From Diplonema japonicum (taxonomy: Eukaryota > Protista > Euglenozoa: Diplonemea), in contig OZ025724.1 in the NCBI GenBank assembly GCA_964019335.1, positions 1-64,000 of the forward strand: a stretch of 64,000 nucleotides of DNA, given 5' to 3'. The notes beneath the pieces are model-generated. The model did no database searches. It was not told where the DNA came from and worked only from the letters and a program-made list of their open reading frames with translations. Shown here one piece after another: positions 1 through 64,000 of the stretch. Position 1 is the first letter of the stretch; the number at the start of each line of letters is the position of its first letter. Position numbers and translations under genes: made by a program.

Positions 1-191
1 TCTTTCATAAAGGGAAGCCACACCTCCCTTCGCGCTACCACTGGATCGGGCATGTTTCTCAGTTCAACTACTATTCCTTTTTCTTCCAGCGCCTTTGATA
101 GCTTTTTCTCTAGCCAAGCGTACCAATTGCACTGTCTGACATCACCCCCTCCGTTCCCTGGGAGGATGATAATCCGCTTGCAAGCTGACAT
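1..191 (-). CDS. RBBP9: RBBP9/YdeN-family serine hydrolase, 5' part (runs off the window start)
   Basis: Not in the ORF track. Manual translation from ATG at 191 gives MSACKRIIILPGNGGGDVRQCNWYAWLEKKL...LRNMPDPVVARREVWLPFMK, matching the RBBP9 N-terminal motifs PGNGGGDV, WY.W and NMPDP..AR..WLPFM. Confidence 0.85.
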   Translation of the reverse strand, partial: MSACKRIIILPGNGGGDVRQCNWYAWLEKKLSKALEEKGIVVELRNMPDPVVARREVWLPFMK

Positions 192-1234
192 GTTGTGTCC
201 CTCACCCCCTTCCACCTGAAATATATATTTTGATTGAGGAATCATTTCTTTTTTTTGAATAAAAAAAAAAGGGGGTTGTGGTGGTGGGGGGGGGGTACAA
301 CATTTTCTTTTTTTCCCTCTTCTTCTTTTTTTTTTTTTTCCTTTTTTTTTTTTTTTTTTTTTTTAAATGCATCCTGAAAAAGATAACCTTTTCAGGGATT
401 CAAGCTGCCATGAGTGTGTAACAACTCACCGTTTGGGGGGAAGAAGAGAGTGGGGGGCGAGAAAAAAAAGAAAAAAAAGAGGACACACATTGATGATGTA
501 AAAACAATTTCGTTTCGTGTTTTCTGGGATTGCCCCGTCTGGGTTCTTTTTGCAAGAACGAGTCTTTGACTCAGTCTATACAAAAAGGGGGATGTTGGCA
601 ACGTGTTCACTCTTGGTACCCTCTGATGAGCAAAAGATGAAAAGTGGATCATTCTTGCCCCCCCGACAAAGCGGGGAAAAAAAAAAAAAAGAAGAAGAAG
701 CAGAGAAGGCGACAAGGTTAATTAACGATCAAACGGGCAAAAAAAAAAAAGGAGAAGAAGAAGATAGGGAGGGGGTGGCCCTTCCTCCTCCTTCCTTTTT
801 TTTCTTTTTTTTTCTTTTGGTAAAAAGCTACAAGGAGAGTTGCAAAGAGGAGAGAGAGAGAAAAAAATTCACTATGATAGGAACGAAGTTGTTAGCAACG
901 GCCCGCTAAAAAAAATAAATCGAGAGAAGGGGGAGAGCGGGGAAACCTTTCGTATTCTTTTATATATTCTTTCAGTATCTCAAAAAACAAAGTAGGGTCT
1001 AAGACAGGAAAAGACTTAAATCAATCACATTCTTTTTTTTTTTTTTTCTTTTTTTTTTGCGGTTGAGCTAGCTGCTCAAAAAAAAAAACATAGCAAACAA
1101 GAAGAAGAAAAAAAGAAAAATTCCTTTTTTTTTTTTTTTTTTTTTTTTGAAAAAAATTCTGAAACCACGCGGCATCATGTCTATACGCCGGTTTTCTTTT
1201 TACCCTTCGTTCTTTTTTTCTTTTTTGTTTTACT

Positions 1235-1975
1235 CAGGGCCCCCGGTAAGGTGGGGATAGATCGGCGATCGCCAATCTAAGCAATTCTTTTTGAATAAGT
1301 CGCCGGTCTACGTAAATCGGCGAATTTCTTGTGCCTGCGGTTGGCCCATAGGCAGGGGTTGCCCCTTTTGTTAGGAATTTTTCAGCTAAGCAGTTGGTCG
1401 AGCCGTTGCTTCACCACATAGGCAATCAGTCCTCCATAGAACTTGGCAAAGAAGGCAAAGGATAAAGTGTGGAAGGCCGTGCGAGAAGACATCAGTCTTG
1501 TCAAGCTCAAGACAGGTTCTTCACCCATCAACCGGCTCTTTCCTAAGCCCTGCATCGATAGAGTTCTTTCCGCAATTCCCTGCTCTATAGCAGCGGTCGA
1601 ACGCAGTTTCAGCAAGCTGCGCCTCGTGTTCACAAGGCTCAGGACATCAATTAAACCTGAGAAACTGAACTGTCTATTGGTGATAAGCACGGAGGGGGCA
1701 GATGTTCCGAGTGAAGACTTCATCAGTTGCGTCATAAGACGGTTTCATGATATGCCGACAAGCAGACGGCATGTGAACCTTACTGAGGCTGAGCTTCTGG
1801 AGGAGTGGCACAAACGTTCAGCGGGAAAAAAGAAAGTGTTCACAGTGTGGCCGAGAGGCCCAATTAACATTCACCCCTACTGTTTTTATTTTCCTTTTAA
1901 AAAAGGGTCTAAAAATCGGCCAAAAAAGTATAGCAGGTCTATCGGAAAAAAACCCATGTTGAACCGGGGGCCCTG
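1235..1975 (+). mobile_element. Internally deleted hAT DNA transposon
   Basis: Perfect 13-bp TIRs CAGGGCCCCCGGT (1235-1247) and ACCGGGGGCCCTG (1963-1975). Internal ORF has the hAT C-terminal dimerisation motif LSAIPCSIAAVERSFSKLRLVFTRLRTSI. No clear 8-bp TSD. Confidence 0.8.
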
Positions 1976-2564
1976 TTCCTTTTTTTTCCCCTTTTTTTTT
2001 TTTTTTTTTCCGTTCCTGCCAGTGCGCACAACAAAACAAGCACCAGAAATATTGTTCTTTTTTTCTTCAATGGTAGATGAGTAGCTCTTTTTTTTTTTTC
2101 TTCTTTTTTCTTTACACACCAAAGATCGCATTTAATTCACTATACAAAAAAGTGGTTAGCAACGGCCCACAAAAAAAACTTTACAAAAAAAAAAAGAGTA
2201 AAGCCTTCCCGTGGCCTTGCTCCTGTCATCTAGTATTACTTTATCTTTCTTTCCCTTCTTTTCTTCTTTTTTTATTTTTCTTCTTTTTTTTTTGTGTTGC
2301 GTGTACTGAAATCGGATAGATACTTCTTACTGGAGTCTCCCTGGTACTGATATTATTTCCTGATCTTTTTCTTTTTTGCGAGAAAAAGCTGGCGTGCCGC
2401 AGAAAGAATTGGCATTTTTATTCTTATTCTGAACAAGATGATGGTGTCCTGGAATTCTTTACTGTGTCCCCAGACAAAAAATTATGCCCCACCCCCAAGA
2501 AGGGCAACAAAAGGCCCTTTATTCACGCTTATTGATGGTTTCTTTCCGCTTAATTGGAAGTTTG

Positions 2565-2771
2565 TGTTTTTCTTCACCTTAGTAGGGATAAACACAATGG
2601 GCAAGCTGCTTCTACTCATGATGTATAATATTATACTTGTTCCAGCAACAAATAAAAAAAAAAAAGGTAACTTTTTTCCCTCTTTTTTTTTTACACTGAA
2701 ATCTTATCGAGTTTTTTCTTTTCCCCCATTTTTTTGTTTTCCATCTCGATTTTGCCGTAAACAGTATTGAG

Positions 2772-2803
<32 letters not shown>

Positions 2804-3030
2804 AAGAGTCGGCTGATTGGTTGTGTTTTTCTTCACCTATAGTAGTTTAGGGATAAACGGGCAAGCTGCCTCTACTCATGATGTATAATATTATACTTGT
2901 TCCAGCAACAAAATAAAAAAGTTCTTCCCTTTTTCTTTGTTAGCACTGCACACTGAAATCTTATCGAGTTTTTTTCTTCTTTTTTCTTTTTTTTTTTTTC
3001 TTCCATCTCGATTTTGCCGTAAACAGCAAT
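2565..3030. repeat. Imperfect tandem duplication of a ~200-250 bp non-coding unit
   Basis: Blocks gggcaagctgc..tactcatgatgtataatattatacttgttccagcaacaaa and cactgaaatcttatcgagtttttt..ccatctcgattttgccgtaaacag each occur twice. A related module is at about 42625-42690. Confidence 0.8.
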
Positions 3031-3439
3031 TCTTTAAAAAAAAAAAAAAAAAGAGAGAAGAAAATAGGTGTTCCTTGGTGGTCCTTTCAACAGTTTTCCT
3101 CGAAGCAAAAATAAACAGCGGTGTACGCACATATGCACACCCCTGGGCTGAGGTACTTGGCCAACACTTAAAGAACACTATGTAAATATAAAACTTACCC
3201 CCCTTCCCCCCCCCCCCCCCCCCCCCCCGCACGTTCTTTATTTGGCGTTGAGGGAATATAACATTCTTGTTAGTGGCCCTCTGTGCCACCTTTTCTTTTC
3301 ACCCCAACACCAATTTGTAGTAAAAGCTCGTCCGGAAAACAAAGAGGTTGTTGCTTTTTCTTTTTTTGCATTAAGTGTTGACACTTATTTTCGGACAGGC
3401 TCATGTAAAGTAAAAAAAAAAAAAAAGAGACTATTTAAG

Positions 3440-3740
3440 GGTGCCCTGCACAAGTATCGTCTACTTGATTACAGGGGGCGTGCCTCGGCCTAGTTGTAGT
3501 TCCGCGTCGTGTCCTTAATGCGTGCGGTGTGCAACTCAACCCCAGCCATGGTGCCCCTGGTAACCAAGATTCTGAGCCCGTGCAGTTTGCTGCCTGTTCG
3601 TCACCCTGAGCATCTGCGATACGTTCTTCCACTCGGGCGCTACCGGTGATGACCGACGTGGAGGTCAACAGCGAACAACACATCTGATGTACTTCTTATA
3701 TTTCCATATTTCTGTGTTATCCCCACCACCAAAAAAGAAT
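3440..3740. repeat. Dispersed non-coding repeat (modules shared with 28770-29125 and about 55405-55465)
   Basis: Shared blocks ccctgcacaag..tctacttgattacagggggcg..cctcggcc, ggtaaccaagat and gtcaacagcgaacaacacatctgatgta. Confidence 0.75.
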
Positions 3741-4927
3741 TCAAAAATATGTAATTGGTGAGGGTGGGGGAGAGTGCATTCCAAAAATCCGTTGGATTGG
3801 GCATTTTTTGATTTTCGGATAAAAATCCTGTTTTTTTTTTTTTTGTGGTCAAAAAAATATTGCCCAAAAAAAGAAATCCTGATTTTTTTCTGCGCGAAAC
3901 CCCACCTTTAGATAACTATTGCTAGCTATTCTTTAGGCCGAGGGACCGAGGTAAAAAAAAAAAAAAAAGAAAAAAAAAAAAAAAACGGGTTCGAGAGTGA
4001 ATGGTATGGTTAAATCTTGATGCGAAGTAAGTAATTCTATCTGATAGTCGCTCGACCGAGAATGTGGAAAAAAAACGGCCTATTTTCAGCAGATTCAGAA
4101 ATGAATGCAGTGACCCACGTTTTTGTGGGCGATGCCACCAACGACGAAAAAGAAAAAGCTTGGCGGTCTTTTTCCACAAGGTCACACGGAGGGCGCGGGC
4201 CTTCAATCCCCCAGCAGGAACATTTTTTACCAATCAAATTATGAGAGAGGGGATATAAAAAAAAAAAAAAAAAGAGAGTCGGCACTGAGCATGTGTTTGT
4301 GCACACGGGATCCCTAAAAAAGTTCTATATAATGACCTTCCGCCAGGACAGGTCAGACCCCACTTTTTGTACGCACACGGTACAATTCCTGAGATAAGTA
4401 CTGCATGCTACTACTCTTTTTTTTTTTTTTTTTTTTTGTTCTCGCAGGAAAGCTGAGGAGTACTTGTTGACTAAAATATAAAAAAAAATAAAAGAATTCA
4501 CTATGATAGGAACGAAAGTAGCAATGGCACGCCAATCAAAAAAAAAAATTACTTATTGTTACTTATATCACTTGTTGTTTCGCTTTTTTTTTTCTTCTTT
4601 TTCTTCTTCTTTCCTTCTCTAATTCCGCAATAAGCTTCGGCGGGCGAAAGAAATTATATTATTTTAGTACAAAAAAAATAGTCCTGGGGGTTAGAATAAG
4701 GAAAGTAAGCGGTTTCTGCACAACCAAAGGGACGGCAAGAAATGGGGGGGGGGGGGGGGGGGGGGCACCACACAAAAAGAAAATAGGTATAGATGGGGAG
4801 GGAGGGAGGGCAACAATATGGTGACTGAACGGATATTCCATAAAAAAGAAGAGAAAGACTATTAAAATATGAATCTTTGTTAGTATTACCGTAATTGGAC
4901 TTTAATATGAGACGGGGAAAAAAACTC

Positions 4928-4963
<36 letters not shown>

Positions 4964-5186
4964 GAAATATTTTCGCCGTTTGTTCCATATGAAGGGCCAA
5001 AAAATAAAATTTTTAGAATCCCTATTTTTTTAAACGTTGAAAAAGTTTCACATAATTTATCCATTTCTAAACAAATTCCGTTCCATACCAAAGTCGAAAT
5101 ACGGTAAAAATAGAGCTTAAAAAAAAAAACAAATAAATAACGCTACATATCTCTAAAGCCCCGTCAAGTGAGGGAAGAAAAAGTTC

Positions 5187-5217
<31 letters not shown>

Positions 5218-5914
5218 AGATCTAAAAAAAAACCCTTACCTAGCTTGGTGGGCTTTAGAGATTGCAGTGCAACTAAAGAATAGAAAAATAACATAGCGGC
5301 CACCCCTTAAAATATGGACTTTTGTATCTTCGTCGATTTTGTGTGCACACGGCATAAATCCTGGGATAGATAGACGCAGCACGTTACTACTCCTTCTTGC
5401 ACTAAAGAACACCAATCAGAATGTTAACAAAAATAGAAATTCGATCAAGCTTCTTTCATTTTCTTTTCTTTTTTTTTTTTTTTTTCTTCTTCCTCACACA
5501 AACTTTCACTAGAGGCGTACCTTGGTACGGTACCAAGACAAAACAATTTTCACCACCGGCGATATCTTCCTAGTAGCAAGCTGCCCAAGTGTCGACATTT
5601 TTTAATCCGAGCTCATATTTTTCTTTTTTTTGCTCAAACCTTTTAGCATATGTATGTGCACGGTAAAATTCCTGGGAACAAACACTGCATGCTACCACTA
5701 CTTTCTTACTGCTCTTTTACAAGAAAACTGAGCAGTTGTTAAATACAACAAAAAAAAAAAAAAACTTTTTTTCACTGAAGAAATATCACAGCAGCCTTCC
5801 CTATCAAAAAGAAAATATAAAAGAAAACCAATTTCTTTTATTTGGGGGGGGGATATCGTTTTAGTATTACTTTTCGCTCGAGAAATTAAAAAAAAAAAAA
5901 GAAAAAAAAAAGAG

Positions 5915-6027
5915 AAGAGTTTTTTTAAGGTGGACGTATATCGGTTATAGGCCGTCAACCGGGCAACCCCTCTGCATCAGCAGTCTGCCGTCAGGCCGAA
6001 AGCCCTCCAGCCACTACTCTTTCCGTC
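5915..6027. repeat. Dispersed ~110-bp repeat (second copy about 17640-17752)
   Basis: Near-identical aaggtggacgtatatcggttataggccgtcaac...gccctccagccactactctttccgtc at both sites. Confidence 0.85.
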
Positions 6028-6063
6028 AAAAAAAAAAAAAAAAAAAGAACAGAGCCCCCTCGC

Positions 6064-8547
6064 CTAGAAAACCACTGCGCACCGTAGGTGAGTCCCAAGG
6101 TGGAGCATATCTCGAACACTAGAAGCAACCCGGTCGGCAAGGAAGGCGGGCGATGCCACAACACCAGCATCGAAGTGCCGTTTGTAAAAAGCGGTCCAAT
6201 ACGCATTGGACCAACACCAAGGGATGTCATTAAAGGCCTCCCTGTCCTCCTCGTCCCTCGTGATCATTGTGAGGAAGGGCGTCTCCATAATATCCGCCAC
6301 GCGTATCTGATACACTGTTATAGAGTGCCCTTGATGCGCAACATCCCACTCATCAACAGGCCGGATCCATCCTTTCAAGCCGCGGAACATATTGGACGGC
6401 TTATCACTGTTGTGTGTAACCCCGAACAAGCAAGAAACACCCAAATCGACAGCTGAGGTTGACAGCAATCCAGCAAGAGTAGCAACAGGCCCGATAGTTG
6501 TTGTGAACCTTTGGCTGTGCCCGCCAATATTGCCATGCAGCAACGACCCTGTTGCCAACCCGGCGTGGAACGTCGGGTGGTAATCATAACGGGAGTTCGA
6601 GTCGTGAAGGTACGCTACAAACCGCACCGCCGACTCCAAATGCGTGTCGCACCTCTTCACCGTGTTCCACGCCATTGCCACACAGCTCCCCAGCAACGCT
6701 ACTGTCGCGCCGCCGCTTCGTTGCAAACAGTGGAATACCCTTTCCAAACCATCGTTTATGTAAACAAGCAGAGTTTCAGGGTCGTATGTCTGGTCTTCGT
6801 CCACTGCATGGCGGATCTCAACCCTGCCTGCCGTGCAGAGTGTTGCGACCTCCAACCTGCCTCGTAAGAAGTCCTGCGAGCCTGTCACATCCTCAACACG
6901 GATCGAGGTCTCGTCTGACCTCGCTGACGTGTCGGCAGAGGAACTGAACGGTGTTCCCAAACGAGCGTCTCCTGTAGGGCGTGCTTGGGTCTCTTTTCGT
7001 TTCAGTTCCATTGCAACGCGTTGCCTTCGGCCGGCGAGCTTTTTCGGTATTAGAATTGTGATCTCTTGTTCGCCAGTGACGCCCTTGAGCGGAACGTCTT
7101 CCATAGTCATGGTGAGGGGGTTGTCGAGCTGCTCGGGCAAACGTGGTGTGTATGTACGGTCTGATGTCGGCAGGGTTGATGGTTCGTCGGGCATTGTGTC
7201 GTGAAGCTCTTCAAGGACCTCTCTGGTGATGGCGACAGCACCCCCTGCGCAGTAGCCTTCCACACGCGCTGCTTTGTTTACGGATTTACCGAAGTAGTCG
7301 AATCTCGATGTGACGGCGTTCGCTTCCACCTGAACGCTGCCGTAGTTTATGCCGACACGTATCCGTAGCCCGTCCTTCGCACCTGCCACCGTGGCGAACT
7401 CGTGCGGCCATTTCGCAACGTCTAGTCTTTCCTGCATCGCCAGCCCGCAGCAACACGCATCGACAACCGACCCGAAGGCCACCATGAAGGCGTCACCTAT
7501 CGTCTTCACCTCGTACCCATTGTGCTCCGCAAGGCACTCCCGTATGATGTCATTGTGGATGGCAAGGCCTTTCTTCATCCCGTGGGGGCAGGCTTCCCAT
7601 ATTGCGGTGCTCCCTTCGATATCTGTGAAAACAATGGCAGCGGAGCCGTTATCACCGGGAGGTGCAGTGAGGGACAGGGCACCAGAGGGTGAGTGGTGCA
7701 GGGTGTGGAACAGCGCGTCCGACAGATACGGGCGGTACGCGTGCAGATTGTTGAGAAGATGCTGGAAGGCGGACCTCAATTCGGGAGGTAAGTTCTCCGC
7801 TGCTGCGATGGAGCTGCGTGCTCGATCCAAATCGAATACCGACAAGGAGTGCGCAACGTCCTTGGCAGTTTCGATAGCAGTGTCTACCTTTTCCTTTTCT
7901 TCAAGCACCGCCTCCGCAAAGCCTCTTGTGAAGTATAAATCCAACCCCAAGATCAACAACTGAGGAACAAGCCCCACAACAAACGCATCTGTGCCGCACG
8001 GGGGTGATTCACACCGAAGGTACTCGTTCCGGTCCGCCTTCCCTACCGTACCTGGAAGGTCGTACAACCCATACCGATACTGCCCCTCAATGGCTGTGAC
8101 GAAAAGCCACACAACTATAACGCCAAGGAGGGACAATGTGTACAGCTGCCTTACCTTGCAAACTAGGAGGATGTCGAGAAGGACAACGAATATCGGCCAT
8201 GTTCTGGCCTGCATCACAACCGCTGCAGCAAAATCGAATAATATTATCCCAGCTGTGTAGACAGACACGCCTGCAACGATTGAGGCATCTGTCGCCTTCT
8301 TTGTGGCGGCTAAATGAAGCAGCGACAGAATTGCTGTTGCGCAGGTCAGTCCGCACGCTGTCTTTGTGTAAGTTGACACCACAATGGGGAACATAACGCT
8401 GCTCACCACCAGCACGCACAGGTGTAAGACAAGCAGTAGTCTCTTCCGCTTCAAGGCCACCTCATCGTCGTCGTGGTGTAGAAGGTGGCGCAGCATCGGC
8501 GCAAGACACCTGTTGGTCAGGACCCATACACTGCTCGGGTGACGCAT
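6064..8547 (-). CDS. Multi-pass membrane adenylate cyclase (class III) with an intact first and a degenerate second cyclase domain
   Basis: About 6 N-terminal hydrophobic helices. Motifs IVFTDIEGST, YEVKTIGDAFMVAF, RVGINYG and DYFGKSVNKAARVE. The C-terminal copy (HAGLATG..GNIGG..FTTTIG) lacks the metal-binding Asp residues. Confidence 0.9.
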   Translation of the reverse strand: MRHPSSVWVLTNRCLAPMLRHLLHHDDDEVALKRKRLLLVLHLCVLVVSSVMFPIVVSTYTKTACGLTCATAILSLLHLAATKKATDASIVAGVSVYTAGIILFDFAAAVVMQARTWPIFVVLLDILLVCKVRQLYTLSLLGVIVVWLFVTAIEGQYRYGLYDLPGTVGKADRNEYLRCESPPCGTDAFVVGLVPQLLILGLDLYFTRGFAEAVLEEKEKVDTAIETAKDVAHSLSVFDLDRARSSIAAAENLPPELRSAFQHLLNNLHAYRPYLSDALFHTLHHSPSGALSLTAPPGDNGSAAIVFTDIEGSTAIWEACPHGMKKGLAIHNDIIRECLAEHNGYEVKTIGDAFMVAFGSVVDACCCGLAMQERLDVAKWPHEFATVAGAKDGLRIRVGINYGSVQVEANAVTSRFDYFGKSVNKAARVEGYCAGGAVAITREVLEELHDTMPDEPSTLPTSDRTYTPRLPEQLDNPLTMTMEDVPLKGVTGEQEITILIPKKLAGRRQRVAMELKRKETQARPTGDARLGTPFSSSADTSARSDETSIRVEDVTGSQDFLRGRLEVATLCTAGRVEIRHAVDEDQTYDPETLLVYINDGLERVFHCLQRSGGATVALLGSCVAMAWNTVKRCDTHLESAVRFVAYLHDSNSRYDYHPTFHAGLATGSLLHGNIGGHSQRFTTTIGPVATLAGLLSTSAVDLGVSCLFGVTHNSDKPSNMFRGLKGWIRPVDEWDVAHQGHSITVYQIRVADIMETPFLTMITRDEEDREAFNDIPWCWSNAYWTAFYKRHFDAGVVASPAFLADRVASSVRDMLHLGTHLRCAVVF

Positions 8548-9104
8548 TTATTTCCCTCCCCCTTCTTTTGCCGCCTATAAGTGAATAAGTTGTGAGGGGG
8601 GGAAAAGAAAAACAAGAAAAATAAGAAAAAGAAATACAAAAGAAAGAAAGAAAAAAAACAGGAAAAAAAAGCTCTCAAAGCCAGGACATGGTCGAAGTGT
8701 GGCGTGGCATACAGTCGCACAGCGTATCAGAAGAAAAAAAAAACAAAATAAAAAGAAAACAAACAGGTAGCGGGAAGGGGGGGGAGAGAAGGCTTTTAGC
8801 AATAACAATTCATTAATCAATAAATCAATATATTGTTTTCTTTTCGCTCAAAGCAAAAAAAAAAATATAAAATAAATATGAGTTCATCCGGAAAAAAAAA
8901 AAAAAAACGAGCTTCATGTGGTAAAAAAAAAAACCTTGCGTTTTTCCTTCTTTTTCCTTTTTTTTTTCTTTCCTGCTTTTTTTCCGTCATGAGAAAGAAT
9001 GAAAAAGAAAAAAAAAAAAAAAAAAAAAAAAAACAAATACAATACAAAGCAAACACGCGGGGTAGGTGGGGGAGATCTCGAGGGAGGGCATTCTTTATCA
9101 TTTA

Positions 9105-10199
9105 TCACCTTCTTCTTGACGATCGCCGCTTGCTAGCTCTTTCTCTGGGGATGGACAGGTCATCCAGCAAGCGTAAGGCGCACTGCAGCTCATAATCATC
9201 CTGTTCCTTAGTGAGGCTAGGGCTGCCGATGGCCCGAGCGAGATGGAAGGAAGGAGACGCTGTGGTAATATCCTCTCTTTCCCTCTCTCTCACAGGCGAA
9301 GGCGACGGTGTTGATATATACACACCGCCCCTGTCGCCAAGGAGGATCGGGGCAAGGTCTCGCACTTCCTCCTCGTCGTTCTCCTCCTGCTGCGTCTCTT
9401 GAAGCGCTTTCACGGTCTCGTCACGCATCTCAAGCTGGGTTTTGTAAAATTCAACTTTTTCCTTGAGGCTCATGTTCTCCTTCATTAACATGGCGATGCG
9501 ATCGCTGGCTATCTTTTCAGCGTCGATCATGCATTGTAAGGAGCGTTGGGTGGCAGCGGTTTTATTCTGAGCAAAGGCGACCTGTTTCTCCAGTTGGTTC
9601 ATCCTCATAATTGTATCATGGTTCAGACCGTTCTCCCCTCGGGTGGGAGAACGTACGGGTGACACAGATCGTGGCCTGACAGACAGTTCACCGCATTGAA
9701 CATTAATGGCGATGATGGCGTCTCTCATCTCGTTCACCGTTGGTTGGTATGTGACAACTACGGCACAACGCGAGAACTCCCCGTCTGGTGTTGTCACGGG
9801 GATGGCCCGCATGGCCGCGCCGATCCTCGTCCCGGATTTCCACACCATTCTGCAAAATGATGCACCGCCTGCTGATAAGCCGTTTACACCCATGCCTTCT
9901 TTTATATACTTGTCTATTGTGTTGTAGAAACCTCGGACCGCCTTCAGAGCTGCTGTGTTTGGGTCGATACACTCCAAGGTATCACCCGCGTTCTCCACTC
10001 CAACCCATACGTTGTGTGTTTTTTCCCCGCCTGCTCCTTCTCCCAGACCTTCTTTTGATAGATACAATGCGCATAGCATCTCCGCTTCCTCGCATAGACC
10101 TTCGTCCAAGGAAACGTTTCCTGCCTTGTGCAGTCTTCTTATGTCGTTGTGTGCAGTGATTATCGATTCATAGAATGAGGTATTCGGGATGTCGTCCAT
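9105..10199 (-). CDS. CAP/SCP (PR-1-like) domain protein with C-terminal coiled coil
   Basis: Likely start MDDIPN at 10199, after an A-tract. CAP motifs AHNDIRRLH, FCRMVWKSGTRIGAA and VVVTYQP, then a heptad-rich E/K/Q region. No signal peptide. Confidence 0.75.
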   Translation of the reverse strand: MDDIPNTSFYESIITAHNDIRRLHKAGNVSLDEGLCEEAEMLCALYLSKEGLGEGAGGEKTHNVWVGVENAGDTLECIDPNTAALKAVRGFYNTIDKYIKEGMGVNGLSAGGASFCRMVWKSGTRIGAAMRAIPVTTPDGEFSRCAVVVTYQPTVNEMRDAIIAINVQCGELSVRPRSVSPVRSPTRGENGLNHDTIMRMNQLEKQVAFAQNKTAATQRSLQCMIDAEKIASDRIAMLMKENMSLKEKVEFYKTQLEMRDETVKALQETQQEENDEEEVRDLAPILLGDRGGVYISTPSPSPVREREREDITTASPSFHLARAIGSPSLTKEQDDYELQCALRLLDDLSIPRERASKRRSSRRR

Positions 10200-10429
10200 C
10201 GTTTTTTTTTTTCTTTTCTCGCCCTTTTTTCCCTTCCCCCCCACCTCTTTATTTGTTTTTTTTTTTTTTTTCGTGCGAGGAAAAAAAAAAAGAAAAAAAC
10301 TAGTTTGGCGCTCCATTTGTTTGTGCGCACGAGCGGACCCTTCTGTTGAGAGAGGCGACCAGATGTGTTTTTTGTTCCTTGAGTGACGCTTCATGTAAAA
10401 CAAGATCTGTGCCCTGTGGGGGTTCCTCA

Positions 10430-10720
10430 TCCACAGGTTTGGCAGGTTTCCCAGATCGGTGGCCAATTCTCTGGTCCTATCACGATGTCGGGGCTGGAAA
10501 TGTTCTTTCCTTGGCTTCGTGTTGCCTGGCTCGGGTCGTTCAAGGTCTGCATGCAGTGGTCTCTGGTCCAGTTATAAACCATTTTCGTCTTCCTTTGCTT
10601 TCTCATCCCACGTTCTGTGGTGCACCATCAGTAAAGATATGGGTTGTCGCATCACTGGGGAACTCGGCGCTCGAGAGCGGTGATGGTCCATACTGCTTCA
10701 TGTGATCAGAAATGAAGTAG
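10430..10720 (-). pseudogene. Degenerate AP-endonuclease fragment of an ingi/L1Tc-like non-LTR element
   Basis: Frameshifted peptides HHRTWDEKAKEDENG and DHCMQTLNDPSQATRSQGKNISSPDIVIG resemble retrotransposon APE motifs (HH..W, LND...TR, SSPD). Confidence 0.5.
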
Positions 10721-11199
10721 GTCGTATGATAGGTGATCAATCCGTTTTCCCCCCTCTGCACTCGAACAACCACGAGGACAGCAGCTTGGGCAGTGCACCA
10801 GTTAGCGCTAGCCGAACCAGGAAATTATACAGTGTGCACTATAGTCCAGCAGAAATACATTCTGCCCCATAGGCAACTGTCGCAGAGCTGTGCAGCACAC
10901 TTTGCAGAAGGCAGCCAATCGGGACCAAAGCTTTCGCAACAGAGAATGGTGGCGAGGAACTCAGAGGGCTTCCTTGGCAGGCCGTCAAGATCGGGGTGAG
11001 CGCGGAGGTCGCGGATGAGGAGCTCTGCCTGTATTCGTATGGGCAGTAGTGGCCACCCGGAAGTTTCAGGACAACGTAGCTGGGACGGAGTTGAGGAAAT
11101 AGGGGTATGAAACAAGCTTGCTTCGACGGTGGCTGTTATCAAGAGGATACTTCGCAATAAACTTATCGTGAAGCATTTTGGGAGGTTGCAGCGTAGCCG

Positions 11200-11560
11200 T
11201 GTGTCGTCGGGCCCCCAATATGTGTACCCTTGTCTTTGCGTTGGCGGGAAAGCATTCTTCCCACTCTTTGCTGTGCACTTCTGAATACGTCCTAAGATGT
11301 ATCGCATCCTTCCAGCCTTCTCTGTGAGCCAGTCCTGGTCATCGTGGGGTCCAGCCAAGGACAGTCGGGTGGCCTGCTCATAGTCTACTGCGAGCTCCAT
11401 CGTCGTGACGGACGTCAACTTCCTGCCTGCGTACCATCTTAGGCTTTTCAGCCACCTGAGGACGCTCTTTATGTAGAACATGAGGACCTTTCCCGACGCT
11501 CCGTTCGATTTCAACAGCTCCACTGTGGGCACAGTGTGTGATCTCATCCCACGGGTTGGT
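11200..11560 (-). mobile_element. Non-LTR retrotransposon relic (ORF2 C-terminal domain only)
   Basis: VLRWLKSLRWYAGRKLTSVTTMELAVDYE...AFPP aligns with the C-terminus of ORF2 at 21968-22500. Confidence 0.75.
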
Positions 11561-11979
11561 GGAAAAAAATATATGCCAATGAATAAACATACTAAATTGA
11601 TATAGGGGGAACATAAATGGGGGAAGGGAAAGAGGTGGGGTTTTCATATACGCCTATATCAAAGGGTGTCTGGGGTCACCTGTCTCCGGTTTCGTTACTA
11701 AATTCAACTACCCTTCAATGTGCTTAGCTCGTCAGGTTAAAGGCACATTTCATCAGCCTCACCAGTGATCGGCTGGGAAGGGAGAAGGGAGAACAGGTGG
11801 GGTAAAAGAAAACTGAAAACTACAAAATGGATAACACAAAATAGTAAATTCAAACTGAGGACATGCCTCTTAACAAGAACACATACAACACGTAAGTCAT
11901 CGAACTGACTTACTGAAATCCTGGCGGGATGCGTAGTGCCACGCCGAGTAGCGACAGACCAGCAGACACGGGATCGCGA

Positions 11980-13754
11980 TCAGGTAACGACGCAACACGC
12001 TGTGGTGGTGCCTTTGCAGGATTGAGTGCCCACGAGCTGTGATGGTTGCGCTGGTCGAATGTCTACACTAATCTCATCCTCTCCTGTCGTCACCGGTGCC
12101 TGTTGAAACTCTTCAGTATCTTCTGATGCCTTACGCTCCCCTGAAGGTTCCTCAACCTTGCTCCTGTGATACTTTTCCTTTCCACGAAGAAACCTGTAGG
12201 TTGTGGCTCTGTGCAAGGGATGGGTCGCAATAGTACTCGAATCCCCGCTGCTTCTGGGTAAAGGGAGCAAAGCACTCGTATCCACAGAAGTCAATGATTT
12301 ACAGTGGTTGAGGAAACTGTGGCCGACAACTGTGACATTCTGGAGGGGGTTGAGATCTACAGCTCTCAAAGACGTGCAGCTCTCGAGAAAGTAGTCCCCA
12401 AGATGCTGAACGTTCCGCAAGGGGCTCAGATCAACAGAAGTCAATGATTCACATCTATGGAGAAAATTATCACCGATATTTGTGATGTTCTGGAGGGGAC
12501 TCAGATCAACAGTCGTTAGGAATGTGCACCCGTCGAGGAAAGAGTGCCCAACGGACTGAACATTCTTCAAAAGACTCATATCCACAGAAGTCAATGATTC
12601 ACAGCATTTGAGGAAACTGTGGCCGACAACTGTGACGTTCTGGAGGGGGTTGAGATCTACAGTTATCAAAGATGTGCAGCTCTCGAGAAAGTGTTCCCCA
12701 AGATGCTGAACATTCTGCAAGGGGCTCAGGTCCACAGAAGTCAATGACTCGCAGCCATTGAGGAAGCCGGATCCAATTCTCCCCTTTGTGATGTTTCGGA
12801 GGAAGCCTAAATCCACAGCCGTTAGAGATCTGCACATGCTGAAAAGGAAATCTGGAACGGAGCAGTCAGCGGGAACAAGGCTGCCCATATCCACAGATTT
12901 CAAAGAGAAGCAATCACTCATGAAGGAAAAGGTTTTCAATGAGGTCACATTCTGAAGAGGGCTCAGATCCACAGAAGTCAGTGATTCGCAGCCACAGAGG
13001 AAACTCCGGCCTACGGCGGTGACATTGCGAAGGGGGGCTAAATCAACAGTCTTCAAAAACTTGCAGTCCCCGAGAAACCAGTCCCCAACAGACTCATTGT
13101 TCTGCAAGGGACTCAAATCCACAGAAGTCAATGATTCACAGCCATTGAGAAACCTGTCTCCGACAGTTGTGAGGTTCCGGAGGAAACACAGATCCACAGT
13201 GGCTAAGGATTTGCACTCGTGGAGGAAACGATGCCCAACGGACTGAACACCCTGCAAGGCCGACAGGTCCAAGGTGACGAGTGAGGAGCCAGACAAAAAG
13301 GAGTCCCCAATAGAGGTTGCACCGTCGCTCAGGGTCCACACCTTGAGGTGACGAAGCTTTGAGGGAAGCTTGCTTGTGAGTCCATCATCAAGACAGTCTA
13401 GACCAGTGACATCCACCGAAAGAAGAAACTCAGGATTCTCCTCAAGATGCCTTTCAACATCCTCTTTCAGACGCGAGAGGTCCACATGACTGACATCAAT
13501 TGTATCATAAATACTACACAAGAGAAGCTCGCTCCCCTGCCCCATCCCCAGCTGCTGTATCTCCTGCTCCCCACCGCCAGATGTCTCATTATCCAAGACC
13601 ACCCCTTCGAAGCGCAAGAGGAACTTCCCCACCTCCACTGCAGAAGCCTCAGCCGCCTTCCTGTACAGGTCCTTCACCCTGTCAAGCCCAGACAGCTCCA
13701 CCTCGTGCACCACATCCTCGTCGACAGTCCTGATCAACAAACTGCGAGGCTCAT
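11980..13754 (-). CDS. UBL + BspA-type LRR + CaaX protein, copy 1 (2-nt insertion just after the start codon; pseudogene or sequence error)
   Basis: N-terminal ubiquitin-like region, about 14 LRRs of 25 aa (CxSLxxVDLSPLxNVxxVGxxFLxx), C-terminus CCVVT. The paralog start MSLAV is at 13754 but out of frame because of an extra 'aa' at about 13739-13740. Confidence 0.8.
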
Positions 13755-13783
13755 GGTTGTACTTTTTTTGTCCCTTTTTTTAA

Positions 13784-14547
13784 CCACTAAAGGACCATGA
13801 GGACATATGTGTCCTTAAGAAAAATTATCTTTTCTATGTGACACTTTTTGTGCCACAGCCCCTGGACTTTACTACCCTTTTGCGCGAAGAACAAACACAA
13901 AAACCCGTCCCCAAGGGGGCTGCTTGGTGTCCTTTTGTTGAGAGCAGCTTCTCAGGACCTTCTGAAATGATTTCAAGTGCTTAAGCGCCACCTCAGATGA
14001 GGGTGGTGTGCGTTGGGGACAAATATCAACCGTATACCAGCCAAGAAATGACATGGGTACAGGGGTCCAGCAACATCGAACGGCGACATGGATTCAGTTT
14101 GTTTATCGCAAACAGCTTGCTGAGGTTCATTATCAGCTGTTCAAAGGTGTATGCCACATCCAAGGGCACCACATTCGACGCAGACGTGAACTGAACACTT
14201 GGATCGCCGTCTGGGTTCTGCCCGCCTTGATGGACGAAGTCTGCAGGGTGGGCGTCAAGGACTTTGGCTCACAGTGCAACGGGACACTATCAAAAGTGGA
14301 GATGCTGCATTTTCGGACCCCCGACAATTCTGGGGACGCTGGAAAAAAAAATCCTCAAGGGCTCCAGGCGTCCGACAGGCGCATGAAAAATAAACTGTTT
14401 TTTTTACCCCCTGGTCAAGTTCAAGTGCTTTTTAAAGGGTATAGTGTACTTTCCTATGGTTAAACTCTCGCATTTCTTTTTTTCCCGTGTTCATAAATAG
14501 ACGGTCCTTAGCACTTTTTTTCGCCAAAACCCCCGGTCCTTTAGTGG
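13784..14547 (+). mobile_element. Non-autonomous piggyBac element (family A)
   Basis: TTAA at 13780-13783 and 14548-14551. 13-bp TIRs CCACTAAAGGACC / GGTCCTTTAGTGG. Internal transposase remnant (LNTWIAVWVL..GVKD). Confidence 0.88.
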
Positions 14548-14652
14548 TTAAAAGAAAATTCGAAAGAAATATGTGACATAAACTATTCTGTTTAACTGAA
14601 TCGTCCAATACTTCCTATGGGCGCTCTTGCAATGAGCGTGAAAAAAAAAAAA

Positions 14653-17617
14653 TATATATGAGTTAAAGGAAGTCTTTGTGAGACGCCCCCTTGTTCTCAT
14701 CTTCTACCTGCACCTATCCCCTTTCAGCAGCGGTTTCTCCTCCTTTGGTGGTCTTGCCGGCCTTCTCCCCAGCCTGGCCGCTCTTTCTCTTCGTTCTCTC
14801 GCCCATTGTCCTTTCAACGCCTCTAGGTCATGCTTGGTCTTCGGTGATGCAAATATCGCCCTCCTGTTCCATCCGATCACCGCCTTTGTCCTCCCGATGG
14901 ATCGTAGTGTGTGCACCCTTGTGCTCGGCTCAGCTGGGAAGGCCCTCCTTCCTTTCACCTTCTTCAGTACCCTCCCTAGCTCCCATGTGTGCCAGATCTT
15001 CTTCATCAGTCCATGCAATCTCCTCGCTTTCTGCTGTACTTCTGCGAGATCCCCCAGCTTCCCTCCAAGGGTCTTCCCGGTCACGTTCTCGAAATCCAGT
15101 GCCAGCTCCACCGTCGACACTGACGTGTTCCTGCTGCCTGCATACCAGCGCAGTTGCCGCATCCACCTCAGCACCTCCTTCGTGTACTCCCGTAGGACAT
15201 CCCCTGCCGGTAGCTTGCCGAAGTCCTTGTCCGACGGTACTGGGTGTTCTTGACCTTGTGTGATCTCCAGCCACTGGTGTGCGTGGTACACCTCCTGCCT
15301 CTTCGCTTGTAGGGCTGCGTCCCGCTCCCCCACCACCGCCAGCAGGTACCTCTGCGTTCCTTCGAGCCTTTCCCTGACATCCTTCCCTGCTCCCCTTGGC
15401 AGGATGCCATGCAGCTTCGTACACGGTTCCAGCCCCCTGCGCGTCATGCCTTCGTGTTCTTCCCGCTGTTGCACTTCCTTGGCCTTTTCGCACTCCCACA
15501 GTGCGTGCTCCAGCATGTTGGGCAGCTGTTGCTCCTGACCGCAGATGTCGCAGTGTGCCGTCGTGGGTTCGGCCTGCTTAGCTTCTTGCTTCCTCGCCTC
15601 CGCAATCAGCCACTTTTCGGTGTCCTGTCCTTCCTCTTCTTCTTCTTCTTCTTGTTCATCTTCAGCCTCGCCTTCATCCTCGTCTTCTTCTCCTTCCGCC
15701 ATCGGGATGTGCTCCACCGTGTCCGTGCGCCATCCCCGTGGGTTGATGTAGAACACTGCCCCCGAGATGATCCTTCGCACGTCCCTTGCTGCAATCGGGT
15801 CCGTCACCACCAGCTTCCTCCACAGCGCGTTGGTCTCTGCTGCTGCCGCAGCTTCCATGCCCCCCATGGTGCTCCGTTTGCTCATGATTTCCTGTGCTTC
15901 CGCCCGCCTGAGTCGGTCCCTGATGTAGTGCTTGTAGGGCTCCTTTTCCAGTGCGTGGGTGTCCTTCAGCTGTGCCCAGCTTAACTTGATCTGAGGCAGC
16001 CACCTTTCCATCATGATGCCCACCGGTCCCAGCGTTATCTTCTTCCCGCTGTACCGTTTGGCAATGGCGTCGCAGCGTGTCCACAGCTTGTCGTCCTTCT
16101 TGCAGGCTCTGTATAGGAGCATAAGTGCTCTGTATGCGGCTGTCATCTGTGGGTGGCTCGTGTGTCCCTGCAGTGTCACGGATAGTACTGTGCCTGGGTT
16201 CCTGGTGCAGTACTTCTGCCCCCAGAGCGCGTACGTGGTCTCCTTCACCAGCGTGGCCATTTGTCCCGTTTTCGGCGGTGAGAATGGGCAGTCGTAGAGG
16301 CAGCTCGGTAGGATCGTGCTGCTGATGATCTTCGCCTTCTGCTGAAAGGACAACGGCGTTGCTCCCAGCCTGCTCAGCGTCCCGAGTGCCTCCGCCGTCC
16401 TGTCGCCGTTGGTTTGCGGCCTGCCGTCTGTCCGCAGCTTGGCTCCCAGTACTCCTACAGTCCGTGTCGGCTGCAGTTCCTCGCCTTTCACCTTCACCTC
16501 CGGTGTCTTCCTGTTCACTGCAAAGGTCTTCGTCTTCCTGGTGTTGAGCTTCATCCCCACCTGTTTGCAGAAGGCTTCCACTGCGTCTACGCCTTCCTGC
16601 AACGCCGCACCGAGCCGTGCCAAGAGGTATGCATCGTCCGCGTAAGACAGCGAGCGGACCCCTGTGTCGTTCTCCACCTGCTTCATTAGTACCGCCAACA
16701 GCGCGTTGATGAGTACCACTGAAATCGGGCATCCCTGAAGGATTCCATTGGTTGTGTGGAACTCCTCCCCCACGCCTGCTGCGTACCTGAACCGTCTTCG
16801 CATGCCTGCGTACATTCCTTTCAGTGCCCTGAGGATGCCTGTGTCCATGCCCATGTCCTCCACCAGCTCCAGAACCAGCTGTTGCGGTACACTGTCAAAG
16901 CATTTCGCAAAGTCGAGTGCCACCCCGACTAGCGGTTTCCCCTCCAGAATGGATTCTTCGATGTCAAGGGCGAGGTCCAAAAGTGCGTCCTCTGTCCCGA
17001 AACCAGTGCGGAATCCGTATTGCTTGTCGTGTATCTATTTCTCCTGCCAGATGAGGATATCAGACAGTCGCGCGCATGCCCAGAGTCTGTACACCGCAGA
17101 TGTGACTGTGATAGGCCTGTGCTCCAGTGGTCCCGCATCGTCGCACTTCGGTACGAGGGTAACCAGTGCCGTTTTCATGGCTTCCGGCCACCTCCCCGTT
17201 GCTTCGATTGCATGGAAGAGCATCGCCCAGGCGTCTAGTACTGACTCTGGTAGTTTCCGTAGCTCTAGCATCCTCCACCCGTCGATGCCTGCCGCGCTTT
17301 TCTTGCTTTTCTTTCTGAGCACTTCCCTCAGCCTTGCTCCCGTCAGTTGTGTCCTCTCCATCTCATGCCGTTGCACGAACTTGCTGTACTTTGCCTTGAA
17401 GGGGGCATAGAGGGGCTCCGGTCGGGACTCGTATTTCGCAAAGACGGTCTTCCACGCCTTGCGCATGACGCTGTCGATCAGTCCGGGGGACGCAAAGAGC
17501 ACCATCCCTTCCTTGACCGCCCTGGTTCCGTCGCTATGACGTTTGCCTTTCGCGACTTTTACCAGTCTTGTTGTCTCGCGTCCTGCTGCAACCTCGGCCA
17601 GGTATTCTCGTCTCCGA
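14653..17617 (-). mobile_element. 5'-truncated non-LTR retrotransposon (RT, CCHC-like finger, C-terminal domain) with one nonsense codon
   Basis: ORFs 17035-17505 and 14704-16980 are in the same frame, separated by TAG in place of a Trp (WQEK*IHDKQYGFR). RT motifs LDFAKCFD, GILQGCPIS and SYADD; CDIC..HALWEC. Confidence 0.92.
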
Positions 17618-18443
17618 AAAAAACTATTTAAAAAAAAAAGAGAAGAGTTTTTAAGGTGGACGTATATCGGTTATAGGCCGTCAACGCGCAACCCCTCTGT
17701 ATCAGCAGTCTGCCGTCAGGCCCGAAAGCCCTCCAGCCACTACTCTTTCCGTCAATTCCTGCAAAGTACAAATCATTAGCAGCGTTTCGACCCTCCTCCC
17801 CGGCTTGAACTTATCAGGAAACCCGAAGCCGGTTCAGTGGAGACCGTCAAGCTTCACAGGGTCACGACGATTATCTGGCGTCCCTTGCTCCCCATTTGTC
17901 GACATAATTAGAAAAGGTATAAAAACATAAGTGGGTGAAAGTTACAACAAAAAGTGGTCTCAGTTGGTGGGGGGTCATAAAAATGGGTAGCTTGCTCCCG
18001 CATGCCCAAAATAGAATCGCTCGCATTAGGTGACGCTACTCACCCTGCTGCCTATTTTTTAAAAAAGACTGTTAAAAGAAACGTCAAGCCATTTCCTCTG
18101 GGCAGCATTGCCCGAGGAGTTCTGGTCCCAGGCAACAAACCTTTACTCATCAAAGAGATTGCCTGTACCACACAAATGAAAGCCAAGTGTACTGTTCATC
18201 ACAAAAAAAGAGAAAGGGAAAGACTCAGAGACAACAGGAAGGACGGAGGGGGGGAAACGGTACCGCGATCAATTAAATAGAGCAAAAAAAAAATTCACTA
18301 TGAAAGGAACGAAGTGGTTAGCGGCCCGCAAAAAAAAAAAAAAAAAAAAAAAAAAGATCCCTTTATCTTTTTTTGTTCTTTCTTTTTTTTTTTTTTTTTT
18401 TGCGCTTTATTCACATGACACCTTCCTTCCGTCAAAGCACGAT

Positions 18444-18980
18444 TTACGTCTGGAGATCTGATGGCCTGAACTTGTGGTGCAGAGGGGCCACCCTTGTGGG
18501 ACGGGGGTGACCCCCCATTCCTCTTCTAGACACCAGGGGATGATGATGAGGGCTTCTTGTAGGTGTTAATAACTCTGGCTCTAGCTCCGGCACTGGCTCA
18601 CACACTATCTTTGGAAGTAGGTGCGCCTCGTTGCTGTGATCAACAATAAGATGGTCATTAGCAGCCTGCCTTGTGTCCTGCATGTGTTCTTCTCTAATCT
18701 GTTCTTCCCGTTTGCTTTGCCGCTTCTCAACTATTCTGGTAACAATTGCTGTCGCACACAACGATACACACAAAAAACTTGAGATCCATATCAGACTTAT
18801 GTCACGCTCGCTTAACTTTGGAGCATCTGTGTCATCACCGGTGCTGTTGTTGTTGTTGTTGTTGCTGCTGCTAGTGCCACCATTTTTCTTCTTACTCTTG
18901 CCACCCTTCTTCCCTTCAACGCCGCTTAAGCACAGCGAGACGAATACCAAAAAGAAGATTGCACAGTTTACCCTGTTCAT
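18444..18980 (-). CDS. Single-pass membrane protein, paralog of 20142-20909 lacking the Cys domain
   Basis: Signal peptide, K-rich/poly-N linker and TM helix. The C-terminus (GMGGHPRPTR.APLHHKFRPSDLQT) and proximal 3' UTR are nearly identical to the neighbour's. Confidence 0.8.
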   Translation of the reverse strand: MNRVNCAIFFLVFVSLCLSGVEGKKGGKSKKKNGGTSSSNNNNNNSTGDDTDAPKLSERDISLIWISSFLCVSLCATAIVTRIVEKRQSKREEQIREEHMQDTRQAANDHLIVDHSNEAHLLPKIVCEPVPELEPELLTPTRSPHHHPLVSRRGMGGHPRPTRVAPLHHKFRPSDLQT

Positions 18981-20141
18981 TTTTGCTTGTTTTTTGTTTG
19001 TTTTGTTTTGTTTTTACTGTTTTTATTTTTGTCGATCTGAAAGAAAGAGAATGTGTGCGGGAGCGCGAAGCACAGTGTCAAGGCATGACCTGCATAAACG
19101 ATGTCATATGTGCTGTTCTGACATCCCAGATCACTGATCAAAAGGCGTTCATGGACAAGATGTCATGTTATTACGAAAAGATCGGCTACCCCTTGGATCC
19201 ACTCAAGAGCATAATAAAAAGCGCAACACGAGCAGTCTTCGATGAGCACATGGCAACGGCATTGTGATGAAAGCCCCAGGGAAGGTTCTGACGAAGTTTG
19301 ACTTGCTAATGGATGACCGACTCCCTCGAACGAGTTCGGGGGTGGTGCGAAGTTGCTTCTGACGACCGAAATGATGAGTGGTGACGAGCCAGACAGAATG
19401 TCACGGCGACGCCCGAAAACCACGCGATGCGCTGCTTGCGAGGTGTTCAGTGCGGTGACAGCCGGGTCACCGCGGAGAAAAAAATATATATAAAATAGAG
19501 AGGAACTGGCCGTTGTTTGTACGTGCCGGGTAAAACCGGGGGGGGGGGGGGGGGGGGTCTTGTTGTTGAAAAGAAAATACCCCACCAAAGTGGGGTTTTC
19601 TGGGAGAAGAAAATATAAACACAAAAAAAGTCGTTTCTTTGCGCAAGCCGTATTCACCTACACGCGAAGTTAAACGGACAAGCTGGGAGAGAAAAAAAAC
19701 CTATCTGAGAGATGCTTTGTTGGTGGCATGTACAGTACTTCTATGCTCTGGGACACTGTGAGCACTTCGGTTGCGCTGCTCCCAGTCTCCTCGCCGACTG
19801 CATCGCGTCAGCCATACTTTTGTTCCCTGCTTTCCGTACTCAACTTTACCAGCACTAATCACCTTCTTCGTCGATGGATGCTTGAATTCGCCATCCCTTA
19901 CTCTGGAGATATACCCTTAAAAAAAGAGGGGGGGGGGGGGGGGGGAGAGGAGGAAAGGAGAAAGGGAAGACTCAGGGATAACAGGAAAGGAGGGGGGAAG
20001 GGGAGGGTACTGTGATTAACTAAATTAAATAGAGCAAAAAAAAAAAAAAAAAAAAAAAAAAAGGTCCTTTTTTTTTTTTTTTTTCCTTTTTTCTTTTTTG
20101 CGCTTTATTCACATGACACCTTCCTTCCGTCAAAGCACGAT

Positions 20142-20757
20142 TTACGTCTGGAGATCTGATGGCCTGAACTTGTGGTGCAGAGGGGCCGGCCTTGTGGGAC
20201 GGGGGTGACCTCCCATTCCTCTTCCAGACACCAGGGGATGATGACTAGGGCTTATTGTAGGTGTTGAGAACCTTGGCCCTGACTCTGGTTCCAAATACCT
20301 CACTCGAGACGGCTCACTTCCAACCGTCGGGAGTAGGTCAAATCTGCCGTGAAACTCTGGCTCCGGCTCCGGCACCGGCATTGACTCTGCAGGTGGCTCT
20401 GGCAGTGGCTCTGGCAGTAGGCGCACTTCTTTGTTATAATTAAAAAGATCATCGGCCTCCTGCCTCATTATGTCCTGCCTTTCTTGTTCTCTATCTCGTT
20501 TCGCTTTTATGCGGGTGTGCACTACGATGGCACATATAACTATACAGAAAAAACCTAGGAAACCGAAAAGAAGAATCAGAAACAGGCCAATCTTGAGCGC
20601 TTCGTTGCAATCATCCTCATTTCTGCAGATTCCATCTGCGCAGCAGCCGTGGGTGCAGTCCTTGGCTGCAACCGTGCTGTTTGTAACGCTATCGAAACAC
20701 GCTTCTGTGTCATCACCAGCGCTGCTGTTGTTGTTGTTGTTGTTGTTGCTGTTGTTA

Positions 20758-20795
<38 letters not shown>

Positions 20796-20909
20796 ACTTT
20801 TACCATTTTTCTTCTTACTCTTACTCCTGCCACTTTTCTTCCCTTCAACGCTGCTTAAGCACAGCGAGAGGAAAACGAGAAAGAGGATTGCACAGCTTAC
20901 TCTGTTCAT
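20142..20909 (-). CDS. Cys-rich single-pass membrane protein (6-Cys ectodomain family)
   Basis: Signal peptide, poly-SN/N tract, C..C.HGCC..G.C....DC, TM helix and Pro/Glu-rich tail. Confidence 0.82.
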
Positions 20910-21967
20910 TTTTATTTGTTTTTTTGTTTGTTTGTTTTTGTTATTACTGTCGAAAACAAAAAAAAATACGAACCCGTCCGAAAAGAAATGTCAACAAATG
21001 ACCCTCCCCACGCGGCAGGAAACTTCTAAGTAGAAAAGTTGGCAAGCTGGTGGCACCACTTTGTATGCTTGCACACCACCATATAGGTCAGGTGCGTGTA
21101 TAAACATGTTTTATTTTATTTTATTTTATGCTTCTTTTTGGTTTTTGGCGTTAGGAAATAATATATAACCCAGACCCCCTGTTCTCTTTTTTTTGATCTG
21201 TTATCTCTTTCAATTTCTTTTTTGAAAAATTCTTAACCAGTAAGGGACGACGCGCTAGATTTCTAGCGGCCAGAAAATTAAGATTCTTTGGATACCATAC
21301 CCTTGCACAGAGTAACGTACTTCCCTCGATTTCCTTTCCGTTTCCATCGAAAGTCACTTTTGGCCCTTAGATTAACCTCCAAAAACACCCTCGAAACCAG
21401 TTTTTGGCACGAAAAAAGAAAAAGCTCATATGAGCAGTACTGCTTCAGACGAGTTCGGTTTACTGAGCGAAAAAAAAAAAGAAAGTTACAACCTCAGGAG
21501 ATTGGCTCCAAAAGACACCAATATTGAAAGCCCCGCAGCCGATTTTCACTCGTTTTTTTCTCGAAATTGGAAAAAAAAGGGCTTTTTAAAAAAAACCACA
21601 TTTTCCGGGCCTATGCGGCACCATATATATTTTTTTCGCTAAATACCTTCAACAGTAACCCGACCCTTTATGCACCATAGGTGCTGCGCTATTGGTTTAA
21701 TGCGGGGGGGGGGGGGTAAAAAAGAAGAAAATATATTTGCGACTTGGTTATAGTGGGGAAATGCAGTATGTGACAGCACGATTACACCCTTTTAAAGGTG
21801 AGTCGTGAAAGCCTGCCAAGTCCCCTGTGGTCCCGTAGAGCAAAGTGGAGAGGTAAATAGGGAGAGAGAGAGGTTGGAAACACCGTTGTCTCCACGAAAT
21901 AAAAAAAAACTCAAAGTGCAGGACAAACCCCCTCATGGAGGGCCGCCCTTGGGTGGGTTAGGGGGGG

Positions 21968-24900
21968 TTATCTTTTTATACTCCCCTTCTGGAGCATTGC
22001 TTTCGTTCCAATCGAGGCCTTGAGCGTCTTGCGGAGTCGTGTGATGCGGTCTCGCTTGTAAGCGGCTTTCAGTTCCATCAGCTTGTCGTGAGTGGTGTGG
22101 GTGGCGAAGATGGGCCTCCTGGCGAAACCCATAGCCGTCTTCCCACCTATTGCGATGAGGGACTTCACTCTCTTCTGTTCATCTGCTGGGAAGGGGCGTG
22201 GCTTCTTCCGTGCCCTGCATGCCGCGTTCAGCTTTCTTATCAGTGCTTTGATCTTGCGAGCCCTATCTTCCAGCAGACCCCCCAGTAACTTGCCTGTCGT
22301 CCATTCGAAGTCGATGGCCAATTCCACCGCTGACACTTCAGAGCTGGTGTCCTCCTTCACCCATCGTAGCTGTGACAACCACTGCAGCAGCGGGTTCAAG
22401 AATTCTGCGACGATTCCTCCCACTCCTTCGAGCTCCCCCGCCGTTGGCACGAGGCATCTCCTTCCCTCCACATTGCGTACCCACGGCAGCGGCTGTGTGC
22501 TGGCGTTGTCTATTTGCATGAGCTCCACATCCCGTTTCCCGACCACCACAGCCATGTATCGCTGCAGCTTCTCCAGGTGTGCGAAGACATGCCCCCTCGG
22601 CAGTATCGCGTGCAGCTCCAGACATAGGGGCCATCCTGATCTGTTGCGCAACGGCTCCATTCCGTCTAGTGCCAGTTCCTCTTGTGCACAGGCGCACTCA
22701 TACAGCTGATGGCGGAGTAAGGTCACCGTGTCCGGGTGTGGAGACTTGCACAGGTCGCATCTGAATCCTTGCGTGTGCGATACCTCCGTCGTTGGTGCCT
22801 GGCCCATGTTCTCCTCGTCACCGTTGTCGTCACCTTCAGGCGCCAGTGGGACGCTCTTTCGCTTCGCATTTGCGTGCGGGTTTAGGTAGGGAACCCCTCC
22901 TGCGATCACTCGTCTCAGGCTGTAGGACATGAGCGGGTCCTTGGCCGTCCTCCATAATCGGTTCGTCTTGGGGTCCGCCCCCGGCTCTATCCCGCTTATC
23001 GTGCTCCTCTCGACCGCCAGCGTCCTACTTCGGGCCTTCCTCACCACCTCTCTAAAGATGTGTCCGCGTTCGGCCCAAGATGTGTTGCAACCTAGTAGCT
23101 GCGCCCAACTCCATCCTATTCGGGGAAGCCACCGGCAGACCAGGTTGCCAACCGGCCCCATCGGGATGGAACCCGCGTCATACCCCGCAGCGATCTGCAT
23201 GCATCTCTGCCGTAGCCGACTGTCATCGAGTGCTCCGGATACTACCTTCAGGGAGTGGTACATTACGTAGGAAAGGGGGTCATTGGTGTGCCCCTTCAGC
23301 AGGACTGTGTTTACCGCGGTGGCCGACCGTCCACGGTGATGAGGGCCCCACAGGTTACAAGTGATCTTCGTCGTTAGCTTCTTGAGTGCCTCATCACATG
23401 GAGGGGAGAACGGCCCACTGTATAGGCAAGATGGCAGGACCGTCGTGCTGACCAAGTGTGCTTTGGTTTCGAAAGCAATCCTTGTGCCCCCCAGTCGGTC
23501 CAGCGAGCCAAGCGCCCCCGTGGTCGGTTTGTTCCACGTCGTTCCTGTCCTGCGTGTGTTGATCTTCACCCCCAGTCCGCAGAGGTCTGTCACCGTCTTG
23601 TAGGGTACCGCGACCTCCAAGCCTTTCCTCATCTCCGTTCGGTTTCCTATGACTTTCGACTTGAAATCTTCAGCAGTGCCGAAACCAACAGTCTTCTCCT
23701 TGTTGATTTCCATCCCCGTCAGGTCGCAGAACTCCAATGTCCCATTGACCGCAGCTTGTAGTGAGCCACGCAGCTTTGCCAGCAGGTATGCGTCGTCAGC
23801 GTAGGCTAGCACTTCGGCGTCTGGCGCGACTTGCTCGACTGCCCGCACCATGATGGACAACAGGGCGTTGACGACGATGACTGACAGGGGGCATCCTTGG
23901 AGAATGCCGTTCGTTGTCTCAAATGTTTCTCCCACTCCTATGGGGTACTTGAACCTCCTTGTGATTTGGGTGTACATCCCTTGGAGTGCTCTCCCTATGG
24001 ATTGGTCCATCCCCAGGGCGTCCATGAGGTCGAGAGACAGCCGTTGTGGCACTAGATCGAAGCATTTTCGAAAGTCTAGGGCTAGTCCTTCCAGCGGTTC
24101 TCCTTCCACCAGAGCTAGTTCCAGCTTGGTACATAACTCCATGAGGGCAGTTGTCGTACTGTGTTTGGGTCGAAACCCGTGCTGTCTCGGCGTGATCCAG
24201 CGTTCTTGCCAGTCAAGGACACCCTTCAGCCTCGTACACGCCCACAAGCGGTAGATGGTGCTGGTCACTGTGATGGGACGATGATTCAGTGGTGCTGACC
24301 CCTCACCCTTCGGAATCAGGGACACCAGTGCTGTCGTGATCTGTCTCGGCCACTGGCCTGTTTCCTCGATCAGGTTGAAGAGGTCTGCGAAAGCCTTCAG
24401 GATGCTCGTTGGGAGACGCTTCAGTTCACTCATCCGCCAACCGTCCACGCCACATGCTCCTTTCTCCGGCTTCTTCCTGATCACTTCCCTCAGCTGTTCT
24501 GCTGTGATGGGAGTCCGTGCCATTGGGGCTTTCTTGATCAGGTCCCCGTAACGTTGTGCAAACCGCTCATACTGTGGCTCTTCCTCGAGTGTTCGCGCAC
24601 AGAAGACGCCCGACCACGCGTTCCGCATCACCTTGTCCATTTCCTGTAGGTTCGCCGTCACCCCCCCGTCTGCTACCTCAACCACGTCCGTTCTCTGGTT
24701 TGGGCGGTCTCTGACCCAGGCTGTGATGTGCTTGCGTTCTTTCCCAAAGTCAGCACGGACTGAGCGTTCGTAGGCCTTCGTCTGCATTCTCTTGCGGTAT
24801 TGGAGTAGCTCTGATAGCATTCCCTGAGCGAAGTCCTCTGCTATGTCCAGCTCCTCCCTGATGCCGTCGATACCCCCTGTCGCGTCCACCTGGCAGTTGT

Positions 24901-26157
24901 CAACCTTCAGTTCTTCTCCTAGTGTCGCAATATTTCTGAGGACGTTCCGTAACTCTACCGGCAGCGGACCGCAGTGTCCGTTTTCATAAAGCCTTAGCAT
25001 TTGCTGTTGCGCACTGCGGATCTTGTGCTTCAGCTTTTCCAGTCTTTGTTGTCTGTTCGATGCCGCTCCGACCGCCGACTCCGCCGACCTCGCACTTAGC
25101 TCCGATTTCGTAGGTTCCCGTACTTTGCCTCTCCCGGTGTACACGCTGCGCGTCGGCCCCTTGTACCCATGTAATAGGTACTCCTCTGCGAGGTCTGATA
25201 TCTCCGAGAAAGCTTCGGTGGGCTCCTGTGCTGCTATGAACTCCCGGTACCTCGACTTCTGCATCAGTGCCTTCGCCACCTCGCCAGGCGCCTTCTTGGT
25301 CTTCGGTATCTCCTGTGGGATGGTGTACCTCAGGACTTCTTGACGAAAAGCTGGGATGTTGAGTGTCACCGACAAGCATCGGTGGTCCGACCCGGTGATC
25401 ATATCGCTTACTCCGCAATGTTCGAGACCTTGGGCCGCGATGTTATTCAGCAGGACCCTGTCAATCCTCGTGCTGCAGTTGGTCCTAACGAACGTGTCCT
25501 CCGCCTGTACACCATCCCTTCTTGCACAGAACGCAGCGGCGTCTACCCAGTCTGTCTGTATAGCTTTCCTTAACGTGGGGGATCGTACTTCGTCCGTGTT
25601 GAAATCGCCCACCACGGCCACAGGCACGTCTCCCAGTTCGAACTTAAGACGGCAAAGGATGTAGTGGAGAAGCTCTTCAGGTATTTCGTCTTGGCTTGGT
25701 CCTGACCCGAGTGGCAGTAGACGTTGATCAGGTGAAGCCACCGTTTGCTTCCATCGAGTGAGATCTTCACGTGTGACCACCTGTCCCTGTGCGGCCCATT
25801 CGTTTCACAGCGCACCGCCGTACGTGGTTTTTTCACCAGGGTTCCTAGACCACCCCGTTTCGCTATCGTCAGAGATGTGACACCACTGGACTCCCTGCCT
25901 GGCTGTGGCTTGCTCCAGAATCTGGCGTATCGTTTGCCCCAGTCATCGTCTCTCAGCACGTGTTCGATTTCCAGCTGCGTCTGAGCCGTGAGGGCTGTCT
26001 CCTGGATGCAGAATGCGTCCGGGAGGACGGTGGAGTACTCGCTCAGCCTGTTGTTAAGTGATGAGCCGTTGTGTGTGAAAATGGTGAATTTCTCGTGTTC
26101 TGGCTCTGGTCCGGGGTGGGGTTCGATACCCTGTTCGGTGAGACGTTCAAATTTCAT
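21968..26157 (-). CDS. Retrotransposon ORF2: 2A-like peptide, AP endonuclease, reverse transcriptase, CCHC finger, C-terminal domain (1-nt frameshift near 25685)
   Basis: APE motifs THNG, CIQET, INVY, VVGDFN, TRID and SDH. RT motifs LDFRKCFD, GILQGCPLS and AYADD. CDLC..HQLYEC. ORFs 25570-26157 and 21968-25780 join by a single frame change. Confidence 0.9.
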
Positions 26158-26250
26158 GTCAGATAAGCGTATCGGATTGTATTTGGAAGGATGGGAACGG
26201 GGCGGAGGGAATGGGTTTGGGGGGTGGGTTTGGGGGGAGCCCTCATGGAG

Positions 26251-28494
26251 TCATTGTTCGCATTGTTCGCACCCGCGGCATTTTACCCTTTTGCAGTCTG
26301 GTAATATGCAGGTCTGTGCTGGGTTGTTCTTTGTGATGTTCCCGCCGCAGTAGTGGCATACACCCTTCCAGCATTGATATGTCCCGTTGTAGACGTGGCA
26401 GATGCCCTTGCCCAGGCAGTCGTCAATGTCGGCGGGGCCCTCGTCCAAGTCGATGTCGGTGTCATCGTCAGTTGGGGGGGGACCCAAGTCATCTTCGGAG
26501 TCGTCCATCATCTCCTCCCCGGCAGCAGGGCGCATCATCGGGGCCCGGTTCCCGGGGACGGGCTTCGAGAGCGTCGCTTCCGTGAGTCTCTTAATTTGCT
26601 CGGTGAGCGCGGCCATCTGGATGTGCATCTGCCGGACCTCCTCCCGTAGCTCCGCGTTCTCCCTCCGTAGACTGACCACCTCAGCCGGCGGCTTGACGTC
26701 GCTGACCGGTTCCCCTGCAAGTTTACGAAGTGCGTTTTCGATTGCTGTGAGGCGGTCCTCAAAGGCCGGGGGATCGGCTTTCTTCGATGTTGTGGGCGAC
26801 TTACCGGACTTCGGTGGGGCGGCTTTACCCGTAGGGGCAACCTTCTTTCCTGCAGCTGGTGGTTTGTGGTCTGGTTGAGAGGACCCCGTCACTGCTCCGA
26901 GGTACGACTTGCCCGCGTTGTTTGTGGTCCCCGTTTTCGGCCTTCCCCAGGACTGAGCTGGCGGTGTCTTTTTGGTGGGTGGGTTTCTAACGTCGGGAGC
27001 TATCCTGCAGTTGAGGACCCGCCCAGTTGGGGACGTGATCTTCAGTGACGTGGTTGGGGGTTCGCCCCCTCGGATGTACCAGCACCTCATGCTGTTGCAC
27101 CATCCGCCGTGTAGTGGGACGGCCTCCCACTTTATCGCCTCGAGTATCGCCTCAACGTGTTCGGCTCCGCACTGCCCGTACAGTCCCGACAAACGCCACC
27201 TGGGCTCCCCATGCTGCCCGCGTTGTCGCTCCTCCTCGCCTAATACCTTGTCGAGGAGCGTGGTTTTCCTCTCCTCCGATGTCCTCACCCCGAGACGGCC
27301 GTCGGATTCGCGCAGCGCTAACCCCTGCTTCTCAGTCTCCGCCAGCTCGAGTGCCTCTTCCAGAGTGATCTCCTTCGGGAGCCAGGCGACAGGGGACTTC
27401 TCCACGTCCTTCGGCTTGACGAAGATCCCCATCTTCCCGGATGCACTTACGAGGCGGCGGCGGTTCTCGGTTGCGATCGTGACGAGCACGTCAACCCTTG
27501 GGGCCGGTCCATCCACGTACTTGTCGATCCTGTGGATCGTCTTACAGCCCAGCATCTCCTGGACCAGCTTGCGGGGTTCGGAGGTCACCCTCTCCCAAGT
27601 CTGGGCTGGGGTGTGCGTCTTCGAGACGACGAAAGCTACCCGCGTGTACATCGCGGCCAGGTCAATACCCACCGTGTTTTTGTTTTTTTGAGAGCGCGAG
27701 ATCTTTCCGCTCAGTACGTGCAAGAACATTGTCCTGTTCGAGTACTCTCCAGCCGCCTTGAGCACGACGTCGTGTTCGTATCGACCCTTGCCGTTGCGTT
27801 TGAGGAGGACTGCCTTGTTCCCGTCCCAGGGCATCTTTTCTGCCTCCTCCACGTTGACCTCGGTCGCGATGGCTATGCCATCTTTCCCTGCCACCAGCTC
27901 TTCCCACTCTATGAAGGGTAGGTCGAACTGTCCCTGCTCGAGGAGCCAGCATTTCTTTGCCTGCGGTTCCTTCCGTGGTGGCTTGCTGTTCGGTCCCCTC
28001 CATGCCTTCGCCTCTCCGTCTGAGGTTGGAATCCCGACCCGTGGCAGCTTGAACTGCTGCATAGCTTTCTTCAGCACGTTCACGTTGAACGGCTCCGTGG
28101 CGTTGAGGTATGCCCGGCCGTCGAAGGCGACGTGGATGGGCTGCTTCTTGGACTTGGACTCTCCCACGATAGGGGAGACGATGAGGGCGCCGTCGTCGGC
28201 CGTAATCAGGTGGATGTCGGTCTTCAGTGCGCGGGCGGTGGCTTGGATGGTAACCGGGTCCGCGGCGGTCCCCTCCCTGGCGTGCTGGGAGCAGTACAGG
28301 TCGTAGTCTCCGATGACACTCGCCCGGTACTCCTCGCTTCCTCGCAGCTCTTGTATCATGCGGCGCCTAACGTCGCTCCCCTTCTTTCCCGTCTTCTCTC
28401 CGACCACTCCGTAGAAGGAGTTTCCGTTTCCAATCCCGTACCCCTTCCCGCGGGCTGTCATCCCGTACCCCTTCAAAGCTTTGTGAACGTCCAT
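26251..28494 (-). CDS. Retrotransposon ORF1: N-terminal OTU-like domain, central region, coiled coil, C-terminal Cys/His cluster
   Basis: 747-aa intact ORF. GNGNSFY...IQATARALKTDIHLI...HVAFDGRAY resembles OTU motifs. LRRENAELREEVRQM is a coiled coil. The C-terminus is Cys-rich. Confidence 0.82.
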   Translation of the reverse strand: MDVHKALKGYGMTARGKGYGIGNGNSFYGVVGEKTGKKGSDVRRRMIQELRGSEEYRASVIGDYDLYCSQHAREGTAADPVTIQATARALKTDIHLITADDGALIVSPIVGESKSKKQPIHVAFDGRAYLNATEPFNVNVLKKAMQQFKLPRVGIPTSDGEAKAWRGPNSKPPRKEPQAKKCWLLEQGQFDLPFIEWEELVAGKDGIAIATEVNVEEAEKMPWDGNKAVLLKRNGKGRYEHDVVLKAAGEYSNRTMFLHVLSGKISRSQKNKNTVGIDLAAMYTRVAFVVSKTHTPAQTWERVTSEPRKLVQEMLGCKTIHRIDKYVDGPAPRVDVLVTIATENRRRLVSASGKMGIFVKPKDVEKSPVAWLPKEITLEEALELAETEKQGLALRESDGRLGVRTSEERKTTLLDKVLGEEERQRGQHGEPRWRLSGLYGQCGAEHVEAILEAIKWEAVPLHGGWCNSMRCWYIRGGEPPTTSLKITSPTGRVLNCRIAPDVRNPPTKKTPPAQSWGRPKTGTTNNAGKSYLGAVTGSSQPDHKPPAAGKKVAPTGKAAPPKSGKSPTTSKKADPPAFEDRLTAIENALRKLAGEPVSDVKPPAEVVSLRRENAELREEVRQMHIQMAALTEQIKRLTEATLSKPVPGNRAPMMRPAAGEEMMDDSEDDLGPPPTDDDTDIDLDEGPADIDDCLGKGICHVYNGTYQCWKGVCHYCGGNITKNNPAQTCILPDCKRVKCRGCEQCEQ

Positions 28495-28536
28495 CTTAGA
28501 CTGACGCGGTTGCTTAGATTGTCAATGTGTTTGCTG

Positions 28537-28611
28537 TGATCTGATATGATCTGATATGATCTGATATGACTCGATTTTTCTTCTCTTCTCTTCTCTTCTC
28601 TTCTCTTCTCC
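28537..28611 (-). repeat. Tandem microrepeats in the retroelement 5' UTR: (GAGAA)~6 and (ATCATATCAG)~3
   Basis: Directly visible on + as (ctgatatgat)n and (ttctc)n. Confidence 0.9.
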
Positions 28612-28706
28612 TTTACGTTGCTGATCTGTGTCGCGCTTCAACTTCCAATATTTGTATTTTCTTTTCAAACCGTTGCTGTGTGAACTTTATTGGCACGGTC
28701 GGACAC

Positions 28707-28745
28707 CAATAAAGTACAGAAACTGTAGCTTTAGAATCGTTGGTG
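28707..28745 (-). other. Genomic copy of the euglenozoan/diplonemid spliced leader (39 nt)
   Basis: Minus strand reads cACCAACGATTCTAAAGCTACAGTTTCTGTACTTTATTG. It contains the conserved euglenozoan SL 3' core CAGTTTCTGTACTTTATTG and matches the diplonemid SL as I recall it at about 36/39 nt. Confidence 0.9.
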
Positions 28746-28917
28746 GAAAAAAAAAAAAAGAAATGAGGCTTTGATTGCAACCCTAGCCGGGGCGACCCGG
28801 GTAACCAAGATGCTGCGCGTCGTTCGCCTCGTTCGTGGGGGTCAACAGCGAACAACACATCTGATGTATTTCTTACATTTCCATATCCACCACCAAAAAA
28901 GAAAAAAAAAGAAGAAG

Positions 28918-29024
28918 AACTGGCCGTTGTTTGTACGTGCCGGGTAAAACCTGGAGAAGTTTGTCAACCCGAAACACGTTGCCAACGTTCCTTTTGTTTA
29001 GACAAGTCAAAGACTCGTTCTTGC
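28918..29024. repeat. Dispersed ~110-bp SINE/MITE-like repeat (other copies about 552-607, 19504-19538, 56872-56920, 61011-61119)
   Basis: aactggccgttgtttgtacgtgccgggtaaaacc...tttagacaagtcaaagactcgttcttgc; its reverse complement is at 61011-61119, with partial copies elsewhere. Confidence 0.85.
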
Positions 29025-30520
29025 AAAAAAAAAAAGGTATAAAGGAAGCCAGTGTTGGCGGGGCCCTGCACAAGCACTATCTACTTGATTACAGGGGGCG
29101 CACCTCGGCCGGGCTGTAGCTTCTTCTTGCGTAAATAAAATAGAGGAGAGAGCTAGGGGGCATGAGATCCATAGCATATATCTTCGGGAAGGAAGGGGGC
29201 TAGCTTTTGGCGCTTTATTTGTTGCGCACGAGCGGGGAAAAAAAAGGGGGGGGAAAGAAACTGGCGAAAAGAAAATGATGGTTCTTTGGGGTCCTTGACG
29301 GGGGGGGGGGGGGGGGGGGGATGAAGAAGTAGCTCCTTTCGATCTTTTAATTCAAAGGTGCTTTTCGCCAAACAGTACTTTGCGCAACCACTTCAGCAGG
29401 CCTCCAAAGTGTACAAAAAGTAGGGTTTCACGTGTAGGCACTTCTATTTAAATCACTTTCGTCTTTTTGCTCAAATCTTCTGCTAATTGATGTTTCAAAA
29501 AAAAAAAAAAAAAAAGAACTGAAGCTGGCATGCAGGAAAAATCTTTTCTCACTTCTTTTATTCATGTCAATACCGTATTTTAAAGAACCAAGGGTCTGAA
29601 AAAACTTTAAAAAAGAAAACTAGTTTGAATAAATTAAAGGTCGAGGCACATTTAGAATTTGCTTTTTAAGGTCTTTTCTTTTAACACACTTTAGTTTTTT
29701 TTTCTTTTTCTTTTTCTTTTTTTTTTTTTTTTAAAGGATTTCTTTCTCTCTCTCCCAGCGGCCAAAAAGAAGGCTGAGGGAAAAAAAAAAAAAAAAAAAA
29801 AAAAAGGGAAACGAAGTGGTTTTAATAACGGCCCACAAAGCTTTTCTTTTTTTTTTTTTTTGCTTTCTTTGCTAAAAAGTGTGTGCTGCGTCAGTGCCTT
29901 ACCATACACAAAAGACTCGCCAAGGGAGCAAAGAAAGTGTCGCCCGGTTAGTTGTGCAAGCCACTTGCAGCTGTACTTTGGGCAGTGAAGCCCGGTCTCA
30001 TGCTTTCAATTGCACCCTGAGGTGCAGTCGAGATCCACCGGTGCTGCAAGTACTTCTTCTGGATACAAAAAATGGAGGAAACTGAGTTCAGAGAAAAAAA
30101 AGAAAAGCGGGGGAAAAAGAAAAAGGAGTTTTTTCTTATCACCTGCTATTCTTCCTTGCTCAGGTACAAGTGTCATATCTTTGTTCAATTCTTTGAGATG
30201 AACAAGATGTAAATGTGGGGGTGGGGGGGTGGGGTCTTTTTTGAGTTACTTAAAGAAAAGAATAGAGAACGAAAAAAAAAAAAAGAACGACCATGTAAAA
30301 GGGGTGATTTTCTTTCCCCCCTTTTCTTTTTTTTCTTTTTTTTCTCTCTTTCTCTTTTGTTTTCGTTCTTCTCTCTTTATTCTTAAAAAAAAAAAAAGAA
30401 AAAGAAAGAAAACGGCCCACCATTGGTGCCTTTTTTTTTTTTTTCAAAAAAGAAATTCTTTCACCCTCTCCCCCCCAAAAAAAAAAGTATAGCAATCACA
30501 ATTCAATTCACTTCTCACCC

Positions 30521-31009
30521 CTAATTAACAACAGCAATATTCGTCGGCTGATGCTCATGACCGCCCCCGACAACAGGCTGAGGACCAGTGGCACCCACAG
30601 GGGGAGCATAAGGAGCATAAGCGGGACCTGGAGGAGGCATTTCACCGGGGAGCTGTTGGTAGGGCGAAACAACATGGCAGTTTTGGGGGGCTGCGGTGAG
30701 GCCCGTGCTTACAATAGTTGTGGTTGCCGCTTTGGGTTTAAAGCACCCTGTCTGTGTACAGCACATCACCCCCACAACGATCGCAACGCAGCACACACCC
30801 AGCACCACAAACAGTATGATCAGCCCCACTGCAATCGCTGCCTTGCACTCGCTGCTGCTCCCACAATCACCATTCACACAGCAGTTGTGTGCGCAGTCCG
30901 CAGTAGGGACGCGAACGCCTCGTTCCTTATCAAAACACCAATCGTCGTTTGTCTGGCCATGCACTCCGGCTAAGCACACGGACAGGAACAGGAACAGCAC
31001 GCGGTTCAT
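30521..31009 (-). CDS. Cys-rich single-pass membrane protein (6-Cys ectodomain family)
   Basis: Signal peptide, WC...DCAHNCCVNGDCGSSSEC, TM helix, juxtamembrane CC..GCF and a Pro/Tyr-rich tail. Confidence 0.85.
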   Translation of the reverse strand: MNRVLFLFLSVCLAGVHGQTNDDWCFDKERGVRVPTADCAHNCCVNGDCGSSSECKAAIAVGLIILFVVLGVCCVAIVVGVMCCTQTGCFKPKAATTTIVSTGLTAAPQNCHVVSPYQQLPGEMPPPGPAYAPYAPPVGATGPQPVVGGGHEHQPTNIAVVN

Positions 31010-31051
31010 TATCTTATTTCCCTTTTCTCCTTTAAAAAAAAAAAAATGGTG

Positions 31052-31106
<55 letters not shown>

Positions 31107-31880
31107 AATGCGCAAGTGACATGTGGTTCTTCAATAAGAAAGTGTAGAGAGCAAAAAAAAGAAAGAAGAAAAATTCTTTATGACTATATGTCTTTGTTGT
31201 TCGCACGAGCAAAAAAGGTTTTTTTAAAAAGCTTTGCGAAAGTTTTTTGCTCGGCACAAGTTGCATATAGTTATAAAATCATTTTTTGAAAGATAAATAT
31301 TTGTAACAAAAAAAAATCGGAAAATGGAAGGGGGGAAAAAAGGAAAAAGGAGAATGATGAAAAGCCAGCCCCACCTCCCGTGGGGGCGGGTCCTTTTTAA
31401 GGGCTTCAATTCTTATGAAACAGAGTTGACTTTGTTGTGGGGAGGAGGGGGGGGGTGTCTTTAGTTGCTTCTAAACAAACGTATGTGCGGTACCCCTTGA
31501 TCGAGCAAAAAAAGAAAAAAGCGAGAAAAGGCAGAGAAGAAAACAACAACAACGACGACTGGGTAAAAAAGAAATATGTATAAAAATAAAAATGAGTTAA
31601 AGAGACGCCCCTCCCCTCCCTTGTTCTCATCTTCCCCCAACCAAAAAGAAAAACAAAAAACTCGTTCTATTCTTGCGGTACGCGTGTCACCATTCCGCGG
31701 TTGCGTCCTGGTGCCGGCCGTCGGGGGTTTGCCCTTCAGTCATAGATTTTTCATCTTGCTCTAAGAACATTGGGGAAAAAAAAAAAAAAAAAAAAAAAAA
31801 GCCTATTGAGATAATCTTAACCATAGCCACCTAGACCCGGCCAAAAGGTCTTGCTGCCCACCTCTTTTAAAAAGAAATAA

Positions 31881-32528
31881 TTAGTTTGCTACATCTATCT
31901 GTTTTTCGGTTCTATCGGCGGCAGTGGGCAGTGCCGGGGGAGGGGAGTACACAGGGGCACATGCCACACCATCACGCTCGGCCATAGCAGAAGGCACAGG
32001 CGGTGGGTGCCCTCCGTACTGCTCTTGTTCATAAGGCTGCTGGTGCTGAACATAAGGCTGCTGGTGCTGAACGTAAGGCTGCTGGTGCTGAACGTAAGGC
32101 TGCTGCAAAGGAGGAGCATATGGCCCTGGGAGCGGTGTGCCACCAGGAGGTGGGTAAGCTGCAACTGGGTACTGCGCGGCAACAGGCATGCCAGTGGTGA
32201 GCCCAGTCGATGCTACATACGTCGTGGTACTTGAAACGCGAGGTCTAAAGCACCCTGTCTGTGTGCAGCACATCACCCCCACAGTGATCGCAACGCAGCA
32301 CACACCCAGCAATACAAACAGTATGATCAGCCCCACTGCAATCGCTGCCTTGCACTCGCTGCTGCTCCCACACACATCGTTGACACAGCAGTCATGCGGG
32401 CAGTTGGAGGAGTGCACCAAGATGGTTCTGCTGTTGTCGTAATAACATATATCATTGTCGCCAGATGCAAGCTGGGCACAGGCCGCCAGGAACAGCATGC
32501 ACACACTGCTTAACGTGGTTCGTGTCAT
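31881..32528 (-). CDS. Cys-rich single-pass membrane protein (6-Cys ectodomain family) with a 21-bp (QQPYVQH) repeat
   Basis: IC...NCPHDCCVNDVCGSSSEC. The TM region is nearly identical at DNA level to 30521-31009. Tandem repeat at about 32030-32105. Confidence 0.85.
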   Translation of the reverse strand: MTRTTLSSVCMLFLAACAQLASGDNDICYYDNSRTILVHSSNCPHDCCVNDVCGSSSECKAAIAVGLIILFVLLGVCCVAITVGVMCCTQTGCFRPRVSSTTTYVASTGLTTGMPVAAQYPVAAYPPPGGTPLPGPYAPPLQQPYVQHQQPYVQHQQPYVQHQQPYEQEQYGGHPPPVPSAMAERDGVACAPVYSPPPALPTAADRTEKQIDVAN

Positions 32529-32577
32529 TTTCTCTGTGTGGGTGGTTCGAAGAAAGAAGAGAAGAAAATAAAAAAAA

Positions 32578-33005
32578 TATATATATGAGTTAAAGGAAGT
32601 CTTTGTGAGATGCCCACGGTGGTCGTACCGGCCTCCTCCCCAGCTTGGGCTACTTTTTCCTTCTTTCCCTTGCCCATTGCTTCCCCAGCTCCTCTAGGTC
32701 GTACTTGGTCTTCGTTGATGCAAAGATTGCTCTTCTACTCCACCCGATCACCGCCTTCGTCCCTCCGATTGATCCCTAGCTCCCATGTGTTCCACACCTT
32801 CTTCATCACCGTGTGCAGTCTTCAGGCCTTCTGTCGCACCTCAGCCAACTCCCCTGGCTTCCCCTGAGGGACTTCTGGGTCACGTTTTCGAAGTCCAGCG
32901 CCAGCTCCACCGTCGACACTGCCGTGTACCTGTTCCCTCCATACCAGCGCAGCTGCTTGAGCCACTTCAGCACCGGCTTCGTGTACTCCTTCAAGATGTT
33001 GCCGG
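32578..33005 (-). mobile_element. Deleted 3' relic of the 14653-17617 retrotransposon subfamily
   Basis: Same 3' end (+ strand atatatgagttaaaggaagtctttgtgaga) and LKWLKQLRWY..VSTVELALDFENVT. Confidence 0.85.
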
Positions 33006-33011
33006 TCTGCA

Positions 33012-33207
33012 CGTGTTCACAAGGCTCAGGACATCAATTAAACCTGAGAACTGAACTGTCTATTGGTGATAAGCACGGAGGGGGCAGATGTTCCGAGTGA
33101 AGACTTCATCAGTTGCGTCATAAGACGGTTTCATGATATGCCGACAAGCAGACGGCATGTGAACCTTACTGAGGCTGAGCTTCTGGAGGAGTGGCACAAA
33201 CGTTCAG
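33012..33207 (+). mobile_element. hAT transposase fragment, near-identical to about 1626-1820
   Basis: cgtgttcacaaggctcaggacatc...gagtggcacaaacgttcag is duplicated. Confidence 0.85.
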
Positions 33208-33733
33208 GAGAAAAAAACTCAAAGTACAGGACAAGCCCCCCCACTAGAGGGCCGCCCTTTGGGAGGGGGGTCTATCTGTTAATAGTCCCCTTCTGGAGCA
33301 TTGCTTTCATACTTTTGGGCACCTACAAGGCATTATTTTGCAGTTTTAAAAAAGGTGACCACGGTTTGGTACCTGGCCTGTTGTCTCCCCTGTAGTTTCT
33401 GAATTTTCTGAAACTTAGAATTTGACCATGGTTTGTTCCACCCTTTGAACGCGGCTTTTTTAGGACGCCGCTACCGCTTGAACAGCAGAGTACTGTCTTA
33501 CATGTTTTTCCGTGTTTTGCGCGACATTTCTGATGAATATCTATTATTTTCCCGAGGTTAGGATGGTTTGTTTTTGCAAATATTTCAGGTACCAAACCGT
33601 GGTCACTGTTTTCAAAAATACAGATAAAGCGTTAACAAGTGCTCAGAAATGCTCTAATCCGGCGAATTTTGATTTTTTAGTTAATTTGGAGGGTATTGGG
33701 CGGTTTTTTTTTTTACCTTACTAAGAATGTTAA

Positions 33734-34470
33734 CCACTAAAGGACCATGAGGACATATGTGTCCTTAAGAAAAATTATCTTTTCTATGTGACACTTTTTG
33801 TGCCACACAGCCCCTGGACTTTACTAAGACCCATTGTTCCGCGATTTCTTTTTTATTTGAAATACCCTTTTGCGCGAAGAACAAACACAAAAACCCGTCC
33901 CCAAGGTGGTTGCTTGGTGTCCTTTTGTACTTATTATTTGAGAGCAGCTTCTCAGGACCTTCAGAAGAGCTTCTTCCAACTCCAGCGCCACCTCAGATGA
34001 GGGTGGTGTGCGTTGGGGACAAATATCAACCGTATACCGGCCAAGAAATGACATGGGTACAGGGGTCCAGCAACATCGAGCAGCAACATGGATAGGCTAC
34101 AACTCTTCAGTTGTTTATCACAAACAGCTTGCTGAGGTCCATTATCAGCTGTTCAAAGGTGTATGCCACATCCAAGGGCACCACATTCGACGCAGACGTG
34201 GCACAACTGAACACCTGGATCGCCGTCTGGGTTCTGCCCGCCTTGATGGACGAAGTCTGCAGGGCGGGCGTCAAGGACTACTGGTCTACAAAGGAAGAGA
34301 TTGCAACGCCTTACATAGGCCGTGTCCTGGGCCGCGCCACATTTCTCCATATCTTCTTGTTGTGTCCACTTTGGCTCACAGGGCAACGGGACACTATCAA
34401 AAGTGGAGATGCTGCATTCCCGGACTCCCCCAGCTGGAAAGCTGCATACCACCCGGTCAAGGGCTGAGCA
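33734..34470 (+). mobile_element. piggyBac family A, left end plus transposase remnant (right end missing)
   Basis: TTAA + CCACTAAAGGACC; colinear with 13784-14320. Peptide LNTWIAVWVL..VKDYWSTKEEIATPYIGRVLGRATFLHI is typical of the piggyBac transposase N-terminal half. Confidence 0.85.
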
Positions 34471-34479
34471 TTGATTCGC

Positions 34480-35517
34480 TCCGGGAAAGAGTCCCCAACG
34501 GACTGAACATTCTGCAAGGGACTCAAATCCACAGAAGTCAATGAATAACAGTGAGGAAATCATCTCCGACAGTTGTGAGGTTCCGCAAGAAAGACAGATC
34601 CACAGTCGTCAGGGAGTTGAAGTCGTGGAGGAAAGAGTCCCCAACGGACTGAACATTCTGCAAGAGACTCAAGTCCACAGAAGTCAATGATTCACAGCGC
34701 CTGAGAAACTCATGTCCCACAGTTCCGAGGTTCTGGAGGAATCCCAGATCTAGTATCGTTAGGGATTTGCACTCGAAGAGGAAAGCGTCCCCAACGGAGC
34801 GAACATTCTTCCAAAGACTCAGATCAACAGTCTTTAGACGGTTGCAGCCGTAGAGAAAGGAGTCCCCAATGGACTGAACATTCTGCAAGTGACTCAAGTC
34901 CACAGACGTCAATGAATGACAGTGTCTGAGGAACTTATTTCCGACAGTTGTGAGGTTCCGGAAGGAACTAAGATGAACAGAAGTTAGGGATTTGCACTCG
35001 TGGAGAAAACGATGCCCAACAGACTGAACACCCTGCAAGGCCGACAGGTCCAAGGTGACGAGTGAGGAGCCAGACAAAAAGGAGTCCCCAATAGAGGTTG
35101 CACCGTCGCTCAGGGTCCACACCTTGAGGTGACGAAGCTTTGAGGGAAGCTTGCTTGTGAGTCTATCAAGACAGTCCAGACCAGTGACATCCACCGAAAG
35201 AAGAAACTCAGGATTCTCTTCGAGACGCATTCCAGCCTCCTCTTTCACACTCGGGAGGTCCACATGACTGACATCAAGTGTTTTGCAGAAAGCGCACAAG
35301 AGAACCCCATCCCCAGCTGCTGTATCTCCTGCTCCCCACTGCCAGATGTCTCATTATCCAAGACCACCCCTTCGAAGCGCAAGAGGAACTTCCCCACATC
35401 CACTGCAGAAGCCTCAGCCGCCTTCCTGTACAGGTCCTTCACCCTGTCAAGCCCAGACAGCTCCACCTCGTGCACCACATCCTCGTCGACAGTCCTGATC
35501 AACACTGCGAGGCTCAT
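34480..35517 (-). pseudogene. UBL + LRR protein, copy 2 (frameshifted, 3'-truncated)
   Basis: Same MSLAV start. A small deletion near 35300 shifts the frame. The LRRs end at the piggyBac remnant and there is no CaaX. Confidence 0.85.
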
Positions 35518-36861
35518 GTATTATTGTGAAATACCTTTGTCAATTCATAGGACTTAAAGATGTACAGTAAGAAGGAAGATATCTCGCTAAAAGAAGAGAA
35601 GAAGTACACTATGATAGGACCTCTGAACACTTGCTTATCATATTTATATACTGGCTGCAAAAAAAAAAAGGGGGGAACCCCCCGGAAGATCTCCCTGCAT
35701 AAGGCTCAGGGGTGGAAAAGAAAATATGGGAGCAGAAGAAAAAAAAGAGAAAAAGAAACTGGATGAGGGCGAGAGTTTGGAAGGCCCCTTCTTGGGGAGA
35801 AAAGGAGGCACAGTAAAGAAAGAAAACAGGGGGGGTAGAAAAGTAGGGGAGAAATGAATCCGCCCATTCTTCTGCTGTAATAATAATGGCATTACGCCTC
35901 TTGTATCCCTTGTATCACGACCCGGCACCCTTCCTGCCTAGGTCCTTTGTAGAGGAAGGAAAAAAGAAATCGCAATGGAAAAAAAAAAAAAAAAAAAAAA
36001 AACGGGAAAAAAAAGCCAATAAAAAAAAAGATATTGTTTCTTTCTTTTCTTATTTTTTGTTTTTCTTTTTTGGGTGAAGTGCGAACTTTGACCGCCAGGT
36101 TTTTAAAAATGCTCAAAATCCACCTCTAACCAAAACGCTCAAGCAAGCCCCCAGCTTTTTAAATGTCCAAACCCCCATGGGGGGGAACGGTTGAAGCTTT
36201 ACAAAATTACGATCAGGCCCCCTCTTGTTTCATGTATGCTCAGCAACCAGTCCCCGCGGAATCTTTTGGGTTTTCATTTTTCCTTCTTTTCTTTTTAAAA
36301 ATTCGTAATCGCAAAACAACACCAGGGACCTGTCTCTCCTTTCTGCACCGCCCACAGGCAGCAAGGACCGTCTACTCGGCAGTGTCCAACATTCTTTAAC
36401 GAAATTAAATACATGGGCCTAAGGCATTCCTTAAACTAAGGGGTTGATTTTTGAGCACCTCTCCCAAAAAACCTAGGGGTCAAAGTTTTGCCGTTTTCTC
36501 TTTTTTTTTCTTTTTTTTTCTCTTCTTCTTCTTCTTTTTTTAATACAAAAACTTACTACAACTAAATTAAAATACTTGCCATTTCTCTTTTTTTTGGCGC
36601 AATTTCTTCCACTTCGTTTGCCCTTTTGTGGCATTATTTTAAGAATCTGAGGGGTCTAAAATCCGAAAGTGGCAATGAGGAAATACTCGACACCTGAAGG
36701 GGGGGCCGACAAGTACCAGAAACTCACCGATATCTGCCAGAGAGGTGTGAAACGCAAACTTTTTCCGGTTTTTTTTTTTTTTTTTTTTTTTTTTAGCCTG
36801 TGGGCTTAGCGGTTAAAAAAAAAAAAAAAATTAAAAAAGAAATACTACCATGTGTTTTATT

Positions 36862-37392
36862 TTAGACCTTGTGTGGAGGTGGAGGATATCCCCCAAACTG
36901 CTCTTGAGGATAATGATGCTGTTGTGGTGGGGGGTACGCATAGTTGCTATTGTCGTAGCTGGTGCCAGTGTCGGCTGGGTATAGGCTAGCCTGCGGGTTG
37001 TAGGGGTAACCTTGTTGGGGTTGCACCCCTGGGTACCCATAGCTGTCTCCTGCCGGGGGAGCGGAGCTCTGCTTTGATGGTTTTGACGCGAAACAGCCCT
37101 TTTTCTGCCAAAACATAAAGCCTATAATGATGCATATGCAACAACAGAGCACAATGCAGCCTACGATCACCAAGCCTATGATCAAGGCAGTCCTGCACTC
37201 GTCGCTGCTTCCGCAGTCCCCACTCACACAGCAGTTGTGCGGGCAGTCAGACGTCCGCACATTTATCCTCCGTTCTTCATCATAGCAGTAATCGTCGTCG
37301 CTGCTCCCTCTGGATTTCGATTTGAATGTTTTCTTCCCATCGACGACAGCACACAAGAGCAGTGCTGCCAGACACAATAACTTACGAGTCAT
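36862..37392 (-). CDS. Cys-rich single-pass membrane protein (6-Cys ectodomain family)
   Basis: Signal peptide, YC...DCPHNCCVSGDCGSSDEC, Cys-rich TM helix, GCF and a Y/P/Q-rich tail. Confidence 0.85.
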   Translation of the reverse strand: MTRKLLCLAALLLCAVVDGKKTFKSKSRGSSDDDYCYDEERRINVRTSDCPHNCCVSGDCGSSDECRTALIIGLVIVGCIVLCCCICIIIGFMFWQKKGCFASKPSKQSSAPPAGDSYGYPGVQPQQGYPYNPQASLYPADTGTSYDNSNYAYPPPQQHHYPQEQFGGYPPPPHKV

Positions 37393-37523
37393 TTTTTTTC
37401 TTTTTTTTTTTTTAAAGAGTGTATTTTTTTTTTTTTCTTATTCGGTTTCTTTTTCTCTTTGAAAAAAAAAAAAAAAAGAATGGAATATGGAACCCGTCTT
37501 TGCCTTCCTTACTCGCATTTTTT

Positions 37524-38921
37524 TTAGCCAGAGATCTTTCCAACAGTTCGAACCGTATGTAGCCCACCTACTGTGGAAATGAAAAGCGAAGTCACCGTTC
37601 CATGGTTTGCCTGGAACCACACCGTGTGTCCTGATCCGCTTTGACCGCTGTAAATGGGGGACGCAGCTTGAGGTGTGATCCAGGTGTCCTCTGGGGGGTG
37701 CGGGAAGTCAGGCTCCGAGCGATGACGAAGCTCTATTGAGATAAAACCGCCTTGCTCAAAAAGAAGACCTCCCTCTTCTGTCCAGGAAATGGTATACCTG
37801 TACAAAGCACCCTCGTTAGCGAACTCCCACGTCCCTGTCAAGTCTGTAGGGGGTTCTTGTCCCTGCAAGAGAACACGCCTGCCTATGGTACGCGAAGCGG
37901 TGTCCATCTCGACAAACAATGACTGCAAGCTTCCTGCTTCATCATATTCGAACCAAATCGACTGCCCTCGTTCATTGCAACCGCCTACTACAGGAAAACT
38001 TGGACCGGGGTTGCCGGGTAGATCAACGGACCCAGCCTCCCCGTCTGCACGAAGGGGTATCCGTAGCTGCCGTTCTTCATATAGTAGTCCTTCGTGTGTT
38101 CTTGTGATGGAGTATCGGTGAGGCTTCAGCTCTAAAGAGTACACCCACGTTCCTGTGAGGCCTGCGTCTTCTTCACGCGATTCGATTCGTTCCCCGACGG
38201 TCTTCGTGATGATGTTGTTCCACATGAAGAGCGATTTCAATTTGTCGTTGTTGGGGCACAGTGTGAACCAAATGTACTGACCCATGCTTCCGCCGCCATA
38301 CATTGGATTGCTGACATCGCGGTCTAAAGGAGCTGATGGGAAGCAGCTGTCACCAGACTCGTAAAGAACTATCTCCAAAATTCCCTGTTTGAACAGAATG
38401 GTACTGTCAGAAGTGTTTTTGCTGATGGTGTAGTGAACCTTCGAGTGGGGGTTGAGGTCGTACACCCATGTGCCGAAGATGGGCTTTGAGAGGACCTTGG
38501 TTCCGATAAATCTGGTTTCATACATATCGCCTTTAAGAAGGCTTCGGAGTTGCTTATTCGAGTCGTTAGAAAACCATATTGATAATTTTGCCTTGTCGAG
38601 ATGGCCACCTAGGAGCGGGGCCGTCATCCAAGGGTCGTTGTTTAAACTCGGAAACGTATCATCTTGGCATCCGTGCAGTGGGATAACTATGTGGCCGTTT
38701 TCGTAAACTAGCTTCCCTCCTGTTTTCTTGATGGTGTATGTGTTCGGGCTGCCCATATGGGTATATTCCCAGGTCCCTAGGGCATCGGTGATGTCTTGCT
38801 CTTCTACCTCTTGTTTTATATCTATTAATTCTTCCTTAATGTTTGAAGAAATCTGATCAACGATCTCCCTGTGAGGTATCAGGCCACCTAGTGTGCCTAC
38901 TGTATTTCTTATCGTGTCCAT
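37524..38921 (-). CDS. Hypothetical protein with four ~100-aa beta-rich repeats
   Basis: Four units starting GTW(E/V)(Y/F)..Y(T/S)I..L(V/L)(Y/F)(E/K)..; each also has an (I/V)WF motif and an SL(L/F) motif. Confidence 0.8.
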   Translation of the reverse strand: MDTIRNTVGTLGGLIPHREIVDQISSNIKEELIDIKQEVEEQDITDALGTWEYTHMGSPNTYTIKKTGGKLVYENGHIVIPLHGCQDDTFPSLNNDPWMTAPLLGGHLDKAKLSIWFSNDSNKQLRSLLKGDMYETRFIGTKVLSKPIFGTWVYDLNPHSKVHYTISKNTSDSTILFKQGILEIVLYESGDSCFPSAPLDRDVSNPMYGGGSMGQYIWFTLCPNNDKLKSLFMWNNIITKTVGERIESREEDAGLTGTWVYSLELKPHRYSITRTHEGLLYEERQLRIPLRADGEAGSVDLPGNPGPSFPVVGGCNERGQSIWFEYDEAGSLQSLFVEMDTASRTIGRRVLLQGQEPPTDLTGTWEFANEGALYRYTISWTEEGGLLFEQGGFISIELRHRSEPDFPHPPEDTWITPQAASPIYSGQSGSGHTVWFQANHGTVTSLFISTVGGLHTVRTVGKISG

Positions 38922-39418
38922 GTTTTTTGTTTAGCTGATATGTAGTAGTAAAAATGGGAAAAAAAAAAAAAAAAAAAAAAACGTTATGGAAAAAAAAAGA
39001 GACAATGGACCGTGCAGTCTAAGAGAGAGCGTTTGTAGAGGAAGAGGTACAATAAAAAAAACTTTTAAAAAAAAAAAAGGACGAAATATTTGTATTTTGT
39101 TTTCTTCGTGAACCCCTTTTTTTCTTTTTTCTTATTGAGAAGACTTTTATGAGATATCTTTTTTAAGAAGAGAGTTTTAAGAGGGGAGGGAAAAAAAAAA
39201 AAAACAAAAAAAAAAAAGGAAAAGGATAAGAAGTTTCGAAACTCGTCGTTTTGGTTATTCGCTCGGGAAAAAAAAAAAAAAAAAAAAAAAAAAAAGTGAA
39301 TTTCTTTTTTTTTGTTTCGAATAAAAGAAGAAGAAAAAAAGAAGAACACGTTAGAAAAAAGAAGAAAAAAAAAAAAAAAAACAAAGAAAAAAACATTCTT
39401 ATCCCTCCTTTTTTCCAC

Positions 39419-39456
<38 letters not shown>

Positions 39457-39578
39457 GTTTCTCTTCCCCCTCCTAAGTTTTCTTTTTTTTTTTTTTAAAA
39501 AGAACAAATTCTCAAAAAAAGAAATCCCGTCTCTTCCTGTATATAATAATCACATCACGATCAAAAAAAAAAAAAAAA

Positions 39579-41276
39579 TCACTGGCAAGTCGGCCCATGA
39601 CAGTGGTACCACTTGAACGTAAGCTCTGTGAGCATTTGCACCAGCCCGGGGTCAGAAGCTGCAGTAGCATTATATATATTATGCAACTCGAAGGGATCAG
39701 CACGCAAGTTAAACAGCTCATACATATAAGGCTTCGTGAAGTTGGTCTGCTTGCCATACGGGTCGTACATCGCAAATTTATAATCACCCTCTTCACCCTT
39801 GTATGTAACTCCAATGTAAGTGTTGCTCCAATCGTCCAAAGGATGGCGCGTCCCAACCTCCCAAGGCCCTTGATTGTAGTATTCGTGAAATGTTGAATTT
39901 CTCACGAACGGGGCCGCGGTCTGCAAATGCAGCAAAACAGACCCTGGGAGAACATTCTTTTCTGCGGAACTAATAAGCATTGGCACCATAGACCTCCCAT
40001 CCATGTAGGAAGGAGTCGGTATCCCAGCGAGACCGAGAATTGTGGGTGCGAGATCGACCTGCGTACCCATTGTACTAAACGTGCTGTTTTGTTGAATACC
40101 AGGACCGGCGAAAAGCATAGGAATCTTCAAAGAATGCTCGTATAATAAAAACTTGTTTGATGGGAGCATGTGATGGCCGAGGTTGTACCCGTGATCGGAG
40201 GTGACTAAAATGTAAGTGTTGTTCATCAGCTGAAGGTCCTCCAGCGTCTTTACAATCTGCGCGTAAGAGTCATCGACAGACAGTAGTGTTTTACACCTTT
40301 TCTGCGCCAGGCCGTCGATCTGATCGACATCATTCCCGTTGAAGTAAGGTTGGCATGAAACCAGTTCATGAAAATCAGTGGAGTTCCACCACATCACCGG
40401 CCCCTCTGGTGGACCTGCAGAACACGTTGTTCTGACAGGCCCGCTGTAGTTCCAATTAGGTATCCTAGGAGCAATGATCCCATCGCATTTGTTCCCAGTT
40501 TGGTACCACGGTGCAGGCGTGGCGGGGGAGTGCGGGGCATGGGGTGCGAAATATATGAAAAACGGTCTTTTTTCGGGTTGGGATGAAACTTCGTGGATCC
40601 ACTGGACAGTCATGTTTCCTATTGTAGAGGTGGTGTAGCCGTCACCTTTTCCGGACCAGATTCCTCCTGGAAATGTTTTTGTCTGGCATTTCGATGAGTT
40701 CCACGGCCAGTCGCAGCCTGCGGCTTTATTGTCGTAGAAAGTTGTGTTTAGGTATCCAACACCTTCAAACCAGCGGTCGAATACCCCGGCTTGGTGGGGG
40801 TTTGCGTCGGGGTCGGAGTTGTACCCACCTTCTGTGTTTATACCGCAGCCGCCGTTCATGCATTTTCCGAATAAAGCGGTGGTGTAGCCTTTTTCCTCGC
40901 GGAGCGTTTTTGCGAAGAAATACGGCCAGACCTTTCCGCCGAGGTCGATTTGATTCACAGCGCCGGAAGAAACCTTTGGTGAAGGGGTTTTCTCTTTGCT
41001 TGCGATGGTGTGGAGATATCTGCCACTTTGAAGTTGCCCCCTAGAGGGACCGCATATTGGAGTGTGGATTCTCCATTCACTTGCGATGGCTCCTTTGTGC
41101 TGAACAGCTTGCTTTGTCTGCTGCATGTTATCCCAGCCTCCAATAACCTCGTCTTGATCGTCCGTAAGCATCAAAACAATATTCGGGCAATCTTTGCAGA
41201 CATTTCCGGGCTGAGGTGGCCCGCTTTCTGCTGATGTATATGCTAGTATAGTTACTGTGATGAATATGGACCGCAT
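39579..41276 (-). CDS. GNS: Secreted/lysosomal sulfatase, N-acetylglucosamine-6-sulfatase-like
   Basis: Signal peptide; PNIVLMLTDDQD, formylglycine motif CGPSR, FGK, PHAPH, SVDD and TSDHGY; ELFNLRADPFELHN. Confidence 0.88.
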   Translation of the reverse strand: MRSIFITVTILAYTSAESGPPQPGNVCKDCPNIVLMLTDDQDEVIGGWDNMQQTKQAVQHKGAIASEWRIHTPICGPSRGQLQSGRYLHTIASKEKTPSPKVSSGAVNQIDLGGKVWPYFFAKTLREEKGYTTALFGKCMNGGCGINTEGGYNSDPDANPHQAGVFDRWFEGVGYLNTTFYDNKAAGCDWPWNSSKCQTKTFPGGIWSGKGDGYTTSTIGNMTVQWIHEVSSQPEKRPFFIYFAPHAPHSPATPAPWYQTGNKCDGIIAPRIPNWNYSGPVRTTCSAGPPEGPVMWWNSTDFHELVSCQPYFNGNDVDQIDGLAQKRCKTLLSVDDSYAQIVKTLEDLQLMNNTYILVTSDHGYNLGHHMLPSNKFLLYEHSLKIPMLFAGPGIQQNSTFSTMGTQVDLAPTILGLAGIPTPSYMDGRSMVPMLISSAEKNVLPGSVLLHLQTAAPFVRNSTFHEYYNQGPWEVGTRHPLDDWSNTYIGVTYKGEEGDYKFAMYDPYGKQTNFTKPYMYELFNLRADPFELHNIYNATAASDPGLVQMLTELTFKWYHCHGPTCQ

Positions 41277-41860
41277 TTCTTTTTTTTTTTTTTTTTTTTT
41301 CCCCCTTGGGTTTACAGGTTTCTTTGTTTGTTGGAGCAGGGGTGTAAAAAAAAAAAAAAAATAAGAGGGGTAAAAAAAAGGTGGGGGGGGGTAAGAAACA
41401 AAGTTTCAGGCAGATAATAAAGGCTTTCCCCTTTTCCCGATTTCTTTTTTTACCACCACCCCACGGGTCTCTTTGAGGCCCTTCAGGGTTTCCCCCTCCC
41501 CTACCCTTTTTTTCTTTCCTTTGAAAAGAAAATGCTCTTCAGTGCTTTGTCTTGAATCTTCCCTTTTTAAAATGGGCTTTTTTTTCTATTGTGCAGTGGA
41601 AATAGAAGAGAAAAAAACAAAAGAGAAAAAACAAAGATTTTTTTTTTCTTTTCCCTCTTTCTTTTTTTTTCTCATTTTATTCCGCAACACGACAAACACG
41701 TCACAAGAAAGGACAAGGGAGGGGGTGGGGGTGGGGAGGGCAGCATTCATTCCCCCCGGCTCTTTCTTTTTCCCCCTTAAAAAAAAAAAAAAAAAAAGCT
41801 TTTATTTTATATAAAAATTAAAAAAAAATCTTAAAAAAAAAAGAAAAAAGAAAAACAATT

Positions 41861-41897
<37 letters not shown>

Positions 41898-41902
<5 letters not shown>

Positions 41903-42476
41903 GCTCCTCATCATCGGCCCAAGGCAGTTTCCCAGTCCCGCACACTTCTTCACAAGTGAATCTTGAACGCTTATGGTGAACAGCAATCTCTATCTTGGCG
42001 ACAGGAGAGTTGGGCTTGCATTCACAAAACCCAATACCGCCCCCAGGAGGGATGGACTCAGAACAAGTTGTGTCCTCTCTAGGAAGGCGCTCTTTGGTGG
42101 TGGTATGGCGGCGGAAGGCAATGCAGTGGGGGGTTTCCTGATGGCCCTTTTCCACCCATGTAGGTTTGGGGGTGTCAAGTGTGACTCCATGCTCCGCAAA
42201 GATCCTGTGGTGGTCTTCCACACTATCTGTCTCCTTGATGTTTGTTGTTGAAACTGTTTGGCCGTACTTGTCCAGCCAGTGGACGATGGGCGCGCTGCCG
42301 CGTACCTGAATTACCTCAAGGGCAGCGTATTTCGGTGCTTCCTCGGCAATAAACTTCTTGCACTGAGGAAACCTCCCCATTCGTCACCCAGGGCACCTCT
42401 CCAGCCTCGCAGCCACAATCTCCTCCTCAGCGGCGGTCATCGCAATGATGACCGCTAAAACGGCAACCATTTTCAT
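41898..42476 (-). CDS. SelM/Sep15-family selenoprotein (in-frame UGA at 42384-42386 = Sec) with a Cys-rich C-terminal domain
   Basis: MKMVAVLAVIIAMTAA signal peptide, then ARLERCPG-UGA-RMGRFPQCKKFI continues in frame into ORF 41898-42380. The CxxU context matches SelM (R.E.CGGU.L.R). Ends with DEEL. Confidence 0.85.
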
Positions 42477-43577
42477 TTTTTTTTTTTTTTTTTTTTTTAT
42501 AGCCTGTAGTATAAAAGTTTTGCAGTGTTCTGAAAAAAAAAAAAAAAAAAAAAAAAAAAGGAAAGAAGAAAAAAAAAGGAAAGAAGAAAAAAAAAGAAGA
42601 AGAAAAAAAAGAAAAAAGAAAAAAGAGTCGGTTGATTGTGTTAGCCGGGTTGACCTATTGTAGGGATAAACGGACAAGCTGCCTTTACTCTTTTTTTTTT
42701 TTTTTTTTTTTTTTTTGCAATAACAATTCGTTATTCGTTCCAGGGAGAAAAAAAAAAGTGACAAAATGTGACTTGATTTTTTTAGCGGGGTGGGGTGGGG
42801 AGCTATGTTGGTAGAAAACGGGGAAAACGTTTTAGTTTCTATTGCCTTTTCCATATTTCTTTCAAAAAAAAAAAAAAAGAAAAAAAAAAAAAAAACCGCG
42901 TTTTCCTTTCGAAAAGAAAACGGCTCCAAAAAAAAGAGTCGGTTGATTGTTTGTGCACAGCCGGAAAAAAAAAAAGAAAACTTTATGTTTCCATATTTTT
43001 CAAAAAGAAAAGCTTGGAAGTTTTTTTACCAACACAGCCCTGGGGGGGGGGGGGGGGGGGGGTGTAGTTCATACAATTGTGAAGCGTTCGCTGTGAAGCC
43101 TTCAAAGATTCCCCTCCCTTGCCCGCCCCCTTGTGACTGCCTAGAAATTAAAATGTAAAGGGAGAAAGAGAAAGAAAAAAAAAAAAAGAAGAAGGCGCTG
43201 CTTTGAAAAAGGGAAAGGTCGAGGGGGCTTTTATTTTTTTTCGTTTCGGCTTTTTTCAAAATAATTTGTGCGGCCGAAAGAAAAGTTGGCCACGACTAAC
43301 CCTTCTGCTAAAAATGAGCCATAATTAACTTTTTTTTTTTTATGACGACATACTTTGTTGGTGATAAATTGCCTTGTTCCGTGTTCACGCAAAAGAAAGG
43401 GGAAAGTGGAAAAATGTGTGAAAACTCGTTTTTGATGCTTTTGCACACTCGCACTGTTGTGTCTCGCAAACAAAGTAATCAAGAAACAGTGAGCAACAAG
43501 CCAAACATCGAAAAAACAATAGTTAGAAGAAGAAGAAAAAAAATGTGTTCTTTTTTTGTTAAAGAGAAAGAAAGTAA

Positions 43578-44052
43578 AGAGGAAATCCCTGATCTGGGAC
43601 GTCCTGTCTTGTTCTTCTACCTGTCCCTATCTCCCTTCAGCGGCTTCGGCCTTTCCTTTTTGGGCTGAGCCCGCTCCCTCTGCCACTGCTGCCTCAGTTT
43701 CTGGCGCTCACCCGCTCCTTCTGCCACTGCTGCCTCAGTTTCTGGAGGTCCTTCTTCGTCTGTTCCGAGACGTGCAGCGGTCTTCTGTCCCAGCCCAAGA
43801 CCTTTCTCCCCCCTATGGTCCTCAGGCCGTGGTTCCGCCGTTGCTCCGCCGGTATGGCTCTGTGTCCCCTGACCTTCCTCCTTATCCGCGCGTCCTGCCA
43901 GCCTTCCTGCAGCCTCACCAGCAGGCCATGCAGCCGTCTCGCCTTTTTCCCTATTAGTGTCAGGTCTCCACGTTCACCCACCAGCGACTTCATTGTGCTG
44001 TTCTCAAAGTCCAGCGCAAGCTCTATTGTCGTGACCGTTGTTCTCCTCGGTT
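43578..44052 (-). mobile_element. Non-LTR retrotransposon 3' relic
   Basis: ELALDFE..KKARRLHGLL..IPAE..LRTIG..GWDRRP, homologous to the other relics; has a short internal duplication at about 43675-43745. Confidence 0.85.
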
Positions 44053-44640
44053 AAAGAGAAAGAAAGGAGAAAGAGAAGAAATTTTCTTTTGCCGAAGATG
44101 TTTTGAAAGGTCTGTTTGTGTCTAGGTGACAGTCGCACGCCGTTTGGTTTGCCTTCTTCTTGCCACTCCGACGAGCACCGTCGCCCTGATACAGACTTCC
44201 CTGAATGACTCGCTTAAGGGGAGGTGTCGTTACGCGCCTAGACCCGGCCAAAGGTCTTGCTGCCCCTTTTGAAAAGAAAGAGTGGTGGATTTCTTTTTTT
44301 TTCTTTTTTTTTTTAATTTTAAAAAAAATGGAAGTATAATATTAAAAAAAAAAAAGAAAAGCTGGACAAGAGCAGTTCGACTAACTTATCAGAACCCGCT
44401 TAACTCGCTTTTCTTTCTTTTTTTCTTTTTTTTTTCTCTTTAAAAAAGAGTCGGTTGATTGTTGCATTTGTGCACAGCCGGTTTTTTTTCCTTTTTTTTT
44501 TTTTTTTCCTTTTCATTTATTAAACTTTTTCATTAATTTCGAGCATTCGAATTAAAAAGGGAAAAAAAAAAAAAAAAATAAGAAGAAATCCCTGATTTGG
44601 GACGTTCATTTAAAAAAAAAAATTAAAAAAAAAAATTTAA

Positions 44641-46424
44641 CCATCTACCAACGGCCATTTTTGCCCACCAAGGGGTAAATTTTCAAAACTTCAAAAAAAA
44701 GCTATTCTAGCGCAACGCCGGGGCTATATGCCCCCGGAAATGCCTCCAGATGTCCCAATTCTAGAGAGAGGGTGCCACAGCAGGGCCCACCCTCACAACA
44801 TTGTCAAAAATATCGTTCCTGAAGTGCCCGAGAGGGGGTACAAAAAACAAGTCAAAAAGAATCGACTGTAAAATTCTATAAAAAGCTCTTTAAGGCCTTC
44901 TTGACGCGGTTCGTACGTGCCCCAGGGCTGGGGGACTTCTTACTCCGAGAGGGGTTTCTGGGGGGTATCCCCGCAAGGTGGTAGTCTTTGAAGCACGGAG
45001 TCACGCAAAGTTGTACCAAGCAGGTTGAACACTGGAACTGGGGTCTTTTCGACTTGCCATGCTTACACCGCACGTTGCACTACTTTTTCGGGGAAATGGT
45101 CCCAGAAGGTACTATCGCGGCGCATTGGGGTCTCAGGGCACTCGTTCTGTGTTTCGGGGCATGGTATTGGGGCAGCCTGCTCTGTAGTTGACTTTATCTG
45201 TTGTTTAGACAGCCTCCTTAGTAGCCCTTCGATGACTGCCTCTTTGAAAGGCGTGAATCCACTGTCGTTCGTACTCAGGGTGTTGGGGGGCAATGCTTCT
45301 TTCCAAACAAGCCAAGCATTTGCCAGAGATTTATCTAACAAGTACGAAAATACTTTCAGGGGCCACTTCGAAGTCATAAGGGTGCGTTTATGGCGTTTTG
45401 TCACAGCGTCACCCAGCGTCGGTTCCGCCCATTGCGGTGTTGTAAATATGCACTTGGTGGGGGAGCGGGATGTCCTTTCCGGCTTTCATTCTCTTTTGGC
45501 CGACACGTCAAATTTGACTTCACCAGAACATCCAACGTCGACAGAAAGCGCACAGGCTTGATGTCATGCCACGTTGTGCAAAGGATGCTCACGTGCTGGT
45601 GGAACTGGGTGTCCCCACAGGATGCGTGTCCTTGGGCTTGCGGCCTCGCTTCTTTGGGGCATCCATGATCTCCGGGAGGCCTTCGCGATAGGTAGAAGTC
45701 AGCACGCTTGTTTGTTTCGCTGTGGAAACACAGATTTCCCAGAATAGTCAAAAAGCGGTCTCTTGACATGACGGTGGCGTACCCAGGGGTGTGGTTGAGA
45801 GACGTGGAGCCAGTGCGCCAGTAGTCAAAATAATCTGGCTTGATATCCAAGTCCATCGACAAAAGGGCACCTAGGAAGGTACGCAAAGAAGCAGCATTGA
45901 GATCCAGGGAAACACCTTTTTTAGCCGCATTTGCCACATTGTTCGAAATTATGACCCAAATAACGTTTGGGGCGAGCATTTGGGAGAATATATGGAATGG
46001 CGTTGAGCCTCTGATGTCAAAACAGGGTCCACAAGGATTCCGATCTTCACGAAACCGGATGCCTTCCAACCGCTCCGGCTTTGCCGTCCAATCACCCTGC
46101 TGTGACTCGGTATCGGTCGAATTCGAATCAGAATCACTGTCCGTACCAAAATTGCATAATAGGGATGAGCCATCAGTGCTACCATCACTCATAATGTCCT
46201 CTTCCGGCCTCTTTCTGGGCACCCTTTTTTGAAGTGATTTTTAAGGGTAAATTTGGGCTGGCGTTTTTTTTCTTTTTTCTTTTTCTTGTTAAGTTAGGGC
46301 AGCATTTAGTTTATATTTTTCATATTTTCCGCGCAGGACCCCGGATGCGAGAAGTGGCCGGGCTGTATTGCATTGAAAGCCCTTTGCGCAAATCGTCACT
46401 ATAAAGACGCTCGTTGGTAGATGG
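44641..46424 (-). mobile_element. Internally deleted piggyBac transposon (family B) with a fragmented transposase
   Basis: TTAA at 44637-44640 and 46425-46428. 13-bp TIRs CCATCTACCAACG / CGTTGGTAGATGG. Transposase motifs LRTFLG..DYW..VMSRDRF, KWPLKVFSYLLD..ANAW and the C-terminal Cys-rich domain CSTC..LCVTPCFKDYH. Confidence 0.92.
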
Positions 46425-46637
46425 TTAAAAAAATAAAAATATAAAAAGTAAGCCGCTCCTATGTCGATTTGCGAGCTTTAATTTTTCGTTCGCATACGTG
46501 AGTGGGTGTGTGTGGGAGGGGGGAATTATCTTATGTTAAAACTGCTTTTCATAAAAGGGCTTAAACATTGAATTTTTCAAAATCTTTCATGCTATTCAGG
46601 CCGCATATGGTCCTATTTTTCACTATTTTCTGAGTCG

Positions 46638-47924
46638 TCAGGAAATGACACAACATTCAGCATTTCTACAGGTTACCTGCTTCACAGGGGGACCCTGGTG
46701 CCGTGTCGGTTTTGCTGATTGGGGTTGTTGAAGCCTGAGGAATTCCACAACATCTTTTCCATTTTCCATTGCGGTCCCCGAAAGAAAACCGCTCCCCACG
46801 ATGGTGACACGGCGAAGGGGGCTCAGATCAACAGTCTTCAGGGACTCGCACCTCTTGAGAAAACTGTCCTTAATTGACGTCACGTTTCGCAAAGGACCCA
46901 GATCCACAGAGGTCAACGATTCACAGCCAGTGAGAAAATTGTCACCGACCTTCGTTATGTTCCGAAGGGGACTCAGATCCACCATCGTCAGCGCTTTGCA
47001 GTTCTGTAGAAAATAATCCAGCTGGGGGTGAAGCGCAAATGTGCCACGCAGGGGGCTCAGATCAACAGATCTTAAAGCCTCACAACGGGCCATGAATAAG
47101 CAGTGGTTCATACTGGTCACATTCTTCAAGGGGCTCAGATCCACAGAAGTCAATGAGGCGCAGCCACAGAGAAAACAGCTGCCGACGGTGGTGACATTGC
47201 CAAAGGGGCTTAGATCAACAGTCTTCAGAGACTTGCAGTTCCATAGAAACCAGTCCCCAACTGACTGAACATTCTGCAAGGGACTCAAATCCACAGATGT
47301 CAATGATTCACAGCCTTTGAGGAACTTATGCTTCACCACTGTGAGGCTCCGGAGGGAACTGAGTTGAACAGTAGTTAGGGATTTGCACTCGAAGAGAAAA
47401 GAGTGCCCAACAGACTGAACACCCTGCAAGGCCGACAGGTCCAAGGTGACGAGTGAGGAGCCAGACAAAAAGGAGTCCCCAATAGAGGTCGCACCGTCGC
47501 TCAGGGTCCACACCTTGAGGTGACGAAGCTTTGAGGGAAGCTTGCTTGTGAGTCCATCATCAAGACAGTCCAGACCAGTGACATCCACCGAAAGAAGAAA
47601 CTCGGGATTCTCCTCAAGAATCCCTTTGATCTCCTCTCCTCGCCTCGGGAGGTCCACATGACTGACATCAAGTGTTTTGCAGAAAGCGCACAAGAGAAGC
47701 TCGCTCCCCTGCTCCATCCCCAGCTGCTGTATCTCCTGTTCCCCACTGCCAGATGTCTCATTATCCAAGACCACCCCTTCGAAGCGCAAGAGGAACGCTC
47801 CCACCTCCACTGCAGAAGCCTCAGCCGCCTTCCTGTACAGGTCCTTCACCCTGTCAAGCCCAGACAGCTCCACCTCGTGCACCACATCCTCGTCGACAGT
47901 CCTGATCAACACTGCGAGGCTCAT
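46638..47924 (-). CDS. UBL + BspA-type LRR + CaaX protein, copy 3 (intact)
   Basis: Start MSLAV at 47924, about 9-10 LRRs, C-terminus CCVIS. Confidence 0.88.
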   Translation of the reverse strand: MSLAVLIRTVDEDVVHEVELSGLDRVKDLYRKAAEASAVEVGAFLLRFEGVVLDNETSGSGEQEIQQLGMEQGSELLLCAFCKTLDVSHVDLPRRGEEIKGILEENPEFLLSVDVTGLDCLDDGLTSKLPSKLRHLKVWTLSDGATSIGDSFLSGSSLVTLDLSALQGVQSVGHSFLFECKSLTTVQLSSLRSLTVVKHKFLKGCESLTSVDLSPLQNVQSVGDWFLWNCKSLKTVDLSPFGNVTTVGSCFLCGCASLTSVDLSPLKNVTSMNHCLFMARCEALRSVDLSPLRGTFALHPQLDYFLQNCKALTMVDLSPLRNITKVGDNFLTGCESLTSVDLGPLRNVTSIKDSFLKRCESLKTVDLSPLRRVTIVGSGFLSGTAMENGKDVVEFLRLQQPQSAKPTRHQGPPVKQVTCRNAECCVIS

Positions 47925-48257
47925 GGTTTCTTTCCCTCCCCCGCCCAGATGAGACTGTTTTGCTTGCAGGTACGCATGCAGAAAAAAAAATATAAAATAG
48001 AGAAAAAAAAAGTTTTTTTTTTTACGGCACTCAAAAGAAACAGACAAAATGGAAGAGACGGGGAGCCATGGGCTTCAGGAGGAGTACATACACGCAACAT
48101 GACGATACTAGCAGTTCGAAGGAAAAGAAATAATGTTTAGCTCCTCCCCCCCCCTTCCTTCCCCGGAACAAAAAAGAAAAAGCGTCTTCTCACGTAATAC
48201 TGTGAAAAATAAAAAAAAGAAAAGGAAAAACGTTTTTACTACTTTCCCCTCCTTGTA

Positions 48258-49847
48258 TCAGTAGCCACCCTGGTCACCGAATTTTGCAAGGATCTCCGAA
48301 TTGTGCGGGTTCTCAGAAGGGATGAATCCTGGCTGCGTGGAATTTATCTGCAAAAGCTGCTTCCATATCTGCTGCGCGAAGAGGGAGTTGGCGATCTGAT
48401 TCGGGTGAAACCCATCAACGGGCTCAATAAGCTCCCACGTCTGACCCCCCTGCGCGTTCCATTCCGCGACGGCCGCCTTCAAAGGGTAATCCATATAAGC
48501 AACCCGAATGTTCGAAAGGTTAAGCTTCGGTACCTCCTCACGCCAAGCGGTGTTGAGCTGCGTAGCCCGCTCTGTTGTAACATTACGAAGAGTGGCATTG
48601 GTGTTCATCCACCCAGTGCAGGGTGAGATCTGAAGGCAGTTTAAATACGTATAAAGGTCTTTATACTTCACCACGTGATCGACATGTGAGATAGGATGCA
48701 CACGATCGGCCATATTGTCATAGAGAATTCTTCCATCGACCAGTCCGGTGGTGTACACACTGCTCCCAACAGGCAGCACTTGGTCAAGGTACTCAACCGT
48801 GGCTGCCATGTACTTTGCAAAATCGGCAGGTTTTGTCATGTGGGCAACTGTGTCCGGGTGGCCGTTGCACACGTCATTTCCTATCAAGGAGAGCGTAACA
48901 AGAGCAGGCGAATCCATACCCCGAACCCTGGACATCGATTTCACAATATCGTTCATCGCATGCGCCCTGGCGCCATTCACACCAATATTCTGGTAATCCC
49001 TGTGGTTGCACCTATTAAGCCCGAACATTCTAAGGTACAGGGAATCAACAGGCCCTGTTATAGTTCCATTCCACGTTGCGTTGAGGTGCCCTGTGCCCCA
49101 TGAAAAGTGCGGCCAGTCAAGTTCATTTTCAACGGCAAACCTGGTGTGATTGAAGTTTAGGACGTCGGGTTCAAACCACCCTGCTGGGATGTGGAAGTGA
49201 GCCGTCGCGGAGTCGCCGAGGGAAATCACGCCCATTTTGTTGGTGTTCTTGCATAAGCGGTCTTCTTCACCGTTGGTGATTCCGTTGCAGTTGGAATCGA
49301 TGAAGAATTCACCATCAGAATCGCGGCCTGGGTGGATGTTCTTGTCGATGTCGCTGCAGTCCTTTCCTTTCCAAGAGGAGCCTCTGAAAGTTTGTATGGT
49401 GCTGAAGCCATCGCCGTCGATATCTTCTATAGCACGGTGGTTATTCGCAAAGTTGTTGATAAGGTTGCAAATAGGTTCAAACACCGTTGAGTTGCACAGT
49501 TCAGGCTCTGCATTCACAACAGGGAAGTCCCTCGTCACAGGGGGTTTCGGGGGTGATGGGTACAAATGGCAGAACTCCCCGGTTTCCATGTTGCAGAATT
49601 TCAAGTCCAGACACGCTGTGTCCGGTGTTGCTCCTTCTTTTCTCAGGGCGTCTTTCAGGGCGATGAGGAAGTCTCTGCATAGGTCCCCTTCCGGGCCTTT
49701 TTTGCACAGTTTCTCGAGGTCCTCTTCTTTTCTCTGCAGCTGGATCGCTGCGATGCACGTGCACGCTACGCAATCGCTTCCCCCGTTTACACCATTGCCC
49801 ATGGTTACCCCGACGGTGAGGAGCAGCAGAATGAATGCTTGCTTCAT
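48258..49847 (-). CDS. AOAH: Acyloxyacyl hydrolase (saposin-like + SGNH/GDSL lipase)
   Basis: Signal peptide, saposin Cys pattern, FRGSSWKGKDC, LGDSATAHFHIP, NRCNHRDYQNIGVNGAR, IGNDVCNGH, EPVDGFHPNQ and C-terminal FGDQGGY. Confidence 0.93.
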   Translation of the reverse strand: MKQAFILLLLTVGVTMGNGVNGGSDCVACTCIAAIQLQRKEEDLEKLCKKGPEGDLCRDFLIALKDALRKEGATPDTACLDLKFCNMETGEFCHLYPSPPKPPVTRDFPVVNAEPELCNSTVFEPICNLINNFANNHRAIEDIDGDGFSTIQTFRGSSWKGKDCSDIDKNIHPGRDSDGEFFIDSNCNGITNGEEDRLCKNTNKMGVISLGDSATAHFHIPAGWFEPDVLNFNHTRFAVENELDWPHFSWGTGHLNATWNGTITGPVDSLYLRMFGLNRCNHRDYQNIGVNGARAHAMNDIVKSMSRVRGMDSPALVTLSLIGNDVCNGHPDTVAHMTKPADFAKYMAATVEYLDQVLPVGSSVYTTGLVDGRILYDNMADRVHPISHVDHVVKYKDLYTYLNCLQISPCTGWMNTNATLRNVTTERATQLNTAWREEVPKLNLSNIRVAYMDYPLKAAVAEWNAQGGQTWELIEPVDGFHPNQIANSLFAQQIWKQLLQINSTQPGFIPSENPHNSEILAKFGDQGGY

Positions 49848-50017
49848 TTTTTTTTTTTTTTTTATTCCCCCCGCCTTTTTTTTTTTTTTTCAAAATTGTC
49901 ACAAAAAAAAATAAAAAGCGTTAAAAAAGAAAAGTTGGTTTGGTTTTGTCTTTTCTTTCCCCTCTGTTTTTGCGGAAGCAAATAAACAAAAAGAAAAAAA
50001 GAAAAAGAAAAACATAA

Positions 50018-50510
50018 GAAACTCAAAGTGCAGGACAAACCCCCTCATGGAGGGCCGCCCTTGGGTGGGTTGGGGGGGGCTATCTATTTATACTCCCCTT
50101 CTGGAGCATTGCTTTCGTTCCAATCGAGGCCTTGAGCGTCTTGCGGAGTCGTGTGATGCGGTCCCGCTTGTAGTCGGCTTTCAGTTCCATCAGCTTGTCG
50201 TGCGTGGAGTGGGTGGCGAAGATGGGCCTCCTGACGAAACCTCAGAGCTGGTGTCCTTCACCCATCGTAGCTGTGACAACCACTGCTGCAGCGGGTTCAG
50301 GTATTCCGAGACGATATCACCTTCGAGCTCCCCTGCCGTCGGCACGAGGCATCTCCTTCCCTCCACATTGCGTACCCACGGCAGCGGCTGTGTGCTGGAG
50401 TTGTCTATTTCCATGAGCTCCACTCGTCTCGTTTCCCGACCGGCAGAATCGCGTGCAGCTCCACCATTCTGTCAAGTGCTTGTGCACAGGCGCACTCGTA
50501 CAGCTGATGG
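50018..50510 (-). mobile_element. Deleted 3' relic of the full-length 21910-28745 retrotransposon
   Basis: Near-identical 3' UTR (actcaaagtgcaggacaaaccccctcatggagggccgcccttggg) and ORF2 C-terminal segments with internal deletions. Confidence 0.9.
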
Positions 50511-50646
50511 CGCGAGAAAAAAAAAATATAATAAAAGAAAAATTATCATTCTTTTTTTTTAAAAACCCCCCTCCCCTTATCTATAAACATTATTAATGAA
50601 TGTTGGTTTTCCTATTTCTTATTTACATCACCCCACCCCCCGTCGG

Positions 50647-51672
50647 TCAGCCATGTAAAGAGTGTCGTTGTTCATGGCTGCTGCACACGCTCACTTGAGA
50701 GGGTGACCTCTTGATGCCGCCTGACTTGACAGCGAAAACGATGGAACGCTTGCGCCGCTCCTCCGCAGCGGCCCCGCGTTGCTTGTCAATCTCCTTCTCC
50801 CTGTCTTTGCGGTCCTCGAATGAGAGGAAGTGCACGATGGCGGCGCTGACCTCGTCCTCGAACCCCTTCATGAAATTCAAATTCTCGTCGCAAGCAGACG
50901 ACAGCCACAGGAAGCGAACATCAGCAGGGATCGCCTCTTGTATCTTGTTCGCCATCTCGTTACGAGCCTCCGGCTGAGGTGAGTAAGAGTCGGCCAAGCA
51001 GAAAATAACCATACACGGCACATTCACATGCCCCAAGACCATCGACATGTCATCAGCACACTGAAGCGGGTTGAAGAAATCTTTCACGCAATGCCTGCCT
51101 CCCAACGCCATGTACCTGAAAGCGGAAATGGGCCCAGGGTGCACTGTGCTCGGCATCAAATTATTGCCGAGCCCCTGTCTTATAAGCCTCATGGCGTGGT
51201 CTTTGGATTGCTGGATGGACTCGTAGTCCTTCTGTTCCACCTCCGGGTCGCGTAGGCCGCCTTGAAGTATGATTCTGTGGATCATGTGAGCGTGGGTACC
51301 GGATTCTAAATAGTTGAGAACATCCTGCGCGCCTGTGCTGTACCCGAGCAGTACGACAGATCTGACTGATAAATCGCTTAGTTTGGAGAGGAGGCATTCC
51401 AGGTCCTCGTTGTCATTCTCCAGAGTGGTTTCGCCGTACGCGGAGTACCAGCTGCTGAATAGCGGCTGCACTATGCTGTAGCCGTCGTCCATGGCCGCGC
51501 ACGCCTCTGTCAGCTGGTCGACATAGTTGAGGGAGAAGAATGTGTCGCTCACACCACCGATGACGATGATGGCCTTCTGCTGGTCTCCGCACCTGAAGGC
51601 CGAGAGTCTCCTCCACGGGTTGTGGTTGAAGATCAACATGTTCCCTTTTCGAGTGTTCTCCGTCGGCATCAT
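50647..51672 (-). CDS. DUF1749/UPF0613-like alpha/beta hydrolase
   Basis: IIVIGGVSD, VQPLFSSWY.AYG...LENDNEDL, nucleophile elbow GYSTGAQD, IILQG and PISAFRY..L. Confidence 0.8.
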   Translation of the reverse strand: MMPTENTRKGNMLIFNHNPWRRLSAFRCGDQQKAIIVIGGVSDTFFSLNYVDQLTEACAAMDDGYSIVQPLFSSWYSAYGETTLENDNEDLECLLSKLSDLSVRSVVLLGYSTGAQDVLNYLESGTHAHMIHRIILQGGLRDPEVEQKDYESIQQSKDHAMRLIRQGLGNNLMPSTVHPGPISAFRYMALGGRHCVKDFFNPLQCADDMSMVLGHVNVPCMVIFCLADSYSPQPEARNEMANKIQEAIPADVRFLWLSSACDENLNFMKGFEDEVSAAIVHFLSFEDRKDREKEIDKQRGAAAEERRKRSIVFAVKSGGIKRSPSQVSVCSSHEQRHSLHG

Positions 51673-51822
51673 TTTTTTTTCTTTTTTCTTCTTTTTCCCT
51701 TTCTTTTTTTTTTTTTTTTTTTGGCAGAAATTGTAAACAGAAAAAAAAAAAAAAAAAGGACATGATTTCTACCGCCCCGCTGTAAAGTGGGGGGAAATCT
51801 TATTTCCTTTTGTTTTGTTTTG

Positions 51823-52167
51823 TCAACTGTCCGCACACCATAAGTAGTGCGGGGCAAAGTCAGTTCCGTGTGTAATAATCTTCCTGCCCCTCTGTCGTTG
51901 TGGGGAGTGGGACGTGGAATGACAAGGCGACGCACGTGTGCACACTGACCATGCGGGCTCCAAAATTCTATCGCTGTACTCGTTCCACCTGTGGTCCACC
52001 TCCACAGGAGCATCGTCGGTCTCGTGAGAGGTGCGCTTGGCAGCATTGCTGAATGCCCTGCTGCTCACATCGACTTCTACGTTCGTTCGCTTCTTTCTTG
52101 GTTTCAACAAGGCCTTCCCTTCTAAGAGATCCCGTGGTACTATGCTTTTTAAAGGGTCACTCTCCAT
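51823..52167 (-). CDS. Small hypothetical protein
   Basis: GC-balanced open frame between homopolymer spacers on the gene strand; no recognised motif. Confidence 0.45.
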   Translation of the reverse strand: MESDPLKSIVPRDLLEGKALLKPRKKRTNVEVDVSSRAFSNAAKRTSHETDDAPVEVDHRWNEYSDRILEPAWSVCTRASPCHSTSHSPQRQRGRKIITHGTDFAPHYLWCADS

Positions 52168-52716
52168 GTTCTCCCCCCTCTCCCTGACACAGGACAACAA
52201 TGGTATGAAAAAAAGGAAAAAGAACTAGAAAATAAAACACCCCGAAAGAAAGTTCGATCGTTCAACAGTCCGACACAAGTCAAACGGCATGATGATGGGG
52301 GGGGGGGGGGGGGGGTGTTCTGGTAAATTTTCCTCGGAATGAAATTGTTTTACAGTATAGAAAAATAAGGTACACGGTAACCAAATAACACTTTTTCCCA
52401 ACCTCTTTTCAACCGTCCCACGGTAACCTCCAACTTCTTTTTAAAAAGAAAGTGCCCCAACGGCTCAGGCGAAAGGTACTTAAGCAGAGCTTTGCCCTTC
52501 TGAGTGCTCTCGACCCTTTTTCTGCCAGATTATTCGTTTACAGTATCTCTTTTTTACTTTTCGCTCGAACCAACAGAAGACAATAATACAACAAGAGATA
52601 AGTACTGTCGAATTGATTGGTAAAGCTTGTCGTTTTGGTTGTCCATTGGAGCAAAGGCGGGAAAGCAAAGGTAAAAAGGTACAAAAGGGGGACAGGGAAG
52701 ATGCCCCGTGGAGTCA

Positions 52717-54117
52717 TCAGCAAACGATGCAACACTCTTTACTACGAGAACTCCGGAGTTTTGCTGGTTTTGGTCGCTCCTGTTGCTCCTCCTGTTGTGC
52801 TGGTTGCTCCTCCTGTTGTGCTGGCTGCTCCTCCTGTTGTGCTGGTTGATCCTCCTGTTGTGCTGGTTGCTCCTCTTGTTGTGCTGGTTGCTCCTCCTGT
52901 TCCTGTTGATGTCCCCGTAGTCTGAGGAATTCCACAACATCTTTCCTGTGTTCCACTGGGGTCCCTGAAAGAAAAGAACTGCCGCCGACGGTGGTGACAT
53001 TGCGAAGGGGACTCAGATCAACAGTTTTCAAAGACTTGCAGTTCTCGAGAAAACTGTCGCCAACTGACTCAACGTTCATCAAAGGACCCAAATCAACAGA
53101 AGTCAATGATTCACAATCTCTGAGAAAACCGTTACCGACATTTGTGATGTTCTGAAGGGGACTCAGATCCACAGTCGTTAGAGCTATGCACTTCCCTAAA
53201 AAAGATTGCAGCGGAAGCAATCCAGAAGCAAAGGTGTTGCGCAGGGGGCTCAGATCGATAGATCTTAACGAAATACAATTACACATGAAATCCCAATGAT
53301 CTAAGCTGGTCACATTCTTCAAGGGACTTAGATCCACAGAAGTCAATGAGGCGCAGCCACTGAGAAAAGAGGAGCCGACGGTGGTGACATTGCTTAAGGG
53401 GCTCAGATCAACAGTTTTCAGAGAGGAGCAAGAGAAGAGAAAACAGAACCCAATGTACTGAACATTCTGCAAGGGACTCAAATCCACAGATGTCAATGAA
53501 TGACAGAGACTGAGGAACCTATATTCGACAGTTGTGAGGTTCCGGAAGGAACTAAGATGAACAGAAGTTAGGGATTTGCAATCGTGGAGAAAAGAGAACC
53601 CAACAGACTGAAGACCCTGCAAGGCCGACAGGTCCAAGGTGACGAGTGAGGAACCAGACAAAAAGGAGTCCCCAATAGAGGTTGCACCGTCGCTCAGGGT
53701 CCACACCTTGAGGTGACGAAGCTTTGAGGGAAGCTTGCTTGTGAGTCCATCATCAAGACAGTCCAGACCAGTGACATCCACCACAAGAAGAAGCTCAGGA
53801 TTCTCCTCGAGACGCCTTTCAGCCTCCTCTTTCACACTCGGGAGGTCCACATGACTGACATCAATTGTATTATAAATACTGAACAAGAGAAGCTCGCTCC
53901 CCTGCCCCATCCCCAGCTGCTGTATCTCCTGTTCCCCACTGCCAGATGTCTCATTATCCAAGATCACCCCTTCGAATTGTAAGTGGAATCTCCCCACCTC
54001 CACTGCAGAAGCCTCAGCCGCCTTCCTGTACAGGTCCTTCACCCTGTCAAGCCCAGACAGCTCCACCTCGTGCATCACATCCTCGTCGACAGTCCTGATC
54101 AACACTGCGAGGCTCAT
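52717..54117 (-). CDS. UBL + BspA-type LRR + CaaX protein, copy 4 (intact, with a QQEEQPA repeat stalk)
   Basis: Start MSLAV at 54117, about 10 LRRs, 21-bp tandem repeat at about 52780-52905, C-terminus CCIVC. Confidence 0.88.
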   Translation of the reverse strand: MSLAVLIRTVDEDVMHEVELSGLDRVKDLYRKAAEASAVEVGRFHLQFEGVILDNETSGSGEQEIQQLGMGQGSELLLFSIYNTIDVSHVDLPSVKEEAERRLEENPELLLVVDVTGLDCLDDGLTSKLPSKLRHLKVWTLSDGATSIGDSFLSGSSLVTLDLSALQGLQSVGFSFLHDCKSLTSVHLSSFRNLTTVEYRFLSLCHSLTSVDLSPLQNVQYIGFCFLFSCSSLKTVDLSPLSNVTTVGSSFLSGCASLTSVDLSPLKNVTSLDHWDFMCNCISLRSIDLSPLRNTFASGLLPLQSFLGKCIALTTVDLSPLQNITNVGNGFLRDCESLTSVDLGPLMNVESVGDSFLENCKSLKTVDLSPLRNVTTVGGSSFLSGTPVEHRKDVVEFLRLRGHQQEQEEQPAQQEEQPAQQEDQPAQQEEQPAQQEEQPAQQEEQQERPKPAKLRSSRSKECCIVC

Positions 54118-54587
54118 GTTTATGTTTTTTTTTTTTTTGTTATGCTTGCTTTCCCTTTCTTTCTTTTGGAATATTGCCAGGAGAATGATTCGATATCCCC
54201 AAGCACTCGCGACTGAGCTGCGATGCAATCATATGCAAGTACCTTCAAAGTACGGAACAACCATAGATCTTCGGAAAATAAAAGAAAACGTAAAGAAGAA
54301 AGAGGAGGAGGGGAGGTATGTGGAGATATGCAACAATTTCGGTGAAACAAAGGAAAAGAGGGGGGGGGGGTCTTTATGTTGTCATCATATGTTACGGTTG
54401 CAGTTCACTGAGATGACTATGCTGACGTCCGTTCCACTCTCTAGTAGTAGTCCCTTCTGCTCTAAGGGTGGCAACCAATAACGCGATTCTTTATGAAAGA
54501 AAGAAACCAACGAAAACAGAAATTCAATAATATGTAAAAAACAAAAGTTCGATAATACTGTAAAACGAATAATGTCGGACGCGAAAA

Positions 54588-54726
54588 CTCCCAGACACCA
54601 AAAAAACCCGGACATTTTTCCGCCCGGGATTTCTGGGAAGAAGTCTTTTTGCATAAGGGGGGTAGCAGTTCCCACCACGTTTACCCGGAGGGGAAAATGT
54701 CCGGGTTTTTTTTGGCGTTTCCGGGC
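54588..54726. repeat. Imperfect ~40-bp inverted repeat (fold-back)
   Basis: ccaaaaaaacccggacatttttccgcccggg pairs with cccggaggggaaaatgtccgggttttttttgg. Confidence 0.75.
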
Positions 54727-55595
54727 TTTCCGGAGGTGGATTTTGTCTTTCTTGCTGCAAAGTTTGTCAGCCTAGCCAGTGGAAAAGGACAGTGCCCACC
54801 AAAGTCTACCAGGTTTGTCTTTCGGGCTGGATTGCACAGCAGCCCTTCTGCATAGGTGCATATTTGTTGTGCTGGGATAGGCTCGCCAAGCCCGTTTTAC
54901 CTATCGACTCAAGCAAAAACCCTGGCGGCCTCTGCCTCGGTCAGAAGAGGTTTGCGACCAACGGTAAAGGGGGCAGCAGCAGGCCCAACAGAGCCCCAGT
55001 TTCTTCCAGACGGAAATACTGGACGTTGCTATTTCCACCCCCTCCGCGAGATGCCACACCCTGCCGCCGTGGATAGCTGTAGCATCCTTCAGAGGCTGGA
55101 GCTGCTTTCGGGGGTTTGTACTGGCCTTCTTGGCCCGGTGTAAGGAGTTTTTCTCCTCCACCTCTCGGGGAGTGAGCTGGCCGGGGGTGTCAGCAACCAA
55201 AGTTGGGCGCTTCACAAGCCAGTTGTTCAACGTGCCTTGGGTAGTCGAACTAATGGTCAATTTGACGAAAGAAGTAGTGCATTGAAAGGGGGAAGAAAAA
55301 TTTCAAACTGCCACGCAGGGTAAACATTTTGGCTCTGTACAAGTCTGCACAAGGAGGAATTTTTCGTTTTACAGTACGTAAAAAAAGATAAAAGAGGCCA
55401 GTGCACAGTGGGGCGCACCTCGGCCGAGCTGTACCTTCTTTGTGCAGCTGATGTACTTCTTTATACCACCATGTTTTCCCACCACAAAAAAAAAGGGGGG
55501 AGGGGTGACGCCTTTGTTCTCATCTTCCACCTGCACCTAACAAGTGAGGGGTATGTGGCAACACAACGTTTCCGTCCCCGTATCCATTCTGTTTT

Positions 55596-55629
<34 letters not shown>

Positions 55630-55632
<3 letters not shown>

Positions 55633-56598
55633 ATGAGATAAAGGAGGTTCCTGTTTTGGAACGTCCCCCTTGTCTCTACTTATCTACCCCTTTCTCCCTT
55701 CTGGGGCCTCGGCCTTTCTTTCTTTTTTGGCTGTGTTGCCTTCCTCAAAGTATCCTCCCTTTCTTCTTGCCACTTTCTGCCCAGTTTCTTAAGGTCCTTC
55801 TTGGTTTTCTCTGATGCAAAAACTGGCCTTCTGTTCCATCCCAGACTCTTCTTCGCACCTATGGTTCTAAGCGCGTGGTTCTTCTTGCTCTCCGCTGGGA
55901 AGATCCGCTTGCCTCTGACCTTCTTCTGTATGCGTGCTGTGTCCCACCCTTCTTGGATTCTTTCCAGGAGGCCGTGGAAACTCCGCGCTTTCTTCTGTAT
56001 CATGTCTAGATCACCCTTCTTCCCCGTGATCGGCTCGACGCCCAGCGTGTTCTCGAAGTCTAGTACGAGTTCCATTGTGGTGACTGTCGTCTTCCTCGGT
56101 CCATCGTACCACTTCAGCTTTTTGAGCCACTTGACGATGTCTTCACCGTGCTTCATCATCAGGCTCCCGCTCACATGCTTCCTCAGCTCCTTCCATTCAG
56201 GTGGCGCATGAGCGTTTCCTTCCGTTATCTGTTCCCAGGGGTGCGTCGTGTACGTTTCTAGCTTTCTCTTGTCCTGGAGAAGCTGGTCCCGTTTTGCCAC
56301 CACTTCCAGCAGGTAGTATTGCGTCTTCCTCAGCCGGTGTTGGTGTGTTCGGTGACCACGCGGGAGCGTTCCATGTAGCTGCATGCAGATTGGCATTTCC
56401 GTCTTGTTGGCCACTACTTCTGCATGTACTTCCTTCTGTTGCACCTCCTTCGCCACACTGCATTCCCATAATGCGTGTCGCAGCATGTTGCTCTCGTCCT
56501 CCTCCGCACCGCACGCGTCGCATGTGACCTCGTCTGTTGTTGGTCTCTTGTTCACACGCTCGTGTGTCTCGTCCCCTTCCTCTTCCGAGCTGTCCTCG
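55630..56598 (-). mobile_element. 5'-truncated non-LTR retrotransposon (zinc finger + C-terminal domain)
   Basis: CDAC..HALWEC, KWLKKLKWY..VTTMELVLDFE, FPAE and GWNRRPVF. Confidence 0.88.
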
Positions 56599-56824
56599 AA
56601 AAAAAAAAAAAAACTTGGGAACCGCGAGGGGGTATCAAAAGCCCCCTTTGTTCGTGATACAATCGCTTCGTTGGCGAAGCCAGAAAAAAATGGCAGCATC
56701 ACCCTTTTACCCTCCCCCCCCCCCCCCCCATCCTCACAAGAATTTCGTTAATGCACACGGTATAAATCCTGACTTGTTAAGTACAGAAAGATAAAAAAGA
56801 AGAAAAGGAGAGCTAGCTGTGCTT

Positions 56825-56867
<43 letters not shown>

Positions 56868-57178
56868 ATTATGCAAGAACGAGTCTTTTGACTTGTCTAA
56901 AAAAAAAAAAGGGAACGTTGAGGGCCAGTTCCAAAGAAAAAAGATTCATCTATTTTTTGCGGTGCGCTGGTGCCCACTGGACCTAATACCTGCCGTAGGG
57001 TGGCATCTGCGCAAAGAACATCAGTAACTGTCTCTTGTTGTCTTTTGAGTATTGTCAAGATTTCCTTGCCCTCAGGCGGGGGGGGGGGGGGGGGGGATTA
57101 ATATTTTGGATCTCCCGAATTTTGTGTTCCGAGGATTATTTTTAATCTGAGGGTACGCAATGTGCCGTCGCATTTTGG

Positions 57179-57210
<32 letters not shown>

Positions 57211-57214
57211 AATC

Positions 57215-59506
57215 TTACCGTTTCACAACAAGATCGGTAGACAGGGCTACCTTGTAACTCGACAGCTGCTTCCCTCGTTTAATATGCTCCTCCAGCCGTT
57301 TGATCAGCCTCAGCGCAGGATAATACCCCCTTGCTAGATCCAAGAAAATAACCTCCTTCACCACATCGATGGGTTTGTTCGCTTCAACCTCTTCCCATAA
57401 ATGGATATAAACTTCATAAATCGATTCCTGATTTGCACCCTGAGACAGAGACAACACAGCACTGTTAACGGCCGACAAGGCGAAGACTAAAGAGGGGGTA
57501 GGAGAGATGGAAGTAACCACTCGGTCGATGGCACGAAGCGAAGCTTCACCGAGGGATGCTGACGCGGTAGGCTGGCTGACGATTGCGTCGCAAGACCGGC
57601 TCTCACAGAGAAGGCTCAGCATTCTTGCTTCATGACACAAACCTCCAACTACCGCGTGTGTTCTTATATTGACCCCTCCAAGGTTGCCCATACACGAAGC
57701 ACCCGACGTCCCTCCAGCGGTCATAAGCAAGGAAGTGAACCCAGCGTTTTCCTTGATATTTAGTATCATGTTGTGCATAAACTGCACTCCTCGTTTTTCA
57801 TGCCCGGTGTCGACCCCCACATTTGTGAAGGTGGTAATAATCTGATCCTCAGAGTAAGCGTGCACCACACCTTTGCACCTGCCCGAAACGGATGTTAACA
57901 CGGAGAACCATTGTACGCTCTGCGTCACCAACGCTGTTGTGTCGCGCGTCTCCTCTGCTATTTGAAGCATTTCCTTGTGCTGTATAGAGGTGGATACAAC
58001 GGTCAGCCTTTGCAAGGCCAGGCCGGGTGCGAGTAATTTAAAACGTGGTGAAACGGTTTCTTTCTCGAAGTTTGGGGCGGTTTGCGCCATGTTCTTATCG
58101 GGCAGCTTCTCACTGAACGCGGTACTGGTCCGCTCCGGAAGAAACGCCACGATGATACTCAAATTGTGCTTAACGATCGACGCCGACCGTTGCAGCCCGC
58201 GCAGCTCTGAGAAAAAAGAAGGCGGCGACGGTTGGTGCGAGAGATCCAACGACGCCAGTTTGATCAAAGCGTCTGTCACATCTTGCAACGAGTTCATGAC
58301 GATAGACAACACAATGAAAACAGCGCCCACCCACACAAGGAGGATCACCACTGCAGAGATCACTGCTACACGCATCGCGTAGTCGGCCTCGTGCAAGACG
58401 TTCGACACAGGGACAAAGACGAAAGAGTACCACTTCAGGTTGTTCGACTGCAGCGTGCTCTTCATGACGTAACACGACGTCCCGTCTAAGGATGCGACCA
58501 CCACCTCACGCTCTTCCAGAGTGTCCTGTATCTTGAGCAGGTCTGCTGTCGTCTGCGAGTACTCGTCCATCGTTATCAAGGTGTTGTTCTCCGACACATC
58601 TCTGTCCATTGTAGACGCCACTACCGTGTTCGTCTCTGATGCCACAACGCTCGACAAGCCCTGCCCGGACTGCAAGGTCACCCTGTCTAAAATACTTGAA
58701 ACGTGTGATAGTGCGACAACAACACCCGTAACCCCGAGGAAAACATTATTAAAATCATGGATGCCGGAGGTCACCATTGTTGAAAGCTTGCCTTGGTCCT
58801 TTGTCGTGTAGACCGGCGACCAATGCACCACGCCAGGCTCACGTTCTCCAATGTACCACGGTCGTTTCGTGCAGTCGTACTTTGATTGCGTCGCATTGCA
58901 GTTCTTCGCGAGGAGAGACGGCGTGGACCACGAGCAGTCGAGATGGTCGGAATGCCCCGACTCAGCACGGGGTGTACCGTTGTAAGGCATCAACCAACCC
59001 CCTACATTCTGGGAGTCGAAGATGGTGTAAGCGTCAACATATGACCCGACCGCAAAGCACGTTGACATAATAGAGTAGTTATAGTACGAGCTGAACATGT
59101 TGTTGAGGAACATGTCCCGCCACCATTGTTGGTCGTCGGGTTCTTGCAGCCACGACGAGTTCAATCTGTTCCCGCCCCGTGCGATCCACATTTTCTTCCA
59201 GGAGTGCATGATAGTTACCGCGCTCTCTAAATAGGTAGAGACCTCCAGGTGGATGGTGTGGCTTGTCCCGTTCATGTGTTCCCTCCCGAGGCGTGAGGAG
59301 AGGTCATTGAACTCCTTCGCGGTGAAAGAAATACACGCGGCACTGCATGATATTATCGCAAAGGTGAAGATCACCACGATCAGCATCTTAAGGCGGATAT
59401 AGCCCTTGAACAATGGGGCTCTTCCCTCTTCCGGGACGTCGGTTGCGAGGCCATCCGATATCGGAATCGCTTGTTGATGCGGTTCTATGGGATCGAAGGC
59501 ATTCAT
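57215..59506 (-). CDS. Cache-domain receptor with a degenerate class III cyclase domain
   Basis: TM1, extracellular region with YDCTKRPWY..WSPVY..GVTGV (Cache-like), TM2, HAMP-like S.FSEL..LQ, then a cyclase-like fold (GNLGG..HAVVG) without canonical catalytic residues. Confidence 0.78.
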   Translation of the reverse strand: MNAFDPIEPHQQAIPISDGLATDVPEEGRAPLFKGYIRLKMLIVVIFTFAIISCSAACISFTAKEFNDLSSRLGREHMNGTSHTIHLEVSTYLESAVTIMHSWKKMWIARGGNRLNSSWLQEPDDQQWWRDMFLNNMFSSYYNYSIMSTCFAVGSYVDAYTIFDSQNVGGWLMPYNGTPRAESGHSDHLDCSWSTPSLLAKNCNATQSKYDCTKRPWYIGEREPGVVHWSPVYTTKDQGKLSTMVTSGIHDFNNVFLGVTGVVVALSHVSSILDRVTLQSGQGLSSVVASETNTVVASTMDRDVSENNTLITMDEYSQTTADLLKIQDTLEEREVVVASLDGTSCYVMKSTLQSNNLKWYSFVFVPVSNVLHEADYAMRVAVISAVVILLVWVGAVFIVLSIVMNSLQDVTDALIKLASLDLSHQPSPPSFFSELRGLQRSASIVKHNLSIIVAFLPERTSTAFSEKLPDKNMAQTAPNFEKETVSPRFKLLAPGLALQRLTVVSTSIQHKEMLQIAEETRDTTALVTQSVQWFSVLTSVSGRCKGVVHAYSEDQIITTFTNVGVDTGHEKRGVQFMHNMILNIKENAGFTSLLMTAGGTSGASCMGNLGGVNIRTHAVVGGLCHEARMLSLLCESRSCDAIVSQPTASASLGEASLRAIDRVVTSISPTPSLVFALSAVNSAVLSLSQGANQESIYEVYIHLWEEVEANKPIDVVKEVIFLDLARGYYPALRLIKRLEEHIKRGKQLSSYKVALSTDLVVKR

Positions 59507-59584
59507 ATGCCCCCTCCCCCCCCCTCCTGTGGTTTAAGGTTAAGAACCAACGTAAATAATATTAACACACTTTTTTTTTTCATT

Positions 59585-60229
59585 TCACTCTTTTTTTTGG
59601 CTGTCAATCATGGCCTTCATCGCGTGTCCCTCTTGGGTTTCCGATGACATTGTAATGTTGGGCCTCGCTGTTTCCGCGCTGCCTTCTCCGGTTTCTATTA
59701 GTTTCAACGCAATGGAGAACCGGTCATCCCCGTTAAAAAAACCAAGCACGTCCTTTTCACAGCCCGCGCATGTTAGCAGCGTGACTGGGGAGCCTCTAAG
59801 GAAGGTAAGGGGAACCTCGGTCATGGGAGGGCAGTGCTCACGTATCTGGTCACAGTGAGAAATAAGCATATCGCCTATAGAATGTAGTGTCATGCCGATG
59901 ACTGAGTGAATGCCAGAAGCTTCAGCAGCGCCGCCTTCGACAAGTCCTTCAAGAAGCATGTCATCATCATCCATGAACTGCGTGCCAAGGCTCTCGCCTT
60001 CCTTCTTCTTTATGGTGACGTGGACCTTTTCCCTCATATGGCCGCGTAGAGAAGCGATGTTCTCGAAGCTCATCTTATCCCTGACGTCGAGCCATTCCAT
60101 GAACCCGGGGTTCATCTCGCCTTCTTGGTTCAAAGGCAGGACCCTCATCTCCGTAACGCAAGCAGCAGCGTTCGGCTTAAAGATTGTTGTTTTGCAGTGG
60201 GAGCATATTACGGGGTGCTCGTTTAGCAT
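59585..60229 (-). CDS. Mss4/RABIF-like Rab-binding zinc protein with an inserted PDZ-like domain
   Basis: N...ICSHC...IF, W..V.DKMSFENI and LTCAGCEKDVLGF flank VTIKKKEGESLG...LVEGGAAEASG (PDZ-like). Confidence 0.72.
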   Translation of the reverse strand: MLNEHPVICSHCKTTIFKPNAAACVTEMRVLPLNQEGEMNPGFMEWLDVRDKMSFENIASLRGHMREKVHVTIKKKEGESLGTQFMDDDDMLLEGLVEGGAAEASGIHSVIGMTLHSIGDMLISHCDQIREHCPPMTEVPLTFLRGSPVTLLTCAGCEKDVLGFFNGDDRFSIALKLIETGEGSAETARPNITMSSETQEGHAMKAMIDSQKKE

Positions 60230-60301
60230 TTTTTTTTTCTTTTCCTTTTTGGGTATTTTATGAGTTTTCTTTTTTTTTTTCCTTCTAAAAACCTTCTTTT
60301 T

Positions 60302-60763
60302 CTACTTTAGCTTTTTTTTTTTGTTTTTCTTCTGGGCCCGTTTGATTCTGTCAAGTCTGCTTTCTTTTACAGGCTCGGTCTCTGTTTTGAACTCATCGTC
60401 GTGCTCTTCTTTCCCGTCTTCCTCTACTCGGTTTCTGTCTTCAAGAACCTCTCGTGATTTCATTAAGGTTCGTTCCGGGCTCTCTGAACATTTGTCATTC
60501 ACCCATTTTCTGTTGAAATCGCGTTGCGTTGGTGGGGGGCTAGGCGATCGTGGCCGTGGGGGCGAAAATGTGTCGGACACTTTGTCTTGGCTTTCCTCTT
60601 CTTGAACTTCCCTTCTCCCTTGTCTTGTTGCCATTTCCTCCCATATTTTGTTATTTTCACGCTCTTCTGTGTCCGCTGAATTGCTCCTGCTCTCCTCATG
60701 CTGGGCCTCGTACCTCCTTTTACGTTTCTCTCGTTCCTTCAACCAGCCATCTGAGCTGTTCAT
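60302..60763 (-). CDS. Charged, low-complexity hypothetical protein (possibly nuclear)
   Basis: Likely start MNSSDGW at 60763; K/R/E-rich with basic clusters. Confidence 0.6.
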   Translation of the reverse strand: MNSSDGWLKEREKRKRRYEAQHEESRSNSADTEERENNKIWEEMATRQGRREVQEEESQDKVSDTFSPPRPRSPSPPPTQRDFNRKWVNDKCSESPERTLMKSREVLEDRNRVEEDGKEEHDDEFKTETEPVKESRLDRIKRAQKKNKKKKLK

Positions 60764-61526
60764 ATCCTGTTTATTACCTTTAATTCTTTTTTTCGTTTCG
60801 GGAACTGAAGGGGGGGGGGGGAAACTAAGTAAATCTTTTTTTTTAAAGGAAAGAATGAAGAAAAAAAAAAACGAGGAAGAATAGGGGGGAGGGGGGGAAA
60901 AAAATAAAAGACAGGGAAAGACCGAAGGGTGGGGAGAGGGGAAACGAAACAGAAAAAAGAAGGGGGGGGGAAGAAAAGGAACGAACACCCTTCATGACAT
61001 TCTGCTTTTTGCAAACGAGTCTTTGACTTGTCTAAACAAAAGGGGAATGTTGGCAAAGTGTTTCGGGTTTACAAACTTTCTCGAGGTTTTACCCGGCACG
61101 TACAAACAACGGCCAGTTCCTGTTTTAACTGTTGCTACCCTTTCGCGTTGTTTTTACCAGTTTTCTTTTGTTGCTAATGTCACGTTTTTTTTTTTTTTTC
61201 CCTTTTCTTTTAAGTCCTTTTCTAAACAAAATGTAAAAAAAAAAAAAAAAAAAAAAAAAGAAATAAAAAAAGAAAAAGGGGGTGGGAAAGAGGAAGCAGA
61301 AGTAATGTCTTTTTCTTTTTTTTCTTCTTCTTCGTCTCGCCCCCAGTTTCCTTTTTGTTTCTCTTTTTTTTTCATTCTTTTGCTTGTTTTTTTTTTCTTT
61401 TTTTTTTTTTCCTTGCTTACTAATACAGAGGGGAGGGAGGGAGGGAGGGGCGAAAAAAAAACAAGAAGCAAAAACGAGTGGGGTGAGCGAAACACAGAAG
61501 ATAAAAAAAAAACTTTTTGTTTTGCC

Positions 61527-61557
<31 letters not shown>

Positions 61558-61650
61558 AAGCACACTTTACCGGCAAGAGAGAAAAGGGGGTGAAATGGAA
61601 AACAAAAAAAAAAACAAAAAAAAAAAACACACTTTTTTTATTTTTATTTT

Positions 61651-62566
61651 TTATTTCAACACCTGTGTATAGATGACACCCATCACACCAAGGAGCATTA
61701 TGAAACAGATAACATAGCAGCACAAGTTCGATTTGTTGACATCCCTGAGAGTTCCCTTGAGCTTTTTATTCAGGGACCTCAGCTCCATTGCACGCTGCGC
61801 GGCCTTCTCGTTAACCTGGTCCAACAGGGCATTCTGAGCCACAAGCTCATCTTGAAAGCTAACGGCATTCTGCTTGAGCCGTTGCAGCGAGGCGTGGACC
61901 CGTTCAAGTGCCTGGTCTATCTTAAGATCACGCTCCTTCGACTGCTCATAGAACACCATGAACTCTTCATCTTCGGCAGGATCAAGCAAAGGTCCATTGG
62001 CTACAGGGTCATGAGGTGTTAACTCTTGAATACTATCCCCAGCGTTGCCACCCCCCATCAGCGGGGTATTTTCGTCAGTACAATCGTCCTGGAGAAATCG
62101 CTTATCAGTATACCGTTGTTTCCACATTCTGAGGGTTTTTTTTTTTTTTTTTTTTTTTTTTTTCCCCCCCATACTTTTCGGTCGCTTTGAAGTGTTTCCT
62201 CAGTTTTGCGAGTTCGTTGTTTTTGCCCTCTTTTTTCGCTGCACCGACGGTCTCTTGTGCGTTCATCGTCTTTTTGATCTCTGCCAGATTCCTCCTTACC
62301 CTGTTCTTCATCATAATCTTGGTGGTGTCGCTCAATTTCGCAGACTTGTCCTTGTCGTCCAGGATGGAGATGTCGTTGCGGACCTCCGACATGAGGTCGG
62401 CGCATTGGTACTGCTTCTTCTCGTACCCTGTCATCCTGCTAGTGTCGATGTTTGACTTCGACCCCTTTGCGGCTGCTATCTCCTCGTCCTCCACCCCCAC
62501 AGCGTCGGCTACCTTCCTCAGCTGTTTCATCGAATTGTGTAGCGCGTTTGACCATGGATCACCCAT
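61651..62566 (-). CDS. Qc-SNARE/syntaxin (SYP7-like), two exons: 62175-62566 and 61651-62128
   Basis: Removing the GT..AG intron 62129-62174 fuses the two ORFs in frame (..KATEK-MWKQRY..). SNARE coil with QN.LLD and a C-terminal TM anchor. Confidence 0.85.
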
Positions 62567-62755
62567 TTTATTTATTTATTTTTTTATATATATATATATT
62601 TTTTTTTTGAATTTCTTTTTTTTTTTCCCTCCCCCACCCCTCGCCCGCCCTCTTTTTTTTTTTTTTTTTTTTTTTCCGGAGGGGGAACAAAAAAAAAATG
62701 AAAGGAATTGCACACTTATAATTCAAAAAAAAAAAAAAAAAAAATAAGAAGAAAT

Positions 62756-64000
62756 TCACTTCTCGAGTTTTTTACGGATCGCGTCCTGCAGCCTCCCGCC
62801 TGCCAGCGGAACGAGCTTATCGAGCTGCACGTCCTCCCCGAAACAGTCCTCGAGGTAGGACACCAGCAACGCATCTGTTTCTTCCATCGACTTCAACAAA
62901 TCGACGACCACAGCACAGTTCTGAGGAAGCACGGTGTAGTGGTACCCTGTGGTATAAAGCGACAGCGAGAGGGCAAGAATGTGCCGTGTAGCACACAGGG
63001 TCGGGGGCAAGACGGGAAGATACCGAGCAGCCTCGAGCAAGGTGTGCGGCTTCAGATCCTTGAGCTCACGGGGCTTAGCAATGCGGAGAAAAATCCCAAG
63101 CGAGTCCTTAAGCTTCTCAGCAGTTTGTATAAACACGCTAGGTGACGGTGTGCTGACTGTCATGGCAAGCAAAGCCTGCAAAGGAAGCCGGTGGACGGTC
63201 GACAGCCGTTTCAAGGATTCGGAAATATCAGAGATTACAGGAAGCTCATGATGAACAACAGGTAGGACAGTGTCGCCACCACTTTGCAAGGCGAGGTTTA
63301 AGCAGCTTTTCGCAAACTGCACACATGTCACGTGCAGAACACCTGCCTCGACCTCGGTAAGCATAACACTGTCAGGGAGGTAAAATGATGATGTAACACT
63401 TGCAGCCTCCAACTGCAGCGTGTTCCAAAAGTACCTTGCTGTGTTCTCGAGAGCTTGCTGGGTTTTTAACGTGCTGTGTTCACTTTCCGTGTCGAGGTCC
63501 GCAACAAGCCTCACATACACCCTGTCTATCCTGTCCTCGATCAAACCCCAGATATCCTGCAAAAACGCCTCTTTATCCATCATGTCGTCCTCATCGTCCT
63601 CATGACCATCCACAACAAACACCCCATGCCATATCCTGTCGAGGATGGTTGGTTTATCCGGTTTTATAACAGGTGTTGCCGATGTGGTGTCTCTTTTACT
63701 GGATTTTCTTTTTGTGGAGTGTGTTGGCTTTCGGGTGGTGGTGGTGGAAGCGGTGGATGTTCTGCGTGCGTCCTTCACATCGCGTGGAGCGTGAGCTTCA
63801 ACTATGTCGAGGCATTTTCTGAGGGCTTTCTTTGCAACAAAACACCCGCTGGTGTCGAGTAGTACTACATCGTCTCTTGTTGCCTTTGGAAGCTTTGTTT
63901 CAAGCAGTTTACCTATTTCAGCGTTGTCATTGGCTGTGAAGCAAGCGGGCACTACTGACGCGAAGTCGGAGTACATCGCATCGCTCTCCGAAAAGTCCTC
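62756..64000 (-). CDS. Probable E3 UFM1-protein ligase 1-like protein, 3' part (runs off the window end)
   Basis: Frame is open to 64000. DFASVVPACFTAND..., a basic low-complexity linker and the helical C-terminus resemble UFL1 as I recall it; weak similarity. Confidence 0.45.
   Translation of the reverse strand, partial: EDFSESDAMYSDFASVVPACFTANDNAEIGKLLETKLPKATRDDVVLLDTSGCFVAKKALRKCLDIVEAHAPRDVKDARRTSTASTTTTRKPTHSTKRKSSKRDTTSATPVIKPDKPTILDRIWHGVFVVDGHEDDEDDMMDKEAFLQDIWGLIEDRIDRVYVRLVADLDTESEHSTLKTQQALENTARYFWNTLQLEAASVTSSFYLPDSVMLTEVEAGVLHVTCVQFAKSCLNLALQSGGDTVLPVVHHELPVISDISESLKRLSTVHRLPLQALLAMTVSTPSPSVFIQTAEKLKDSLGIFLRIAKPRELKDLKPHTLLEAARYLPVLPPTLCATRHILALSLSLYTTGYHYTVLPQNCAVVVDLLKSMEETDALLVSYLEDCFGEDVQLDKLVPLAGGRLQDAIRKKLEK

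Follow-up and report, generated by a model that had tools for sequence, protein, structure and literature searches.

A LINE clade of Diplonema japonicum begins with the host spliced leader and carries a complementary arm that can pair across the leader junction

The window analysed here, the first 64,000 nucleotides of contig OZ025724.1 of Diplonema japonicum, harbors a ~6.84-kb APE/RT LINE that lies on the minus strand and starts at position 28746. A copy of the spliced leader (SL) stands at its 5' end, and a second repeat lies immediately upstream. The parts of the locus, in the 5' to 3' direction of the element, are as follows:

28747..28894, minus strand: SINE-like element of the c-family upstream of the LINE, internally shortened and without an SL, its T13 end abutting the LINE
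28759-28747, minus strand: T13 tract, the 3' tail of the c-family element
28745..28746, minus strand: two extra C at the 5' junction; a CC before the SL is shared by many sibling copies and occurs in another family too
28707..28744, minus strand: SL copy, SL nt 2-39, with no difference from the SL RNA gene exon of this genome
28684..28715, minus strand: hairpin across the junction of the SL with GT (arm 28715-28706, 12-nt loop 28705-28694, anti-SL arm 28693-28684)
28495..28706, minus strand: 5' UTR of 212 nt, with a GT(G/A)TC(C)GACCGTGCC block, the anti-SL arm, a CGGTTTGAAAAG motif, GAGAA repeats and three TCATATCAGA repeats
26251..28494, minus strand: ORF1, 747 aa with a Cys-rich C-terminus, its ATG at 28494 lying 212 nt after the SL
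21968..26157, minus strand: ORF2, APE and RT, in two pieces (26157-25570 and 25780-21968) with a frame change inside the APE near 25675
21901..21967, minus strand: 3' UTR, ending ...CTGCACTTTGAG and T9 (21909-21901)

An earlier note on this DNA, made from its letters, had described a 39-nt SL copy ~210 nt 5' of ORF1 and directly after a T13 tract. The SL, the GT and the 212-nt distance were all confirmed, but the first A of the leader is missing, leaving 38 of its 39 bases, and the two C are extra. The T13 tract is likewise present, though as the tail of the c-family element rather than merely as target DNA, and the CC stands between it and the leader. Directly 3' of the SL, on the minus strand, come a G at 28706 and a T at 28705; the GT(G/A)TC(C)GACCGTGCC block and the CGGTTTGAAAAG motif are the conserved parts of the 5' UTR. 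The window copy of the c-family is collinear with SL-capped copies elsewhere (L002, L006 and L020), which end in ...CAATCAAAGCCCCATTT and a T-run. The family, SINE-like and non-coding, measures ~340 nt from its SL head (the SL followed by GTGGTGG or GGTGGTGG) to its T-run tail, and in public contigs its 5' part is found at far higher depth than the LINE.

The product of ORF1 had no Pfam match, and that of ORF2 matched Exo_endo_phos (the APE), in two pieces, and RVT_1 (E=5e-21), with no RNase H domain detected beside APE and RT. Eight sibling copies, 96-99% identical over the ORF2 stretch, carry an uninterrupted 1,428-aa ORF2 frame, so the frame break is private to the window copy. Homology with other copies ceases at ~21903-21897, the 3' end of the LINE being a T-run, not poly(A), with a 3' flank of T9 and unique DNA. 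As the earlier note had stated, this is an APE element with no SL at its 3' flank; T-run flanks stand where the halves of an SL gene might have stood. A first-look search gave 757 candidate 3' ends vs ~60 5' ends, which suggests that the genome holds many 5'-truncated copies. The element thus shows the traits of APE-type non-LTR retrotransposons, namely an ORF1, an APE/RT ORF2, many 5'-truncated copies and variable target flanks. Its closest RT relatives are LINEs of Diplonema papillatum, with ~41% identity, and ORFs from EukProt transcriptomes, which reach 89%. On the minus strand, at 26251-26300 and 21930-21967, the sequences directly behind the ORF1 stop and the ORF2 stop, respectively, both contain CTCCATGAGGG and then a C-rich run.

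Elsewhere in the window, two paralogous ORFs of 178 and 255 aa lie on the minus strand at 18444-18980 and 20142-20909. Both have a signal-peptide-like N-terminus, an Asn/Ser-rich stretch and a hydrophobic segment, and their C-termini are near-identical (...HHPLVS.RGMGGHPRPTR.APLHHKFRPSDLQT); they appear to encode two small membrane proteins in tandem.

The host SL, as defined by the SL RNA genes of this genome, is 39 nt long and reads AACCAACG...TTATTG (also written AACCAACGATTCTAAAG...TTATTG), while the published Diplonema SL differs from it by 2 nt (PMC3795323). Its 19-nt core occurs at 217 dispersed places in the 62.5-Mb assembly of 132 contigs. True SL RNA genes make up one class of these (L011, L029, L086 and L092): they have the full AACC start, a common upstream block (...CTCTAAGCCTTATCTGGGTTTGGAGAAAGAGGTYCGGGAGGTT, conserved over >40 nt), an intron of ~100 nt that begins GTACCCAATC... 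and contains a U-rich Sm-like site and a terminal stem, and a T6-9 terminator at their end, and they are found paired ~350 bp apart (C15, C59). In public reads, the SL RNA intron and the gene upstream block are the main alternative continuations of the SL. Rfam returned nothing relevant for the whole window at the gathering threshold, and nothing relevant and no ribozyme for the 5' 350 nt of the LINE at E<=10; it had no match for a true SL RNA gene either, so it is silent on such SL RNAs.

A query of 326 nt, comprising the UTR and the start of ORF1, returned 13 near-full matches and many subfamily matches, all of them preceded by the SL; the question raised by the earlier note, whether full-length copies begin with the SL, could thus be answered for essentially all those found. 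By pattern matching, which gives lower bounds, the full SL is joined to GT(G/A)TC(C)GACCGTGCC in ~42 copies, a T-run passes straight into SL nt 24/27-39 in ~15 copies, and a full SL is followed by a partial second SL, a relic, in 4 copies. The class in which a T-run runs into SL nt 24/27-39 is best read as 5' junctions formed via microhomology of a T-run target with the UUU of the SL. The flanks of the SL-headed copies are unrelated, T-rich and variable from copy to copy. Even the youngest copies, 100% identical over the 326 nt, vary at the extreme 5' end, which takes the forms CC+ACCAACG, CC+AACCAACG, ACCAACG and CCAACG; the CC+ACC form also occurs in an unrelated family. Since the 5'-most SL bases vary among otherwise identical copies, every insertion forms this end afresh, from a template RNA that must have ended at the cap-proximal bases of the SL. 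Five SL-headed copies that are 100% identical over the 326 nt carry an uninterrupted 1,428-aa ORF2, and the clade is recently active. No subfamily-specific substitutions were found in the SL, although the UTRs are unalignable beyond ~40 nt. A search of the 62.5-Mb assembly for an SL-less progenitor, in which AG would directly precede GT(G/A)TC...GACCGTGCC, found none, the sole AGGTGTCGACCGTG match being without the following CC. In ~42 copies from several subfamilies, the SL is therefore the element's own 5' terminus.

The family-wide junction also bears on whether the locus might be an orphan or true SL RNA gene that lies next to the element by chance, or an insertion into such a gene of the kind made by CRE, SLACS and CZAR. 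An SL followed by GT does resemble an SL gene. The ~100 nt downstream of the leader are not the SL RNA intron, however, which is one of the outcomes that the earlier note had named as undoing its reading: the element 5' UTR has no similarity to the intron, with an alignment score of -8.5 that is at the level of shuffled sequence (mean -10.1, SD 4.0). Copies of the element lack the upstream block and the T-run terminator of SL genes, and the sequence after their SL runs into ORF1. The same junction recurs in ~42 copies with different flanks, the endonuclease is an APE and not an RLE, the 3' flank holds no half of an SL gene, and in place of a CRE-type fixed insertion point we found a 5' flank made of a T-run or SINE tail and an SL complete from nt 2. 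The SL-gene explanation is refuted by the family-wide junction and the unrelated intron, and we regard its probability as negligible; the claim of the earlier note that the SL belongs to the element was upheld.

The same note had proposed that the 3' end of the SL, together with the G that follows it, pairs with sequence 12 nt downstream, and exactly this arrangement is present. The arm ACTTTATTGG (28715-28706; SL nt 31-39 plus G) and CCAATAAAGT (28693-28684) are perfect complements, yielding a 10-bp hairpin with a 12-nt loop. A perfect complement of at least 10 nt to any part of the SL plus G arose in 1.2% of 20,000 shuffles of the 212-nt 5' UTR, so that the hairpin taken alone is unusual but not extreme; weight is added by its retention in nearly all subfamilies. 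The 10-mer was expected in other copies and was found there: the anti-SL arm is retained in the GTGTCC, GTATCG and GTCGCT subfamilies, and its few variants (CCGATAAAG, CCAATGAAG and CTGATAAAGT) all consist of A>G or C>U changes, which preserve pairing as G.U. In one variant, L016, the arm is lost. Because the SL side of the hairpin is invariant, compensatory change is impossible and a covariation count is uninformative; in the alignment used for that count, the divergent subfamily L015 is shifted by one column. The SL also folds on itself into a rival hairpin (nt 13-36, with additional pairing of nt 2-6 with nt 37-41), and folding is ambiguous, the MFE and centroid structures disagreeing and the z-score being 0.08. 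The hairpin loop contains GACCG, complementary to a conserved downstream CGGUU, and the two could, on the strength of their sequence conservation, form a pseudoknot. A marine metagenome scan for the SL followed by GT and the anti-SL arm gave no matches.

Besides the LINE clade, at least five repeat families are SL-capped: two related telomere-repeat-associated families, the c-family, two G-rich families and retrogene-like units. At the founding junctions of six independent SL-capped families, the LINE clade included, the first base after the leader is G in 6/6 and the first two are GT in 4/6, vs 19% and 10%, respectively, among 96 environmental SL-mRNAs/transcripts; the probability of a G start in all six families is ~5e-5. 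When the true SL RNA and the sequences of most families are folded, the +1 G and +2 U lengthen the helix of SL nt 2-6 with nt 37-41. Two explanations suit this G/GT rule: the 5' domain may be under selection to resemble that of the SL RNA, or the template may have been switched where exon and intron of the SL RNA meet.

Two of the SL-headed families, a and b (the SL followed by GTCGTT... or GTCGTC...), lie at contig ends (loci L065, L067, L084, L091 and L094; contigs C24, C43, C58 and C60) next to arrayed copies of an 8-nt repeat, (CCCGCAAA)n, often standing head-to-tail after the A-run of another element. Their appearance is that of retroelements associated with telomeres, and the neighbouring repeat is telomere-like but unusual. 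A further setting was seen in metagenomes, where four loci (L145, L149, L189 and L197) on genomic-looking contigs of 3.8-13.8 kb contain a full internal SL with UTR/ORF-like sequence directly behind it. These share an A/T-rich motif (AAAAATGAAT / AAAATTGATT) ~20 nt upstream of the SL, which we take to resemble giant-virus early promoters, and they could represent a virus or gene set with a DNA-encoded host leader.

The copies with more than one leader hold a record of how leaders were added. The SL has only two AGs, at nt 16-17 and nt 22-23, and every relic begins right after one of them: after AG17 in L043 (C60), and after AG23 in L031/C102, C83:358320, L017/L026, L061 and L091. L031/C102, L043/C60 and C83:358320 belong to the LINE clade and L017, L026, L061 and L091 to other families, amounting to at least five independent events in three families, whereas the window copy has a single SL and no relic. 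The SL was also found joined after internal AGs of the UTR, namely after CTCAG in L049, ACCAG in L068 and AAAG in L090. A relic that starts right after the SL's own AG marks a genomic SL that itself served as a trans-splicing acceptor. Transcripts made from SL-bearing copies are indeed trans-spliced, and the relic copies are proof that at least some source transcripts began 5' of the SL.

Other junctions are of a different kind. Four do not follow AG and show G/TG microhomology (L062, L079, L009 and L045). At L004 (G000:C2, ~150.5 kb), the SL RNA exon from nt 2 and its intron up to ...GGAACT are fused to unrelated sequence, with no gene-type upstream block and with an A36 run ~26 nt upstream of the SL; this locus looks like an SL RNA retro-pseudogene, a template-switch chimera. 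Together, the non-AG microhomology junctions and L004 indicate that in this genome SLs are added by template switching of the RT as well. An SL variant, AACAATTC (G8>A), heads both L001 and L062, which belong to unrelated families; it hints at a variant SL RNA gene as the donor, which would favour addition from RNA over inheritance in these two families. In metatranscriptomes, L098, L196, L211, L215 and other loci contain tandem leaders in which TTATTG is joined to ACGATTC or CGATTC, so that SL nt 39 is directly followed by SL nt 6-7. Such joints probably arose in library preparation, when the RT jumped at the modified cap-proximal bases, and their occurrence suggests that stops close to nt 5 are frequent, as are free ends of the SL exon.

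The earlier note had left two alternatives for the leader, copying of a trans-spliced element RNA to its very 5' end or an SL stably carried by the element; both have support, and they are probably two stages of one history. The reading we prefer, to which we give about an even chance, is that the element took its SL from a trans-spliced RNA and now passes it on as part of its own DNA, with the 5' end of the element RNA at the start of the SL. The leader would first have been gained by reverse transcription of a trans-spliced element mRNA all the way to the end. From then on the SL would be inherited as DNA, the SL-bearing copies would themselves serve as sources, and productive template RNAs would start at SL nt 1-3 of these copies, the simplest way being that sequence inside the element directs initiation; the element would thereby make a leader-bearing RNA without need for an acceptor site. 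A nematode SL gene has an intragenic promoter; here the 5' end could be set by internal initiation, by renewal at a non-canonical UG acceptor or by processing. The anti-SL arm would pair across the recreated junction of the SL with GU, and its likeliest role may be to block this junction as a splice donor or to mimic the 5' domain of the SL RNA. Masking of the G-GT donor by the hairpin is a reasonable inference. Cis-splicing from that donor to the ATCAG repeats at 28537-28569, also put forward in the earlier note, found no support: the sequence upstream of these repeats is purine-rich (GAGAA repeats) with no pyrimidine tract, and our search found no genomic retrocopies joining the SL to them.

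Inheritance is favoured by the lack of any SL-less AG-GT(G/A)TC copy in the assembly, by the dominant junction (UUG followed by GUGUCC), which has no AG, by the scarcity of relic copies, which would dominate under read-through with AG acceptors and yet amount to ~4/46 (~9%) of those headed by the SL, and by the arm itself, since complementarity to the 3' end of the SL makes sense only if the SL is a constant part of the RNA. Against it, the upstream flank is only target DNA or a SINE T-run, and the SL RNA promoters of trypanosomatids lie upstream of the gene; an invariant SL is equally expected if it is renewed in each cycle. The upstream transcript starts recorded by the relics, and the SLs added by template switching, also count against it. 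The sequencing runs that hold the sequence do so only in Logan contigs of uncertain kind, and the presence of the SL-gene upstream region in them indicates that these contigs are probably DNA. One joint in a single contig, 28498 to 28735 (depth 8), was set aside, as its ends are not splice sites. Avoidance of T-runs on the sense strand, which would point to termination at T-runs, was not significant (0 runs of T>=5 vs 0.54 expected, with T making up only 16% of the strand).

Beyond inheritance as such, the SL and anti-SL module may be a mobile mimic of the SL RNA, an idea we hold tentatively: it would be transcribed from its first base, receive the cap modifications of the leader and yield a translatable RNA without trans-splicing. 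The anti-SL hairpin would then stop the spliceosome from removing the leader, and the G/GU rule would reflect the fold of the SL RNA 5' domain (nt 2-6 with nt 37-41).

Renewal of the SL in each cycle, by trans-splicing of read-through transcripts, is an unlikely competitor to inheritance. The sites used would be a canonical AG in SL-less masters or the non-canonical UUG that ends the embedded SL, with the pyrimidine-rich 3' half of the SL and the upstream T-run acting as polypyrimidine tract. Trans-splicing is indeed recorded by the relics after AG17 and AG23 and by the internal AG junctions, the T-run flanks would make good polypyrimidine tracts, the SL is 100% canonical in all subfamilies, and the junction of L062 follows CTG. 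Apart from the missing masters and the few relics already mentioned, which both speak against it, renewal leaves the G or GT start of all founding junctions unexplained, and UG acceptors are rare where they are known. That start is what addition during reverse transcription would account for, the RT switching from the 5' end of the element RNA to the exon-intron boundary of the SL RNA, or to a free exon, through G/GU microhomology, with products resembling U6/L1 chimeras. G and GT are the first bases of the SL RNA intron, and mRNAs have no such bias; the GTA start of one subfamily and the GTAG of the retrogene-like family even match the intron start GTA, and the four non-AG junctions with G/TG microhomology and the exon-intron fusion at L004 point the same way. 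Such switching would, however, require an RNA 5' end exactly at GUGUCC in every cycle despite the SL that lies upstream in the source DNA, with no cutting process evident there; it does not explain the conservation of the anti-SL arm, and a precise switch inside a structured, protein-bound SL RNA seems unlikely to have happened ~42 times. We consider it doubtful as the account of the LINE clade. Least probable among the readings in which the leader belongs to the element, and in our view improbable outright, is that the SL and anti-SL arm form a self-cleaving HDV-like ribozyme or a processing signal that frees the 5' end at SL nt 1, like Pr77. The possible pseudoknot between GACCG and CGGUU would suit it, as would the promoter and ribozyme within the first 77 nt of L1Tc/ingi (PMC12278014); against it, Rfam gave no ribozyme match even at the relaxed threshold, the invariant SL side offers no covariation support, and the element opens with 39 nt of host SL, a sequence with no known cleavage activity.

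The D. japonicum elements have parallels in several known systems. Like the DinoSL retrogenes of dinoflagellates ('mRNA recycling'; PMC6050394, PMC5585692), they carry a DNA-encoded leader at the 5' end of a retrocopy and, in sibling copies and other families, relic leaders downstream of a newer full leader. DinoSL relics mark retrocopies and have been proposed as promoters, their signature being relics at leader AGs together with junctions at internal AGs (PMC6050394). Whereas DinoSL tags host genes, in D. japonicum it is autonomous LINEs and SINE-like repeats that bear the leader and multiply together with it; moreover, the organism is a euglenozoan with a 39-nt SL, the LINE clade has a conserved anti-SL hairpin, and the junction follows the G/GT rule. 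A physical association of a LINE with SL sequence is shared with the CRE clade of trypanosomatids (SLACS, CZAR, CRE1/2) and NeSL-1 of nematodes. Those elements insert site-specifically into SL RNA genes by means of a restriction-like endonuclease and have a poly(A) end (PMC12278014), whereas the D. japonicum LINE has an APE, uses T-run targets genome-wide, places the SL first and ends in a T-run.

The INGI/L1Tc elements are a further parallel, being APE-type LINEs from a euglenozoan that trans-splices, in which a conserved 5' module supplies a usable 5' end; the module of L1Tc combines an internal promoter and a ribozyme, and its transcripts are unspliced (PMC1874656, PMC12278014). In D. japonicum the host SL and the anti-SL arm stand in place of Pr77 as the module, the element ends in a T-run, RNase H was not detected, and the RT is nearest to those of Diplonema LINEs (~41%). 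Given that its first 39 nt are the SL, the 5' end of this LINE is unlikely to be identical with Pr77. U6/L1 and other snRNA-LINE chimeras, which arise from RT template switching (10.1101/2025.02.02.635956), likewise have the sequence of a small spliceosomal-type RNA at the 5' end of LINE-made copies, and L004 and the non-AG junctions of D. japonicum resemble them. The LINE clade differs from such chimeras in having the exon only, with one fixed junction in all subfamilies and a complementary arm inside the element.

To summarize what these data mean for diplonemids, leader-tagged retrocopies, so far documented for dinoflagellate host genes, extend to Euglenozoa and to autonomous retrotransposons, and dispersed SL copies in such genomes should not be annotated as SL RNA genes. 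The reverse transcriptase of the LINE reads across the leader and ends only 0-2 nt from the cap, and the relics at the SL's own AGs constitute a built-in record of retrotransposition cycles. The arrangement offers a testable idea of how a mobile element may gain a translatable 5' end where every mRNA needs a trans-spliced leader, and if the first ~100 nt of the element direct initiation, they would provide a compact promoter/leader cassette for diplonemid genetics.
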